In this document: positions 1 to 64,000 of the stretch, piece after piece
Position numbering within the stretch: position 1 is the first letter of the stretch
Layout: each line of letters starts with the position of its first letter
NCBI GenBank assembly: GCA_963758495.1
Contig: CAVWVI010000003.1
Location: 1,312,001 to 1,376,000 of the forward strand
Direction: 5' to 3'
Source of the DNA: Oligoflexia bacterium
GTDB taxonomy: Bacteria; Bdellovibrionota; UBA1018
Length of the DNA: 64,000 nt
Program-made: the position numbers and the translations under genes
The notes under the pieces: model-generated
Seen by the model: only the letters and a program-made list of their open reading frames with translations
Told to the model about the DNA's origin: nothing
Database searches by the model: none

Positions 1-661
1 CACTACTTAAGGCAGTTGAATTGTCATAAATAATAGGGTCCATTAAATCATAAGTGTTACCTATATGAAGTAAACTCATATAATGTCCGAGTTCATGTGC
101 AATTATATTTGGAAATACGCCCACAGAGCCTTCTAGCACGGCACCGAGAGGATAGTCTCCCGGCAAGCTAGTCCAAGCATTCGCCCCGGTGTTGCCAAGT
201 GTTCCATATCGATTCCAACGCCCTGTTGTCACGACGAGTATTTTCGATTCATCGGCAAAACTCTCTCTAATAGCACTCAATTCGCTATCATTTGCAGGAC
301 TATACTCCAAGCCATAGGCAGTCGGATCCACTGCTTGATATTCATCAATCTGAAATCCAATATTACATTGCGCCCAGAGTTTGTTTATAGTTTTGACGTT
401 ATTCAGAGCCTCGTCTTTGGTAACAACAGGTTGCCCACTCGAGTCTTTGTATACGACGTATTTTAACCCTAAACAGAAAAACGTTGGATCATCACTCTGG
501 CACGAAGAGCCCTTCGAAGTTTTTACTTCCAAATCGACTGTTGGAGTTAATGCCGAAATTGAAGCTTGCGCTTTTCCTGGTTGAGATTCCAACTGATTAC
601 AGCCCATTTGCAAAACGCAACACATCAAAGAAATAAAAACTATTCTTACTTGATTCACCAC
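1..661 (-). CDS. Secreted or lipoprotein zinc metalloprotease (metzincin-type), 3' end outside the window
   Basis: Not in the ORF track; translated by hand. GTG at 661 with AGGAGG ~7 nt upstream, hydrophobic N-terminus ending MGC, later IAHELGHYMSLLH (HExxHxxxxxH) followed by a Met-turn-like DLMDP. Confidence 0.75.
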   Translation of the reverse strand, partial: MVNQVRIVFISLMCCVLQMGCNQLESQPGKAQASISALTPTVDLEVKTSKGSSCQSDDPTFFCLGLKYVVYKDSSGQPVVTKDEALNNVKTINKLWAQCNIGFQIDEYQAVDPTAYGLEYSPANDSELSAIRESFADESKILVVTTGRWNRYGTLGNTGANAWTSLPGDYPLGAVLEGSVGVFPNIIAHELGHYMSLLHIGNTYDLMDPIIYDNSTALSS

Positions 662-852
662 TAAGATCTCCTCCTTGAATTTAGCTAAAAACATCTGCTT
701 CAAATCATTTCAAAGCAGATTATTCCAATTCCAAATGTACTTAGCTACAACCTTCGCACGCTAGCCGAAGTTCGACTTTCACTTCAAGAGGAATCTAATG
801 GAATTATTTTTTATTTTATATTTAAGCTGTCTGCTAAAGTAGCCAATTAAAC

Positions 853-2529
853 TTATTTTTTTAAGGATTTAATAAGTAAAACTACTAAAAACATACAAGC
901 TCCAGAAAAATACACTACGGAGGCCAGTGGGTAATTACCAAAACTCTGAAGTGAAGTTTGATTAAGAGCAATGCTGCTCGCAACGAAGAGCCCAGAAATT
1001 AAAATACTCAGACTGAGTCTGCGCCCATTCATATCTAATTGAGTTCGTATTTCTTGAAAATCAGGCGACTTTATTTCAAAAGCAAAGTCGTTGCTATTAA
1101 ATTTTCGAAACATCCATCTGATTTGTCGGGGTAATATTTTAAATAGTGCCGCGACATCTTTTGTCACCCATAAGATTTCTTTACTTAATCGTTGTGCTGA
1201 ATACTGATTTTTGACTAGATCTTTTATCAAATCCTGACCCATCGCGAGTAAATCAAATTCCGAATCTAAGGTTCGACCCATCCCTTCAATTGTCAAAATT
1301 GCCTTAAAAACGAGCATCCAATCGCCAGGGACTTTAATATTAAACTGAGTCGCAATTTTAGTGGCCTCAATCAAAATCTTGCCTACATTAAGGTCTGCTA
1401 GAGATAGCCCAATGTAGGGTGAAAGGCTATTGCGAACTTCACGCTGAAACCCATCAAAATCGATAAATGAAGCTGATGCCCCTAATTCTGCATATTCGTA
1501 ACAGAGATTTTCATAATCTTCCGAAATAAGAGACACAACCATACTGGCAAGTTGATCACGCGATTTTTGAGATAGCCTACCTACAATTCCAAAATCTATA
1601 ATCCCAAGGCGATTCCCAGGCAGAATAAATAAATTTCCACCATGTAAATCGCCATGAAAAAGCCCATCAACCATCACACCTTTAAAAAAGGCTTTAGCAC
1701 CAATCTCAACAATTCTTTTACGATCTATTCCTGCGGCGTCTAGAGCCTTGAGATCATTAACTCTGACACCTACTAGCTTTTCAAGAGTCAGAATTTTATG
1801 TGTTGAAAGCTCCTTGTACACACGCGGTATAACAACATCCGGTACAACTGCCATATTTTCAGCAATTTTTGCCATATTATTGGCTTCGACCACATAGTCC
1901 AGCTCGAACGATAGGGTTCTAAAAAACTCGTTAACAATAGTTGTAGGACCTATGATCCTACTCTCGGGCACATATTTCTCCAAAAGGCCCGCCAAAAATG
2001 CCAGCAACGAAACATCGGTTTCAATAATTTTTTGAATTTCAGGGCGTTGAACTTTGACCACTACATCTTCACCCGTCAGCAACTTCGCCACATGGACTTG
2101 CCCAATGCTCGCGGCTGCCAAAGAGTGAGGATCAAAAAATGAATAGGCATCTTCAATTTTTTTATTGAGCTCTTGTTCAACCGTTGCTCGAACAATATCA
2201 AAGGGAAGAGGATGAACTGAATCTTGAAGCTGAATAAATTCATCAATGAACGCTTCTGGTAAAAGATCTGAACGTGTAGATAAAAGTTGTCCCAATTTTA
2301 CAAAAGTGGGACCTAACTCTTCGAATGATAATCGCAATCGCTCCGGTATGGTTTTATCTCCATGCTGCTCCGCATACGCCGCCAAGCTCGCCGGCAAAAA
2401 TTTGCCCAAACTCATTCGATCTACAATATCTGCAAAACCATGCCGAGATAATACTGCAATAATATGACGTAGCCTCTGAACATTCTTAACTGCTTGCCCG
2501 AGTTGCCTACCTGTCCGAATCCATTTCAT
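853..2529 (-). CDS. AarF/ABC1/UbiB family kinase
   Basis: ELGPTFVKLGQLLSTR, AAASIGQVH, VVVKVQRP, FHGDLHGGN and IDFG motifs; two C-terminal TM helices. Confidence 0.9.
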   Translation of the reverse strand: MKWIRTGRQLGQAVKNVQRLRHIIAVLSRHGFADIVDRMSLGKFLPASLAAYAEQHGDKTIPERLRLSFEELGPTFVKLGQLLSTRSDLLPEAFIDEFIQLQDSVHPLPFDIVRATVEQELNKKIEDAYSFFDPHSLAAASIGQVHVAKLLTGEDVVVKVQRPEIQKIIETDVSLLAFLAGLLEKYVPESRIIGPTTIVNEFFRTLSFELDYVVEANNMAKIAENMAVVPDVVIPRVYKELSTHKILTLEKLVGVRVNDLKALDAAGIDRKRIVEIGAKAFFKGVMVDGLFHGDLHGGNLFILPGNRLGIIDFGIVGRLSQKSRDQLASMVVSLISEDYENLCYEYAELGASASFIDFDGFQREVRNSLSPYIGLSLADLNVGKILIEATKIATQFNIKVPGDWMLVFKAILTIEGMGRTLDSEFDLLAMGQDLIKDLVKNQYSAQRLSKEILWVTKDVAALFKILPRQIRWMFRKFNSNDFAFEIKSPDFQEIRTQLDMNGRRLSLSILISGLFVASSIALNQTSLQSFGNYPLASVVYFSGACMFLVVLLIKSLKK

Positions 2530-2537
2530 AATTTAGC

Positions 2538-4547
2538 CTATTTAATGAGTCCAAAATCAATTTGTCTACGATCTAAATCAGCACGAATTACTTTTACTTG
2601 GACAGTATCTCCAATTTTAAAAGTTCGCCTTTTTCTACGGCCGTAAAAAACCATTCGTTCTTCATTAAATTCATAAAAATCATCCGTCATAGAATCCACA
2701 GAAACCATCCCTTCCACAAAAGGGGTTTGAAGCTGCACAAAAAACCCGCTATCTATCATTCCAACTACCTTAGCCTCAAACTCATCGCCCAATCGCTGAA
2801 TCATAGCCCTCACTTGTTTGACTTTGATTGATTCTCTTTCTGCATCTGCCGCTAATCGTTCTCGATAACTGCAATGTTCACAAATTTCAGCAAGCTCTTT
2901 TTCTAATTTTCCTCTCGCATGATCTTGAATAGTGCGATTTTTCTTACCTTGCGCTCTCAAAGCCATTTTGATTAAGCGATGAACGACCAAGTCTGGATAT
3001 CTTCGAATAGGGCTAGTAAAGTGCGTATAAGCTTCAGAAGCCAAACCAAAGTGAATGCCATGAGTCGAACTATACACCGCTTGTTTCATCGATCGGAGTA
3101 ATGACATATTTAAAAGCGATTGAGCAGGATGTCCTTCCAACTTCCGAATCAACTCAGCGATTACTTTTGGCGATTCTAATCGCTCTAAAAAGACCTGGAC
3201 TCCTACGGTAGCTGCCAAAGCTTGAAATTTCTCCAATGACTGAAGAGAAGGCTCTTCATGAACACGATAAACAAATGGCCAAGCTCTCTCCATCATCCAG
3301 ACCGTGACTGCTTCATTCGCAGCAATCATAAACTCTTCAATCAGGCGATGAGTCCCTATTCGAGCACGATTCAGTATTGAGATCACCTCTCCCGTTGGCT
3401 CTACTTTCACTTCAGCTTCGGGTAACTCAAAATCAATGGATCCTCTTTTCATTCGCATTTTACGCATCGCTTCAAATAGTTGAAAATGCGCTGAAAAGCT
3501 CCAATTTGGGTCGCCTTGATGTTGCTCCCATTCCGATTGAATTTCATTATAAGTAGCACGTCTTTTACTTTCAATGACCGCTTCTATAATACGAGTACTG
3601 AGACGTTTTCCATTTTGATCAAATTTCATTTCAGCTACAAGGGCCAGTCGCGGCTCATGAGGCCGTAAACTACAAAGATTCTCAGAAAGGGCTCGAGGAA
3701 GCATATGGAACGCACGTTCTGGAAAATAAACACTGGTCCCTTTTGAACGAGCTTCTTGATCTAATTGACTTCCCTCTTTAACGTAATGAGATACATCAGC
3801 TATTGCTACCCAGAGGATATAACCCGTTTTGGATTTCTCGACAAAAATGGCATCATCAAAATCCCGCGCCGTTTCACCATCGATTGTAATAAATGGAATT
3901 TCTCGCAAATCTTTACGGTTTTCCAAGTCTTTACCAGGAATCTCCAAACGATGTCGTTCAGCTTCCTGTTCAACACTCTTTGAATGCCCCTCGCTCAAAC
4001 TATATTCGGCAGAAATCATAGCAACATCTGCGCAAGGAGGTAAATCTTGCCCATAAACGTCTAAAATTTCACCTGTTACCGAATATGGCCCCTCATTATG
4101 AAACTGCAGTTTGACACGAACCCAGTCATTGGGGTTCACAGCTTGTAAAACTTTAGGGACGTAGATTTCCTCACGTGCTCGCTTTCTTTCATAGACTACA
4201 AATCCAGCTCGCGTATTTCTACTGTTAAAAGGAGAAAACCGACCTACTACTTCCCGAAAACGATGCTCAATGACTTTCACTCCTTGCACTCGACCAGAAG
4301 AAGTGAGCTGTACTTCTACACGATCACCATGGAAGAGTCCTTCAGCCTCTCGTGGCGAAATAAAGGCATCTTGAATTTTTTTATTTTCAAAAATTAGAAA
4401 GGCGAAACCTTTTCGGTTTTTATCGACAGTCGCCTTAAGTGGGGCAATATCATATTTTCTTGATTTGCCGTCTTTGGCCCTGCCTGCCTTTGATTTTCGA
4501 GCGCGAGTGTGAGATTTTAATGGTCTAGAGTGCTTTTTAGAAGTCAT
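2538..4547 (-). CDS. rnr: Ribonuclease R
   Basis: ITIDGETARDFDDA, HFTSPIRRYPDLVVHR, C-terminal S1 domain; start placed at MTSKKH. Confidence 0.9.
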   Translation of the reverse strand: MTSKKHSRPLKSHTRARKSKAGRAKDGKSRKYDIAPLKATVDKNRKGFAFLIFENKKIQDAFISPREAEGLFHGDRVEVQLTSSGRVQGVKVIEHRFREVVGRFSPFNSRNTRAGFVVYERKRAREEIYVPKVLQAVNPNDWVRVKLQFHNEGPYSVTGEILDVYGQDLPPCADVAMISAEYSLSEGHSKSVEQEAERHRLEIPGKDLENRKDLREIPFITIDGETARDFDDAIFVEKSKTGYILWVAIADVSHYVKEGSQLDQEARSKGTSVYFPERAFHMLPRALSENLCSLRPHEPRLALVAEMKFDQNGKRLSTRIIEAVIESKRRATYNEIQSEWEQHQGDPNWSFSAHFQLFEAMRKMRMKRGSIDFELPEAEVKVEPTGEVISILNRARIGTHRLIEEFMIAANEAVTVWMMERAWPFVYRVHEEPSLQSLEKFQALAATVGVQVFLERLESPKVIAELIRKLEGHPAQSLLNMSLLRSMKQAVYSSTHGIHFGLASEAYTHFTSPIRRYPDLVVHRLIKMALRAQGKKNRTIQDHARGKLEKELAEICEHCSYRERLAADAERESIKVKQVRAMIQRLGDEFEAKVVGMIDSGFFVQLQTPFVEGMVSVDSMTDDFYEFNEERMVFYGRRKRRTFKIGDTVQVKVIRADLDRRQIDFGLIK

Positions 4548-4645
4548 TTGAAGCAATCTTAACCTAATCTGAGTTTTGACACACATCTTTTCAAGAAACC
4601 TAGGAAGTTCTGATATAAAATCAGTAAACAACAAAGGAGAAACGG

Positions 4646-5314
4646 GTGAAAAGGATTTTCGGGGGTACTGAGACTAGAATAGTTAACTATATAGAATCCG
4701 TCTTTCAACCTGAAGATAGGGTTCTCAAAGAGGTACGAGAACGAATGGAACGCCAGGGACTCCCTAGCATTCAAGTTGGCCGAATGGACGGTTTACACTT
4801 GGAAATTCTTACTCGATCGTCAGGCGCTAAAAAGGCTGTTGAAATTGGAACCTTGGGCGGCTATTCAGGCATCAGCATCGCCCGTGGGTTAGGTCCACAT
4901 GGAAAACTATACACCTTTGAACTTGAACAAACTCATGCTGAGTTTGCACGAGAATCCTTTCAAAAGGCAGAAGTTTCAGATCAAATTGACATTTGGGTGG
5001 GCCCAGCTCTCGATAATCTAAATAAAATCAATCCCCACGGACCATTCGACTTGGTCTTTATTGATGCAGACAAAGTCAATTACCCCTATTATTTAAACTG
5101 GGCGGCGGATCATCTGCGGGTAGGTGGCATCGTTTTGGGAGATAATACGTTTGGATGGGGAATGATTGCAGATAGTGAATTTGAAACAGCTGATGAAGAA
5201 GCTGCCATCAAAGGGTTACGAGAATTTAACCTCATGGCATCGCAAGGCGGGCGGTTTCGTTCTACAATTATACCTACAGGCGAAGGACTTACCCTGGGTG
5301 TAAAAATAAAATAA
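4646..5314 (+). CDS. SAM-dependent O-methyltransferase (CCoAOMT/YrrM-like)
   Basis: VEIGTLGGYSG, FDLVFIDADK, GGIVLGDN motifs. Confidence 0.88.
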   Translation: MKRIFGGTETRIVNYIESVFQPEDRVLKEVRERMERQGLPSIQVGRMDGLHLEILTRSSGAKKAVEIGTLGGYSGISIARGLGPHGKLYTFELEQTHAEFARESFQKAEVSDQIDIWVGPALDNLNKINPHGPFDLVFIDADKVNYPYYLNWAADHLRVGGIVLGDNTFGWGMIADSEFETADEEAAIKGLREFNLMASQGGRFRSTIIPTGEGLTLGVKIK

Positions 5315-5359
5315 GAAAGCTATATAAGAACAAAGCGCAAAACGAAGCGAAGAACCCAT

Positions 5360-5764
5360 ATGGATAATACAGAAAAAGATCATCAGATTTTAGTCGTAGA
5401 TGATGACCACGCGATTCGAGAAACTCTCATCGAAGTACTTAAGCTGGAAGGATATCTCCCTACAGGAGCCGCTCATGGAAAAGAAGGACTTCAATACTTA
5501 CAGACTACAAGACCTTGCATAATTTTACTTGATTGGATGATGCCTATTATGAGCGGCGAGGAATTTATGATTTATAAAAATTCAGATCAGTCGTTAGCGA
5601 GTATTCCTGTCATCGTCATTTCTGCTGCTGGAAATATCGAGCGAAAAGCAAATGTGGGCGGTATCGCCGCATTTATTAACAAACCCCTTCATCTGAATGA
5701 GCTCTTCGATAAAATACAAAAATACTGTGACTGCCGTACTCATCCAACTCAGTCGAACCTCTAA
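5360..5764 (+). CDS. Single-domain response regulator (receiver)
   Basis: ILVVDDD, ILLDWMMP, VISA and KP receiver motifs. Confidence 0.88.
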   Translation: MDNTEKDHQILVVDDDHAIRETLIEVLKLEGYLPTGAAHGKEGLQYLQTTRPCIILLDWMMPIMSGEEFMIYKNSDQSLASIPVIVISAAGNIERKANVGGIAAFINKPLHLNELFDKIQKYCDCRTHPTQSNL

Positions 5765-5827
5765 ACCGAAACTCTAAAAGATCATTTCTCTTGGCGCCTC
5801 TGTTGCAGGCTCTATGATGAAAGGAAA

Positions 5828-6442
5828 ATGATCATGGACACTCTAATTAATACGCATCGGAATAGCCCTGCCGGTAGCGAACACCCCACTGTTTATTCAT
5901 GGGAATGGCCTATCGGCATAGGAATTTTCTTAATCATATTAGGAATAGTTGCATTAGCCGCTCCAATCGCGACCTCGGTTGCACTGGCTTGGTTAGTCGG
6001 CGTACTTTTCATTTCAAGTGGAATCGCACAGCTTATTCATGCATTTCGTTGTGCTAGAGAAAGGGGTACTACAGGTAGGTTTTTACTTTCTGCACTGTCA
6101 ATCGCAGCAGGAATTGTCATTATGAGGAATCCATTTTTGGGAACCATAGGAATCACTATGGTTTTAGCTTTTTACTTATTAGTGGGAGCTGTTGGCAAAT
6201 GGTTCCTTGCTTCAGATATGCGCCCTGCCAAAGGGTGGGGATTGCTCTTTGTCAGTTCGATGATTTCTCTCGTGCTCGGAATTCTTCTTATCGTGACTCT
6301 TCCAGCCACTTCACTGATCGTTCCTGGAATTTTCTTAGGAGTGGATTTTATATTTTATGGCTCCTCACTGATCACCTTTGCATTCATTGCGCGAAAAGCA
6401 ATGCATCGATTGACAGAATTTGAGCAGCGCCGGGCGGCATAA
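5828..6442 (+). CDS. HdeD/DUF308 family membrane protein
   Basis: Six hydrophobic segments with the GIxLIILGIxAL..P and SGIAQLI pattern. Confidence 0.75.
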   Translation: MIMDTLINTHRNSPAGSEHPTVYSWEWPIGIGIFLIILGIVALAAPIATSVALAWLVGVLFISSGIAQLIHAFRCARERGTTGRFLLSALSIAAGIVIMRNPFLGTIGITMVLAFYLLVGAVGKWFLASDMRPAKGWGLLFVSSMISLVLGILLIVTLPATSLIVPGIFLGVDFIFYGSSLITFAFIARKAMHRLTEFEQRRAA

Positions 6443-6457
6443 CGTAGCTTGCATATA

Positions 6458-6542
6458 TGGTGCGGGCAAAAGGACTTGAACCTTCACACCTTTCGGCATA
6501 CGACCCTGAATCGTACGTGTCTACCAATTCCACCATGCCCGC
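6458..6542 (-). tRNA. tRNA-Leu (CAG)
   Basis: Reverse complement GCGGGCATGGTGGAATTGGTAGACACGTACGATTCAGGGTCGTATGCCGAAAGGTGTGAAGGTTCAAGTCCTTTTGCCCGCACCA: long variable arm, CAG anticodon, encoded CCA. Confidence 0.95.
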
Positions 6543-6718
6543 AATTTCATGTGAATGGATAGTGCACACCTATATCTTAGTTTAAGAAAATTGAACAGAT
6601 AGTATCTGGCAATTGAAATAGGCTAACAATACCTTAATACCCGATTTAGTTACTAAAGATTACAAAAGTTCGTATGCCTATGAATAAGGGTCTCTTCATT
6701 TAAGAAAGACTCACGCAA

Positions 6719-7209
6719 TTAGGGGTATGTGATTGAGGCGGTGATGGTACCTGTGTACGTTTGATTAACCACATTAGCTGCAATAGCGGGTCTCGTCGCA
6801 CCTATGTGAAAGGTGAGACTACCCGCGTTACTCAATGTATTGGTTCTATCCCCTGACAGCCCTACATCGGATGTCGCGCTACCAACGACCATCGTAGTAA
6901 CACCATCAGCACCGGTCAATGTATACGTATCAGAAAACGTGATCGTGACTGCATGGTTGGGTCACCTACTGCAATAAATTCAGCAGATGCTGCATCCGAC
7001 GGATTCACTGTAAATGCAGATGCCCCTTGAGCAACATCTGCAAACGAAATGTCTCTATCTGAAGCCATCGTTAAGGAAGCGAGGACTCTTTGTGAACAAT
7101 TAGCAGACGCGTTCGCAGAACTATTACCAGCAGGAACAGCATAACTATTCGCTGATGATAGTGACAATACAATTCCTGATACAACTAAAATTCTACATAA
7201 ATTCTTCAT
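6719..7209 (-). pseudogene. Frameshifted tandem paralogue of the DUF4402-like pilin at 7582..8073
   Basis: ORFs 6916..7209 and 6719..6919 match the N- and C-halves of the intact copy. One base is missing near 6957 (GAC CCA AC CAT versus GAG CCA AGT CAT). Confidence 0.8.
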
Positions 7210-7272
7210 ATGATTGACACAACGCCTCTCGAAAGTTTATAAATACCTGATTTAATCACTAAAGTTTACAAA

Positions 7273-7529
7273 CTTCCCGACCGATATAAATTATGAAGGC
7301 AGAAGTTATAAAGGCTGAAGTAACTGGGATTTCATCCTGGAACCGCCTCTCCATAAAACATACGGAGAGACGGTGACCCCAGGGAAATGAGTAAAAGCTG
7401 ACTTCCCGTATTTTTAAGCCTCAAGTGTCCTCAAGTAAGGAGATATAAGGCATGGTTCAAATGATTTTTATTATGAGCGAGGGAGAGAAGGGGGACACAC
7501 CCTCCTTTTCAGCAGTGTGTCCCATCCTT
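7273..7529. other. ~257-bp structured non-coding segment present in only one of the two pilin repeat units
   Basis: Nested inverted repeats (aggct/agcct, gaagt/acttc, cctgg/ccagg, accg/cggt, ctctcc/ggagag; gggacacac/gtgtgtccc). The flanks join directly in the paralogous unit at 6661-6672. Confidence 0.5.
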
Positions 7530-7581
7530 AGTTCGTCTCCCTATGAGTGAGGGTCTCTTTATTTAAGAAAGACTCACGCAA

Positions 7582-8073
7582 TTAGGGATATGTGATTGAG
7601 GTTGTGATGGTACCTGTGTACGTTTGATTAACCATGTTACTTGCAATAGCTGGTCTCGTCGCACCTATGTGAAAGGTGAGATGGCCCGTGTTGTCCAATG
7701 AATTGGTTGTAGCCCCTGACAACCCTACATCGGATGTCGTGCTAGCAAGAACCAACGTAGTAGTACCATCAGTACCGGTCAATGTATACGTATCAGGAAA
7801 CGTGACCGTGACAGCATGACTTGGCTCACCTATTGCGATAAATTCAGCAGATGCTGCATCCGACGGATTCACTGTAAAAGCAGATGCCCCTTGAGCAACA
7901 TCTGCAAATGACATGTCTCTGTCCGAAGTCATCGTTAAGGCAGCGAGGACTCTTTGCGAAGCATTAGCAGACGCGTTCGCAGAACTATTACCAGCAGGAA
8001 CAGCATAACTATTCGCTGATGATAGTGACAATACAATTCCTGATACAACTAAAATTCTACATACGTTCTTCAT
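7582..8073 (-). CDS. Putative major fimbrial subunit (DUF4402 / spore coat U-like)
   Basis: Signal peptide, small Ser/Thr/Ala-rich beta protein, C-terminal TYTGTITTSITYP, downstream of chaperone and usher genes. Confidence 0.7.
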   Translation of the reverse strand: MKNVCRILVVSGIVLSLSSANSYAVPAGNSSANASANASQRVLAALTMTSDRDMSFADVAQGASAFTVNPSDAASAEFIAIGEPSHAVTVTFPDTYTLTGTDGTTTLVLASTTSDVGLSGATTNSLDNTGHLTFHIGATRPAIASNMVNQTYTGTITTSITYP

Positions 8074-8353
8074 ATTATAATTACTCCTGGGTTTAGTTTA
8101 TAACTCGTGATCAATCAGGATAAGACACCTCTCTTGTCATCATCACTAATCAACCCTGCTCATTTTTATTAATGAGCACTTATTCAGACTAATCGATGTA
8201 TTTTTAAATAGTAATTGTGTCCAAATGCACACGCCTTCATCTAACAGCGATAAAGCATGAATTCGAATACTTAGCAAAACTCAATAGAATTACTGTAGAA
8301 TCACTCAACCTAACAAACAGCACTTAAAAAGGGCCCTTTCTTTTGCTTTTCCT

Positions 8354-10975
8354 TTAACGGACAGTAAACTCATGTCCGGATTCTACTGTTCCTTCGGGTG
8401 GAATCAGAATACTTTGCTCTGCCGGTGCCACGACTTGTAAACCCAGCTTCTGCAATTGCTTAGATGAGAGTCTTAGAATATATTTTCCGGGTCTGATATC
8501 AGGCATAGAGAAAATACCATCCGTGCCAGATTTTACCTGGCTTACGATTTCGCCTTTTAAATTAATAAGTTCAACTTCTACTCCTCTTCTACCACTCGCT
8601 TGCGCTTTTCCATTTTGCTTCCATACAATCCCCTCAATCAGTCCAGTATAAATAACAGGAAAATCAAAATGAGTAACTATTCCTGGACGAGGAATGACTT
8701 TCAAGCCTTTTAGAGAGGATTTTAAAAAGGGGTCGTCAAAAGCATCTTCTGCAATTGTAAATTCTACCGGTTGATAGGGTGGAAGCTGAGGCAGAAATAA
8801 AGCACCTTTTTCATCTGTAAAGCCTGCTGTATTATTATTCTTCAGAATTTTAACTTTCGGCATAGGCTTATCTGTTGAATCAAATTGACCACTTAAGTTT
8901 TGATCAATAAAGGTACTCACAGAAACCGCTCCAAAATCTGCCATTGGCCTAGAATCCAAGTGCCAGTTTTCTTTATGCGGGTCTCTTGCTAAATTCAGGG
9001 TCAGTAAAAAATTGATGGAATTCTGTCCGTTACTTGCCCAAACAAGATTTGTACTCAACTTGACGTTCTGAAAGTCTCTCGTCAAAGTACCTGAAGCATC
9101 GTAATCATTTGTAGCAAGAAGCTGTCGAGTGGTAAGACCCAGAACATAGAGATCCTTATGGAAGGGAAGCTGAAGCTGCTCACTCAAAGTCTGGATACCC
9201 GTAAATCCGTATTGAATATCAAATTTAAGATACTTCCCAAAAAAAGAGTATTTCAGCTCCAATGTTCCTTGGTAACTGGATGTTGGAAAACCATTAGAAG
9301 CTTGATAATCATATTCCGCTTGATGCTGAAGAGAATAACTATTGAACTGACTCGATAGCTGGCTCTTGAACGCGTAATCTATTACTCCATTGAGGTGCAA
9401 ATCTCTCGTCAAATCCAGATTAATAGAGATCGAAGGCAATGTGGGAATCACAAAACCAAGCAGCCCTTCGAGTCTTTCAGTCAATTGCTCGTTATTTACA
9501 TTAAACGCTTCACTGGAGAAGTTATTGAGTAGCGTATAAGTCACACCTAGATTTACCCTATTCAAAGGAATCTGGGTATTGAGTTGAAAGCCTGTTCCAC
9601 CCTTACTATTATCATAGGCAGATACAGCACTCAAAAGAAGACGATCGACATATCCCGTTAATTTTAAATACGCATAAGAATCCGATGTACGATTCCCTTG
9701 AGTTGAGAGTTGATCGAGTGCTACTGCGGCAGTCATGTTTTTAAATATACTTTTCTCATATTGAAGGAGATATCCGATATTAGAATCCTTAGATTGCACA
9801 AGGGCTACTCGATAATCTTGCGTTCCAGGACGAATCAGAGAGGAGTCCACTTTATAAATTTGGTACTCATCTCGAAGCTGCCCTTGTGGACCATAAAAAC
9901 TCAAACGAAAGCGATTGATTCCATACTGGAGAGGAATACTAGTAAAGGTATAACGTAATGTTGAATCCGAACTTTGCTGCGCAATCAAGGTGTCATTTCG
10001 GTATAATTCTACTTGCCACCCAGGTGGGAGATCCCCCTGAAAATCTTGCTGTGAATATTTAGTGGGTGCGAGGAGTGGATAAGAAGAGGCATAGACCCCT
10101 GTTGTGAGCTTTGAAACACTAATTAAATCTAATGCAGGTAAAACAACATTAAAGAACTGATACTCATCCGCATGAAGCGGTCCTAATAGTTCACTATCCG
10201 GATCCTTCTTAGAAAAAGTCAACCGCCATGTTTCTATATTATAAGTTTCGGTAGAACCATAAAGAACGGAAGTCACGTCCACTCCTAATAATTGTCCAGC
10301 TACTTTGGTATTTGAGGCACCCACTTGTAAAGCTTTCGAGCCTTCATAAGTCAGCTGTTCATCTAAAAAAAAGCCATCTGCCACAACTGAGCGATTGGGA
10401 ACTAAAGGGTAGCCATGGTCTACTAACTCGCCCCCTTGTCCTATAAAGGCCCCTCGACGCAATCTATCTCTCCTGAGTTGAAACGGTAATTCTTCACGAG
10501 TGGTAAACACGATAGTAGACGTAGGCGAATTCACTGTGAATTTGATAGGGAACCATTGCTGAATTAAATTACTATTCACATAAATGTCGTCGTTATAGAC
10601 CACCACTTGGGAGCAATCAAATTTTTCAGTGGTCCCATCATGTTCTACTTTGCACTCGCTTAAGTTCAGATTAAATTTTCGTTTTTCAGAAATGACAAAG
10701 CCATTAGCCACCCCTAAGGTGGCAGAAACCTCTACTGCAATATCTAATTTTTCACATAAATCGCCCAAGGGCATTAACCACTGAAGATTGGGTAAAGGAT
10801 AAATCACAAAAGCTTCGCTCAGGACGGTCCGATCCCATGCTTGCAATTCCATAATTCGTTCCGTCATGGGATTGATATCAATACGAGCTTCCACCGAAAG
10901 CGAAAAGAGGAAAAGGGGCATTATGGAGGAAAAACACCGGAAAGCAAGGTTAAGAAAAGATTCTCTTGGCTTCAA
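8354..10975 (-). CDS. Outer-membrane usher-like protein with C-terminal carboxypeptidase-regulatory/Cna-B-like domains
   Basis: GDLPPGWQVELYRND...LQYGINRFRLSFYGPQGQ usher-plug-like segment, beta-strand-rich middle, operon context. Confidence 0.7.
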   Translation of the reverse strand: MKPRESFLNLAFRCFSSIMPLFLFSLSVEARIDINPMTERIMELQAWDRTVLSEAFVIYPLPNLQWLMPLGDLCEKLDIAVEVSATLGVANGFVISEKRKFNLNLSECKVEHDGTTEKFDCSQVVVYNDDIYVNSNLIQQWFPIKFTVNSPTSTIVFTTREELPFQLRRDRLRRGAFIGQGGELVDHGYPLVPNRSVVADGFFLDEQLTYEGSKALQVGASNTKVAGQLLGVDVTSVLYGSTETYNIETWRLTFSKKDPDSELLGPLHADEYQFFNVVLPALDLISVSKLTTGVYASSYPLLAPTKYSQQDFQGDLPPGWQVELYRNDTLIAQQSSDSTLRYTFTSIPLQYGINRFRLSFYGPQGQLRDEYQIYKVDSSLIRPGTQDYRVALVQSKDSNIGYLLQYEKSIFKNMTAAVALDQLSTQGNRTSDSYAYLKLTGYVDRLLLSAVSAYDNSKGGTGFQLNTQIPLNRVNLGVTYTLLNNFSSEAFNVNNEQLTERLEGLLGFVIPTLPSISINLDLTRDLHLNGVIDYAFKSQLSSQFNSYSLQHQAEYDYQASNGFPTSSYQGTLELKYSFFGKYLKFDIQYGFTGIQTLSEQLQLPFHKDLYVLGLTTRQLLATNDYDASGTLTRDFQNVKLSTNLVWASNGQNSINFLLTLNLARDPHKENWHLDSRPMADFGAVSVSTFIDQNLSGQFDSTDKPMPKVKILKNNNTAGFTDEKGALFLPQLPPYQPVEFTIAEDAFDDPFLKSSLKGLKVIPRPGIVTHFDFPVIYTGLIEGIVWKQNGKAQASGRRGVEVELINLKGEIVSQVKSGTDGIFSMPDIRPGKYILRLSSKQLQKLGLQVVAPAEQSILIPPEGTVESGHEFTVR

Positions 10976-10990
10976 TGAATTAAAATTCCG

Positions 10991-11845
10991 TTATAAAATT
11001 GGAACAGTTATTTCCGCCATTTGACTTTCGCCTCCCCCTTCGCTTTCTTCTTTAGGTTCTGTATAAGTCAATCGAAGGGTTCCGTTTTTTAACTGCGTAT
11101 TTTTAGGAACCTCCAAAGGCATTCGAACTGACCGCTGATAATTATAATTGGAAATACCAATCAGTTTACCCAAAGGGATCGCTTCTTTACTCCCGAAGGG
11201 AGTAAAGAAAACATTAAACGTACCCCAGGGGTAGCCATTTCCTGAATTGGATAGATCTACTGTTATTTCTGGTTCGAGCTTCTCCGAATAAACTAACTTT
11301 AGATTTGAAAGGGAAACCTTGAATTCAATTTTACCATGTTTGACGACAATGGGAATAGCCACCGCGACTAGCGTAGTGATTGCAACTGCCACCTTTTTAC
11401 TGTCCTTTCCAGGCGTCGACGCAGCGTCAATCGGAGTATCCGCGGTGAGAGGTGCAAAATTTAAGTGAATCCTGTATTCACCCTCAGGCAGATCCTTGGG
11501 GAGATAACTGAGCACTTTGAACACCTGCAAGACCCCGGGTTGAAGGGTAATTTCTCGTGGCGAAAAATGAACTAGTTTTTCGGCGGATCGTTCCGAGGGG
11601 GCTGGGGTTTTTACCGCTTTCAACGTGCCATTAGGTAGCATACTGAAAAATACGGGTGTTATTTGATAAGTGGTGGTGGTTGTTCCAGTATGCGTCAATG
11701 TAAGTTGCGCTACACGATGTTTATCTGTTAAAACAACTCGAGTAGGAAAAACCTGAAGAGAAGCGAAGACTGACCTAGACAAAGGGGATCCTATACTCAG
11801 TAAAAGTAGGATCTGAATTCTAATGAACGCTTTTTTGTAAAACAT
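10991..11845 (-). CDS. PapD-like fimbrial chaperone
   Basis: Signal peptide; VFPTRVVL, FSPREITLQPG, LPEGEYRIHL and SNSGN motifs; AGGAGGAG RBS. Confidence 0.78.
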   Translation of the reverse strand: MFYKKAFIRIQILLLLSIGSPLSRSVFASLQVFPTRVVLTDKHRVAQLTLTHTGTTTTTYQITPVFFSMLPNGTLKAVKTPAPSERSAEKLVHFSPREITLQPGVLQVFKVLSYLPKDLPEGEYRIHLNFAPLTADTPIDAASTPGKDSKKVAVAITTLVAVAIPIVVKHGKIEFKVSLSNLKLVYSEKLEPEITVDLSNSGNGYPWGTFNVFFTPFGSKEAIPLGKLIGISNYNYQRSVRMPLEVPKNTQLKNGTLRLTYTEPKEESEGGGESQMAEITVPIL

Positions 11846-12211
11846 GAAAACTCCTCCTGACTTGATCTCTCCTCAGCTTTCCCTGCTGAGCAATTTTTAC
11901 TTCTTCATTTGATACAAACAGTAAGACAAATCTTACATATATTTTTAATACTTTCATGTATTTTAAATACATTTTCTTTTAACCAAATCATTAGATCTGT
12001 ACTATTTTTAATAAGATATTATCCGTCACATTTTTGACAGTGACTTTAGACTGGCGCGTCAATTAAGACGTGCTAGATATTACATCTAGTATTTTGATGT
12101 TTTAATATTTATCATTATACACAATACACACACGCTATAGATCATGTGTTCACGAACGAGAACTACAGCCGCTGAAATTAAATAAAAATTAAGAACAAAA
12201 AAAGGACCGCT

Positions 12212-13585
12212 ATGAAACAGCCAAGGTTATCAAGGGCAAAATATTTTTTTCAACTGATTTTATTCACTGCCTTGAGTCATTCAAGTTCAGTCGCATACGC
12301 TGCAACTGCCGCCCAGATTATTTTTAGCACTCAACCAGGAGGAGGAGCTGCAGGATCTCCTTGGAAAACCCAACCCACGGTCACACTAAAGGATGCTCAT
12401 GGAAATACGATGACCGCAGACTACAGCACGAGGGTTACACTCTCTCTGAGTTCAGGATCAGGCGCCCTCAATGGACAGGTGACCAAAACGGTTACAAAAG
12501 GTGTGGTCGCTTTTTCTGGTTTAAGCATGGGTCTAAGTGGCTCAAAAAAACTCACGGCGACTTCTGGATTATTGACGGCAACGAGTCATTCTTTTTCGAT
12601 TAACCCTGGCTCGGCTTTTGAATTACATTTCACTACCCAACCTGGAACAGCTACTGCGGGATCTGCTTTGAGTACTCAACCTAGTATTGGGATCATGGAT
12701 AGCTATGGCAATACTGTGACTTCTGATTCCGCTACCCAGATTACACTTCTTCTAAACACCGGCAGTACAGGAACTCTCAATGGAACAACAGTACGAACAG
12801 TTTCTTCTGGTGTAGCGACTTTTTCGAAGCTGAGTATAGATTTGGCGGGTTCAAAATCTCTGTTAGCAAAATCTTCAAATTCCAGTTTAGGTTTCAGTAG
12901 TTCTAAAGTCTTTCAAATCACAACAAACCCATCTGCGATGCTTGCGTTTACAACCCAGCCACCTACCGGGCAAAGACCTGCAACTGTATGGACGACTTCC
13001 CCCGTAATTGCGATACAGGATGACAAAGGTAATACCATCACTTCTGATTCTACTACTCAGGTCACCCTTTCTCTCAGTTCTGGCCCAGGTACCCTCGGTG
13101 GAACCCTGATTCAGACCGCCTCCTCTGGCTTAGCCACGTTCCCTAACTTAAGCATCAATCAAGTTGGAATAAAACAGCTCACTGCCTCTTCCGGAAAATT
13201 AACTTCCGCATTAAGTAATTACTTCTCGATCGCAGAAGAAACCATAAGTGCTTCTACTTCAACTGTCAGTGCAAGTTCCAACTCCATCGTTGCCAATGGA
13301 ACAGAGACTGATACCATTACAGTCACTTTATTGAGTGCTCATCATAATCCGATCGTTGGACATACTGTCACTCTTTCATCAAGCCGAGGCTCCCTAGATA
13401 CCATTTCGACTCCGTCTGGAGTCAGCGACTCCAATGGAGTCGTTAGCTTCACAGTAAGCTCCTCCACCAAAAGCACAAGCCCGGTCACGTTTACCGCAAC
13501 AGACACTACCGCTTTAGTCCGACTCACTTCAGTTGCTCAAGTGAACTTTACACCCGAAGCTGGGATAAGGGTCACTCTCAATTGA
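12212..13585 (+). CDS. Secreted Ig-like repeat protein (invasin/Big_1-like C-terminal domain), possibly truncated
   Basis: Signal peptide; three ~105-aa FxTQP...DxxGN...GVAxF repeats, then ANGTETDTITVTL...SDSNGVVSFTV. Confidence 0.7.
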   Translation: MKQPRLSRAKYFFQLILFTALSHSSSVAYAATAAQIIFSTQPGGGAAGSPWKTQPTVTLKDAHGNTMTADYSTRVTLSLSSGSGALNGQVTKTVTKGVVAFSGLSMGLSGSKKLTATSGLLTATSHSFSINPGSAFELHFTTQPGTATAGSALSTQPSIGIMDSYGNTVTSDSATQITLLLNTGSTGTLNGTTVRTVSSGVATFSKLSIDLAGSKSLLAKSSNSSLGFSSSKVFQITTNPSAMLAFTTQPPTGQRPATVWTTSPVIAIQDDKGNTITSDSTTQVTLSLSSGPGTLGGTLIQTASSGLATFPNLSINQVGIKQLTASSGKLTSALSNYFSIAEETISASTSTVSASSNSIVANGTETDTITVTLLSAHHNPIVGHTVTLSSSRGSLDTISTPSGVSDSNGVVSFTVSSSTKSTSPVTFTATDTTALVRLTSVAQVNFTPEAGIRVTLN

Positions 13586-13590
13586 CGCAT

Positions 13591-13628
13591 TTGACAGACG
13601 CATATGAATCATGCATACTCATATGCAT
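13591..13628 (+). promoter_or_regulatory. sigma70-type promoter of vapBC with an overlapping palindromic operator
   Basis: TTGACA (13591-96), 17 nt, CATACT (13614-19); inverted repeat ATGCATA-ctca-TATGCAT at 13611-13628. Confidence 0.6.
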
Positions 13629-13821
13629 GAGAACGACTCTTAATTTAAAAGAAAACCTACTTAAAAAAGCTCAAGAAATGACGGGCATTCATGAAAAGAC
13701 TGCCCTGATTCATCGCGGATTAGAACTTTTAGTTCAGAAAGAAGCTGCTAAAAGGCTAATTCAATTGGGCGGCTCAGATCCAGATGCAAAGGTTCCACTG
13801 AGAAAGAAGCGCCTCCTTTGA
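13627..13821 (+). CDS. vapB: VapB antitoxin (DUF2191-like)
   Basis: MRTTLNL...EKTALIHRGLELLV...RLIQLGGSDP; overlaps the PIN gene by 4 nt. Confidence 0.82.
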   Translation: MRTTLNLKENLLKKAQEMTGIHEKTALIHRGLELLVQKEAAKRLIQLGGSDPDAKVPLRKKRLL

Positions 13822-14180
13822 ATATCATTGTGGACACGTCAGTTTGGATTGATCATCTGAAAAAACCCATAAAAGAACTTTCCGCCTATTTGGAAGAAGA
13901 AAGAGTCCTTTCACATTCTTGGATTATCGGAGAACTCGCTACCGGACAAATACGCAATCGTAATACTTTTATTGGAAATTTAAAATTACTCCCTCGTGCT
14001 AAAGAAGCGACCGTAGAAGAATTGTTAGATATCATTGAGGAGAAAGATCTTTACGGACAAGGATTGAGTCTTACAGATATACAAATTTTGGTGTCAGCTC
14101 TCCTATCAGATGCAGGGATTTTCACTCGTGATCGAGCGATGATCTCGATATCAAAAACTCTCAGAATCAAAGCTTACTGA
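13818..14180 (+). CDS. vapC: VapC PIN-domain toxin
   Basis: IIVDTSVWIDHL, GEL, DIQIL and TRD conserved acidic residues. Confidence 0.85.
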   Translation: MNIIVDTSVWIDHLKKPIKELSAYLEEERVLSHSWIIGELATGQIRNRNTFIGNLKLLPRAKEATVEELLDIIEEKDLYGQGLSLTDIQILVSALLSDAGIFTRDRAMISISKTLRIKAY

Positions 14181-16189
14181 GAGTGATCGTGAACAGTTTT
14201 TCGAATCACTTCTAGGTCTGAATCAGGTTCATTCAGCTCTAAGTACTTTTTCCAATTCACAACCATCCCATGAATGGCTTCCGGTTCAAATGCGGAAAGC
14301 CGGAGATACGCATTCCCTAAGTTTTTGTAGAGGGTTGCAGGGGGGAATGGGTGTCGTTCTAATAAATTTTGTAGAATTCGAACAGAAGCATTCAGCGCCT
14401 TTGGATTTTCAGTCTGTATCCCATAGGATAGAAGTTTTCGACCTCTGCGATGCTCTGCTTCCCAGTATTCGTCCCTAATCGTAAGCTCCCAGGTGGTCAA
14501 CTCAGTTTTTGGCAATGAGTTAAAATCAATGCTCGCATTGAGCTGATCTGTATCACGCAAATACTTCTCTAAATCAAATGGGACATCTTTTGGAAAATAC
14601 CAATTTACCAAGCCATACGGCCAACTATCAAAAGCTTCAACCCATTTTTGATCTTCGATCTTATCAATATTGCAGACGAAGAGAGGAAATTTTATTTTGT
14701 TCGCGCTGAGGAACTCACTCAAAGTAAAACCACCGGTCCCACTATTCACATAACGATAATAGAGGCCAGGAAACTCCACATCAGAAAAATGATCTTTGAT
14801 CTGTTCCCTCATCCAGGGGTAAGACATTAGCACACGATCTATAATCCGAACATCGGTGCGGAAATTTTCGGACTCCTGCAGATAACGAGTGGTATTTGTA
14901 TAGATATCCCCACTGGATAGAAAAAGAGCATTGGGGGGTAGTGACTTTAAAATGAATTTCCCAAAATTATAAAACAGATAGCTACGATGTTGATCTTGTG
15001 ATTGGTAATGAAAAAGGATACCCAGCAGCACCCCCCCTAAAGAAACACCGCTCATCCAAAAATGAGGCAATCTTATTTTTTTTACTAAAAATGAAAACCC
15101 AATTCCAACCCAAATAAAGATAAACAGATTCCCCAACTGCCAGAAACGCTCATAAATTCCCGTATAAAAAGATTTTTCCACTGGAAAATTTGCGAGCGCA
15201 TGAAACACAATGAGATATAAAGTAAAACAAGAAAGGGTGAGACCTACAAAACCACGCATCCGTTCAGACCGAAGTCCCTGAACTATTCCATAAATTGCAA
15301 ACATAAATCCAAAATACAAAGTCTCTTTGGGAATCTGGAAAAAATAAAAACTCAATCCTTTGAAAAGATCCGTCTTTCCTTGTCCAAAACCAATGCTTCC
15401 CAGGCTGAATGAACCGTATTCCCTTCTCAGAATATGAGTGAAAAAACCACTCCAGCTCAGGAGATCACCCCACATGATTTTTGGATGCCGTAGTGCTGCT
15501 AGGGGGAGATAAAAGTAAAATAGGAGTCCAGCACAAAAACTGAGAAGGAACCTACCGAAAGTCTTTCTTTGAAGGAGATCTGAGTGCCCAATCCAAAGAA
15601 TCCACAGGACCATCGGTCCGCCCACAAATAAAATCGTGTGGTGATTGGAAAGACCTAGACCGAAAAATAAAACAGCTAAATAGGCATACCGCCGAATATT
15701 TGTTTGAGAATACCGAAGCGCCCAATAAATCATTATCGTACAGATTAAGTGATTCAACGGAAAGACCTCTGCTTGAACAGCGTAGGTCCAAACTAACGGT
15801 GAAAAAGCAAATAATCCTCCAGCCAAAAAGCCTGCCCAAGGATTTAAAGTGAGACTTGCAACGGTGAGAAGTAAGAAAATGGCTGCTCCAGTATCACATA
15901 CCGCAGACAGTAAGTTGACTCGCCACGCCGGACTCCCATAGGGTATCCAGGTAAAAGCCTTACCCAATAATGTAAACAATGGATAGCCAGGAGGATGAGC
16001 AATTCCTAATGTATGAGCCACTGCAATCAACTCCCCACTATCCCCCCCTGAAACATTGGGATAGAGGGTCATAATATAGACGCATAAAGTAAGCGCTCCC
16101 AAAACCCACGTCAGTTTTTTGACGAGAGGTCCATTTGGGCTCTGCTCAGATCTCAGCTCAACCTTGTTTTTCTGATATGATTTTCCCAC
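14174..16189 (-). CDS. DUF2723 / TMEM260-like membrane glycosyltransferase (GT-C)
   Basis: GGDSGEL...LGIAHPPGYPLF, AEVFPL, LSNHHT; multiple TM helices and a TPR-like C-terminus. Confidence 0.8.
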   Translation of the reverse strand: MGKSYQKNKVELRSEQSPNGPLVKKLTWVLGALTLCVYIMTLYPNVSGGDSGELIAVAHTLGIAHPPGYPLFTLLGKAFTWIPYGSPAWRVNLLSAVCDTGAAIFLLLTVASLTLNPWAGFLAGGLFAFSPLVWTYAVQAEVFPLNHLICTIMIYWALRYSQTNIRRYAYLAVLFFGLGLSNHHTILFVGGPMVLWILWIGHSDLLQRKTFGRFLLSFCAGLLFYFYLPLAALRHPKIMWGDLLSWSGFFTHILRREYGSFSLGSIGFGQGKTDLFKGLSFYFFQIPKETLYFGFMFAIYGIVQGLRSERMRGFVGLTLSCFTLYLIVFHALANFPVEKSFYTGIYERFWQLGNLFIFIWVGIGFSFLVKKIRLPHFWMSGVSLGGVLLGILFHYQSQDQHRSYLFYNFGKFILKSLPPNALFLSSGDIYTNTTRYLQESENFRTDVRIIDRVLMSYPWMREQIKDHFSDVEFPGLYYRYVNSGTGGFTLSEFLSANKIKFPLFVCNIDKIEDQKWVEAFDSWPYGLVNWYFPKDVPFDLEKYLRDTDQLNASIDFNSLPKTELTTWELTIRDEYWEAEHRRGRKLLSYGIQTENPKALNASVRILQNLLERHPFPPATLYKNLGNAYLRLSAFEPEAIHGMVVNWKKYLELNEPDSDLEVIRKTVHDHSQ

Positions 16190-16266
16190 TTATTTATTCT
16201 ACTTACTTATTCTATTTATTTATTCTACTTATTTGGCCTACTTATTTGGCCCACTTATTTATTTCT
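16188..16266. repeat. Degenerate low-complexity tandem repeat (acttatt/tatt units)
   Basis: acttatttattct acttacttattct atttatttattct acttatttggcct acttatttggccc acttatttatttc: six ~13-nt units. Confidence 0.7.
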
Positions 16267-16337
16267 TTATGAATGATAAGCTACTTTTCTTTTATGACAA
16301 AGTACGGATAGAATTTCTAGCCTGGGAGATTAAATTC

Positions 16338-18842
16338 ATGAATAGCTTTAGGTTCCTTAGATCTCTGGCGAATGGCTTTTTTATTTTTTTCCTATGTACT
16401 CCTTCAGCATGGGCGAGCGTCGACGGAACCATCACGGGGAGCGTCACCGATTCCCAGGGTATAGCGATCGGCAACGCTCAAATAAAACTTTTCTCTGTTC
16501 AAGGCGCTCTTGTTAAAGAGGTAACGACTTCGACAACGGGAGAGTTTTTGATTTTTCCAGTTGTTTTTGGCGACTACCAAATCAAAGTGATGATGCCCGG
16601 ATTTGCACCCTTTCAAATCGATGTTCACGTCGCCTCGGGAGCAGCCACTCAATCGGATATTCAACTTTCGCCAGAAGCCTCAAATAAGGAAATGGTTCTA
16701 GAGGTCAAAGCGAAGCGGCGTGTGGTACAAACCACCTCCTCAAATAGTAGCCAAGAAGTCACTTCCAAAGAAATTGACACACTCCCTAGAGGAAGCAACA
16801 TCACCCTTCCCCATTTGCTAGCTGCGACTCTACCTGGTGTAATTGAAGGACCCTTTGGGCAAACCTTCATTAGGGGAAACCACGCCAATATTCAATATCA
16901 AATTGATGGCGTACAACTACCGGACTCGCAGACCAATGCTTTTGGGGATGCATTCACCCCTCGTAATATCGACCACATGGAAGTCATCACCGGCGGTGTC
17001 CCTGCAGAATACGGGAATCGCCTTGCCGCGGTGGTCAATATCGTTACAAAAACTGGCCCAGAAACGCCGACGGGTGAGGCAGAACTCAACTACGGTTCCT
17101 TCAACACTACGACTCCCTGGTTGGTCTATGGGGGATCAACCGCAGATGGATCACTTCATTACTTTTTGTCCGGGCAATACTCATCTACAGACCGCGGACT
17201 GGAAACCCCCGATCCAGCAAGTGATGGAGGGGCCTGTGGAATCAATTGCGCCAATCAAGGAAGTGGAGGAACGAACCCTGTTCACGACTCAAGCCAAGGA
17301 CACAATGAGTTCCTTAAACTAGACTGGATCGCCAACAACGACAACAAACTGACCTTCATTGCTTTTAATTCATACAAATTTTTCCAAACTCCCAATTATC
17401 CTTCGAATTTTCTTTATACTGATCCGTTCTTTCAATCTGGATTCACCGATCAGTTTGGAAATTCCAATGGACCAGGAGCGGCCCCTGTTTTCAATTGGAC
17501 TCCATCCACGACCAATGACTCACAGACTCAAGACGATGCCTATGTAGAACTGGTCTGGAAACGTACTTTGTCGGAACAATCGTTCTTGCAAACAGCGCTT
17601 TATTATAAATATTCGCTGGTCCAAGTGAGCAATGACCCGACCCATGATCTAGCAGCAGCGTCACTCATTCCCCTCGCCAACCCCTCTTCACTCTATGAAG
17701 ACCGGCATATTAACAACCTAGGATTGAAGGGTGATTTCACGGATCGTCTTGATGATAGAAATCTCTTAAAAGCCGGATACCAGCTTCAGAGCGCCTACGC
17801 CGTTGGCCCGGTCAACGTGACGAGCAGTACGAACACGAGCACGACATTCCCAGTCGATCCGGCATCGGTCTCATCCATTTCAAGCGCAGACAACTCGACT
17901 GCGCTCGGATTCACGGAGAGCCTCTACGTTCAGGACGACTTCAAGATTGCCAAACCACTGATCTTGAACGCCGGCATTCGTTTTGATGCAATCCAGTATC
18001 GGTTTTTAGGAACCAGCTTAGGAACCGTGACCGATTCAGAAAACCAGTTCCAACCACGAATCGGTCTCAATTACTTCATCGGAGAAACCACGAAGCTGCA
18101 TCTCTTTTATGGGAGGCTTTTCCAGCCCGCACCTTTGGAAAACCTGAGAGATACTTTTAACACCATCAACGGGGTCGCATCGAATTCGCTGAACTTCTAT
18201 GACATTAAAGCAGAAACGGATGATTTTTATGAAGCCGGAGTTGCCCAACAGATCGGAAATCAGGTTCTAGACCTGAACGTCTACTACAAGAACGCCACGA
18301 ATATGTTAGATGATACACAGCTTTTGAATACTTCACTCGCAGCGGCTTATAACTACGCTTCGGGATTCGCCACCGGTATTGAGCTTTCTATCAAGGGCAA
18401 AATAAATGACAACTGGAGTGACTATGCAAACTATGCTTATGAAATCGCACAAGGTGAGGGCGCAAGTGGGGGTTTGTTCGCTCTTCCACCCGGCACAGTG
18501 ATTCCGCAAGGATATCTATTTCTGGATCATGTCCAGGTTCACACAGCAAATGCTGGGATTACTTATTCCACCGATCATATTCGCTGGTCCACTCAGGGCC
18601 TGTTTGGCAGTGGCCTTCGCACTGGCCCGAATAATACACTCAGTTTACCATCGCACTTTTCGTTGGATAGTAGCATCGGATACAACTTCCATGGCGATAG
18701 CTGGCTCTCAAAAGCCAAACTCTCTTTTGACGTAGTTAATATCTTTAACAACGTCTATCCTCTCACGGTCGCCAACGGATTCAACGCATCCCATTACGCT
18801 GCCGGTCGGGAGTTCTTTGTTCGTTTGTCTAAGGAACTTTGA
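16338..18842 (+). CDS. TonB-dependent receptor with N-terminal carboxypeptidase-regulatory-like domain
   Basis: Signal peptide; GTITGSVTDSQG; plug motifs IRGNHANIQYQIDG and ITGGVPAEYG...VVNIVTK; barrel motifs LNAGIRFD, QPRIG, NIFN. Confidence 0.85.
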   Translation: MNSFRFLRSLANGFFIFFLCTPSAWASVDGTITGSVTDSQGIAIGNAQIKLFSVQGALVKEVTTSTTGEFLIFPVVFGDYQIKVMMPGFAPFQIDVHVASGAATQSDIQLSPEASNKEMVLEVKAKRRVVQTTSSNSSQEVTSKEIDTLPRGSNITLPHLLAATLPGVIEGPFGQTFIRGNHANIQYQIDGVQLPDSQTNAFGDAFTPRNIDHMEVITGGVPAEYGNRLAAVVNIVTKTGPETPTGEAELNYGSFNTTTPWLVYGGSTADGSLHYFLSGQYSSTDRGLETPDPASDGGACGINCANQGSGGTNPVHDSSQGHNEFLKLDWIANNDNKLTFIAFNSYKFFQTPNYPSNFLYTDPFFQSGFTDQFGNSNGPGAAPVFNWTPSTTNDSQTQDDAYVELVWKRTLSEQSFLQTALYYKYSLVQVSNDPTHDLAAASLIPLANPSSLYEDRHINNLGLKGDFTDRLDDRNLLKAGYQLQSAYAVGPVNVTSSTNTSTTFPVDPASVSSISSADNSTALGFTESLYVQDDFKIAKPLILNAGIRFDAIQYRFLGTSLGTVTDSENQFQPRIGLNYFIGETTKLHLFYGRLFQPAPLENLRDTFNTINGVASNSLNFYDIKAETDDFYEAGVAQQIGNQVLDLNVYYKNATNMLDDTQLLNTSLAAAYNYASGFATGIELSIKGKINDNWSDYANYAYEIAQGEGASGGLFALPPGTVIPQGYLFLDHVQVHTANAGITYSTDHIRWSTQGLFGSGLRTGPNNTLSLPSHFSLDSSIGYNFHGDSWLSKAKLSFDVVNIFNNVYPLTVANGFNASHYAAGREFFVRLSKEL

Positions 18843-18887
18843 AGAATACTCATTTAAATAAAGGGGGTCTGCCTAATCCTAGGCCTT

Positions 18888-18929
18888 AATGGGTAATCAC
18901 TTGATAAATGGGTAATAAATGGGTAACTT
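18888..18929 (+). promoter_or_regulatory. Putative fic promoter overlapped by three AATGGGTAA direct repeats
   Basis: Repeats at 18888, 18907 and 18918; TTGATA (18901-06), 17 nt, TAACTT (18924-29). Confidence 0.55.
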
Positions 18930-18935
18930 AAGTGC

Positions 18936-19976
18936 ATGCAGTCCTTTTATCCGAAATACGTTGACCAGATACTGTTTCATCCAAGTACGGCTTGGTATCT
19001 TTCTCAATGCGGCGAAGCATTAGGAATGCAAGAGCTTTGGAAAAAGGCCCGACCGGAAATCCTAAAGAGCTTGCGTGAATCAGCAATCGTGCAGAGCACT
19101 GAATCCTCGAATCGAATCGAAGGAGTAGAAGTAGAAAAATCACGCCTCATTCCTCTAATACTGGGAAACGCAAAGCCTCGAGATCGATCTGAAGAGGAAA
19201 TATCAGGCTATCGCAAGGCATTAACTTTCATTCATAGCAAACACTCAGAAATCGAAATCACTCCTTCGCTCATCCAAAAACTCCATGAATATGCGCAAGG
19301 AGGAATGATATCAGATGCAGGGCTATGGAAGTCACGGAACAACGAGATCATCGAGATATCACCTCAAGGTGATCGGAAAATTCGGCTTACACCTGTTTCT
19401 GCAATCGACACGCCTCAGGCAGTCGAACAGCTCTGCCTAGGATATAGAGAGGTCACCCAGAACTCAAAACTTCCTGTACTCATATCTGTTGCTAACTTCG
19501 TTTTTGACTTTCTCTGTATCCACCCGTTTCGTGATGGAAATGGAAGAGTTTCCCGTATTTTGACCTTACTACTCCTTTATCAAAACGGCTACGAGATAGG
19601 TAAATACATCAGTCTAGAGAAGCTCATTGAAGACAGCAAAAGCGACTATTACCGAGTTTTAGGAGAAAGCTCGCAGGGATGGCATACGCAAAGCCATAAC
19701 CTCTTACCTTGGTGGAATTACTTTCTCTCCATTCTAAAATCGGCCCATCAAGAACTCAAACAAAGAGTCGAACTTTCGACAGAAGGAGATAATAAGAGCA
19801 CTGTCCTTCGACAAACTATCCTTACCTTTCCTGCAGCTTTTAGCGTAGCAGAGATTCAAAATCTCCATCCCACCATAGGAAGAGAATTGATCAAAAAAGT
19901 ACTTTTTAAAATGCGAGATGAAAAGCGCATCTCCCCTGTTGGCAAAGGTCGGGCCGCGAAATGGAAAGTAATATGA
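18936..19976 (+). CDS. Fic family protein (class II-like) with probable C-terminal winged HTH
   Basis: HPFRDGNGRVSR catalytic motif, N-terminal SNRIEG inhibitory motif, C-terminal GKGRAAKW. Confidence 0.88.
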   Translation: MQSFYPKYVDQILFHPSTAWYLSQCGEALGMQELWKKARPEILKSLRESAIVQSTESSNRIEGVEVEKSRLIPLILGNAKPRDRSEEEISGYRKALTFIHSKHSEIEITPSLIQKLHEYAQGGMISDAGLWKSRNNEIIEISPQGDRKIRLTPVSAIDTPQAVEQLCLGYREVTQNSKLPVLISVANFVFDFLCIHPFRDGNGRVSRILTLLLLYQNGYEIGKYISLEKLIEDSKSDYYRVLGESSQGWHTQSHNLLPWWNYFLSILKSAHQELKQRVELSTEGDNKSTVLRQTILTFPAAFSVAEIQNLHPTIGRELIKKVLFKMRDEKRISPVGKGRAAKWKVI

Positions 19977-20015
19977 TCGATCAGCGATTAAAAGATCAAC
20001 AACCAGGAGAGTGAC

Positions 20016-20090
20016 GTCAACCACCCCGTCCTAAAAGGACGAGGCTTGCAGGAAACTAAAAGCCTAGGTTAACCAGAAGACTACTAGTTA
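20016..20090 (+). mobile_element. Truncated IS200/IS605 (IscB-type) end / HEARO omega-RNA 5' scaffold remnant
   Basis: GTCAACCACCCCGTCCTAAAAGGACGAGGCTTG...AAGCCTAGGTTAACCAG resembles the recalled GTCAAC-hairpin-GCTT...AAGC-GTTGACCAG scaffold; no iscB follows. Confidence 0.6.
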
Positions 20091-20113
20091 TCGCCCATGC
20101 TGGGCGCACAAAT

Positions 20114-20145
20114 AAAAATGCCGTTTATCTTGATGATAAACGGCA
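20114..20145 (-). terminator. Intrinsic terminator after tRNA-Gln
   Basis: TGCCGTTTATC/GATAAACGGCA 11-bp stem followed by T5 on the minus strand. Confidence 0.75.
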
Positions 20146-20159
20146 CTGATTCTAAGAAT

Positions 20160-20234
20160 TGGCTGGGGCGCTAGGATTCGAACCTAGGAATGGCGGAATC
20201 AAAATCCGCTAGCTTACCACTTGCCGACGCCCCA
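20160..20234 (-). tRNA. tRNA-Gln (UUG)
   Basis: Reverse complement TGGGGCGTCGGCAAGTGGTAAGCTAGCGGATTTTGATTCCGCCATTCCTAGGTTCGAATCCTAGCGCCCCAGCCA. Confidence 0.95.
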
Positions 20235-20330
20235 ATATATAATCATGCCTAACACAGAATGCGGAGAGCGGCAACGCAAGTCGTTAACAGAATGCACTTT
20301 AAAGCCACGCTCTACTCAAAAATAGAGCTA

Positions 20331-20651
20331 CTATACCTTATCAGGTTTGTCTACCACTGGTTGAGGCGCATGGACGACATGCTGGCCACCACTCCCCTTC
20401 TTGATTTCAGTCAGGTAAGCATCCAGAATGGTTTTCTCCATGGTTGCACGAGCTGCCTGATTAAGAGGATGAGCAATATCCTTAAAAGTCCCATCCTTAC
20501 GCCGTTTACTTGGCATCGCTACAAAAAGTCCCGCCGGACCACTAATGATCTTGAGATCACGCACGACGAAACAATTGTCCAACACGATGGTAATGTAGGC
20601 TTTTAGCTTTTCCTCTTCGACTAGAAAAACTTTCACCTCTGTAATATCCAT
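20331..20651 (-). CDS. spoVG: SpoVG family nucleic-acid-binding protein
   Basis: MDITEVKV...LKAYITIVLDNCFVVRDLKII...GLFVAMPSKR...FKDIAHPL. Confidence 0.92.
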   Translation of the reverse strand: MDITEVKVFLVEEEKLKAYITIVLDNCFVVRDLKIISGPAGLFVAMPSKRRKDGTFKDIAHPLNQAARATMEKTILDAYLTEIKKGSGGQHVVHAPQPVVDKPDKV

Positions 20652-20767
20652 GGCCTGTCCCTCCATGTTGTAGGCCTCAATGAAGTGTACTTTTCTATTG
20701 TAGAAGAGAGTGTCGAAGATATCAAATAAGGTTCTTTAATATATTTGCTATATTACCCTTTCGGCCA

Positions 20768-23356
20768 TTATTTCCGAGTAAACTGAAATTCTCCATTAGA
20801 AATATCTACGCTAATCACGTTCCCATTGAGATACTTTCCTGAAAGAATTTCAATAGCTAGAGGATTCTGAATGTCTCTTTGAAAGATTCGCTTCATAGGA
20901 CGGGCTCCATAATCCCGGTCATAGCCTCGTTCAGCGAGTAATTTGAGGGCTGCTGAACTCAATTCGAGCTTAAGGCCTCTCTCTTTTAGTGCCTTATTCA
21001 ATTTATCGACATATTGTTCAATAATTTTAAATAATTGGCCTGGTTCTAAGTGAGAAAAAATGACGATTTCATCAATTCTGTTCAAAAATTCAGGACGAAA
21101 GTGTTGCCTGACTAACGCCATCACTCCTTGATCTCGCAGTTCCACGTTTTTCTCTTCCAGGATGTAAGCACTTCCAATATTGGAGGTCATTATAATGATC
21201 GTATTCGTAAAATCGATGGTTCTGCCCTGCCCATCTGTTGCTCGTCCATCATCTAAAATTTGAAGAAAGATATTAAAGACATCTGGATGAGCTTTTTCGA
21301 TCTCATCCAATAAGATAACAGCATAGGGACGCCGCCGTATGGCTTCAGTCAACGCCCCTCCTTCTTCATAACCCACATACCCAGGAGGAGAACCAATCAT
21401 GCGTGCTACTGAGTGCTTTTCCATGTATTCGCTCATATCCAAACGAACCATGGCCTGCTCGTCGTCAAAGAGAAATTCTGCAAGAGCTTTTGCCGTTTCA
21501 GTCTTGCCCACCCCTGTAGGGCCTAAAAAGAGAAACGAACCCATGGGACGATGCTTTTCTTGTAAGCCCATTCTTGAGCGGCGTACCGCATGAGCCACTG
21601 CAGATAGGGCCTTTTCCTGGCCTATCACCCGTTTACCTAACCGGTCTTCCATTTGAAGCAACTTCTGTTGTTCGCCCTCTAACATTCTTGCCACAGGAAT
21701 TCCTGTCCACCTCGCAACCACTTCTGCGATATCGTTCTCTGTAACCTCTTGCCTTAAGAGAGTCGCCTTTTTTGGATCCGTTTCCTTTTTCGATAACTCC
21801 TCAAGTTCCTTCTGAAGCGCAGGCAATTGCCCATAACGGAGTTCTGCTGCTTTTTCTAAGTCGCCTCTTCTTTCTGCATTTTCAGAATCCAGTTTGATAC
21901 GCTCCAATTTTTCTTTAACCTCTTTGACCGCATTGACTTCTTTCTTTTCCTTTTCCCATTGCGTACGGAGCTGAACACTTCTCTTTTTCAACCCATCAAG
22001 CTCCTTCTCTAGATTGCCAAGACGATTCTGAGACGCCGAATCCTTTTCCTTTTTCAAAGCTTGTTTTTCAACTTCCAAGCGTAGAATTCGCCTCTCCAGT
22101 TGGTCCACCTCTTCGGGACGAGAATCAATTTCCATTCTGAGCTTTGATGCGGCTTCGTCCACTAGATCAATGGCCTTGTCTGGCAAAAATCGATCTGCAA
22201 TATATCGATGAGAAAGAGTGGCCGCCGCCACCAACGCTGAATCTCGAATGGATACACCATGATGAAGTTCATAACGCTCTGCCAACCCTCTCAAGATACT
22301 GACAGTATCCTCAACTGTAGGTTCTTTTACGTATACAGGCTGAAATCGCCTTTCAAGCGCCGCATCTTTTTCGATATGCTTTTTATATTCATCGAGTGTG
22401 GTAGCACCAATGCACTTGAGTTCTCCTCTTGCCAAAGCGGGCTTAAGCATATTAGAAGCATCCATAGCGCCTTCCGCCGCTCCAGCACCCACTAAGGTAT
22501 GAAGTTCATCAATAAATAAAATAATCTCTCCCGCTGACTCCGTAACTTCCTTTAAGACGGCTTTAAGGCGCTCCTCAAATTCACCCCGAAATTTAGCTCC
22601 CGCAATCAATGCACCGAGATCTAAAACTAAGAGATGTTTCTTTTTAAGGGTTTCAGGTACATCGCCATGGATAATTCTCTGAGCTAATCCTTCGGCAATG
22701 GCTGTTTTGCCGACACCCGGTTCGCCAATCAACACCGGATTATTTTTAGTTCGACGAGAAAGGACTTGAACCACTCGCCGAATTTCTTCATCGCGTCCAA
22801 TCACGGGATCTAATTTCTGTTTCTCAGCTAAGGCTGTTAAATCACGACAATACTTTTCTAATACTCGATATTTTCCTTCTGGTTCTGGATCTGTAATTTT
22901 TGCACCCCCCCTGACTTTACTTAGAGCTGCTAATAAGGACTCTTTTTTTAAGCCACTTTCTGTAAGAATTTTTCCCGCATCTGTCCCTTTAAGGCGCGGA
23001 GAGAGAAGCGCCAAAAGAAAATGCTCCCCCGAAACATATTCATCTCCTAATTTTTTCGCCTCATCCTCTGCCAATACAAGTACTTGATTTAATGCCGGAG
23101 AAGAGTACACATCTCCTGCCCCTCCCGTCACTTGAGGTATTCGCCTTAAATCTTCTTCCAGTCTCTTTTTTAAGGAAACGACATTTGCATTTGCCAATTG
23201 CAAGAGATTTGGAATATGAGAATCACCCTCTTTTTCAAGATTTATTAATGAGTAAAGAAGATGTGCAGGTTGTAAACTTTGATGCTCTCTACGGATTGCT
23301 TCCGCCTGAGCTTGTTGTAATGCTTCCTGTGCGCTATGAGTAAATTTTGTTGCCAT
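20768..23356 (-). CDS. clpB: ClpB disaggregase
   Basis: Two AAA modules ([16 protein letters not shown]), coiled-coil M domain, Clp N domain. Confidence 0.96.
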
Positions 23357-23375
23357 AATGAATCTCCACACTCAA

Positions 23376-23402
23376 ATATGAGGATGGAAATGCCTTAGTC
23401 AA
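23376..23402 (-). promoter_or_regulatory. Possible heat-shock (sigma32-like) promoter of clpB
   Basis: TTGACT, 13 nt, CCTCATAT on the minus strand resembles TTGAAA-N13/14-CCCCATAT. Confidence 0.4.
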
Positions 23403-23441
23403 ACCGAAGTTTTTGACTCAGCCCTTAGCTTAAGCATCAAA

Positions 23442-24236
23442 ATGCCGCAGCCAAAATTTCCATATAAATTCTACTTTACTCAGCGTAAACTCATCTTGAT
23501 GATGTACAGAATTTGGACACTAGTTCGTTTCATTTACCTTGGAACTTGTGTATCAGCGCCATTTGTTCTTTTTGGATATTTTTCTTTTGGAATACCAGGG
23601 GCGGTGTTTGGTTTAGCAAGTGTCGTGATAGGTTTAACTACGATTGCCCTTAACTTGGAAAAAATCGTCTCAAGGGCACACCATGCCCATTCACTGATAC
23701 CCCCTGGGATCACGAGGTCACTTGAATTAGCTTCGCAGGGCCTCTGTAGTCAATTACCCATCATTCGAGTATTTGAGGACCCTACTCCAACCGCGCTTGT
23801 CGTTCGTTCTCTCGGAAAGCCTGGCACTCTCTTGTTAAGTCGAGGCTTGATCGTCCTGTTAAATGAGAAAGAGCTTCGCAATGTGATTCAAGTGGGTATT
23901 TTAAGACTTCAGACACCTGGAATCATTTTTTGTAGTTTTTGTTCCACCTTCTCCATGTGCCTATTAGCAATAGCACCGAAGCCTTGGGTTAAATTACTTT
24001 TTATGACCAAGAAGCCAACGTTGACTCAAGAAGGTCCCTTCAATCCTTTTTCAACACTCGTATTTTTGATCCTTTATCCAATAGCGCAGCTCCTTCAAAA
24101 ATGGGGAAGTGAAGCTTCAAAAAAAAGACCATTTGCTGCGGTGCAAAAACTTGAGCAAGCTATTTTATTTTGGGGCCACCGTCATAAGCCGGGCCTTTTT
24201 CCTTTATCCCTGATTGACCTCAACGGCTCACACTAA
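23442..24236 (+). CDS. HtpX/M48-like membrane protein lacking HExxH (start probably ~23500)
   Basis: Two N-terminal TMs; PIIRVFEDPTPTALV...LLLSRGLIVLLNEKEL follows the HtpX pattern but no zinc motif comes after it. Confidence 0.55.
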   Translation: MPQPKFPYKFYFTQRKLILMMYRIWTLVRFIYLGTCVSAPFVLFGYFSFGIPGAVFGLASVVIGLTTIALNLEKIVSRAHHAHSLIPPGITRSLELASQGLCSQLPIIRVFEDPTPTALVVRSLGKPGTLLLSRGLIVLLNEKELRNVIQVGILRLQTPGIIFCSFCSTFSMCLLAIAPKPWVKLLFMTKKPTLTQEGPFNPFSTLVFLILYPIAQLLQKWGSEASKKRPFAAVQKLEQAILFWGHRHKPGLFPLSLIDLNGSH

Positions 24237-24283
24237 CATAGGTCCTTGTTTATCTTTCTAGATAAAGGTAAATCTTACTTGCC

Positions 24284-24562
24284 ATGCCAAAAACTACTGA
24301 CCTTCCCAAAATGGATCTAACGACATTCTTTTTATCAATATCTTCCGCTGCGTACATGGGCCTAGGATTAGTGCCCTCTCCCAATCAAGATCAACCTCAA
24401 GTCGATCTTGAATTAGCGCGACAAAATATTGACCTCCTTGAACTCATCTATGAGAAAACACGAGGGAACCGAACTCCGGAAGAAGATCGTCTTATCGAGC
24501 AGCTTTTGTTTGAAACAAGAATGAAATATATTGAAAAACAGCGGGAGCTGGGCTCAAAGTAA
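24284..24562 (+). CDS. DUF1844 family protein
   Basis: F.LS.SSAA.MGLG...DLELARQNIDLL...EKTRGN.T.EE. Confidence 0.8.
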   Translation: MPKTTDLPKMDLTTFFLSISSAAYMGLGLVPSPNQDQPQVDLELARQNIDLLELIYEKTRGNRTPEEDRLIEQLLFETRMKYIEKQRELGSK

Positions 24563-24591
24563 TTTAATGTACGAAGGGTAAGGATTTAACC

Positions 24592-26127
24592 ATGTTCAAG
24601 AAAAGACCAACTCATTTAATATCATTTTTATTCATTCTATCCAGCGGACTTTTGGTAATCAATTTGATCCCATCAAAAGCCACCCAAAGCTCAGTAGCCT
24701 TGGGGGCACCTGCCATGAGTGGGGCGGTAGATGCAAATGTGTACGTCAATTTATCTAAAAAATTACTTCCATCCGTTGTCAATATCTCTACAGTTTCAAC
24801 TGTAAAAAGCCCGTTCGTGCAAGGTAGTCCTGACGATATTTTAAGAAAATTCTTCGGTGATTTCTTTCGACAATACAATTCTGGCGAACGTGACGGAGAA
24901 GATGATGATAGCCCACAACTTCCCCCTCAAGGAAGGGGACAACGATTTCCCAAAGCGATGGCGTTGGGAACTGGATTCATTATTGATTCCTCGGGATTGA
25001 TTCTGACTAATAATCACGTTGTTGCTAATGCTGACGAAATCAAGATCTCCTTTACTGAGTCACGAGATGAGAAACCATCCGATGCAGAAGTCGTGGGACG
25101 TGATCCGGAAATTGATATTGCATTAATTAAAGTGAAGGCAAAAAAAGATTTGATTCCAGTAGCGTTAGGCGATTCAGACAATCTAGAAGTAGGTGAATAT
25201 GTCATGGCTGTTGGAAATCCATTTGGTCAGGGACATTCTGTCACTCATGGAATTATTTCCGCGAAAGGAAGAATAGCTCCCGATTTTCCTTTGGCAACTT
25301 ACTTACAAACAGATGCACCCATTAATCCTGGAAACTCAGGTGGACCTCTCGTTAATTTGAAAGGTGAAGTCATCGGCATTAATAACGCTATTGACCAAAG
25401 AGCCCAGGGAATTGGTTTTGCAATTCCAATTAGCTTAGTAAAGAAAGTTCTACCCCAGCTTCGAACGAAAGGCATCGTCGCTCGTGGTTACATTGGAGTT
25501 CTTGTAGAGACCCTCACTCCAGAATTGGCTAAGAAAATTGGCATTCCAAATGAAATGGACGGACCCATTGTGAGTCATGTTTATCCGGGTGAACCCGCTG
25601 ATAAAGCAGGGTTAAAGCCTTATGACGTCATCTTAGAATTCAACGGAAAACCAGTCCATTCAGGAAATGATTTGATCGCTGGGGTCACGGGCGTAAATGT
25701 AGGCGATGCTGCACCCATTAAAATCTCCCGTAACGGAAAAGAGAAACTCCTGACTATCAAAGTGGGCCAAAGACCCGGAGCGCAGCAATTTGCTGAGAAA
25801 GTAGAAAGCAAAAAGAAAAACAAAACAGCTCGTATCGAAACTGGAATGAGCCTTGAAGATCTTACCCCTCAAGTAGCGCAAGAATTAGGGCTATCTAATA
25901 AAATGACGGGTGTTGTTGTGAGTAATATCTCCTATGGAGGCCCTGCCGATAAAGCTGGCCTAGCCCGAGGAGATCTCATCCTTGAAGCGGACCGTAAATC
26001 TATTAAAAATGTGGATAGTTTTTATAACATCGTAAAAGAACAAAAAAGCTATTTGCTTCGCGTACGACGAACGGATCCTCAAGGCAATGAACTTTTTTCC
26101 GTGATTGTGTTGGATCTGAAGAGCTAA
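24592..26127 (+). CDS. degP: DegP/HtrA (Do) serine protease with two PDZ domains
   Basis: LTNNHVV, DIAL and INPGNSGGPL catalytic triad motifs; two PDZ domains. Confidence 0.9.
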   Translation: MFKKRPTHLISFLFILSSGLLVINLIPSKATQSSVALGAPAMSGAVDANVYVNLSKKLLPSVVNISTVSTVKSPFVQGSPDDILRKFFGDFFRQYNSGERDGEDDDSPQLPPQGRGQRFPKAMALGTGFIIDSSGLILTNNHVVANADEIKISFTESRDEKPSDAEVVGRDPEIDIALIKVKAKKDLIPVALGDSDNLEVGEYVMAVGNPFGQGHSVTHGIISAKGRIAPDFPLATYLQTDAPINPGNSGGPLVNLKGEVIGINNAIDQRAQGIGFAIPISLVKKVLPQLRTKGIVARGYIGVLVETLTPELAKKIGIPNEMDGPIVSHVYPGEPADKAGLKPYDVILEFNGKPVHSGNDLIAGVTGVNVGDAAPIKISRNGKEKLLTIKVGQRPGAQQFAEKVESKKKNKTARIETGMSLEDLTPQVAQELGLSNKMTGVVVSNISYGGPADKAGLARGDLILEADRKSIKNVDSFYNIVKEQKSYLLRVRRTDPQGNELFSVIVLDLKS

Positions 26128-26153
26128 GTTGAATTGTGTGTAATTAAATTTGA

Positions 26154-26534
26154 ATGAAATGCTTCATTTTAGGCATATTTGCGTTTATAAGCGCTGCCCT
26201 TAACGGGGCAAGTACCTGGGCAGATTCTAACACCCCGCCCTGTACAATGCCCGTAGATGACAGTACGATTAGTATCAGAATTTTTGACAAATTAGCTCAT
26301 GATGAAAAACTGTTATCAATCCTGGGTCATCACGGTAGGTTAACGGGTATTTATGAAAAAACCTTCGGTTCCGAATATATTCTTACCCTAGGCGGTTTCT
26401 TAATTCTCGAAAATCAAAAATATCAAAATTGCCGAATCAATGCCAAAATAAAAATAATTTGGCCTCCTTGTACGATCGAAAATGAAGGTAAATTTGAGAT
26501 TATTGCTACTTTTGGGTTGCCGGAGTGCGCTTAG
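26154..26534 (+). CDS. Hypothetical secreted protein with four mature Cys
   Basis: Signal-peptide-like N-terminus. Confidence 0.5.
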   Translation: MKCFILGIFAFISAALNGASTWADSNTPPCTMPVDDSTISIRIFDKLAHDEKLLSILGHHGRLTGIYEKTFGSEYILTLGGFLILENQKYQNCRINAKIKIIWPPCTIENEGKFEIIATFGLPECA

Positions 26535-26552
26535 GTCAAAAAAGAGGAAAAT

Positions 26553-27356
26553 ATGAACAATGGCCTCATTAAATTAAATGGAGATGGCGAAATTCTTTTC
26601 GATTCAGTAGAAAATGAATATCTCAAAATTAAAGATGTACGCCCTTATGTCGCTACAAATAATCCAGCAAATGATAGAGACAAAATAGAACAACAAAAGA
26701 TCTTCCTGAATCACCGAGAATCTTTTCTCAAGCCTAAATCAGCGAATATGCAAGCCGAGACTGTCAAAGTTTTAGGAGGAATAGGGATTGGACTCTATTT
26801 TAAAAATGAAAGTACGCCCTTCAAAAATGAAACTGCAGTATGATTTAGCCTGCTAGCGCCAAAAAAGCGTGGTGGTATTTCAGGTAATTGGCTGTACCTA
26901 ACTTCAACAAATAGTTCAGCCGTAGGCTGCGAAGCCTATGGGGCGTACTATTCAGACAATGACTTTTCATTAAACATTTTTGATTGGGCTGTTGCGAAAA
27001 AACTACAAAGTTCACCAAAAAATAAAGGACTACCTATCCCGGCGAGTCCATTTGTTGTCACGATTCCTTACGAAAATAAATTTTTGAAGGATCATGCCTT
27101 TATTACGAAGGTAGACAATTACGAAATTGAATCATACTTAATTACAAATCTGACCCGAAGAATTGAGGAAAACATCTGGGAAAATCAGGTTCTGTTACGT
27201 AATTTTCAAGAAAAAACTGAAGACTTGATTTGGAAATGGAGTTTTATATGGAACCCTATGGACAGTGAAAAATACCACGACTGGGGTCCGATATTTGAAA
27301 CATTTCAAGATAACTATGGAGATCTTAATCCCTTATTATCGATAGTGAGTGATTGA
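26553..27356 (+). pseudogene. Hypothetical protein interrupted by one in-frame TGA, probably also 3'-truncated
   Basis: ORFs 26553..26843 and 27084..27356 share a frame; the stretch between is open (FSLLAPKKRGG...WLYLTSTN...GCEAY...FDWA). Confidence 0.65.
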
Positions 27357-27742
27357 AGCGATTTAAGATTCTCTGCCAGAGCATTAAACTCTCTCCCCCG
27401 AAGATAAGCACTGTCAATGCTAAGCTCCACTAAAGATTTTGGTAAGTTTGCTACGAGTTTAGGATCGAATTCTGCTCCAATAAGATTAAGCCTTTTTACG
27501 TTTTCAAAAATCCCACCCTTGCCAAAGTAATTATGAAAATCTTGATCCGTCAAATTTGTCCGATGTAGGTCTGCTTTAAAATTCTCATGAGAAGCAATAT
27601 CTCTCGCAATTTCTCTCAGCCTCTTATTTATTTGAGAAATCGTAATAATTTCTGCCGTTGCATTAACATCATCATGCGCTACAATACGCGAATAAATTTC
27701 ATGTAACATGTCGGTAGGAAGACTTTCAAAGTTATCATAGTT
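27314..27742 (-). pseudogene. F-box-like / leucine-rich-repeat protein fragment
   Basis: FESLPTDMLHEIYSRI...ISQINKRLREIA (F-box-like), then VKRLNLI, LPKSLVELSI, LKSLQSLTI; no clear own start, and the 3' end overlaps the convergent gene. Confidence 0.5.
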
Positions 27743-27851
27743 GATTTTATGGAAGCTACAGAAAGTGTGGATACCAAAGCTTGGAGTAGGCGGTTTCTGT
27801 AGAGTCCATTCATTTAAAAAGCTGATGGGTAGTTGAAGAATTCTCTGAATG
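27743..27851. repeat. Direct repeat copy 1 (109 bp, hairpin-forming) flanking the transposase
   Basis: Matches 28703..28812 with 3 substitutions and 1 indel; stem ATGGA-AG-CTACAGAAA / TTTCTGTAG-AG-TCCAT. Confidence 0.9.
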
Positions 27852-28762
27852 GTTTCATTGATTCCATTTTGGCAGAATTTTTGTACTACTCCTCCCTTCA
27901 TATGTGGAAACATTGGGTAGCTCGGGCACTATTTCCGCACGAGCCTTTTGGTGAATTTGAGTCTGCTTGTTGGTTTTGGAAGAAGCTGGGAGAGATTTTT
28001 CCTGAAATGATTTCAGCTGTACTTATGCCGAATCATCTTCATCTCATCTTGCCTCACGAAGTAGCTGCATGCAAAAGCATGGCTGGTCTTCTGGGTGCGA
28101 TGAGCGTTCGCTGTGGCCTGAAAAGCCTGTGGCAACCCCTACCGAATCCAACAGAAATTCCTAATTCCTTACACCTTCGTCGCCAAATTCGCTATCTTGC
28201 GCTTAATCCTTGCCGGAAAAACCTCTGTAGAGATCCACTTGAATGGTATTGGTCTACCTACAGAGAAGTGATGGGAGCTGCTGTTAACTCAATTCAAAGT
28301 GAGGAGAAATTGGCTGGAGTTTTGAATGATTGTCATAAGAATTTTGGAGTCCGATTTCACGGCTATGTGTCTGGAGATCCGTCGGTCAGCGTTACTGGTA
28401 CTCCTTTTCCAAAGCCCGCGTTACCTAAAAATTTTCCAGAAAAATCCATTGGTGAAATTCTGGCCGCTGCGGCAGGTGCTCTCAGGGTGAAGCCTTCTCA
28501 GGTTCGAGAAAGAGGTCAACTTCGTAATCTCTTTGTTCATCTTGCTTATCGACATGGATGGCGCCGTCCAATCTTTCTTGCTCACATTTGCGGTATTACG
28601 CCGGGCGCGGTGCATCAGATATTGTATAAAATTAGCCCAACGGGAATGAAGGCCGCCGATCTTTGCTTAGGGGATCTCAGGCTGCGGGGTGAGAGCGTAA
28701 TGGATTTTATGGAAGCTACAAAAAGTGTGGATACCAAAGCTTGGAGTAGGCGATTTCTGTAG
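27833..28762 (+). mobile_element. RAYT / IS200-like HUH (Y1) transposase with C-terminal HTH-like extension (start possibly 27902)
   Basis: VLMPNHLHLI (HUH) and IRYLALNPCRKNLCRDPLEWYWSTY (Y..NP...W.WS.Y). Confidence 0.75.
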
Positions 28763-28812
28763 AGTCCATCCATTTAAAAAGCTGATGGAGTAGTTGAAGA
28801 ATTCTCTGAATG
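28703..28812. repeat. Direct repeat copy 2 (110 bp), containing the transposase stop codon
   Basis: Matches copy 1 at an offset of 960 bp. Confidence 0.9.
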
Positions 28813-28858
28813 CTTTTACTCCGAACTTCAACGGATGCTAGATTTTCAGCGAAAGCGC

Positions 28859-28889
28859 TGAGTGTATCGGAACCCACTTCCCTCTGAGT
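28859..28889. repeat. 31-nt near-identical copy of pilT internal sequence 29549..29579
   Basis: tgagtgtatcggaacccacttccctctgagt versus tgagtgtgtcggaacccacttccctctgggt (29/31). Confidence 0.85.
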
Positions 28890-29021
28890 TCGGGCCGCAG
28901 CGTGCTGTCTGAAATCCTAGTGAGTGTTTGCAATGAATTAATGAAGTCAATGAATTAAATGAATTCAATGAAGTCATTTCAATCCCTTAAAGTTCGTCGA
29001 CCACGTCACACTAGTTAAAAA

Positions 29022-30122
29022 TTAGCCCTTCTCGTGCCTTAATCCTGCCAAGAGTAACTTTAAGTCATCCGGACTAGTAGACGCCTTAAGCCCCTCAGCA
29101 GTAGAAACGATACCCTGCCTGATCAGTTTTTCAAGGGCTTGATTCCGCGATTGCATTTTATAATAACTCCCAGAGTTCGCGATCGCCTCTGAGATGCGAT
29201 CTAATTCATTACTCATCATATAAGACTCAATAGTCGGAGATTTAATCATGACTTCACAAGCCAATACGCGTCCAGCCCCATCTGCACGCATCAAAAGTTG
29301 CTGAGAAAGCACACCCACTAAATTATTAGCTAACTGCATCCTGACTTGGTTTTTCACGTCACTTGGAAAAACATCAATAATTCGATCAATACTGCTTCTC
29401 GCATCTCTCGTATGCAAAGTAGAGATCACTAAGTGTCCCGTTTCAGCCGCGGTGAGGGCGGCTTGGATCGTTTCTAAATCACGGATTTCCCCTATCATGA
29501 TGATGTCAGGATCCTGCCTGAGTCCCGATATAATAGCATCTTTCATATTGAGTGTGTCGGAACCCACTTCCCTCTGGGTAATCGAAGCCTTCCGATCTCG
29601 ATGCGTAAATTCAATCGGGTCCTCAATTGTCAAAATATGGACTTGCCTATTATTATTAATATATTGAACCATTGCGGCAAGAGTACTGGACTTGCCACTC
29701 CCAGTAGCCCCCGTAATTAAGATTAACCCTTGCGGTCGTAAGCAGATTTCTTTGATGACCTCTGGAACTCCAAGCTCATCTAAATTCGGAATTACAAATG
29801 GAATAAGTCGGATAGCCGCAGAGATTTGATTTTTTTGATAATACACATTACAACGAAATCTCCCGATCTCTTGGATCGCGAATGAAAAATCGATCTGCCG
29901 TTTCATTTCTAATTCCGCAGATTGCTTTTCTGTCAAAATATCTAAAATGATAGACTGAGACGCCGCTTGCGTGAACTCGGGCATTTTCGCAGAAAATAAT
30001 TTCCCATTAATTCGATAAAGAGGAGGACGACCAACTTTGAGATGCAAATCAGAAGCATTGTACTTTACGAGTGCTCTCGCTAAATACTTAATGTCTATTT
30101 TAGCATAATCAACCTGACTCAT
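29022..30122 (-). CDS. pilT: PilT/PilU family type IV pilus retraction ATPase
   Basis: ASDLHL, TGATGSGKSST, TIEDPIE, LRQDPDIIMIGEIRD, AETGHLVISTLH. Confidence 0.9.
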   Translation of the reverse strand: MSQVDYAKIDIKYLARALVKYNASDLHLKVGRPPLYRINGKLFSAKMPEFTQAASQSIILDILTEKQSAELEMKRQIDFSFAIQEIGRFRCNVYYQKNQISAAIRLIPFVIPNLDELGVPEVIKEICLRPQGLILITGATGSGKSSTLAAMVQYINNNRQVHILTIEDPIEFTHRDRKASITQREVGSDTLNMKDAIISGLRQDPDIIMIGEIRDLETIQAALTAAETGHLVISTLHTRDARSSIDRIIDVFPSDVKNQVRMQLANNLVGVLSQQLLMRADGAGRVLACEVMIKSPTIESYMMSNELDRISEAIANSGSYYKMQSRNQALEKLIRQGIVSTAEGLKASTSPDDLKLLLAGLRHEKG

Positions 30123-30784
30123 TTTTCCTCTGACTGTGATGCAGGTTTTGCACGTGGATGGGCCCAAGCAATCATCAATCGTAGCTCAATTGCTTTGGCA
30201 GCCATCTGACAAAGATAAGTCAAAAACTCGACATCCTTTGGACTGAAGTCAGCTTCACCTACTCGATTTAAAAGCTCTAATACGCAGTAAACTCTTCCAC
30301 GAATTAAAATCGGAATAGCGACTAAATTACGAGCCTCAAATCCCACTGCCTTTTCAATTGATTTCAAATGTATTTTATTTTCTGGAATATTAGCGACTAC
30401 TAATGGGCATCGTGATTCTAATACGTGCCCTACAATTCCTTGCCCCATGGGGATCTTAAATTGAGTAACTCGTTCTGAGGCACTTCCAACCACTGCCCGA
30501 AAGAAGACGAATTGATTGCGTTCATCTACTTCGAGAATAGAGCCGGCCTCGGATTTTATGACTCTTATTATAATTAAAAGTACTTCCCGGATGTAATCGT
30601 CATATTTACAATTCTTAGTCGCAAGGTTAAGAAGAGCTTCCACTGCGGCCAATTTTACAATGATGCTGCTATCTATAGAGTCCCCTTCAAAAAGAGGGTC
30701 TATCCCAGAATCGGCGGATAGCTCTAGGAGAGAGGTAGCTTCACTCAGTGAGGGTAAGTCTAGGGTATCTTCTTCATCTGACAA
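30119..30784 (-). CDS. Stand-alone GAF domain protein
   Basis: EAGSILEVDE...IPMGQGIVGHV...RNLVAIPI...VLELLN...FSPKD. Confidence 0.8.
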   Translation of the reverse strand: MSDEEDTLDLPSLSEATSLLELSADSGIDPLFEGDSIDSSIIVKLAAVEALLNLATKNCKYDDYIREVLLIIIRVIKSEAGSILEVDERNQFVFFRAVVGSASERVTQFKIPMGQGIVGHVLESRCPLVVANIPENKIHLKSIEKAVGFEARNLVAIPILIRGRVYCVLELLNRVGEADFSPKDVEFLTYLCQMAAKAIELRLMIAWAHPRAKPASQSEEK

Positions 30785-30831
30785 AGATTGAGACTCCTTG
30801 AAATAGTATCGGCAATATGGGAGAATTACTT

Positions 30832-31290
30832 ATGGCTGTGCGTGCGATTTTTAAATCAGTTTTTGCCAGCTGTCTTGTTGCCATTGCTTTATTTGCCCTA
30901 TGCCTTTTTGCAAGTTGTGGCGGGGTCGGTGTTGGCTTAGGCGGTGGTAGCACATCCGCCTTTAATGACCCCACTCCCTCCGGAACCCCTCTCTACCAGG
31001 GAACTTTTAGTGGGCAAAATGGGCAAACAGTCAGCGGAAATGCTCTTATTTTTCTATCCAATGGGGTCTACACTTTAACCCTTCAAGGATTATCCACTCC
31101 ATCAGAGAGTGGATTACAGATCCGAATGACTAGTAATCCCGCAAATAACCCCATCGCGCTCAGAGGGACTTCTGGAAATCAAAATTATACCTTAAGTATT
31201 ACGCCTCCGGCCTTTTTTTCAAATGTTAACATTTTCTCGACGCAGACGAACACTAACTATGGAGCAGCTATATTGCTCAAGAGTTCATAA
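30832..31290 (+). CDS. Putative lipoprotein (DM13-like)
   Basis: Lipobox-like FASC; QGTFSG...VSGNA, LRGTSGNQNY and NYGAA pattern. Confidence 0.55.
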   Translation: MAVRAIFKSVFASCLVAIALFALCLFASCGGVGVGLGGGSTSAFNDPTPSGTPLYQGTFSGQNGQTVSGNALIFLSNGVYTLTLQGLSTPSESGLQIRMTSNPANNPIALRGTSGNQNYTLSITPPAFFSNVNIFSTQTNTNYGAAILLKSS

Positions 31291-31301
31291 ATAAAAATTT
31301 T

Positions 31302-32030
31302 TTAATAAAATCCTTTACTTCGAAGTACTTCAACAAAATCTCCGAGGTCTTTTTTCAAGTCCGGTGAGAGGTCCAAAAAGCGAATCCCCAATCCTGTTGA
31401 GTCCCCTATAGAAAGGGTAGGAACACCCTTACAGATCAAGCAAAGACTTCTAAAATTGAAAGTCATTTCTACTTTGCTCGCTTCAATCAATGAATCCAAA
31501 AATGTGTTATTCAATGCGTTATTCAGTGTACAAAATAGAAATACACCATCCCTATCAATGCGGCTAACATTTAAAGTAATTTCTTTTTCTCCTGCTTTTA
31601 ATTGGCATTTTAATCCAGGAATGGGCTTAGGAAGTCCCTGAAACCACGCTATCTGTGGATCAAAATAGGATCGTTCCATCTCCAGTTTTAACAAAACCAT
31701 TATCGCTGTTAAAAATATTGAAATAAATACAGTATAAAACCCTAAAAGGGGATAGTGCATTTGAATCGTAAACAAACCACTGACCCCTAACCATAACACT
31801 GAAATACCTAATAACAGTTTGAGTACCCATGCTTTTGCTGAAATCATCCAAATCATAATTGGAATAAAAATCATTCCCGATAGGATCGCCCAATACCCCA
31901 TACTTCGATAGGGCAATTTCCACCACGGCGCTCGAGAGACGATAATGACTTCCAGAACCACTAAAGGAATACAAAGAAGTAACAACGCGACAGCGAACTT
32001 AAGTCGTCTAGGAACTGAAATGACTTTCAT
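31302..32030 (-). CDS. 4-TM membrane protein with PilZ-like C-terminal domain
   Basis: Four TMs, SYFDPQIAWF, then IDRDGVFL...GLGIRF. Confidence 0.55.
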   Translation of the reverse strand: MKVISVPRRLKFAVALLLLCIPLVVLEVIIVSRAPWWKLPYRSMGYWAILSGMIFIPIMIWMISAKAWVLKLLLGISVLWLGVSGLFTIQMHYPLLGFYTVFISIFLTAIMVLLKLEMERSYFDPQIAWFQGLPKPIPGLKCQLKAGEKEITLNVSRIDRDGVFLFCTLNNALNNTFLDSLIEASKVEMTFNFRSLCLICKGVPTLSIGDSTGLGIRFLDLSPDLKKDLGDFVEVLRSKGFY

Positions 32031-32092
32031 GAATATAATTTAACATCAATTAGCCTACATAATTCCAAAAAAGGGCGATAATCTAGAAACTC

Positions 32093-33262
32093 ATGACAGA
32101 ACCCAATTTAAATATCTTAGGCGTAATGACAGGTACTTCTTGCGATGGACTCGATGCAGCTTGTATTGAAATCAATCCAAATGGCTGGACTCCGCTCTGG
32201 TCTGCGTCGCTTCCTTATCCTCCAGCACTTAGGAAATCCGTCCTTGCTTTTCAAGTGCCTGGCTCACTTCATTCGACCCGAAGCTGGCTTGAACTCCATC
32301 GAGACTTAGGAGACTGGTACGGTACTAATTTGAGAAAATTAATCAGGAAACAAAAGCAGGCCCCTGATGTCATTGCAAACCATGGCCAAACAGTGGGGCA
32401 TTTTCCAGAAAAAGCATTTAAAGGAACCACTCTCCAATTAGGAGACGGGGCGCGTATCGCGACCCAAACAGGGCTCACTGTTGTTTCTCGTTTTAGAGAG
32501 GGGGACATGGCTGCAGGTGGCCAAGGAGCACCTTTAGTTCCTCTTTTCCATCAAATGCTGGCCCTGCCACTCAATGAAAATAAACCGGGAATTGCATTTC
32601 ATAATATCGGAGGCATCAGTAATTTGACGTATCTTGGACCACAAGGGAAGATCTTAGCCTTTGATACGGGACCAGGAAATATGTGGATTGATGCAGCAGT
32701 CCAAAAAATCACAAATGGAAAGATGAAATTTGATCGAGAAGGTAAACTTGCATCCCAAGGAAAAGTCGATCTGCCAGCACTCAGGGCGATTTTAGAACAT
32801 CCTTTTTTCTCCAAAACTGCTCCTAAATCTACGGGTCGAGATGATTTTCCAAGCTCCTCCTTTTTTTCTCAGACTCGTGTCAAAGGACTGTCACTGGTCG
32901 CCACGGCAACCGCTGTCACGGTAGAATCAATCGCGCAAGCTTATGAAGTTTCCATTATTCGTAAGCGGCTCCCTTTGAAAACGATCCTGCTCTGTGGAGG
33001 CGGTGCGAAAAACAAGTTTCTATTAGAGCAATTGAAAACTCGACTCCCCCAGGTCACCATTGCCACCCTGAGCGAACGTGGCTTTGATTCACAATTCATT
33101 GAGGCTCAAGCCTTCGCTGTCTTTGGCTTTCTGTCTTTAATGGGGATTCCTTTGGGAGGTGAATGGACAGGCGCTCAGACTTATGCCCCCCCTGGACAGA
33201 TTATTCCTGGTAAAAACTGGACTCCACTGGTCCTGAAGCTTCATCATTTTCTAAAAGACTAG
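32093..33262 (+). CDS. anmK: Anhydro-N-acetylmuramic acid kinase
   Basis: GVMTGTSCDGLD, HGQTV, DMAAGGQGAPLVP, NIGGISN, FDTGPGN, PKSTGRD. Confidence 0.93.
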   Translation: MTEPNLNILGVMTGTSCDGLDAACIEINPNGWTPLWSASLPYPPALRKSVLAFQVPGSLHSTRSWLELHRDLGDWYGTNLRKLIRKQKQAPDVIANHGQTVGHFPEKAFKGTTLQLGDGARIATQTGLTVVSRFREGDMAAGGQGAPLVPLFHQMLALPLNENKPGIAFHNIGGISNLTYLGPQGKILAFDTGPGNMWIDAAVQKITNGKMKFDREGKLASQGKVDLPALRAILEHPFFSKTAPKSTGRDDFPSSSFFSQTRVKGLSLVATATAVTVESIAQAYEVSIIRKRLPLKTILLCGGGAKNKFLLEQLKTRLPQVTIATLSERGFDSQFIEAQAFAVFGFLSLMGIPLGGEWTGAQTYAPPGQIIPGKNWTPLVLKLHHFLKD

Positions 33263-33284
33263 TCTATTTAACCGTGAGTTAAAC

Positions 33285-34310
33285 TTAAATACTCATCCAC
33301 TTTCCACCATAGCCTATGCCTTGCTCAAATGCATGTCGTCCAGGGATCGCTCCATAGAGGACGGCCCGAGGGCCTAGTATTTGGGGTGTCGGTACTGGAT
33401 TGAATTCGCCATCTTGGCTTCCATCCCAATATCCGGGTGCCACCCACTTAAAGTTTCCCTGAGCCCGTGGCGAATGAGACGAACGACGTGAAATCCAAAG
33501 CCGTTCGCTGATTCGTAAATTGAACTCCTGGAATCTTTTCTTCCACTGTAAGGCAAACTGATTAGGGAAATAGTCGCTCTCCAAATGATCCAGGATGGAT
33601 AAATGGGTGCCTAACCATAGAGAAGGTGAACCTATATCAAACCAAGATCCCGAACTAAAAAAAACCCCTGCACGTCTTTCACGAATGGCTGGCTCAAGAA
33701 TGGTGGGCACAAATTCGGCAGGGCCATCCTTGGGAACATGAGAAAGGGCGTCCGGCTCTAAAATAGCCGCTCCTACGAAAAATGGACGACCTTCTGCAAG
33801 AGCACCTATGCCCGTAATCAATCCTGCTTGAGAATCAAAAATAATTTCGCGATAAGAACCGCCGGGTGGCCCTGCTCCAAATACCGCCAATGTTAAATGA
33901 ACCCCCCATCTCGCTCGAAGTTTCTGATGACAATCAGAGAGGGCCTTATAATCTACATCACAAAGCACATCGGAGTTAGCTAAGAAAAATGACTTCCCTC
34001 TAAAATGAGTTAAAGCCTTACGGATTCCACCTGCACTCCCCAGTAGACCCTGAGACTCATCGCTGATCTTCAGTGTGGCTTGCCCAGACTCCAAAGCCAA
34101 CAGTCCGGCACGGGTTCGAGCAGCATCATGATGAATATTGGCCACAATCGTTTGCACCCCAGAACTCAACAATGAATCCAAGGTAAATTGAGCCACGGGT
34201 ATACCGAGCAAAGGTAAGAGTGCTTTCGTAGTAACATCGGTAAAAGGACGCAACCGCGTCCCTAAGCCCGCTGCCATCAACATCGCCTGAGACGTAAATA
34301 CACTTTCCAT
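33285..34310 (-). CDS. murU: MurU-like NDP-sugar nucleotidyltransferase
   Basis: AMLMAAGLGTRLRPFT..TK.LLP; directly downstream of an amgK-like kinase. Confidence 0.7.
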   Translation of the reverse strand: MESVFTSQAMLMAAGLGTRLRPFTDVTTKALLPLLGIPVAQFTLDSLLSSGVQTIVANIHHDAARTRAGLLALESGQATLKISDESQGLLGSAGGIRKALTHFRGKSFFLANSDVLCDVDYKALSDCHQKLRARWGVHLTLAVFGAGPPGGSYREIIFDSQAGLITGIGALAEGRPFFVGAAILEPDALSHVPKDGPAEFVPTILEPAIRERRAGVFFSSGSWFDIGSPSLWLGTHLSILDHLESDYFPNQFALQWKKRFQEFNLRISERLWISRRSSHSPRAQGNFKWVAPGYWDGSQDGEFNPVPTPQILGPRAVLYGAIPGRHAFEQGIGYGGKWMSI

Positions 34311-34319
34311 AGAAATGAC

Positions 34320-35426
34320 TTAGAAATAATAATAATTAAATAAAATTTCTCGAAGTTTGGAATATTGAGGATATTTTAGAAGGGTTTTCCGAATATTTTC
34401 AAACGTATTACCAATGTATTTCAAATAGGTGGGATCCCCCCTACGGGTCATAAATGATGCAAAACTCCCAATTGCCTTGAAATTTCTTTGCACTGACATT
34501 AAGTCAAAAATCATTGTAAAATGAGGCTTGTCTATCGAGATTCCTGCCATTGCCTCATATTTTGCAATGTAGTAATCCTTTAAAATCGTGATTTGAGATT
34601 CTTCCAGTTGATAGTAGCTGTCTTTTAAAAGTGAAGCTAAATCATATTGCGGAGGACCCATTCTTGCGTCTTGAAAATCAATCATCACTAAACGCTCGCC
34701 CCGTTCGTTATCACCTAGATTAGGACCTTTATTTCGATCTTCATCGCACTGCGTTATCATAATATTACGACTGTGAAAGTCCCGATGAGTGAGCACTCGG
34801 GGCTGCTCCGCCAGAAGAGTGCAAATACCACTTAAACCCTCTGTTAAAATTCTATGATCTGGGTCAGTAATCTTGCGTTTTAAATAGCCTTCATAAAAAT
34901 TCTCGATCGTAAAATTCATTTCCCACATTAATTTTTCATGATCAAAATTCAAAGAAAACGCCTGAAGTTCAGACGCGGAGGTCTTCTTGAGTACCTCCTG
35001 GGATACAACTTGAAGCTGCACTAATGAATCAATGGCGCGCTCGTAAAGGTGCCGCTCAATATCTGGGGTACGTACGTCCTGTAATTTTTTAAGAAGTGTA
35101 ACGTCTCCTAAATCTTCCAGAAGAATAAACCCTCTACCTGGATCCACATCAATCACTGCCGGAACATCAACACCGGAAGCCGCTAAGAATTTCTGAACAT
35201 CCAAAAACGAAGTGCTCCCATTGGGTTTGGAAAAGGGTTCCATTCGCATCACAATATGATTCCCCATATCGGATATGACGCGGTAATATCTTCTTGTACT
35301 TGCATCGCCCGGCAGACGGACTACGGAATGAATGGTTCTTGATTTTTTAATCCAACTTGAAATTTCTTCATCACCGAGTATGAGCTGATCCATCATTTGC
35401 AGTAACTCCATTATGATTTCGTTCAC
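34320..35426 (-). CDS. amgK: AmgK-like anomeric MurNAc/GlcNAc kinase (APH family)
   Basis: GDASTRRYYR, LEDLGD, HRDFHSRNIM, IDFQDARMGP..YDLASLL. Confidence 0.8.
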   Translation of the reverse strand: MNEIIMELLQMMDQLILGDEEISSWIKKSRTIHSVVRLPGDASTRRYYRVISDMGNHIVMRMEPFSKPNGSTSFLDVQKFLAASGVDVPAVIDVDPGRGFILLEDLGDVTLLKKLQDVRTPDIERHLYERAIDSLVQLQVVSQEVLKKTSASELQAFSLNFDHEKLMWEMNFTIENFYEGYLKRKITDPDHRILTEGLSGICTLLAEQPRVLTHRDFHSRNIMITQCDEDRNKGPNLGDNERGERLVMIDFQDARMGPPQYDLASLLKDSYYQLEESQITILKDYYIAKYEAMAGISIDKPHFTMIFDLMSVQRNFKAIGSFASFMTRRGDPTYLKYIGNTFENIRKTLLKYPQYSKLREILFNYYYF

Positions 35427-36271
35427 AGGTTTTTTATTCTCTTTCGAATGAGCAAAAACTCCTCAGACCTCACAATGGGATTACGCAAAGGGGCGTAAAT
35501 AGCAATCTCCTGTCGTGTATGGTCTATCAATCTATTAATTGTACCTAATTCATATGGAGAGTAACTTGGATTTTCTTGAAATCGATTATAAAGCGATATA
35601 AGACCCCGTGCATCATAACCAGCTCGGTATAAAAGTCCTACTGCCGTTTGCATGGTTGAAATTTCTGCTTCTTCTGAAAATGAGAAAAGCCCTTTAGGTC
35701 CAAAATAATCTACATTTTTAAATACTTCGCTGTGATCTTCATGTACCTGATCCCGATGTGAGTCGTCCTGCGCTGTCTTTATATTTTTGGAATTTTTAGA
35801 ATTTTGGGCAGCTTTGGAATTTTGGGAGCTTTGGCTGAGTCGTGCTATGAGAGGCTGATTCAACAGATGGCCGAATTGAATAGCCATTTCAGCGGCGATT
35901 TCATTTTCAAACTGAAGCGTCCGAAGTAAACTCACGGACAAATAAATCCTGTTTCCCGGCAGGCTGTAACTCTTCCATTTGGTTTTTTTATCTTGAATGA
36001 GCGAAACGATTGCACGAGATCCCTGTAATCCAGGAGTTCCATCTACTAAAGTTTGCGCGATTTTACGAAGATACCCCAACACTTTCAGATCTCGCTTAAA
36101 CTTCAGCTTGGACTCCATTTTCTGGATGAGCTGCAGCTCCATGACGTGATCTCGTTTCACCATTTCTGCATGAGTAACCTGGTTATGCGGGGGTGCAACA
36201 CTGGCACAGCCAGAAAAAATCAATGAAACAGTCAAAATTCTTGCTGCTAAAAACCAAAGTTTGGATTGCAT
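35423..36271 (-). CDS. M48/BepA-like lipoprotein without HExxH
   Basis: Lipobox FSGC; SLPG.RIYLS, ENEIAAEMAIQFGH, FSEEAE, AGYDARGL. Confidence 0.6.
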   Translation of the reverse strand: MQSKLWFLAARILTVSLIFSGCASVAPPHNQVTHAEMVKRDHVMELQLIQKMESKLKFKRDLKVLGYLRKIAQTLVDGTPGLQGSRAIVSLIQDKKTKWKSYSLPGNRIYLSVSLLRTLQFENEIAAEMAIQFGHLLNQPLIARLSQSSQNSKAAQNSKNSKNIKTAQDDSHRDQVHEDHSEVFKNVDYFGPKGLFSFSEEAEISTMQTAVGLLYRAGYDARGLISLYNRFQENPSYSPYELGTINRLIDHTRQEIAIYAPLRNPIVRSEEFLLIRKRIKNL

Positions 36272-36315
36272 CCAGGGACGATAACCTAGACGAGTCTTTT
36301 GATAATACTAAATTT

Positions 36316-36954
36316 CTAATGAATTCGTCGCGTCAAGAGGTTAGCGCTGGGGTCGAGATCTTCAAAATCTTCTATTTCATTTGAGGCCTCAAAAGCATCA
36401 TTCAGGTGATCTCTATATTCTTTCGCTCGTCTTATTCGACTTTCCTGTTCAGTCAGACTGCCGCCGCTTCTCAACCTTTCCATGCTTGAATTCCATGCTT
36501 CCATAGTGTTCTTAATTGCATCTAAACTATCCAATTGCCTAAAATAGTTTGCTAGGGACTTCATTTCTATCTTTTCGCATACGCCTAATGGAACACCATT
36601 CATATAGATCTTATCCAGCACTTCAATCATATCCTTGATTCCAATTCTCATGTCAGGATATCGATGCTCAAGCTTTGAATAAAATTTATCTAATATTTTC
36701 TTGCTTTCCTTTACCTTCACGCCTTGCTGAAAGTTGTGTGCTGCTTTCAATCGATTGGCATCGTTGAGCAATCGAAGGGCTGCATCCCGATCGGCTTCAT
36801 GCAATAATGCACAGATCTGGCCTGCGACGGGCACCATATACATCCCTAGCCACGGCCGTGCTGTCACACGTAAATAATGAGCGCAGCTATCTTTTCCTGC
36901 AAAGCTCGGAGACGAAGTTAGTAGCACAATAATACAAACGAAGAGTATTCTCAT
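36316..36954 (-). CDS. Hypothetical secreted protein
   Basis: Signal peptide MRILFVCIIVLLTSSPSFA; GAGGG RBS-like sequence upstream. Confidence 0.6.
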   Translation of the reverse strand: MRILFVCIIVLLTSSPSFAGKDSCAHYLRVTARPWLGMYMVPVAGQICALLHEADRDAALRLLNDANRLKAAHNFQQGVKVKESKKILDKFYSKLEHRYPDMRIGIKDMIEVLDKIYMNGVPLGVCEKIEMKSLANYFRQLDSLDAIKNTMEAWNSSMERLRSGGSLTEQESRIRRAKEYRDHLNDAFEASNEIEDFEDLDPSANLLTRRIH

Positions 36955-37028
36955 GGTTCCCTCTTCATGATTCCTACATGGCACACTGAATTATTGTCAA
37001 TTAAGGAATTAATGCTTTGGGTCAATAG

Positions 37029-39220
37029 ATCAATCTTCTCGTATTCACAGCTGATTAAATTCATAATTAATCCATATGAGAACCAAACTTGTGGTGTCAG
37101 GTTGGATTTTACTCTTATCCATTCCTTTTTTTTCTTCCGTTTGGGCTGGGCCAGGGTCAGACTCCATTCAACTTCCCTCTCTCAAGACAGATGGGGAGAA
37201 ACTCGCTTTCCTGATTGAGATCAAACAGAAGATTCCCAAGCTTTTTGGCGATGCAGCAAAGTACGACATCGATCTTTTCTCATTGCTTGACGATGAGACA
37301 CAGTTATTAGAAAGGTTGAAATCGAATCCCAAATACCTTCATGCATTCGAGAATAAATCCTATGACGAAATTACCGTAACCCCTCCTCCGGGAGGTTTGG
37401 AGGTGGGCACTCGAAAGATCAAGCGAGAGGCCATCCAGCAATGGAAGAGCCAGCTCAATCAAACACTCCAAAATGTCGAAAGAGGAGGTCCCTCTCCTCA
37501 AAAAGCAGTGAGTTCTCAGATCAATGGAATTGTCGAGAGCTTGGAAGATTCTGGGGACTTTTCGAATCTCTCAGGTAAGAAATTCGGTCGTCTTTTAGCA
37601 GAGTTTGGGAGGGAAAAACAAAACCAGGCACTCTTTAATGAAAAAATTGGAAAAGCTAAAGACTTGGATCTGAAAGGCAGGCTGGCTTTGGCGCTAGAGC
37701 TCTATGATCAGTTTCCAGTCAAGCCTCATGCCGTTACAAAAGAACATCTGGAACGCGCGATCCAATCTTTGTCCGAGGTTGAAAAGCTGATCTCCTTGTC
37801 TGCCTTACAAGTGGTTCTTCACCGTCCTGGACAAGCAGAGCATGCAGATGAAATACCCTGGGAATCTTGGAAGGCCGCCGAGGATTCTTTGAATCAACTG
37901 AATGGACAGGACCTTGAGTTTTTTCTGGATAAACAAGATGCCTTAGCTCCTTTGGTGAGGAGTTCAATCTCTCATCAAGTTCCTGCGATGAGTGCACTTG
38001 AACCCCAATTGATTGAGGCTATTTTCGAAGGTATTGAATTTTATGCTCAGCAGACCGAGGGAGAATTGCAAAGGGCAACTGAGAAAATTCGGCTGACTCA
38101 GGTTCCTCCAGCGGTAGGAATCTTTCGGGGATGCACGGGTGGAGATTGCTCTTCACGGTATTCTTTTCCCTATCCCAATGATCCTCACGAGCGAGTGTTT
38201 TTTATTTACGATTCAGAGGACCAACTCAAAGGCTATGTGAGTAGTACGGAAGTGAGGGTTCAGGGCGAGCCCTCTCTCTATATCATTACGATAAGCGGAA
38301 ATCGGGTGAATGCAGCGGATACGGAATTAGTTTTAAGAGCTTTGGAGCGGGCAAAAGATCAGCTGGGTGTAAAAAATATTCTACTTCCAGAGCCCTCTAA
38401 AGTCGCCGGTTTAATTAATTTCTCAGAAATTCGGGGAGTTTATGAAATGTACACTCAACAGAAGCCTCTCCTCCCCATCCAATATCAGGCGCCTGCCCTC
38501 AGGAAAATCATCGAAAGGTATGAAAATCAGTTGAATAGTGGCCAGTATGATCACATGAAAAACAATCGGCACGGAGTGGTTTTAAAATTCTCGGATCAGA
38601 AGTCAAGTCAGTTGTCTGTCCAACATGAAAGACTTTCCGATACACGAATTCTTTCCAAGTCATTAAGTGAGATTCAAAATTCGGATATTGTGGAGTTTCT
38701 GTTGGATCTGAACAAGTCAGGACGGAGCGAGATCGTGCAGAAAGTGACTCAAATTCAAGAAGTCCGATCGAAGATCAATCTGAAACATTTTATTAAATTG
38801 ACTGATGATTTGTTGAAGAAATGCTCGGAAAAAGCAGGCAGTCCTCTGAGCGTACAGACTTACCGACACCAAGTTCAGACTTTGTTCTCTGAATTAGGAA
38901 TGGATTCAAACTACCTGGAAAATCATCTCGCTCTCCTCTATCCTGGCATTGTTCATTGTCAGGACCCCTATTCGGATCAAAATATTAATTTGACTGCAAA
39001 TTTCATTATCAAGGATATCAAGGAAACTGACAGGCTTTATCCACAAGGGATAAATTTGTCCGCCCTGAAAGACTCAGATAAAAAAGCCATTTCACAGAGC
39101 GCTCCGTTTTTGAAGTATTATAATCAATTATCGCAACAGATCAGCGATCCGAGTTTTAAACTTTCTGAAAACGTTGTACGAGCTTTTGGAGCATTGCTCA
39201 GGTTGGGTGATCTCAAGATA
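37029..39220. repeat. Left arm of a ~2.2-kb inverted duplication (right arm ~42070..44307)
   Basis: Shared upstream sequence atcaatcttctcgtattca(c/t)agctgattaaattcataattaatccatATG and near-identical N-terminal ~720 codons. Confidence 0.9.
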
Positions 39221-40405
39221 AAAGATGTGGCAATTATTCATACACTGACTGAGCGGTTGAAGGACAAGGACTCTGATTCCAAGGCTCGAGAAGAATCTGC
39301 AAGGATGTTGGGAATTCTCAAGCCCAGTAATCCTGCGATAGCGCATGCACTGGCTGAACATCTGAAAGATCCTGATGACAGTGTGAGATATGAAGTGATG
39401 GAGGCGTTGGGAGAGATTAAGCCGAGTGATCCATATTTTTATCATAAACTAATTGAACATTTGAAGGACAAGGATGCTGATTCCGCGGTTCGAGAGGAAG
39501 CTGTAAGGGCGTTGGGAATTCTCAAGCCAAGTGATCCAACGATAGCGCATGCACTGGCTGAACATCTGAAAGATCCTGATGCCAGAGTTAGATATGCAGT
39601 TATAGATGCGTTGGGAGAGATCAAGCCGAGTGATCCTGCGATAGCACATGCACTGGCTGAACATCTGAGCAATCCTAATGCCAGTGTTAGATATGCAGTA
39701 ATAGATGCGTTAGGAGAGATCAAGCCGAGTGATGCGTCGATAGTTTGTGCACTTGTTGAACTTCTAAAAACCGCTCCCTACCCCTCTTCAGATGCAGCTG
39801 GAAAAGCGCTAATAAAAATTAGACCGAGCGATCCACTGGCTCTTTTTGCTCTAGTGGAGCTACTGAGGTCTGAAAATTTTTATATCTCAACACTTGCTGC
39901 AAAAACACTAGGAGAGATTAAGCCAAATGACCTTGGAGTCAATCAAGCTTTGGCCAAACTTTTGAAGGAAAAACCCATTGGTATTCGCATTTATGCTGCC
40001 TATGTGTTGGCAAAGATTAATCCCACTGATTCAGTGATTCATCAAGCTTTAAGTGACCCGGAAATCTATTTAGCTCTAATTGAAACTGTACAGAAGAATC
40101 AACCGACTCATAGTAAATACTTTGCTAGCAATGTCTTGACCCAGCTTGAAGCAGAGCCAACGGTTCGAAAAGCAATCCTAGGTAATCTGATATTTGAGTT
40201 TCACAAGGCCAACACGGTAAAAAGGACGAAAATTTTGACCGCTGTGCAACGTCTTCATAATGTGGATCCTACGTTATTGGAAGACTTTTCCCAGGAAGCT
40301 AAAAGAACCGTCGAAGCGTGTAAAACGTCAAATCATAATTTAGAGGAGTGCCAGTCCCTTGAAGTATTAAGCGATATTACGCACAAACTCGGCCATGTCA
40401 GGTAG
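37076..40405 (+). CDS. Large secreted protein with C-terminal PBS/HEAT-like repeats (paralogue A)
   Basis: Signal peptide; 31-aa LKDPDxxVRxxVxxALGEIKPSD repeats. Confidence 0.8.
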   Translation: MRTKLVVSGWILLLSIPFFSSVWAGPGSDSIQLPSLKTDGEKLAFLIEIKQKIPKLFGDAAKYDIDLFSLLDDETQLLERLKSNPKYLHAFENKSYDEITVTPPPGGLEVGTRKIKREAIQQWKSQLNQTLQNVERGGPSPQKAVSSQINGIVESLEDSGDFSNLSGKKFGRLLAEFGREKQNQALFNEKIGKAKDLDLKGRLALALELYDQFPVKPHAVTKEHLERAIQSLSEVEKLISLSALQVVLHRPGQAEHADEIPWESWKAAEDSLNQLNGQDLEFFLDKQDALAPLVRSSISHQVPAMSALEPQLIEAIFEGIEFYAQQTEGELQRATEKIRLTQVPPAVGIFRGCTGGDCSSRYSFPYPNDPHERVFFIYDSEDQLKGYVSSTEVRVQGEPSLYIITISGNRVNAADTELVLRALERAKDQLGVKNILLPEPSKVAGLINFSEIRGVYEMYTQQKPLLPIQYQAPALRKIIERYENQLNSGQYDHMKNNRHGVVLKFSDQKSSQLSVQHERLSDTRILSKSLSEIQNSDIVEFLLDLNKSGRSEIVQKVTQIQEVRSKINLKHFIKLTDDLLKKCSEKAGSPLSVQTYRHQVQTLFSELGMDSNYLENHLALLYPGIVHCQDPYSDQNINLTANFIIKDIKETDRLYPQGINLSALKDSDKKAISQSAPFLKYYNQLSQQISDPSFKLSENVVRAFGALLRLGDLKIKDVAIIHTLTERLKDKDSDSKAREESARMLGILKPSNPAIAHALAEHLKDPDDSVRYEVMEALGEIKPSDPYFYHKLIEHLKDKDADSAVREEAVRALGILKPSDPTIAHALAEHLKDPDARVRYAVIDALGEIKPSDPAIAHALAEHLSNPNASVRYAVIDALGEIKPSDASIVCALVELLKTAPYPSSDAAGKALIKIRPSDPLALFALVELLRSENFYISTLAAKTLGEIKPNDLGVNQALAKLLKEKPIGIRIYAAYVLAKINPTDSVIHQALSDPEIYLALIETVQKNQPTHSKYFASNVLTQLEAEPTVRKAILGNLIFEFHKANTVKRTKILTAVQRLHNVDPTLLEDFSQEAKRTVEACKTSNHNLEECQSLEVLSDITHKLGHVR

Positions 40406-40532
40406 CACCCCTGTTTGATTAACCAGTTTATAGACACCGTGACACAACCTGCAATAACAAATCTTTAAGGTTTCCCTCTGCCTAGTCCGAGAAGAAGTCT
40501 AAGAACTTGATTTTTCTCGGAGGATAGATGCT

Positions 40533-41471
40533 ATGAGTGTGTGTCTTTATCGCTTTATGATTATTCTGAGTATGACGTTTTTACTTGGTGCATGTTCTCA
40601 TTCGAAAAAAACTGACGAGAAAACTGACGAAATTCCCGCATCTACCGAGCTCCCCGCGGATGGACCTCTTGATGCGGGTACTGACGCTGTGCCTCAGGTC
40701 AAAGCTGAAAATTCTGCAATCGCAAGCTTAGAACAACCACCTGCACCCCTTGCGTCATCTACGCCTCCTCCCCCGACAATGGAAGCCAATGAAAAGGCTC
40801 ACGAAGCCACGGCACCGTCACTCGACTCTTCTGCTCATTCCACAACCACAGCCACAACCACAGCGTCTGCAACTGATTCAGCCACAAACTCAGAAATGAG
40901 TGGAGAAGTTGAAAACTATACGATGCAAGATGGCGATACTTTGATGAAGATTGCTTACGAAACTTATGGGGACATCTATAAGTGGAAAGATATTTATGAG
41001 GCAAATAAGGATAAAGTTCCAGATCCCAATAAAGTTCCAAAAGGGACAGTTTTGAAAGTCAATAAGCCCTCAAATGCAGTTGCCATTAACCGAAATGGTG
41101 AAAAATACCTGATTCAAAAAGGAGATACATTGGGGAAAATTTCCAATTCAGTCTATGGGACTGAGTCTAAATGGAAGAAAATTTGGGATAATAATAAGCA
41201 ATTGATTCATGATCCCAATAAAATTTTTGCTGGATTTTATTTATACTACCTGACAGATGAATCCAAAAAGGCGCCTGCTGAAAATCTCATTTCTCCTCGA
41301 GTTCCTGCCGCTCAATCTAATACCCCTCAATCTAATGTGAGTGATCAAACCAGGCAAACCACTCTTCCTTCACATACAAATACAAACTTAAACGGAAATG
41401 TAGATGCACTATCCAATTCAGTAAATGCACTCAATGCTCCGCCAAACCTGGGAGAACCCCCTCGGCCTTAA
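40533..41471 (+). CDS. LysM (x2) peptidoglycan-binding lipoprotein
   Basis: Lipobox LGAC; YTMQDGDTLMKIA...WKDIYEAN and YLIQKGDTLGKIS...WKKIWDNN. Confidence 0.85.
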   Translation: MSVCLYRFMIILSMTFLLGACSHSKKTDEKTDEIPASTELPADGPLDAGTDAVPQVKAENSAIASLEQPPAPLASSTPPPPTMEANEKAHEATAPSLDSSAHSTTTATTTASATDSATNSEMSGEVENYTMQDGDTLMKIAYETYGDIYKWKDIYEANKDKVPDPNKVPKGTVLKVNKPSNAVAINRNGEKYLIQKGDTLGKISNSVYGTESKWKKIWDNNKQLIHDPNKIFAGFYLYYLTDESKKAPAENLISPRVPAAQSNTPQSNVSDQTRQTTLPSHTNTNLNGNVDALSNSVNALNAPPNLGEPPRP

Positions 41472-44260
41472 GGAGAACTTCGGATCTCTTCTAACGCCTT
41501 TTCAACTTCGTATCTAACAACGAAATCAGGATCTTTCAAATGTTCAGTCAGTGCATGGGCTATCGCTGGATCACTTGGCTTGAGAATTCCCAATATCCTT
41601 GCAGCACACCATCTCACCCGGGAAGTAGAGTCCTTCAATTGCTCAACCAATATATGATAAAAAACTGGATCACTCGGCTTGATCTCCCCCAATGCATAGA
41701 TCACTGCATATCTAACACTGTTATCAGGATCTTTCAGATGTTCAGCCAGTGCATGGGCTATCGCTGGATCACTTGGCTTGAGAATTCCCAATATCCTTGC
41801 AGCTACCTCTCGAACCATGGAGGCAGAGTCCTTCAATTGATTAACCACTGTATGATAAAAAACTGGATCACTCGGCTTGATCTCAATCAACGCCTTTTCA
41901 ACTTCATATCTAACAACGAAATTAGGATCTTTTAGATGTTCAGCCAGTGTATGGGCTATCGCTGGATCACTTGGCTTGAGAACTCCCAACATCCTTGCAG
42001 CTTCCTCTCGAACCCGGGAATCAGGGCACTCCAATTGTTCAACCATTTTACGATAAAAAGCTGGGTCCTTTATCTTGAGATCACCCAACCTAAGCAAGGC
42101 GCCAAAAGCTCGTACAATTTTTCCAGAAGGTTTGAACCTCGGATCGCTGATCTGTTGGGCTAATTGATTATAATACTTCAAAAACGGAGCACTCTGTGAA
42201 ATGGCTTTTTTATCTGAGTCTTTCAGTGCAGACAAACTTACCCCTTGAGGATAGGGCCTGTCACTTTCCTTGATATCCTTGATAATGAATTCCACAGTCA
42301 AATTGATATTTTGATTCGAATAGGGGTCTTGACAATAAACAATGCCAGGATAGAGGAAAGAGAGATGATTTTCCAAGTAGTTTGAATCCATTCCCAACTC
42401 AGAGAACAAAGTCTGAACTTGGTATCGGTAAGCCTGTACGCTCAGAGGACTGCCTGCTTTTTCCGAGCATTTCTTCAATAAATCATCAGTCAATTCAATA
42501 AAATATTTAAGATTGATCTTCGATCGGACTTTCTGAATTTGAGCCACTTTCTGCACGATCTCGCTCCGTCCTGACTTGTTCAGATCCAACAGAAACTCCA
42601 CAATATCCGAATTTTGAATCTCACTTAATGACTTAGAAAGAATTCGTGTATCGGAAAGTCTTTCATATTGGACGGACAACTGACTTGACTTTTGATCCGA
42701 GAATTTCAAAACCACTCCGTGCCGATTGTTTTTCATGTGATCATACTGGCCACTATTCAACTGACTTTTATACCCTTCGATGACTTTCCTGAGGGCAGTA
42801 TCCTGATATTGAATGGGGAGGAGAGGCTTCTGTTGAGTGTATGTTTCATAAACTCCCCGAATTTCTAAGAAATTAATTAAGTCTCTCACTTGAGAAGGTT
42901 CTGGAAGTAAAATATTTTTTACACCCAGCTGAGCTTTTGCCCGCTCCAAAGCTCTTAAAACTAATTCAGTATCCGCTGCATTCACCCGATTTCCGCTTAT
43001 CGTAACAATATAGAGAGAGGGCTCGCCCTGAACCCTCACTTCCGTACTACTCACATAGCCTTTGAGTTGGTCCTCTGAATCGTAAATAAAAAACACTCGC
43101 TCGTGAGGGTCATTGGGATAGGGAAAAGAATATTGTGAAGAACAATCTCCACCCGGGCATCCCCGAAAGATCCCTACCGCTGGAGGAACCTGAGTCAGCC
43201 GAATTTTTTCAGTTGCCCTTTGAATTTCTCCCTCGGTCTGTTGGGCATAAAATTCAATACCTTTGAAAATGGCCTCAATTAATTGGGACTCAAGTGCTGG
43301 GAGTGCCGAAAGTGAAGATTGAGCACTCATCGCAGGAACTTGATGAGAGATTGAACTCCTCACCAAAGGAGCTAAGGCATCTTGTTTATCCAGAAAAAAC
43401 TCAAGGTCTTGTTCATTCAGTTGATTCAAAGAATCCTCGGCGGCCTTCCAAGATTCCCAGGGTATTTCATCTGCATGCTCTGCTTGTCCAGGACGGTGAA
43501 GAACCACTTGTAAGGCAGACAAGGAGATCAGTTTTTCAACCTCGGACAAAGATTGGATCGCGCGTTCCAGATGTTCTTTTGTAACGGCATGAGGCTTGAC
43601 TGGAAACTGATCATAGAGCTCTAGCGCCAAAGCCAGCCTGCCTTTCAGATCCAAGTCTTTAGCTTTTCCAATTTTTTCATTAAAGAGTGCCTGGTTTTGT
43701 TTTTCCCTCCCAAACTCTGCTAAAAGACGACCGAATTTCTTACCTGAGAGATTCAAAAAGTCCCCAGAATCTTCCAAACTCTCGACAATTTCATTGATCT
43801 GAGAGTTCACTACTTTTTGAGGAGAAGACACTCCCCTTTCGACGCTCAACTCCGCCTTCAATTTTTGGAAAGTTTGATTGAGCTGGCTCTTCCATTGCTG
43901 GATGGCCTCTCGCTTGATCTTTCGAGTGCCCACCTCCAAACCTCCCGGAGGAGGGGTTACGGTAATTTCGTCATAGGATTTATTCTCGAATGCATGAAGG
44001 TATTTGGGATTCGATTTCAACCTTTCTAATAACTGTGTCTCATCGTCAAGCAATGAGAAAAGATCGATGTCGTACTTTGCTGCATCGCCAAAAAGCTTGG
44101 GAATCTTCTGTTTGATCTCAATCAGGAAAGCGAGTTTCTCCCCATCTGTCTTGAGAGAGGGAAGTTGAATGGAGTCTGACCCTGGCCCAGCCCAAACGGA
44201 AGAAAGAAAAGGAATGGATAAGAGTAAAATCCAACCTGACGCCACAAGTTTGGTTCTCAT
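41468..44260 (-). CDS. Large secreted protein with C-terminal PBS/HEAT-like repeats (paralogue B)
   Basis: Near-identical to 37076..40405 over the N-terminal region; about three 62-aa (186-bp) double repeats, then a stop. Confidence 0.8.
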   Translation of the reverse strand: MRTKLVASGWILLLSIPFLSSVWAGPGSDSIQLPSLKTDGEKLAFLIEIKQKIPKLFGDAAKYDIDLFSLLDDETQLLERLKSNPKYLHAFENKSYDEITVTPPPGGLEVGTRKIKREAIQQWKSQLNQTFQKLKAELSVERGVSSPQKVVNSQINEIVESLEDSGDFLNLSGKKFGRLLAEFGREKQNQALFNEKIGKAKDLDLKGRLALALELYDQFPVKPHAVTKEHLERAIQSLSEVEKLISLSALQVVLHRPGQAEHADEIPWESWKAAEDSLNQLNEQDLEFFLDKQDALAPLVRSSISHQVPAMSAQSSLSALPALESQLIEAIFKGIEFYAQQTEGEIQRATEKIRLTQVPPAVGIFRGCPGGDCSSQYSFPYPNDPHERVFFIYDSEDQLKGYVSSTEVRVQGEPSLYIVTISGNRVNAADTELVLRALERAKAQLGVKNILLPEPSQVRDLINFLEIRGVYETYTQQKPLLPIQYQDTALRKVIEGYKSQLNSGQYDHMKNNRHGVVLKFSDQKSSQLSVQYERLSDTRILSKSLSEIQNSDIVEFLLDLNKSGRSEIVQKVAQIQKVRSKINLKYFIELTDDLLKKCSEKAGSPLSVQAYRYQVQTLFSELGMDSNYLENHLSFLYPGIVYCQDPYSNQNINLTVEFIIKDIKESDRPYPQGVSLSALKDSDKKAISQSAPFLKYYNQLAQQISDPRFKPSGKIVRAFGALLRLGDLKIKDPAFYRKMVEQLECPDSRVREEAARMLGVLKPSDPAIAHTLAEHLKDPNFVVRYEVEKALIEIKPSDPVFYHTVVNQLKDSASMVREVAARILGILKPSDPAIAHALAEHLKDPDNSVRYAVIYALGEIKPSDPVFYHILVEQLKDSTSRVRWCAARILGILKPSDPAIAHALTEHLKDPDFVVRYEVEKALEEIRSSP

Positions 44261-44307
44261 ATGGATTAATTATGAATTTAATCAGCTATGAATACGAGAA
44301 GATTGAT

Positions 44308-44949
44308 TTATTTCAAAAACAGATCCCGTTGATCCAGAGCTTCAATAATACTTTTATTGAGACTTTGAAAATCAGTTGGACTCTCAATGAAATCTAATTC
44401 ATCGCTTTCAATAATGATTTTTTTCCCCAAAAGATAACTACTCATCCAATCGTCATAGTAACGGTTTAAATTACTAAGGTATTCGTCTGGAATGTTCTTT
44501 TCGAAATCTCTACCTCGTAATGCAATTCTCTTTTTGAGTTTAGGTAGGGACTTTCTTAAATAAATAATGAGATCGGGTGGTGTTAAAAACTGGCACATCA
44601 CCTGATAGAGTTCGAGATAATTTTTATAGTCTCGTTCCTCCATATGGCCTTGCTCATAGAGGTTACGAGCAAAAATATTGGCATCTTCGTAAATACTACG
44701 ATCTTGAATTGCGCTACTCGTGCCTTGACTGACATTTTGATGCGCTTGAAACCGATTGGTCAGGAAAAAAATCTGTAATGGAAACGACCATCGGCTCATA
44801 TCCTTATAAAAATCAGTAAGATAAGGATTATCACTCACTGCTTCAAAATGAGCTACCCAACCAAAACGCTTAGAAAGCATATTGGTTAAAGTTGTCTTTC
44901 CTGTTCCAATATTTCCTGCAATTGCGATAAAAATTTTTTCACTCGCCAA
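44308..44949 (-). CDS. Deoxynucleoside kinase
   Basis: IAIAGNIGTGKTT, QDRSIYED, PDLIIYL, RGR; TTG start with GGGAG RBS. Confidence 0.9.
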   Translation of the reverse strand: MASEKIFIAIAGNIGTGKTTLTNMLSKRFGWVAHFEAVSDNPYLTDFYKDMSRWSFPLQIFFLTNRFQAHQNVSQGTSSAIQDRSIYEDANIFARNLYEQGHMEERDYKNYLELYQVMCQFLTPPDLIIYLRKSLPKLKKRIALRGRDFEKNIPDEYLSNLNRYYDDWMSSYLLGKKIIIESDELDFIESPTDFQSLNKSIIEALDQRDLFLK

Positions 44950-45075
44950 ACGACACTCCCCCTTTAAACAGATGTATTTTTTGACATAGAACCTTACAAG
45001 GGTCGAAGTCAAGAATGGATTTGCACTCAAGGGGCCAATCCGGTAATTCAGGTAGATAAAGAGAAGGATTTAAAT

Positions 45076-46206
45076 ATGTCGCAAATTCCAGAGAACGCAA
45101 ACAAAGGCTTGGAAAATGTCATCGCCTGCACCAGTGAAATCAGTACCATCCATGATGTTACATTGATTTATCGTGGATATACGATTGAGGATCTCTCCTC
45201 CCTCTGTGGTTTTGAAGAAGTGATCTACTTGCTATGGTATGGAAAACTTCCCAATGCCAATGAATTGAGTCAATTCAAAGCTCAATTGAATGCTCAGATG
45301 GTGTTGCCGCAAGAACTCATGCCAATACTTGAATCAATTGCTAAGCTAAATGCTCACTCAATGGCAAAACTCAGGACTGCCGTGTCCTATTTTGGAATGC
45401 TTGACTCAAATGCTGACGATATTTCTATTGAGGGGATTCGCAATAAAGCAATTAGCTTAACTGCGGCCATTGGTCCGATTGTCGCTGCGATTTCTCGGCT
45501 GGAACAAAAACTAAAACCCATCGCACCTACCCCTGGCAAGACGCTAGCCTGGAATTTTTTAAATATGATTCAGGGAAAAGAACCGAGTGCTGAAGAAGAG
45601 AAGCTCATGGACACGGCCCTCGTTCTTCACGCAGACCATGAACTCAATGCCTCTTCTTTTACAGCAAGAGTAGTGGCCTCAACCACGAGTGATTATTATA
45701 GTGACATCACTGCTGCAATTGGCTCCCTAAAAGGCCCTTTACATGGCGGCGCCAATGAACAGGTGATGCTCATGCTCCGTGACATTGGATCTTACAGCAA
45801 AGTAGATGCTTTCATTGAAGATGCCGTCCATTCTAAAAAGAAAGTCATGGGAATTGGGCATCGTGTCTATAAGCACGGCGACCCAAGAGCCAGGATTTTA
45901 AAAGAGCTTTCTTTACAAACCTGCAAAAAGGCAGGGCTAGAAGATTACCATCGCATGCTGACACGGATTCAGGAACAGATGGAGGCAAAGAAAGGCCTCA
46001 TGCCAAACGTCGATTTTTATAGTGGCTTAGTCTACACAGCGCTAGGCCTGCGCCCAAGAGACTTCACACCTATTTTCGCTGTCAGCCGAATTTCAGGCTG
46101 GACCGCTCAAGTACTTGAACAATACGCAAATAATCGTATTTATCGCCCTAGAGCCTTTTATACGGGACCTGTTGACTTAAAAGTTAAACCTCTGAATGAG
46201 CGTTAA
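45076..46206 (+). CDS. Citrate synthase / 2-methylcitrate synthase (short type)
   Basis: HADHELNASSF, LKGPLHGGAN, MGIGHRVY, PNVDFYSG. Confidence 0.9.
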   Translation: MSQIPENANKGLENVIACTSEISTIHDVTLIYRGYTIEDLSSLCGFEEVIYLLWYGKLPNANELSQFKAQLNAQMVLPQELMPILESIAKLNAHSMAKLRTAVSYFGMLDSNADDISIEGIRNKAISLTAAIGPIVAAISRLEQKLKPIAPTPGKTLAWNFLNMIQGKEPSAEEEKLMDTALVLHADHELNASSFTARVVASTTSDYYSDITAAIGSLKGPLHGGANEQVMLMLRDIGSYSKVDAFIEDAVHSKKKVMGIGHRVYKHGDPRARILKELSLQTCKKAGLEDYHRMLTRIQEQMEAKKGLMPNVDFYSGLVYTALGLRPRDFTPIFAVSRISGWTAQVLEQYANNRIYRPRAFYTGPVDLKVKPLNER

Positions 46207-46228
46207 GCCCTTCCCGAGGAGTGTTGAC

Positions 46229-46274
46229 AAGCACTACAAGGATTCCTGGCGCAACAGGAATCCTTGTAGTGCTT
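46229..46274. terminator. Perfect 20-bp inverted repeat between convergent genes
   Basis: AAGCACTACAAGGATTCCTG-gcgcaa-CAGGAATCCTTGTAGTGCTT. Confidence 0.7.
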
Positions 46275-47310
46275 ACTGTAATTGATCTAAACGGCCCTGA
46301 ACTACCTGCATTAACCTTTGAATTTCACCTTTGATTTCATAAGTAGGACGGCTGAGGTCCAAGCTTAATTCACTTTCAAATCGAGGTGAGTTAGAAGCTT
46401 CTTTCTGATCTAATCGGCTCATTGCAAGTTGTAATTCTTTCCTAGCTGACCACAGTTCCTTTGCATCAGGGCGAGCTGATTGAAGTCGAAACTTGGCTAG
46501 GTTGATCATACTCAAAATATGAAAGGGGGATACTCTGACATCCCGTTCTAAAAGCCGGATTGCCGAAACAGTTTGCCCCAGAGATGACAAAACTTCAGAT
46601 AACCACACAGATGCGATCTCCGACCCATGAAGTTCGCTATTAGCTTCGCGGAGTTCAACAAGAGCATCCCTGGCTGCACCCCGTTGTTGTAGAGCTCTAC
46701 CCAACCACAGCTTGATTTCAGGTTCATAGGGATTCAATTTTTTTGCATATTTTAAACGCTCAATGGCATTGTCAAAATCATTATCAAATACCAAACTTTG
46801 TCCTAAGCGAATTAATATTTCAACGTTCGCGGGTTCAGTCATCAGAGTCTTTTCAAACTTCTCTTTTGCATTTCTATACTTTTTTCCAATCAGTAAATTT
46901 AAACCATCTTGATAAATTTCGAAGGATTTATTTGTGAGAAAAAGTCTGGAGCTAACACGGATTCTTTGGACTAATAGAAGATGCTGGGGCAGAGAAGTCC
47001 AATTCATGGCTTGACTCATCAAAGTCAATGCCTCTTCGCGTTGATTTGAGTAAATCAAAGCTTCAGAAAGCCCCAGTACGACCGGTAAAGATTTTGGATT
47101 ATTTCTCAATAGAGATCTAAATGCAGTCGCGGCCTCATCCCACTTATATTTATTTAAGAGACTTTTAGCTTCAGAGTAGGCACGATTTGCCGTGTCTTCG
47201 CTTTGGGATACCGGACTTTGGGGTACGGGACCCAACTTCCGTAGATCCGCCCCAGCTAATGTTGGACTTCCAAATGAAGTCAATAAAATTAAAATTCCAA
47301 AAAAGATCAT
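46273..47310 (-). CDS. Secreted TPR-repeat protein
   Basis: Signal peptide and repeated TPR-like helices (AKKLNPYEPEIKLWLGRAL). Confidence 0.7.
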   Translation of the reverse strand: MIFFGILILLTSFGSPTLAGADLRKLGPVPQSPVSQSEDTANRAYSEAKSLLNKYKWDEAATAFRSLLRNNPKSLPVVLGLSEALIYSNQREEALTLMSQAMNWTSLPQHLLLVQRIRVSSRLFLTNKSFEIYQDGLNLLIGKKYRNAKEKFEKTLMTEPANVEILIRLGQSLVFDNDFDNAIERLKYAKKLNPYEPEIKLWLGRALQQRGAARDALVELREANSELHGSEIASVWLSEVLSSLGQTVSAIRLLERDVRVSPFHILSMINLAKFRLQSARPDAKELWSARKELQLAMSRLDQKEASNSPRFESELSLDLSRPTYEIKGEIQRLMQVVQGRLDQLQ

Positions 47311-47366
47311 AGACTGAGGTTTCTCGACACAATTATCCAAACAAGATAAACTTAGTTTATTGAAGC

Positions 47367-48671
47367 ATGCATAAACTTCGAACTTTGCCATTAAACCGCA
47401 TTAAACCGAATACAGCACAGGTTGTCAAACCTCCATTTTCTCCACGACGGGGTCTCAAGGTATACCTTTATCTTATATTCATAATACTGGCTTTAAATAC
47501 TGCCCCAATCAAAGCAGATGAACCTACGCTGAGCGAATCTGAACCCATACCGACTCCACAAATTACCCAAGAGCCCAAAATACCCGAATCATCCGAATCG
47601 TCCGAATCACCCAAATTACCAAAATCAGAAGACGACATGGAGCATCTCCCCAAAATCGAGGCCAACACTTATGAAATAACCGTATTACAGCGAAATAATG
47701 CTAATAAAATTTACAAATTTCAGAACAATTCAAAAGACGAGCCAGGCATAGGTCGCATCTTACTCCTCAAAAAGAAGGAAGACCCCGTCATGGCCTTTCG
47801 AGTCTTAGAAAACTACTCTGACCAAAAGGCTTTTGCAGCAAAACGCATCAAACGTTATGGCGATTTCCAAATTTTAGAGAATAATGAATCATTCACCGCC
47901 GTTGAAAAAGTGGGGGACCTCGAAGACCCAAGCGCCTTGAATCGCAAAACTGCTTCGAATCCTGCCCCTGTTCCGTCTCCTAACCCTTCCCTCCCTAGCC
48001 CTAGCCCTAGCCCTTCCCCTAGCCCTTCTTCGTCCCCTAACCCTGCTCAGACTCCTGAAACACCCGAAAATCCCGATCCTAAACCCACTGTCTCCAAACC
48101 TGAACCGACAGCAGAAGAAGCTGAAGAACCACCGGACGAACTCGAAGATCAAATGGCTCTGGTCGTTCCAGACACTCGTAAGATTGATACTCACTCTCAA
48201 TGGTTAACTGCGGGATTTGGTTTTGTTCAAAATAATAACACCCCAAGTGCCGGCGGCTTGCATTCGTTTGCTGCAGGGAATGCACGGTATGCCATTACGG
48301 TAAAAGAATTACCCTTCTTTAATAAACCCAATCTCCAAGACTCTATTGCAATTGAAGGGGGCTTTTACGTTTATAAAGCCATTAATTACACTAGCGTAGC
48401 CGCTGCTGATTCCTATACTTTGCTCGGCATTACCGGCACAGTCCGCTATAACCTTCTCTTTAGCGAAAGTTTCGGAGCATTCGTATATGCCGGTATATTG
48501 CAAAATAATGTGATTGCCGCAAACCTGTCACAGGCCAGCGCCTTGTCCTCTTTAAATTCAATATTCCCAGCATTTGGTACAGGACTCTTGTTTCAAATAG
48601 GTCCAAACTGGTATATCCGATGTGATCTTGGATACGATGCCATTAATGTGAACCTTCTTTTACGATTTTAG
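47367..48671 (+). CDS. Hypothetical outer-membrane protein with Pro/Ser/Glu-rich linkers and a C-terminal beta-barrel (start uncertain)
   Basis: (PS)n linker, amphipathic beta strands, terminal Phe (NLLLRF). Confidence 0.6.
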   Translation: MHKLRTLPLNRIKPNTAQVVKPPFSPRRGLKVYLYLIFIILALNTAPIKADEPTLSESEPIPTPQITQEPKIPESSESSESPKLPKSEDDMEHLPKIEANTYEITVLQRNNANKIYKFQNNSKDEPGIGRILLLKKKEDPVMAFRVLENYSDQKAFAAKRIKRYGDFQILENNESFTAVEKVGDLEDPSALNRKTASNPAPVPSPNPSLPSPSPSPSPSPSSSPNPAQTPETPENPDPKPTVSKPEPTAEEAEEPPDELEDQMALVVPDTRKIDTHSQWLTAGFGFVQNNNTPSAGGLHSFAAGNARYAITVKELPFFNKPNLQDSIAIEGGFYVYKAINYTSVAAADSYTLLGITGTVRYNLLFSESFGAFVYAGILQNNVIAANLSQASALSSLNSIFPAFGTGLLFQIGPNWYIRCDLGYDAINVNLLLRF

Positions 48672-48677
48672 GAGTCT

Positions 48678-48872
48678 ATGCGTCACTCCCTTATATTACT
48701 CCCCTTAGTGTTATTGACTGTGGTCCTCCCTTGTATTTCCTGTGGTGTAAAAGGACCGCCATTGCCTCCCATCCCCACTATCCCACAACAATCAGAAGCT
48801 CAGAGGCAACCGCCTATCGCTCCAAAACCTCTCCCCAGCAATACTCCTACACAACAGGAAGAATCAGAATGA
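48678..48872 (+). CDS. Small LptM/YifL-like lipoprotein
   Basis: ISCGVKGPPLPP motif immediately upstream of lysA. Confidence 0.6.
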   Translation: MRHSLILLPLVLLTVVLPCISCGVKGPPLPPIPTIPQQSEAQRQPPIAPKPLPSNTPTQQEESE

Positions 48873-50161
48873 CTTCACCCTTACAGTTTTTTTCATATAA
48901 AAAAGGAATACTCACTTGTGAAACTATTTCCTTACTTGAACTTGTAAAAATAACGGGAACACCCTCATACATCTATTCATCCAAAGGATTCCTAGAACCC
49001 CTTAAAGCTTTGCAAAAGGGGCTCATCGGTTTAAATCCAACGATCTGTTTTGCGCTCAAATCCAATTCAAACATCGCGATTTTAAAATTACTTGCAGACG
49101 CAGGAGCAGGAATGGATCTTGTCTCTGGAGGAGAGCTTCACCGTGCAAGCCTTGCAAAAGTCCCTGCCGAGAAAATTGTTTTTTCGGGCGTGGGAAAAAC
49201 AACTGACGAAATGGCGATGGCTCTACGATATCAGGGAACCGGAATTTTTTCTTTCAATATTGAGTCCATCCAAGAACTCATGAAGCTGAATCAAACCGCG
49301 ATTGCACTGAAGTGTAAAGCACCCGTTGCCCTCCGCTTTAATCCAGACGTAGATGCAAAAACACATCCCTATATTTCAACAGGTTTAAAAAAAAATAAAT
49401 TTGGAATGCAAAAAGCAGATATTTTGAAAATCACCCATCAGCTCCATGAGCTTAAAGGGATTGAACTCAAAGGAATCAGTATTCATATAGGGAGTCAATT
49501 GCTTTCTCTTGCACCTTTGAATGATGCATTTACACGCGTTCGCCTCTTAATAGACGAGCTAAATGCCCACCTTTCCATCCCTCTCAGTTTCGTGGATCTA
49601 GGGGGTGGAATAGGCATTACTTACAAAAGCGAAAAGCCTCCCAGTCTCAAAAATTATTGCGAACTCATTCACCGGCATTTTGGTAAAAAATCAAAACTCA
49701 AAACACCTCTTAAAATTTTAGTTGAACCCGGAAGAACCATTGCTGGTAATGCAGGCATTCTGCTCACTCAAGTACTGTATCGAAAAGAACAGTCTAAAAA
49801 GGATTTCTTAGTCGTAGATGCTGCAATGAATGATTTGATTCGACCTGCATTATACCAAAGTTACCACGATATTATTCCTATAAAAAAACCCCTCAAAAAG
49901 AGTGGGAAAAGGAAAATGAACGTGGTGGGTCCGGTTTGCGAAAGCAGCGATTGCTTTGCTCAAAATCGCCTTCTCCCTGCACACCTTCAAGGCGGTGATT
50001 TCTTGGCAATTCTTTCTGCAGGGGCCTATGGCTTCACGATGGCTAGCAATTATAATAGCCGACCCAGACCACCGGAAATTTTAATTCACCAGGGAAAATT
50101 CACTCTGATTCGTAACCGGGAAACCTATGATGATTTAATACGAGGTGAACAATTAGAATAG
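48869..50161 (+). CDS. lysA: Diaminopimelate decarboxylase
   Basis: FALKSN, VSGGEL, THPYISTG, HIGSQ, EPGR, GPVCES, SNYNSR. Confidence 0.95.
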   Translation: MTSPLQFFSYKKGILTCETISLLELVKITGTPSYIYSSKGFLEPLKALQKGLIGLNPTICFALKSNSNIAILKLLADAGAGMDLVSGGELHRASLAKVPAEKIVFSGVGKTTDEMAMALRYQGTGIFSFNIESIQELMKLNQTAIALKCKAPVALRFNPDVDAKTHPYISTGLKKNKFGMQKADILKITHQLHELKGIELKGISIHIGSQLLSLAPLNDAFTRVRLLIDELNAHLSIPLSFVDLGGGIGITYKSEKPPSLKNYCELIHRHFGKKSKLKTPLKILVEPGRTIAGNAGILLTQVLYRKEQSKKDFLVVDAAMNDLIRPALYQSYHDIIPIKKPLKKSGKRKMNVVGPVCESSDCFAQNRLLPAHLQGGDFLAILSAGAYGFTMASNYNSRPRPPEILIHQGKFTLIRNRETYDDLIRGEQLE

Positions 50162-50180
50162 TTATGCTAAGTCCATTACT

Positions 50181-51080
50181 ATGCAAGGCGTTTGGACTGC
50201 TCTCATTACCCCCTTCAATGAAAAAAATGAAATTGATTTGCCTGCCTTTAAAAAAATCCTCCAGGATCAAATTCAAGCTGGCGTATCGGGTGTAATTCCC
50301 TGTGGAACGACGGGTGAATCTCCCACCTTGAGCACCGCTGAAAAGAAAACTCTCATTCTTACAACACTCCAAGAGGTCAAGGGAACTGGCTTAAAAGTAG
50401 GCGCAGGAACAGGTAGTAACAATACGGCTGAATCCATTGAATTTTCTGTTTGGGCATCACAACAAGGAGTCGATGCCGTATTGCTCGTCTCTCCATACTA
50501 TAACAAGCCATCACAGGCTGGCCTTGAAGCTCATTTTCGCGCCATCGCTGATGCAATCCAATGCGAAGTCATTCTTTACAATGTTCCAGGTCGCACTGGA
50601 GTGAGTATGACTGCTGAAACTATTGTTAGCTTAGCGTCGCACCCTAGAATTAGAAGCATAAAAGAAACAACAGGGAACGTTGCATTTACGAGCGAACTTC
50701 TCAGAGAACTTTCTTTAAATGACTGCAAAATGGATATTTTATCAGGGGATGATGTCCTGTTTCTTCCATTATTGAGCATAGGAGCTGTGGGCGTCATCTC
50801 TGTGGCAAGTAACCTATTTCCAAGAGCCATGATTGCTCTTCATCAAGCTGTTAAAACCGGCCAGCAAGAAGAAGCACTCAGACTTCATAATCAGTATTAT
50901 CCTCTCTTTAGGGATCTCTTTATTGATGCGAACCCTATCCCCATCAAACATGCGATGTCGGTTATGGAAAGATGTCATTCCAGAGTTCGACTTCCTTTGG
51001 TCACCCTCAGTGAAAAAAAGGCCAAGACACTTGAATCTGCATTAATTCAGTGCAAAATTTACCCAGGGAGTCTCGCATGA
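50181..51080 (+). CDS. dapA: 4-hydroxy-tetrahydrodipicolinate synthase
   Basis: TALITPF, GTTGESPTL, PYYNKP, LYNVPGRT, IKE. Confidence 0.95.
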   Translation: MQGVWTALITPFNEKNEIDLPAFKKILQDQIQAGVSGVIPCGTTGESPTLSTAEKKTLILTTLQEVKGTGLKVGAGTGSNNTAESIEFSVWASQQGVDAVLLVSPYYNKPSQAGLEAHFRAIADAIQCEVILYNVPGRTGVSMTAETIVSLASHPRIRSIKETTGNVAFTSELLRELSLNDCKMDILSGDDVLFLPLLSIGAVGVISVASNLFPRAMIALHQAVKTGQQEEALRLHNQYYPLFRDLFIDANPIPIKHAMSVMERCHSRVRLPLVTLSEKKAKTLESALIQCKIYPGSLA

Positions 51081-51802
51081 TTCGAATTGGAATTTTAGGC
51101 GCTCATGGTCGAATGGGCCAATGGGTTACAAAACTTCTTCTTTCTGAATTTTCCTCCCAGACTTCATTGTCCGCGCAGGTGAGTCGAGGAGATCCACTTG
51201 CTCCCTTATTAGACTGTGACGTCGTGATCGATTTTTCAAGTCCTGAAGGAATGCGAAAGCTAGCACATCTCGCCCTCAATCATCGTGGAAAACTACCCTC
51301 TTTTGTCGTTGGCAGCACAGGTTGGACTGATCTCAATTACAATACGCTTGAAGAACTGGCCTCCAAAACAGGAGTGCTTCTAGGCTCAAATTTTTCATCC
51401 GGCCTTAATATTGTTTCTGAGATTCTTAAAAAATACGCTTCTGTTTTAGAAAAACTCAAATATACACCCGTCATTGTGGAGGCTCATCATTGCCACAAAA
51501 AAGACGCCCCCAGTGGAAGCGCTCTGACGCTTCAGCGAGCGATTGACTCTAAAAAGCCCGAACGCATCCAAACTTACAGTATTCGGGCCGGCGAAGTCAT
51601 TGGGGAACATGAAGTGACTTTTTATGGGCCAGGAGATCAAATTTCAATTCGACATGTCGCCCAAGATCGTTCCCTCTTTGCCCGTGGAGCAATCGAAGTG
51701 GCTCTTTGGCTAGCAAAAAATCGGAATAGCATGACGCCGCAAGTAGGACTGATGGGTATGGATCGTTATTTAGACTCACTCTTTCAGGAGCAAAACACAT
51801 GA
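51077..51802 (+). CDS. dapB: 4-hydroxy-tetrahydrodipicolinate reductase
   Basis: GAHGRMG, VIDFS, EAHHCHKKDAPSGSA. Confidence 0.92.
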   Translation: MIRIGILGAHGRMGQWVTKLLLSEFSSQTSLSAQVSRGDPLAPLLDCDVVIDFSSPEGMRKLAHLALNHRGKLPSFVVGSTGWTDLNYNTLEELASKTGVLLGSNFSSGLNIVSEILKKYASVLEKLKYTPVIVEAHHCHKKDAPSGSALTLQRAIDSKKPERIQTYSIRAGEVIGEHEVTFYGPGDQISIRHVAQDRSLFARGAIEVALWLAKNRNSMTPQVGLMGMDRYLDSLFQEQNT

Positions 51803-52974
51803 GCGAGATGTTAGATTTTACTCAGCGCCTTACACAACTTCCCCCTTATTTATTTGCAAAAATAGATAAAATTAAACAAGAGGAGATGAAGAAGGGCCGG
51901 AAGCTGATCTCTTTAGGTATTGGCGACCCAGACCTACCCACGCCTGACTTCATCATTAACCGTCTTATTTTGGCTGCAAAGAAACCACAGAATCATCAGT
52001 ACCCTTCTTATTCAGGTATGATTGAGTTTCGCAAAGCAGTCGCACGCTGGTATCAGTCGCGTTTTGGAGTGACAGTCAATCCTGAGAATCAAGTTTTAAC
52101 GCTTATTGGCTCTAAAGAAGGAATAGCTCATATTCCGCTCGCCTTTGTGAATCCAGGAGAAGCCACTCTAGTTCCCAATCCCGGCTATCCTGTTTACCAC
52201 TCTGCTACTCTATTTGCAGGAGGAACCCCTCTTCATTTTGCTCTTCGAGAAAAAAATGGATTTCTTCCCGATTTTTCTGAACTTGAAAACCATATTAAGT
52301 CGGGACGCAAAATTAGGATTTTATTTCTAAACTACCCGAACAATCCGACATCCGCCTCCGCGAGCTTGGAGTTTTTCAAAGAAGTAGTGGCGTTTGCAAA
52401 GAAACATCAAATCATTGTTTGCCATGACAACGCTTATTCTGAAATTTTCTATGATGGCAAAAAACAACCTAGCTTTTTAGAAGTCCCTGGCGCCATGGAT
52501 ATAGGGTGCGAGTTCCATAGCCTTTCTAAAACATTTAATATGACAGGTTGGAGGGTAGGTTTTGTAGTCGGTCACCCTAAAATTATCGAAGGACTTGCGC
52601 AGGTCAAAACGAATATTGACTCCGGCGTATTTAACGCGTGCCAAGAGGCAAGCATTGAAGCCCTAGATCATTACGAACCCTTTTGTTCAGAACTCAGAAC
52701 CATTTATCAGAAACGAAGAGATATTCTGATTCCGGCCCTTCAAAAGATAGGTTTGAAGTGCAGAAATCCCGATGCGACTTTTTATGCATGGGCTCGACTT
52801 CCGGAAGGACGCAAATCGGAAGAATTCGTTCTAGACCTGATTCGGGACAAGGGAATTGTCTCCACACCAGGCAACGGATTTGGTCAAGAGGGCGAGGGAT
52901 ACGTTCGCTTCACCTTCTGTTCTGATATTTCTGTATTAAAACAAGTTGCAGAATCCCTCATTGCGTCTGTATAA
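51799..52974 (+). CDS. dapL: LL-diaminopimelate aminotransferase (class I PLP enzyme)
   Basis: LPPYLFA, LGIGDPD, IGSKEGIAH, NYPNNPT, HSLSKTFNMTGWRVG; in the dap operon. Confidence 0.82.
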   Translation: MSEMLDFTQRLTQLPPYLFAKIDKIKQEEMKKGRKLISLGIGDPDLPTPDFIINRLILAAKKPQNHQYPSYSGMIEFRKAVARWYQSRFGVTVNPENQVLTLIGSKEGIAHIPLAFVNPGEATLVPNPGYPVYHSATLFAGGTPLHFALREKNGFLPDFSELENHIKSGRKIRILFLNYPNNPTSASASLEFFKEVVAFAKKHQIIVCHDNAYSEIFYDGKKQPSFLEVPGAMDIGCEFHSLSKTFNMTGWRVGFVVGHPKIIEGLAQVKTNIDSGVFNACQEASIEALDHYEPFCSELRTIYQKRRDILIPALQKIGLKCRNPDATFYAWARLPEGRKSEEFVLDLIRDKGIVSTPGNGFGQEGEGYVRFTFCSDISVLKQVAESLIASV

Positions 52975-52985
52975 GCAGGAGTATT

Positions 52986-53759
52986 ATGAATATTTACGTG
53001 TGTATCAAACAAGTTCCAGACACTGAAACCAAAATTAAATTAAATGCCGATCAGAGTGGCATCGATACCACAGGGATTAAGTGGATTATGTCCCCTTATG
53101 ATGAGTTGGCTGTCGAAGAGGCGCTCCGATTAAAAGAAAAAAATCCAGGAAGCACTGTTACGGTACTATCAGCAGGTCCAGCGCGAGTGACTGAGGCTAT
53201 CAGAACCGCTCTTGCGATGGGGGCTGACAATGGAATTCATGTTGAAATTCCAGAGTCCGCAGATAGTAATCTTGCCGCAAAAGCACTTGCAGGTGCTCTT
53301 AAAAAGGAAAGTAAAGTAGATATTATATTCACAGGGAAAGAAGCAATTGATGATGGTGCCGCTCAAGTCAGCCAGCTCATTGCAGAATATTTTGAAATCC
53401 AGTATTTGACAGTCATCTTAAATATCGAATACGGCGCAAACAGCGTTAAATGTAAGAGAGAAATTGAGGGTGGCGCTTTTGAACTCATAGAAGCTCCTAT
53501 GCCGGTTCTTATTGCAGCGCAAAAGGGGCTAAATGAGCCTCGTTACGCTAGTCTTCCCAATATTATGAAGGCGAAGAAAAAGGAAATTAAACTCTTCAAA
53601 ATGGTGGATGCCGGCGTTTCTGATTCGGATCAGAAAATCCGTTATAAGAATTTTCAACTCCCGCCGCCTAAACAAGCTGGAAAGAAAATCGCAGGGGATC
53701 CTGCCGCGCAAGCAAAAGAGCTCGCTCGGCTTTTACACGAAGAAGCAAAGGTAGTGTAA
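52986..53759 (+). CDS. etfB: Electron transfer flavoprotein beta subunit
   Basis: VCIKQVPDT, ALAMGAD, GKEAID, NEPRY. Confidence 0.93.
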   Translation: MNIYVCIKQVPDTETKIKLNADQSGIDTTGIKWIMSPYDELAVEEALRLKEKNPGSTVTVLSAGPARVTEAIRTALAMGADNGIHVEIPESADSNLAAKALAGALKKESKVDIIFTGKEAIDDGAAQVSQLIAEYFEIQYLTVILNIEYGANSVKCKREIEGGAFELIEAPMPVLIAAQKGLNEPRYASLPNIMKAKKKEIKLFKMVDAGVSDSDQKIRYKNFQLPPPKQAGKKIAGDPAAQAKELARLLHEEAKVV

Positions 53760-53761
53760 TC

Positions 53762-54730
53762 ATGGCTAAAGTATTTATTATTGCAGAACAACGAGATGGT
53801 CGTCTTAAGAAATCCACATTTGAGCTGATTGGAGCTTCCGCCGCGGCTGGAAATGAAACTCATGCTATCCTTCTAGGAGAAGGTGTAGCGGATCTAGCAA
53901 AAGAGCTGGGTCATTATGGCGCAAAAGTAGTTCACTTGGCGCAAAGTCCGGCACTTAAGTTTTATACTTCTGAAGCCTATTCAAAGATTATTATAAATAC
54001 TCTTAAATCAGCATCTCCTGACATTATACTCGCAAGCCATTCACCTACAGGTCGCGATTTAATGCCTCGAATTGCAGCAAGGCTCGGAGTTGGATTAGCA
54101 AGCGACTGCACCCAACTTACTTTTAATGGAAATAAGATCCAAGTTCGTCGGCCCGTCTATGCAGGCAAGGCGACAGTCGAAGTTGAATTTTTAGGAGCAG
54201 GTCCTCAAGTAGCGACTCTCCGTCCCAATGCGTTAGGAATGTTAAAACCAGACACATCAAAAACAGCCGAGGTCATTCAAGTCACCCCTGATTTGGGTGA
54301 ACTAAAAACCAAAGTACTTGAAGTCGCTCAAGGCTCCAGTGGTCGTCCTGATGTCACTGAAGCATCGATTGTGGTATCGGGTGGTCGATCGCTCAAGAGT
54401 GCTGAAAACTTCAAAATCATCGAAGAAATGGCTGACGTGCTCGGAGCAGCCGTCGGAGCATCTCGCGCCGCTGTAGATGCCGGCTATCGCCCTCACAGAG
54501 ATCAGGTAGGACAAACCGGAAAAGTCGTTTCTCCCTCTCTCTACATTGCTTGTGGGATTAGTGGGGCCATTCAGCATTTAGCTGGAATGCGTACTTCTAA
54601 AGTGATTGTGGCAATTAACACCGATGCTGAAGCACCTATCTTTCAGCTCGCTGATTATGGAGTAGTCAGCGATCTTTTTACTCTTGTTCCATTACTGAAA
54701 GAAGAGTTTAAAAAAATCAAAGAACATTAA
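53762..54730 (+). CDS. etfA: Electron transfer flavoprotein alpha subunit
   Basis: [33 protein letters not shown]. Confidence 0.93.
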
Positions 54731-54862
54731 TCATAACTGTTTAAAGGTGACAGACAACCCTAGAGACGAAATGAGAAAACACCATCCGTCTTTACTATTG
54801 CTTGTCACCTTCTTACTCTAAGCTGTTGTATTAAATTATTTATCTATCTAAGATTGGTTCCT

Positions 54863-56839
54863 ATGACTTGGCAGACTTTCGCATTTTTGATCGTTGCAGG
54901 CTCCGCATTTGGTTATTCCGGCTATCGCTTTAGCCTTCTCTTGAAGATGATGAAGAATCATCAAGGAAAAGCCGCAAAGTATGATCAAATCTCCCAACGA
55001 ATTCTAACTACTATTGCCAACGTCTTAGGCCAAAAGGCCGTGCTCAAAAAAAGAGCTGCTGGAATCATGCATGCCACCATTTTTTGGGGCTTCTTAGTCA
55101 TCACCACCGGCACATTAGAACAATTTGCCACCACTCTCTACCAGCCGGCAAATTTTCAATTTATCGGTATAAGTGCTTATTCCTGTTTAGTCTTCCTACA
55201 AGACATCTTTACCCTTGCGGTACTCGTGGCAGTAGGATTTGCCTGTTATCGAAGATATATTATTCGTCCTGAAGGCTTAGGGAAATCGGTAGATGCCAAT
55301 CGCGTTCTCGCGTTAACAAGTTCCCTGATGGTCTCCATTCTTCTCATGAATGGCTTTCATATTTTAGGAATGGATCCTTGGTACAAAACAGCAATGCCTG
55401 TTTCAAATTCCCTAGCTCATTTTTTAAGCCCACTGGGATTCACTCCTTACACAAATGACGTCTTCAGTACTTTTTTTAAGTGGATTCATATGCTCATTGT
55501 TTTGGGCTTTGCGGTTTATATTCCCAGCTCAAAACATCTTCATATTGTAGCCGCTGGACCCAACACATTCTTACGCACTCTGACTCGAGAAAAGGGCATG
55601 AAACCGATCAACTTTGAGGATGAATCGGTTCAGCAATATGGCGCTGCCAAAGTGACGGATTTGAATTGGAAAGATGCCTTAGACTATTACTCCTGCACTG
55701 AATGTGGAAGGTGTCAGGATCTTTGTCCCGCTTACAATACAGAAAAACCCCTTTCGCCGAAAATGCTCATACTGGACCTTAAAAACAACATGTATAGCAA
55801 TAAGGAAAAAATTCTTGCGGGAGAGATCGATCAAGTCTCTCACATTATTGACTCACATGTTACGGAAGACGTGATTTGGGCATGTACTTCATGTCGCGCT
55901 TGCGAAATTGCTTGTCCAGTATTCATTGGACACACCGATAAAATCTATGACATCCGACGCAATCTCGTGATGATGGAGTCACGCTTTCCATCTGAAGTAC
56001 AAACTGTCTTCAAGAATATGGAAACGAATGCGACTCCTTGGGCATTTAGCTCATCCGACCGAGGAAACTGGGCTGAAGGCCTCTCCATTAAAACCATGGC
56101 GGAAAGCTCGGACGTGGATGTTCTGCTCTGGGTTGGATGTGCGGGCTCTTACGACGATAGAAATAAGAAAGTACTTCGGGCCTTTGCGAGCGTCCTTAAG
56201 AAAGCAGGAGTTAAATTTGCGATTCTAGGCACTGAAGAACAATGTACTGGAGATCCTGCTCGCAGAATTGGAAACGAATACCTTTATCAAACACTTGCAA
56301 AAGCAAATATTGAAACCCTAAATCGCTATCAAGTAAAAAAGATTGTAACTGCTTGCCCACATTGCTTCAATACCATCAAAAACGAGTACAAAGATTTTGG
56401 CGGTAACTACGAAGTTCATCATCATTCTCAATTTATTGCCCACCTTATTGCTCAAGGTAAAATCAAACCTACAAAAACTCTCGATGATGCGGTTACTTTT
56501 CATGATAGCTGCTATTTAGGGCGTTGGAATAATATTTATGATGAGCCTCGAAGTGCTCTTAAATCTCTTCCTTCAATCAACCTGATTGAAATGAAAAACA
56601 ATCAGGACAAAAGCATGTGTTGTGGTGCTGGAGGAGGTAGAATGTGGATGGAAGAAAAAATCGGCAAGCGCGTCAATATTGTTCGAACTGAGCAAGCTCT
56701 CGCTACTCATGCCGGCATTGTGGCATCCTCTTGCCCATTCTGTATGACCATGATGACTGACGGGATCAAGTCTAAGGATATGCAGGATAAAGTAAAAGTG
56801 ATGGATATCGCCGAACTCATCGATCAATCCACGCCCTGA
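54863..56839 (+). CDS. Membrane Fe-S oxidoreductase (FadF / ETF:quinone oxidoreductase, HdrD-like CCG domains)
   Basis: N-terminal TMs, CTECGRCQDLCP and CTSCRACEIACP, CCGAGGG; follows etfBA. Confidence 0.85.
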   Translation: MTWQTFAFLIVAGSAFGYSGYRFSLLLKMMKNHQGKAAKYDQISQRILTTIANVLGQKAVLKKRAAGIMHATIFWGFLVITTGTLEQFATTLYQPANFQFIGISAYSCLVFLQDIFTLAVLVAVGFACYRRYIIRPEGLGKSVDANRVLALTSSLMVSILLMNGFHILGMDPWYKTAMPVSNSLAHFLSPLGFTPYTNDVFSTFFKWIHMLIVLGFAVYIPSSKHLHIVAAGPNTFLRTLTREKGMKPINFEDESVQQYGAAKVTDLNWKDALDYYSCTECGRCQDLCPAYNTEKPLSPKMLILDLKNNMYSNKEKILAGEIDQVSHIIDSHVTEDVIWACTSCRACEIACPVFIGHTDKIYDIRRNLVMMESRFPSEVQTVFKNMETNATPWAFSSSDRGNWAEGLSIKTMAESSDVDVLLWVGCAGSYDDRNKKVLRAFASVLKKAGVKFAILGTEEQCTGDPARRIGNEYLYQTLAKANIETLNRYQVKKIVTACPHCFNTIKNEYKDFGGNYEVHHHSQFIAHLIAQGKIKPTKTLDDAVTFHDSCYLGRWNNIYDEPRSALKSLPSINLIEMKNNQDKSMCCGAGGGRMWMEEKIGKRVNIVRTEQALATHAGIVASSCPFCMTMMTDGIKSKDMQDKVKVMDIAELIDQSTP

Positions 56840-56932
56840 AGCGTATTCCCAGTCCTAGGCCACAGGTACAACGGCCCTAAGTCGCCCATCCAGCGCGACG
56901 GGGACGTTTAGGATTTGAAGGATTTCGAGAAC

Positions 56933-57121
56933 TTAAGTCTGTTTTAACTTTGGAAGAAAATCCTTATGGGACGCAATAAATCGCTTCAATGCTGTATTTG
57001 TAATCTCAGATTGAGTCAATTGTGAGTGCTTCTCCATAAGGTGGAGAGTTTTCGCTACTTCAAGTTCAATTTCAACTTCTAATTTTTCAGTTTGACCCTT
57101 GAGCTTATAATCATCAAGCAT
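56933..57121 (-). CDS. Small hypothetical protein (possible ribbon-helix-helix)
   Basis: AAGGAG RBS; beta-strand then SEITNTALKRFI helix pattern. Confidence 0.55.
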   Translation of the reverse strand: MLDDYKLKGQTEKLEVEIELEVAKTLHLMEKHSQLTQSEITNTALKRFIASHKDFLPKLKQT

Positions 57122-57204
57122 AATGATTGATTCTCCTTTTCATGCGATGAATTAATTTTATGTATATATAAGTGACTTTAACACGATTTTTTTGCAATAC
57201 CTTA

Positions 57205-58206
57205 TTAATTTATTGATCGCCCCCGGAGCAAATCTTTCACTACTCCATACATCACAGAAGGCAAGGCTTCCAGCTCCTCTACCTCTCGAACCACTCCTCT
57301 GCCTCGTTTAGCCATATCTCGACATAGTTCATAACTGGCGCGCTCCCGACCCATTTTTAAAAGTACTAAATGTGGGAATCTCGATGCTAAATAACTGGGA
57401 TCTCTTCCCGCCGTGTATTTTCCATCTGTCAACAGAACCACAGAAGGGGGCCTTCCAATGCCGCTTGCTATTAATGTAGTCATGAGTTTTAACGTCGCCC
57501 TCATTCCGTCTTCAAGATGAGTATAGCCTTGGGCGGGTACGTCCAAGAACCTTTCTAAGAGTTGGAATACAGATATGACTTCATCTGGACGCTTGAGTAT
57601 TTTTGCTTCATTTTCAAAGGCAATCATTCCAATAGGATCTTCAGGGAATTGAAGCAATACTACTGCCAACGCAACAGCCGTAAGTGCTAACTTCTCTCCC
57701 GTCATAGAAAGGCTAGTATCTACCGTCAATAGAAGAGGGTATCGACGATGAACCGAATAACTCATCCAAATATCTGGATCCGTCAGAGGATGAGGAGAGT
57801 TTTCAATCGTCTCATCCAAATCCAAATCCACTTGTTCTGCACTACTTGGAACGTCTCTCCAAGGCACTATTCTCTGCTCCATAGGCCGCACCACTGAGCC
57901 GAGTACTTCTCGAGCTCTCTCTAAAATAGCTTCTGCAGAGATCTTACGTAGATGATTTGCAAGCTTCTGGGAAGAACTCTTGGACTTAAACTCATGGTAA
58001 CGTGTAGCGACATCCCATCCACTGGAGTTTTTTATATCTATTTCTAGCGCATCTGATTCCTGATTAGAACTCGAACCAAAAGTTTCGGGTGGGAAAAACT
58101 GAGGTTTGGGTAACTGATGATCATCTGACTTCTTTGAGTCAAAAATACTACGAAATACATTACGTTTTTTAGTCAGATCGTTCTCAGGTGGCAGCGAATT
58201 TATTTC
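57205..58206 (-). CDS. VWA (MIDAS) domain reading frame, probably entered by -1 frameshift from the AAA+ gene
   Basis: VDTSLSM, GYT and LLTDG MIDAS residues; the frame is open from upstream of the A9G run, but the first start codon is at 57894. Confidence 0.75.
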   Translation of the reverse strand, partial: EINSLPPENDLTKKRNVFRSIFDSKKSDDHQLPKPQFFPPETFGSSSNQESDALEIDIKNSSGWDVATRYHEFKSKSSSQKLANHLRKISAEAILERAREVLGSVVRPMEQRIVPWRDVPSSAEQVDLDLDETIENSPHPLTDPDIWMSYSVHRRYPLLLTVDTSLSMTGEKLALTAVALAVVLLQFPEDPIGMIAFENEAKILKRPDEVISVFQLLERFLDVPAQGYTHLEDGMRATLKLMTTLIASGIGRPPSVVLLTDGKYTAGRDPSYLASRFPHLVLLKMGRERASYELCRDMAKRGRGVVREVEELEALPSVMYGVVKDLLRGRSIN

Positions 58207-59138
58207 TTTTTTTTTACCCCATCTGAAGTCACAGGGTTCAGTACTTCATCCACCCAACCTTTTAATAAAGACTCCATCTCAGATCGTAAAGTTTTACCTT
58301 CGTCTGAATCACGCTCAATTTCAATACGCGTAGGCAATGCCAAAAGCGTGGCAGATAAAAAAGCATCGGAAAAGATCATGCCTTCTTGAATCATGACACT
58401 TGCGATCTCTGCAATACTCAAAGCAGCACGGACAGATGCACCTCTTCTTATCCGAGCATGGCTACGAGTCAATCTTGTCAACAAAACTGCCGATACAGTC
58501 AGGCGATGGCCCAAAGTAGAGTCAAGAGCCGGAGAACTCACCCTGAGCCGATCTCCCACGATCCGAATTTCTTCTTCTTCGCTTTGATAATCGAGCACCA
58601 CTAATTCAAACCGATCTAAAATAGCTTCGCTTAAATGTGAGGTCGCTACAAATTCCTTGGGATTTTGAGTTGCAATCACCTTAAATCCAGGAGCTGCTCT
58701 GATTTCGCCCAAACGAGGAACTACGATCATCCTTTCATCAATGGCGGGTAGTAAAACATTTTGAACCCCTTCGGGCAATCGATTGAGTTCATTAATAAAA
58801 AGAACTCCACCTTTTTGCATCGCTTCTACTAAGGGCCCCGGCATAAATGTATCTACTGTAAATCCGTTTTTAATCACACTCGGTGGGTCAAACCAGCCCG
58901 ATAATTTCTGCTCCGAATAACGATTGTCGCCGTCCACGCGAAATACCTGTGACCCCAATTCACTCGTCACAGCCAAAGCTAAATGAGTTTTCCCTACACC
59001 CACCGGCCCTTCTAATAAGATATTCCGATGAGCTCGTAAGCATGCTCGAATCTGTAAAACTTCATGACTACGGCCTACTAACTCTAGAGAACTGTGCTTC
59101 GATAAATGAGATGAGTTATGAGATAAATCCGTAGTCAC
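58200..59138 (-). CDS. MoxR-family AAA+ ATPase
   Basis: LLEGPVGVGKT, LFINELNR, IATQNP, LSEAILDRF; GTG start overlaps the upstream TGA. Confidence 0.85.
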   Translation of the reverse strand: MTTDLSHNSSHLSKHSSLELVGRSHEVLQIRACLRAHRNILLEGPVGVGKTHLALAVTSELGSQVFRVDGDNRYSEQKLSGWFDPPSVIKNGFTVDTFMPGPLVEAMQKGGVLFINELNRLPEGVQNVLLPAIDERMIVVPRLGEIRAAPGFKVIATQNPKEFVATSHLSEAILDRFELVVLDYQSEEEEIRIVGDRLRVSSPALDSTLGHRLTVSAVLLTRLTRSHARIRRGASVRAALSIAEIASVMIQEGMIFSDAFLSATLLALPTRIEIERDSDEGKTLRSEMESLLKGWVDEVLNPVTSDGVKKKK

Positions 59139-60190
59139 TCCTTCGCTGCCTTCCGAATTCGTTCCTCTGCCATCCGATTGGCGACCCATTGAGTGGGAAA
59201 CTTTTCCTCTTCAGCACGATTGAGAATATGAGTAATCGTCTGCTCAATTCGAACTATATGATCAAATGCTCCCGCTCGGTTATAAACACCTTGGACTGTA
59301 TCCTCATAATAAATATTGATCAGGCCCCCAGCATTAATTGCATAATCTGGAGCATAAGTAATTCCTCGGTTCATGATTTCATAATCCAGCTCAGCGGTAG
59401 CCAATTGATTGTTTGCAGCACCTGCAATAATTTTAGACTGAATTCGAGGAAGGGTTTCAGGGCTGATCGATAAACCTAATGCCGAGGGTGCAAAAATATC
59501 GCACTTCACATCATAAATAGCATGAGGAGAAACTATTTCTATTCCGTATTTTTTTACGGCTCGATCAATCATCGCACTGTCGATATCACAGCCAATCACT
59601 TCCGCGCCATCTGCAATCAAGTGTTCGAGCAAATAATAAGAAACACTTCCTAAACCCTGGAGAGCAACTTTCACTCCCTTAAGCGAATTTGCTTTAAAGA
59701 CATGTCGTGTACAAGCACGCATGCCATGATACACGCCCCAGGCAGTTGCAGGAGATGGATCTCCACTCGAACCGACATTCCCTTCGATACCCAGTACATG
59801 TTGAGTTTTAGACTTAATTTGCCTTAAATCATCTGCACCAATTCCAACATCCTTTGCAGTAATATAATTTCCACCTAAGCGATCTACAAATTCTCCAAAT
59901 CTCGCAAGCATTTGAGGATTTTTTTGAGACTTCGGATCTCCTAAAATGACTGCTTTTCCTCCTCCCCAATTGAGTCCTGCAAGAGCGGCTTTATAAGTCA
60001 TTCCTTGAGATAATCGCAATACGTCATTAAACGCTTCCATCTCCGAAGCATAATTCCACATTCTACAACCACCGGTGGCTGGCCCGAGAATGGAAGAGTG
60101 AACAGCAATAATTGCGCGTAGTCCTACCGATGAGTCATTACAAAACACAATTTGTTCAAAACCATCCGTTTGAATTTTCTCAAAGATCAT
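59135..60190 (-). CDS. Leu/Phe/Val dehydrogenase
   Basis: GPATGGCR, GMTYK, GGGKAVI, GDPSPATAWGV, QGLGSV, GAANNQL, NAGGLI. Confidence 0.9.
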   Translation of the reverse strand: MIFEKIQTDGFEQIVFCNDSSVGLRAIIAVHSSILGPATGGCRMWNYASEMEAFNDVLRLSQGMTYKAALAGLNWGGGKAVILGDPKSQKNPQMLARFGEFVDRLGGNYITAKDVGIGADDLRQIKSKTQHVLGIEGNVGSSGDPSPATAWGVYHGMRACTRHVFKANSLKGVKVALQGLGSVSYYLLEHLIADGAEVIGCDIDSAMIDRAVKKYGIEIVSPHAIYDVKCDIFAPSALGLSISPETLPRIQSKIIAGAANNQLATAELDYEIMNRGITYAPDYAINAGGLINIYYEDTVQGVYNRAGAFDHIVRIEQTITHILNRAEEEKFPTQWVANRMAEERIRKAAKE

Positions 60191-60429
60191 ACGTTCATTT
60201 CCCTTTTTAACTTTGAATTTTTAGAAATCCTAATCTAACAAGCCCCATGGCCGTTCGCAAGTGGTTCTCTAGAAAGCAATAGCTCAGTTGCTTTTAAGTA
60301 CAATGCCTTCAACTGCCACCAAATTCTCGTTTTTATTTGATATTTTCTTTTTTCATTTGACGCCAAACGAAATCCGGGATTACTTCAAGTAGGTTGCTCT
60401 TCTTTTTATATTTTTCAGGGGGTGTTCGA

Positions 60430-60639
60430 ATGGCAACAGGTTCAGTAAAGTGGTTCAATGATAGTAAAGGTTATGGTTTTATTCAGGCCGATGGCACAGA
60501 AAGGGACGTATTCGTCCACTATACGGCAATTCAGGGCGAGGGGTTCAAGACTCTCGTTGAGGGGCAAAAGGTACAGTTTGATTTGATTGAAGGTCCTAAG
60601 GGTCCACAAGCGGCAAACGTTGCAAAAGCCATTCAATAA
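60430..60639 (+). CDS. Cold-shock protein
   Basis: [22 protein letters not shown]. Confidence 0.95.
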
Positions 60640-60658
60640 TTAAAAGCCTACAGTCTTA

Positions 60659-60708
60659 AAAACGGAACCGGAGATCTATTTTTTTTGTTTTCCGATTCCG
60701 TTTTTTTT
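60659..60708. terminator. Bidirectional intrinsic terminator between csp and astD
   Basis: AAAAACGGAA-C-CGGA...TCCG-A-TTCCGTTTTTTTT. Confidence 0.65.
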
Positions 60709-60723
60709 CATATCTATGTCCGC

Positions 60724-62262
60724 CTATGTCCAGTTGAGCCCTGGGGTTTTAGCCGCCAGTTGTGCGGTTGATTGAATTTCAGCGACTTCAAGTGAGGCAG
60801 TCGGCGTAGTACAGTAAAGTGTCGCATTCACTGCTGTGGGAAAATGGTTCCCACTCTTTTTCAGTCCACCAAAAGGAAGTCGAGAAGATGCACCTACAGT
60901 TGATTTATTCCAATTAATTAAACCCATCTCTAAACCATCCCAGCACTTTTCATAAACAGCCCTACTCTGAGAGAAAATACTCGCGACTAGGCCGTACTGG
61001 GTTACATTGGCTTGCGCGATCGCTTCGTCCAATTCTGAAACTCCCTGAATACATACATTAGGTGCAAATAATTCTGTCTGCTGATAGGTGCTTTTTCTCG
61101 CTTGCTCAAGCGAAAGTTCCTTAATCCAACAAATTGACGGAGTCACATAATTTCCATTTACAGAAAGCTCTAGCGCCTTGCCCCGCATGATCAATTCACA
61201 GCCTTCTCGTGAGGCGATTCCCAAAAATTTCGTGTACCGATCCATAGAACCTTGATCAATCAAGGGCCCCATAAAGGGATTATCCAATGGATGACCAATC
61301 GAAAATGACTTAGCTCGTTGATGAAATTTTTCTGTAAATTGTTCCAAAATCTTATGTTGAACTAGAATTCGACTTGTCGCACTACATCGTTGTCCTGCGG
61401 TCAAAAAGGCTCCCATGAGCGTTTCATAAACAGCACCCTCGATGTCAGCATCTTCCCAGACAATAGTGGCATTCTTTCCACCCATTTCAAGAACAAGCAA
61501 CTTCCAATGTTGCTGAAGAGTATCTTGTTTAATGCGAGTCCCTACCTCGTATGAGCCCGTAAAAAGAACTCCGTGAACTCCCTCATGAACACATAGACGC
61601 CGCCCAACTTCCTTTTCACCTTGAATTAAATTAAACACTCCTGGCGGAAAGCCTGCTTCTTGAAAGCATTCTGCCATCAACTGCCCCACCATAGGGGCTT
61701 TTTCAGAAGGCTTAAAAACGAGGGTATTGCCCGTCAGTAAAGCAGGAACAATATGCCCGTTAGGCAAATGACCTGGAAAATTAAAAGGACCAATCACAGC
61801 CATAACGCCTAGAGGTCGATATTTACAAACCCCTCGTGTATTTTCCATGATTTTAGGAATTTCGAAGTCGGTAACATACCTCAGAGATTCCGTAAGAGTA
61901 ATTTCTACTTTATTGAGCATAGCAGAAACTTCCGTCCTCGCTTCCCAAGCGGGCTTCCCTACCTCTCTTGAAATCACTTCTACAAACTCTTCCTCACGTC
62001 GCATTAAAATCGATTGGTACTTTTTAAGAAGTTCGGAACGTTCTGAAATTGATTTTCGACGCCACGCAGGAAAAGCCATACGACCTGACTGAACGGCTTC
62101 ATCAACAGATAAATAAGAATATTGAAATTTACCTAATTCATCAGAATAATCCGCCGGGCTTTTACTTACCCACTCTCCTTGTGGATCAAGCGGCGCTTTA
62201 AAATGCCCTTGAATAAAATTACCCCTTGCCGAAACTTTAAAGTTAGATTTCGTCATACTCAC
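60724..62262 (-). CDS. astD: Succinylglutamate-semialdehyde dehydrogenase
   Basis: GPFNFPGHLPNGHIVPALLTGN, LEMGG, AGQRCS, PFGG..KSGNH; follows astA. Confidence 0.85.
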   Translation of the reverse strand: MSMTKSNFKVSARGNFIQGHFKAPLDPQGEWVSKSPADYSDELGKFQYSYLSVDEAVQSGRMAFPAWRRKSISERSELLKKYQSILMRREEEFVEVISREVGKPAWEARTEVSAMLNKVEITLTESLRYVTDFEIPKIMENTRGVCKYRPLGVMAVIGPFNFPGHLPNGHIVPALLTGNTLVFKPSEKAPMVGQLMAECFQEAGFPPGVFNLIQGEKEVGRRLCVHEGVHGVLFTGSYEVGTRIKQDTLQQHWKLLVLEMGGKNATIVWEDADIEGAVYETLMGAFLTAGQRCSATSRILVQHKILEQFTEKFHQRAKSFSIGHPLDNPFMGPLIDQGSMDRYTKFLGIASREGCELIMRGKALELSVNGNYVTPSICWIKELSLEQARKSTYQQTELFAPNVCIQGVSELDEAIAQANVTQYGLVASIFSQSRAVYEKCWDGLEMGLINWNKSTVGASSRLPFGGLKKSGNHFPTAVNATLYCTTPTASLEVAEIQSTAQLAAKTPGLNWT

Positions 62263-62283
62263 ACCCTTTCTAAGATGACTCTC

Positions 62284-63330
62284 TCAATAATAAGGCATAA
62301 ATGCGACTAGATCGTCTTTTTTTAATCCTAGAACTGTTCGTATGATCTCCGTCGAAGGCTCTAAAACATGAATTCGCCCCTCTTGAAGATGGGCCTGAGC
62401 AGCAATCGCCCGAAATTCTCCTGGCTTCTGACTCATACTACATAAGATCCCCGATTCACAAATAGGGGAAGCATTTGCTCCCTGAGTAGTGTCTAAAAAA
62501 AGCCGAGTAGCCATTCTCTTAACAGGAAGAATATCATCTACATTTGCCCACAAATGAGGCCCACCATCAAATGGATCGACCTGGTTTTTATATTGAAATC
62601 CAATTTTCCTTAACATATGCAAAACAGGTTCAGTTTCTTTTCCAACTTTTCCAATTGCATTTCGAGCTTCAGCCGGAAGAAAAGTCGTATATATTTTTCC
62701 TGATGGAAAAAGAGAAAAAATAAACTCTTTGTTTTTTCGGCAAAGTTGATCCGCCTCCCCATAATCCATGTTTGTGAATCTTCTACCAATCGCCTCCCAA
62801 AGAGGAGATTGTCCTTTTTTATTCAGGGGAGGGAGTAGCTCTGCAAGAATTTTTCTCTTAAATTTATTTCGATTCAATCCTAGAAATAAAAATCGAACAA
62901 ATGAAATCTGGCGTCCAATTCGACTTTCTGAATTTCTATATTGAGGATCGAGTACAAGTCCACCAATCTCAGAAGGTCCATTAGTGTCGTATTTGAGTTT
63001 CAATGTTCCATGGATAAAACCAGTACTAATTGTTTCTGAAAACTTTTCTTCACTACCCACTTCAAAATAAAAATGCGGTGACTCTACCGAACCATGCTGA
63101 CCTGCGATCATCGAAGTCCCTAAAATTTGATGAGTTTCTATGTCTTCCGCAACAAATATATATTTTCCATCAAACTTATTAGGAGCATCCTCTCGAAATG
63201 AGGCCACTGCTCTAAGAATTTTCTCTCGTAATAAATCTTTATCATTAGGAAGATTAATAAAACCGGGAGTCTGAGAAAATTTTTCTAAAGCATCTAGATC
63301 TTGCTCTTTGATTTCTCTCAGAAGTATCAT
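62284..63330 (-). CDS. astA: Arginine N-succinyltransferase
   Basis: NLP, SEIGGLVLDP.YR, RFLF, AEL, SPLWEAIGR.F, DPFDGGP. Confidence 0.85.
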   Translation of the reverse strand: MILLREIKEQDLDALEKFSQTPGFINLPNDKDLLREKILRAVASFREDAPNKFDGKYIFVAEDIETHQILGTSMIAGQHGSVESPHFYFEVGSEEKFSETISTGFIHGTLKLKYDTNGPSEIGGLVLDPQYRNSESRIGRQISFVRFLFLGLNRNKFKRKILAELLPPLNKKGQSPLWEAIGRRFTNMDYGEADQLCRKNKEFIFSLFPSGKIYTTFLPAEARNAIGKVGKETEPVLHMLRKIGFQYKNQVDPFDGGPHLWANVDDILPVKRMATRLFLDTTQGANASPICESGILCSMSQKPGEFRAIAAQAHLQEGRIHVLEPSTEIIRTVLGLKKDDLVAFMPYY

Positions 63331-64000
63331 AGACACACCTGTTCAATGACTCTTTCATAAAACCCAACAGCCTTCTCAATATGCTCTAATAAATTATGCT
63401 CATTAGGGCTATGACTGTTTCCTTGAGACTTTCCAGGACCAAAAACAATTGCAGGATAGCCTGCTTGAAAATATTGCGCAGCTTCGGTTGAAGTCGCTTT
63501 TTTTGAAAAAGCTGGCTCAATTCCAGCCGATATCATTGCCTCTTTACATATTTTTAACAACTCATCATCAGCCGACAAATTCAAGCTAGGGTTCATTCGT
63601 TCTCGGACTACTGCAACATTTAAACTCGGATAACGAACAGCTATTGCCTGAATCCCCTTTTGAATGGTTTGCTCTATTTCTTGAGGAGGGATTTCTGGCA
63701 AAAGTCTTAAATCAAAATGCAGCTCCATAATTCCCGATCTTTGCTTCAGTTGACCGAAGTTTACTGTAGAACAGGATGGATCATAGGTTTCATCGTTAAT
63801 TTTAGAAATTTGAACGGATAGCTCTTTGAAAAATTTTGTAACCTCTGTGAGACAGGGAAAAAGGTTATCGGGCAAAAACCTCACGCCTGAATCACCTACG
63901 CCCCCAAGTTCTACTTTAAAAGCCTTGTCTGGACTATCAGATCGACTCGACTCTCGAAAGAACCGTTTAAAATCTTCAAACTGATGCGAGGTCAAATAAA
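63327..64000 (-). CDS. M20/ArgE-like deacylase, 5' end outside the window
   Basis: FDLRLLP, TEA, FGPG...SHSPNEH C-terminal M20 motifs. Confidence 0.75.
   Translation of the reverse strand, partial: YLTSHQFEDFKRFFRESSRSDSPDKAFKVELGGVGDSGVRFLPDNLFPCLTEVTKFFKELSVQISKINDETYDPSCSTVNFGQLKQRSGIMELHFDLRLLPEIPPQEIEQTIQKGIQAIAVRYPSLNVAVVRERMNPSLNLSADDELLKICKEAMISAGIEPAFSKKATSTEAAQYFQAGYPAIVFGPGKSQGNSHSPNEHNLLEHIEKAVGFYERVIEQVCL

Follow-up and report, generated by a model that had tools for sequence, protein, structure and literature searches.

Here we describe a locus at which a MoxR-type AAA+ ATPase and a VWA-domain protein appear to be encoded by a single recoded gene, the presumed site of recoding being a run of nine adenines (A9) near the end of the ATPase frame. 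The locus lies in a 64,000-nt stretch of an Oligoflexia bacterium contig (the window), and the evidence is its sequence together with those of its relatives. That recoding of one kind or the other occurs at the A9 run is highly probable. As to mechanism, we favor with moderate confidence a reading in which one gene gives two proteins through slippage of RNA polymerase: the polymerase would probably slip on A9, adding one extra A in part of the mRNAs, so that faithful transcripts would encode a 312-aa MoxR-type ATPase and transcripts with the extra A a 644-aa ATPase-linker-VWA fusion.

The ATPase ORF occupies 58200..59138 of the minus strand, as do all features of the gene pair described below, and its predicted short product of 312 aa starts at a GTG (59138) that shares nucleotides with the TGA of the gene 5' of it; an alternative in-frame ATG at 59189 would give a 329-aa ATPase. 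A check of the sequence showed that the zero frame ends GAT GGG GTA AAA AAA AAG AAA TAA. Within it, the A9 run (GTA AAA AAA AAG), the putative recoding site, lies at 58207..58215 and is followed directly by a G at 58206, with the TAA stop at 58200..58202, 4 nt past the run. The -1 frame, 57205..58245, has 346 open codons; it opens at 58245 after a TGA, reads KKKEINSLPPENDL...GWDVATRY...AILERAREVLGSVVRP, ends in TAA at 57207-57205 and would encode the C-terminal half of the predicted 644-aa fusion. Its first ATG, GTG or TTG is the GTG at 57894, 105 codons past the A run. Pfam places AAA_5 (E 4e-21) in the first half and VWA_2 (E 5e-8) in the second. The zero-frame end, the A9, the TAA and the -1 frame with no start until 57894 had all been reported in an initial annotation of this DNA and were reproduced from the sequence, and the product lengths predicted there are those we calculated, 312 aa by plain reading and 644 aa with one extra A.

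A search with the VWA half gave matches in 52 of 61 near relatives and in 95 of the 301 genomes of the phylum, two of the latter being weak and perhaps due to other VWA proteins, and the ATPase-VWA family was located in Bdellovibrionota. A subset of these matches yielded 122 loci, from which 14 duplicates, four loci at contig ends without the ATPase and one in-frame fusion (L086) were set aside, leaving 103 distinct junctions, whose bearers are kin and not independent of one another. The run consists of 9 A's at 48 junctions, 10 at 50, 11 at four and 8 at one, and the VWA half lies in the -1 frame at 101 of the 103, including three (L111, L114 and L116) that were assigned by frame reading, tblastn having missed their VWA half. 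The zero-frame stop falls 0-43 nt past the run, most commonly at 4 nt (43 of the 103). This pattern persists down to 25-30% identity in the VWA half and over 35-65% G+C. Thus the conserved A run, stop and -1 arrangement that the initial annotation proposed to look for in orthologues are indeed there, with 9-11 A's at 102 of the 103. Chance does not account for this: the same loci hold only 14 other A9 or T9 runs in 542 kb, and in the ORFs of the Oligoflexia genome A9 underlies 46 of the 542 KK[KN] motifs. The two junctions outside the 101 are L122, which has an A8 run with the VWA half in +1, and L021, which is in -1 at the run and breaks a second time further on. Other irregular loci are L108, with a stop codon within the VWA half, and L149, an A10 run with the VWA half in +1. 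The +1 layout of L122 and L149 is possibly an error, or else a transcript with one A fewer or two A's more may be used.

Relatives in which the two halves are naturally fused, another check that had been suggested for this locus, were found among metagenome loci retrieved through an ATPase alignment, namely the best 80 of 556 confirmed ones. Among these 80, 32 are fused in frame, 40 are in -1 and one is in +1; four have no VWA domain in the available stretch and three are cut. After removal of nine duplicates, 30 of the 68 distinct metagenome loci among the best 80 of 556 are fused, 29 of them without A9, and searches for longer proteins added further fusions, P0001 and P0002 among them. In a FastTree tree of 95 rows, with an unreliable root, the metagenome fusions fall together in a single clade (support 99), which also holds two A9-split members, and members with short A runs appear in at least four places. 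Next to the genes of the fused clade lie, among others, those for deoxyhypusine synthase and pyruvoyl arginine decarboxylase, both typical of archaea, and one short-run cluster was named Chloroflexota. The fusion set aside above, L086 (G017:C93), is a second copy of 660 aa with A8 at the junction; slippage there would yield a short product, because both alternative frames stop within 10 codons. Together, the conservation of the junction, the natural fusions and the fact that no start codon of the VWA half is conserved lend strong support to the earlier proposal of a programmed shift to -1 that would give a short ATPase and a long fusion, the products themselves being predicted.

The initial annotation had placed its emphasis on the heptamer A_AAA_AAG and named polymerase slippage on A9 as a second option. 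The site has been borne out; however, the heptamer is in frame at 64 of the 103 junctions, this locus included, whereas the feature common to 102 of the 103 is a run of at least nine A's, which begins in any of the three codon phases. The second option is therefore the better reading. Slippage is likelier than a dnaX-type ribosomal shift because the run length is conserved, in any phase, with neither a hairpin nor a Shine-Dalgarno (SD) element. In the commonest phase 6-7 A's would suffice for the heptamer, yet 41 junctions have exactly nine and only L122 has fewer. No conserved structure was found downstream of the 103 junctions (mean z -0.03, with 6 of 103 below -2, resembling control windows), and there was no excess of upstream SD sequences (10 of 103 at -6 kcal/mol or lower, against 3-19 in controls). 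At this locus the 90-nt fold, at -11.4 kcal/mol (z +0.25), is no better than shuffles, and the stem atctgact/agtcagat that had been suggested downstream of the site is absent from the minimum-energy fold. Within the ORFs of the Oligoflexia genome, long runs are depleted relative to codon-shuffle expectation (A9 0.57x, A10+ 0.04x, T9 0.21x) and in-frame A_AAA_AAG is not (400 against 312 in one shuffle); replication slippage or assembly can alternatively account for this depletion. Nine As or Ts is given as the in vivo threshold of bacterial polymerase slippage (PMC5009743), and the ribosome is described as sliding robustly in vitro on A11 but weakly on A9 and A10 (PMC4363877).

A programmed -1 ribosomal frameshift on A_AAA_AAG or A_AAA_AAA, as in E. 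coli dnaX, by which the fusion would be made from unedited mRNA, is possible but, in our view, rather unlikely. It would account for the A_AAA_AAG in frame here and at the other junctions that have it, for the base that follows the run (G at 79 of the 103 junctions, C at 14, T at 10) and for a VWA half that is nearly always in -1 with a stop close 3' of the run. Moreover, A_AAA_AAA is in frame within the A9 run at all 103 junctions, so that a ribosomal share is possible, and fs-chlD, a recoded chelatase gene taken up below, is described as ribosomal (PMC9227772). For a chelatase cassette, GAC_GTA_AAA_AAA_AAC, which shares with this locus the layout GTA_AAA_AAA_AAN and both run and phase, Table S2 of PMC3711429 lists 40% shifted product in E. 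coli; this shows by analogy that such a site works and does not discriminate between the two mechanisms. Against a ribosomal shift stand the retention of nine or more A's where fewer would be enough and the absence of any stimulatory stem or SD element conserved among the 103 junctions. The relatives with short runs bear on both sides of the question. Seven distinct metagenome loci (among the best 80 of 556) have the -1 layout with only 4-8 A's, which slippage on A9 cannot explain, and this argues against a single mechanism throughout the family. The heptamers seen in the short-run relatives L137, L141, L150, L151, L152, L199 and L200 are A_AAA_AAG, A_AAA_AAA and C_CCA_AAA. Upstream of the run, four of eight short-run loci have an SD-like sequence predicted to pair strongly (-7.8 to -11.3 kcal/mol), but the hairpins at these eight do no better than shuffles (mean z -0.77, none below -2). 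The short-run relatives are thus candidates for a switch of mechanism inside the family.

That the two halves are separate genes, the VWA protein arising by reinitiation or from a non-standard codon and the A run merely encoding a lysine tail, is most improbable. Databases do list VWA proteins of about 280-370 aa as products of their own, and MoxR and VWA partners are often encoded separately (bioRxiv 10.64898/2026.10.09.757910). However, an independent VWA start was rejected, as its position is not conserved and conserved motifs precede the first start codon both at this locus and in many of its relatives: in the VWA frame, a start codon lies within 10 codons of the run at 17 of 102 loci, and at 43 of 76 loci there is none ahead of the PPE motif. 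At seven loci the VWA-frame stop overlaps the A run itself, which pins the shift to the run. Nor is A9 necessary for a lysine tail, since AAG makes up 42% of the lysine codons (1522 of 3609) in the ORFs of these loci, and the natural in-frame fusions of both halves likewise speak against two genes. Equally hard to credit is a truly fused gene whose run varies in length at replication or was mis-sequenced, for although the assembly is in five contigs and a few loci deviate in run length or frame (L122, L086, L149), error or switching would be expected to scatter the frames, whereas the same -1 state recurs in 101 of 103 independent assemblies, with lengths and phases compensating, and only 2 of the 102 runs of A9 or more in the Oligoflexia genome lie between two long ORFs; the conserved -1 state therefore excludes assembly error for the family and makes it very unlikely at this locus.

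The first half contains an AAA_5/AAA_3 domain, nearest to MoxR, NorQ, CbbQ, CobS and GvpN, and its best bacterial sequence matches in the PDB are a MoxR protein (2r44), NorQ, CbbQ and CobS. No named subfamily model was matched at its cut-off (GvpN scored 76 against 267, MadB 50 against 475). Walker A reads GPVGVGKT, and the TQN, DR and GASVR motifs are conserved. Canonical Walker B motifs have the form hhhhDE. In this ATPase the motif is FINELNR (window 58812-58786), with Asn for the first Asp; across the family, NE[LMIF]NR is found in 175 of 177 sequences and Walker A is kept in 172 of 177. Judged from the sequence, the Walker B Asn makes ATPase activity uncertain.

The C-terminal half was modeled with a mean pLDDT of 90. 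The model begins with a loose linker, continues with helices and a beta-rich protrusion, and closes with a VWA domain. The linker (58090..58215, model residues 1-42) is variable and of low confidence, with pLDDT about 50 over residues 1-30, and ends in the conserved motif F-x-P-P-E. It is followed by predicted helices (WDxAxRY, AILERA) and the beta-rich protrusion (57748..58089), which lie ahead of the VWA core. From alignment and fold, the VWA domain itself (57223..57747) has an intact MIDAS (DTSLS at 57720, Thr, Asp), the positions of which (D166, S168, S170, T232, D264) are invariant in all 50 aligned sequences. In a fold search the VWA fold was matched at Z about 20, and residues 92-331 align with the VWA region of NorD (9qh8_G, Z 19.1, rmsd 5.4, 220 aligned); chains of ChlD, CobT and CbbO are absent among the fold matches listed, which excludes none of them. 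The MoxR-type assignment made at the outset agrees with both the AAA+ domain and the MIDAS-bearing VWA partner, and the pair is, on sequence grounds, a putative NorQ/D-like MoxR-VWA chaperone. In the NorQD, CbbQO and CobST complexes, it is the pore of the AAA+ ring that the VWA partner engages (bioRxiv 10.64898/2026.10.09.757910). We infer that the two products of the present gene would co-assemble into an AAA+ ring with a minority of tethered VWA adaptors, the short product filling the ring and the fusion supplying the adaptor, and that the ring would remodel a client enzyme, as in NorQ/NorD or ChlI/ChlD.

In most relatives this client is possibly the B12-dependent lysine 5,6-aminomutase. The kamE gene, which encodes the beta subunit of this enzyme, lies upstream in 69 of the 97 genome loci with enough flank; among the best 80 of 556 metagenome loci, it does so in 16 of 25 split and none of 24 fused loci. 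Of the 301 genomes, 73 have kamD, 68 of these with a VWA match and one more with the ATPase at a contig end. The other four, all of one family, are without this ATPase, and among the kamD genomes only they have, next to kamD, both a MutS-domain gene and a gene clearly resembling KamB, the KamB scores being below cut-off. In that arrangement (L208, L209 and L210, one family), KamB-like and MutS-domain genes stand upstream of kamDE, and a class III aminotransferase gene and kce downstream. The models used for KamB and KamC were NCBIfam NF052386 and NF052383; the KamC model was uninformative, matching ordinary MutS in all 301 genomes and never passing its cut-off.

Lysine 5,6-aminomutase needs an ATP-dependent reactivating component, E2 (PMC9081730). 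Like the ATPase-VWA pair, the KamB/KamC reactivase is found beside kamD-kamE, and within the phylum the two have complementary distributions; no sequence relation between them was seen, and the ATPase-VWA pair also occurs without kamD. The linkage to kamDE, together with the general lack of KamB/C-like genes and the known ATP-dependent reactivation, makes a reactivase role plausible and suggests one for the ATPase-VWA pair in most relatives. In 27 of the 95 genomes with a VWA match, no kamD was found. This genome is one of them: kamD, kamE, kdd, kce and a B12-binding domain were not found in it, at 92% completeness. Only tentatively, and with well under even confidence, do we extend these observations to a widespread family of recoded chaperones, in which slippage would set the ratio of ATPase to adaptor in Bdellovibrionota, dnaX-like ribosomal signals would serve in several branches and fusion would be fixed in one clade, most of the Bdellovibrionota complexes being an unrecognized lysine 5,6-aminomutase reactivase that replaces KamBC.

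The closest parallel is fs-chlD, the 'magnesium chelatase' cluster (Antonov et al. 2013, PMC3711429; Kuznetsov et al. 2022, PMC9227772). It is likewise an AAA+-linker-VWA gene, split in -1 at a poly-A run that a stop closely follows, for which fused relatives exist too and which provides a short and a long subunit per gene, as is predicted here. The likeness to chlD drawn in the initial annotation holds, but membership in ChlD does not: four natural fusions scored 34-46 bits with TIGR02031 (cut-off 499.55) and 36-64 with TIGR02442 (cut-off 779.45), and the two halves in the window gave 31 and 33 bits with ChlD-type models. CobN/ChlH (PF02514) was not found in this genome, again at 92% completeness (the control was positive in 5 of 14), and certain fs-chlD genomes are described as likewise without these pathways (PMC9227772). 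Unlike fs-chlD, the MoxR-VWA gene usually has lysine 5,6-aminomutase as its neighbor and shows no conserved stimulatory structure.

Transcriptional slippage at nine A's is described for Thermus thermophilus dnaX, and two-ORF dnaX genes with 9-10 A's are known (PMC3711429, PMC5009743). In dnaX of the T. thermophilus type, as is proposed here, 9-10 A's are the sole signal and long and short subunits join one AAA+ complex; sister lineages have ribosomal signals instead, as some short-run members of the ATPase-VWA family seem to, whereas the AAA+ clade and the function are unrelated. The NorQ/NorD, CbbQ/CbbO and CobS/CobT pairs, each a MoxR AAA+ protein with a VWA adaptor, are nearest to this pair in sequence or structure. 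They differ from it in being encoded by separate genes, whereas in the present case we predict an adaptor tethered to an ATPase subunit, and in the Walker B residue, Asp there and Asn in this ATPase. The site is apparently a variant of the recoding known from fs-chlD and dnaX that occurs in another family of chaperones.

In a literature search that covered neither the GeneTack cluster list given in a figure nor Antonov 2020, no paper described the recoding of a MoxR-VWA gene; the word 'MoxR' does not occur in the main text of PMC3711429, of PMC9227772 or, within its first 300,000 characters, of PMC5009743. Few bacterial gene families outside mobile elements are known to need recoding, and the ATPase-VWA family would be a large, phylum-wide addition to them, in which chaperones of the MoxR/NorQ type would join chlD and dnaX in obtaining two subunits from one gene. 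Databases appear to split these genes in two with wrong starts, which would account for hundreds of stand-alone 'ChlD' or VWA entries. Furthermore, the natural versions with long runs, with short runs and with fused halves make slippage and ribosomal shift testable against each other within one family, and the kamDE link offers a candidate for a novel B12-enzyme repair factor.

Next to the ATPase, with a 4-nt overlap at its start, lies a Glu/Leu/Phe/Val dehydrogenase gene (59135..60190, minus strand), in the place held by kamE in most relatives. This dehydrogenase was considered as a conserved neighbor and rejected, being present only at this locus (L001, L031) and at L017 (= L061), L093, L145 and L207. 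Upstream of it, window 60724-63995 (minus strand) holds arginine N-succinyltransferase, aldehyde dehydrogenase and M20 peptidase genes and is an amino-acid catabolism region. On the other side, genes at window 52986-56839 (plus strand) converge on the VWA end; they include a CCG/4Fe-4S membrane oxidoreductase gene, a neighbor in 30 loci, and two genes which we take to be those of ETF beta and alpha. A scan for promoters and terminators gave nothing that exceeds shuffles.

A second A9 run was seen elsewhere in the genome (G000:C4:575269-577010, minus strand), between a 389-codon frame, presumably subtilase-like, and a 268-codon -1 frame. A split dnaX was considered for this site and rejected: the gene there is a different one, and dnaX of this genome is intact as a single 557-codon frame. 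The run there may be a further slip site, or else the mark of a broken gene or of an error.
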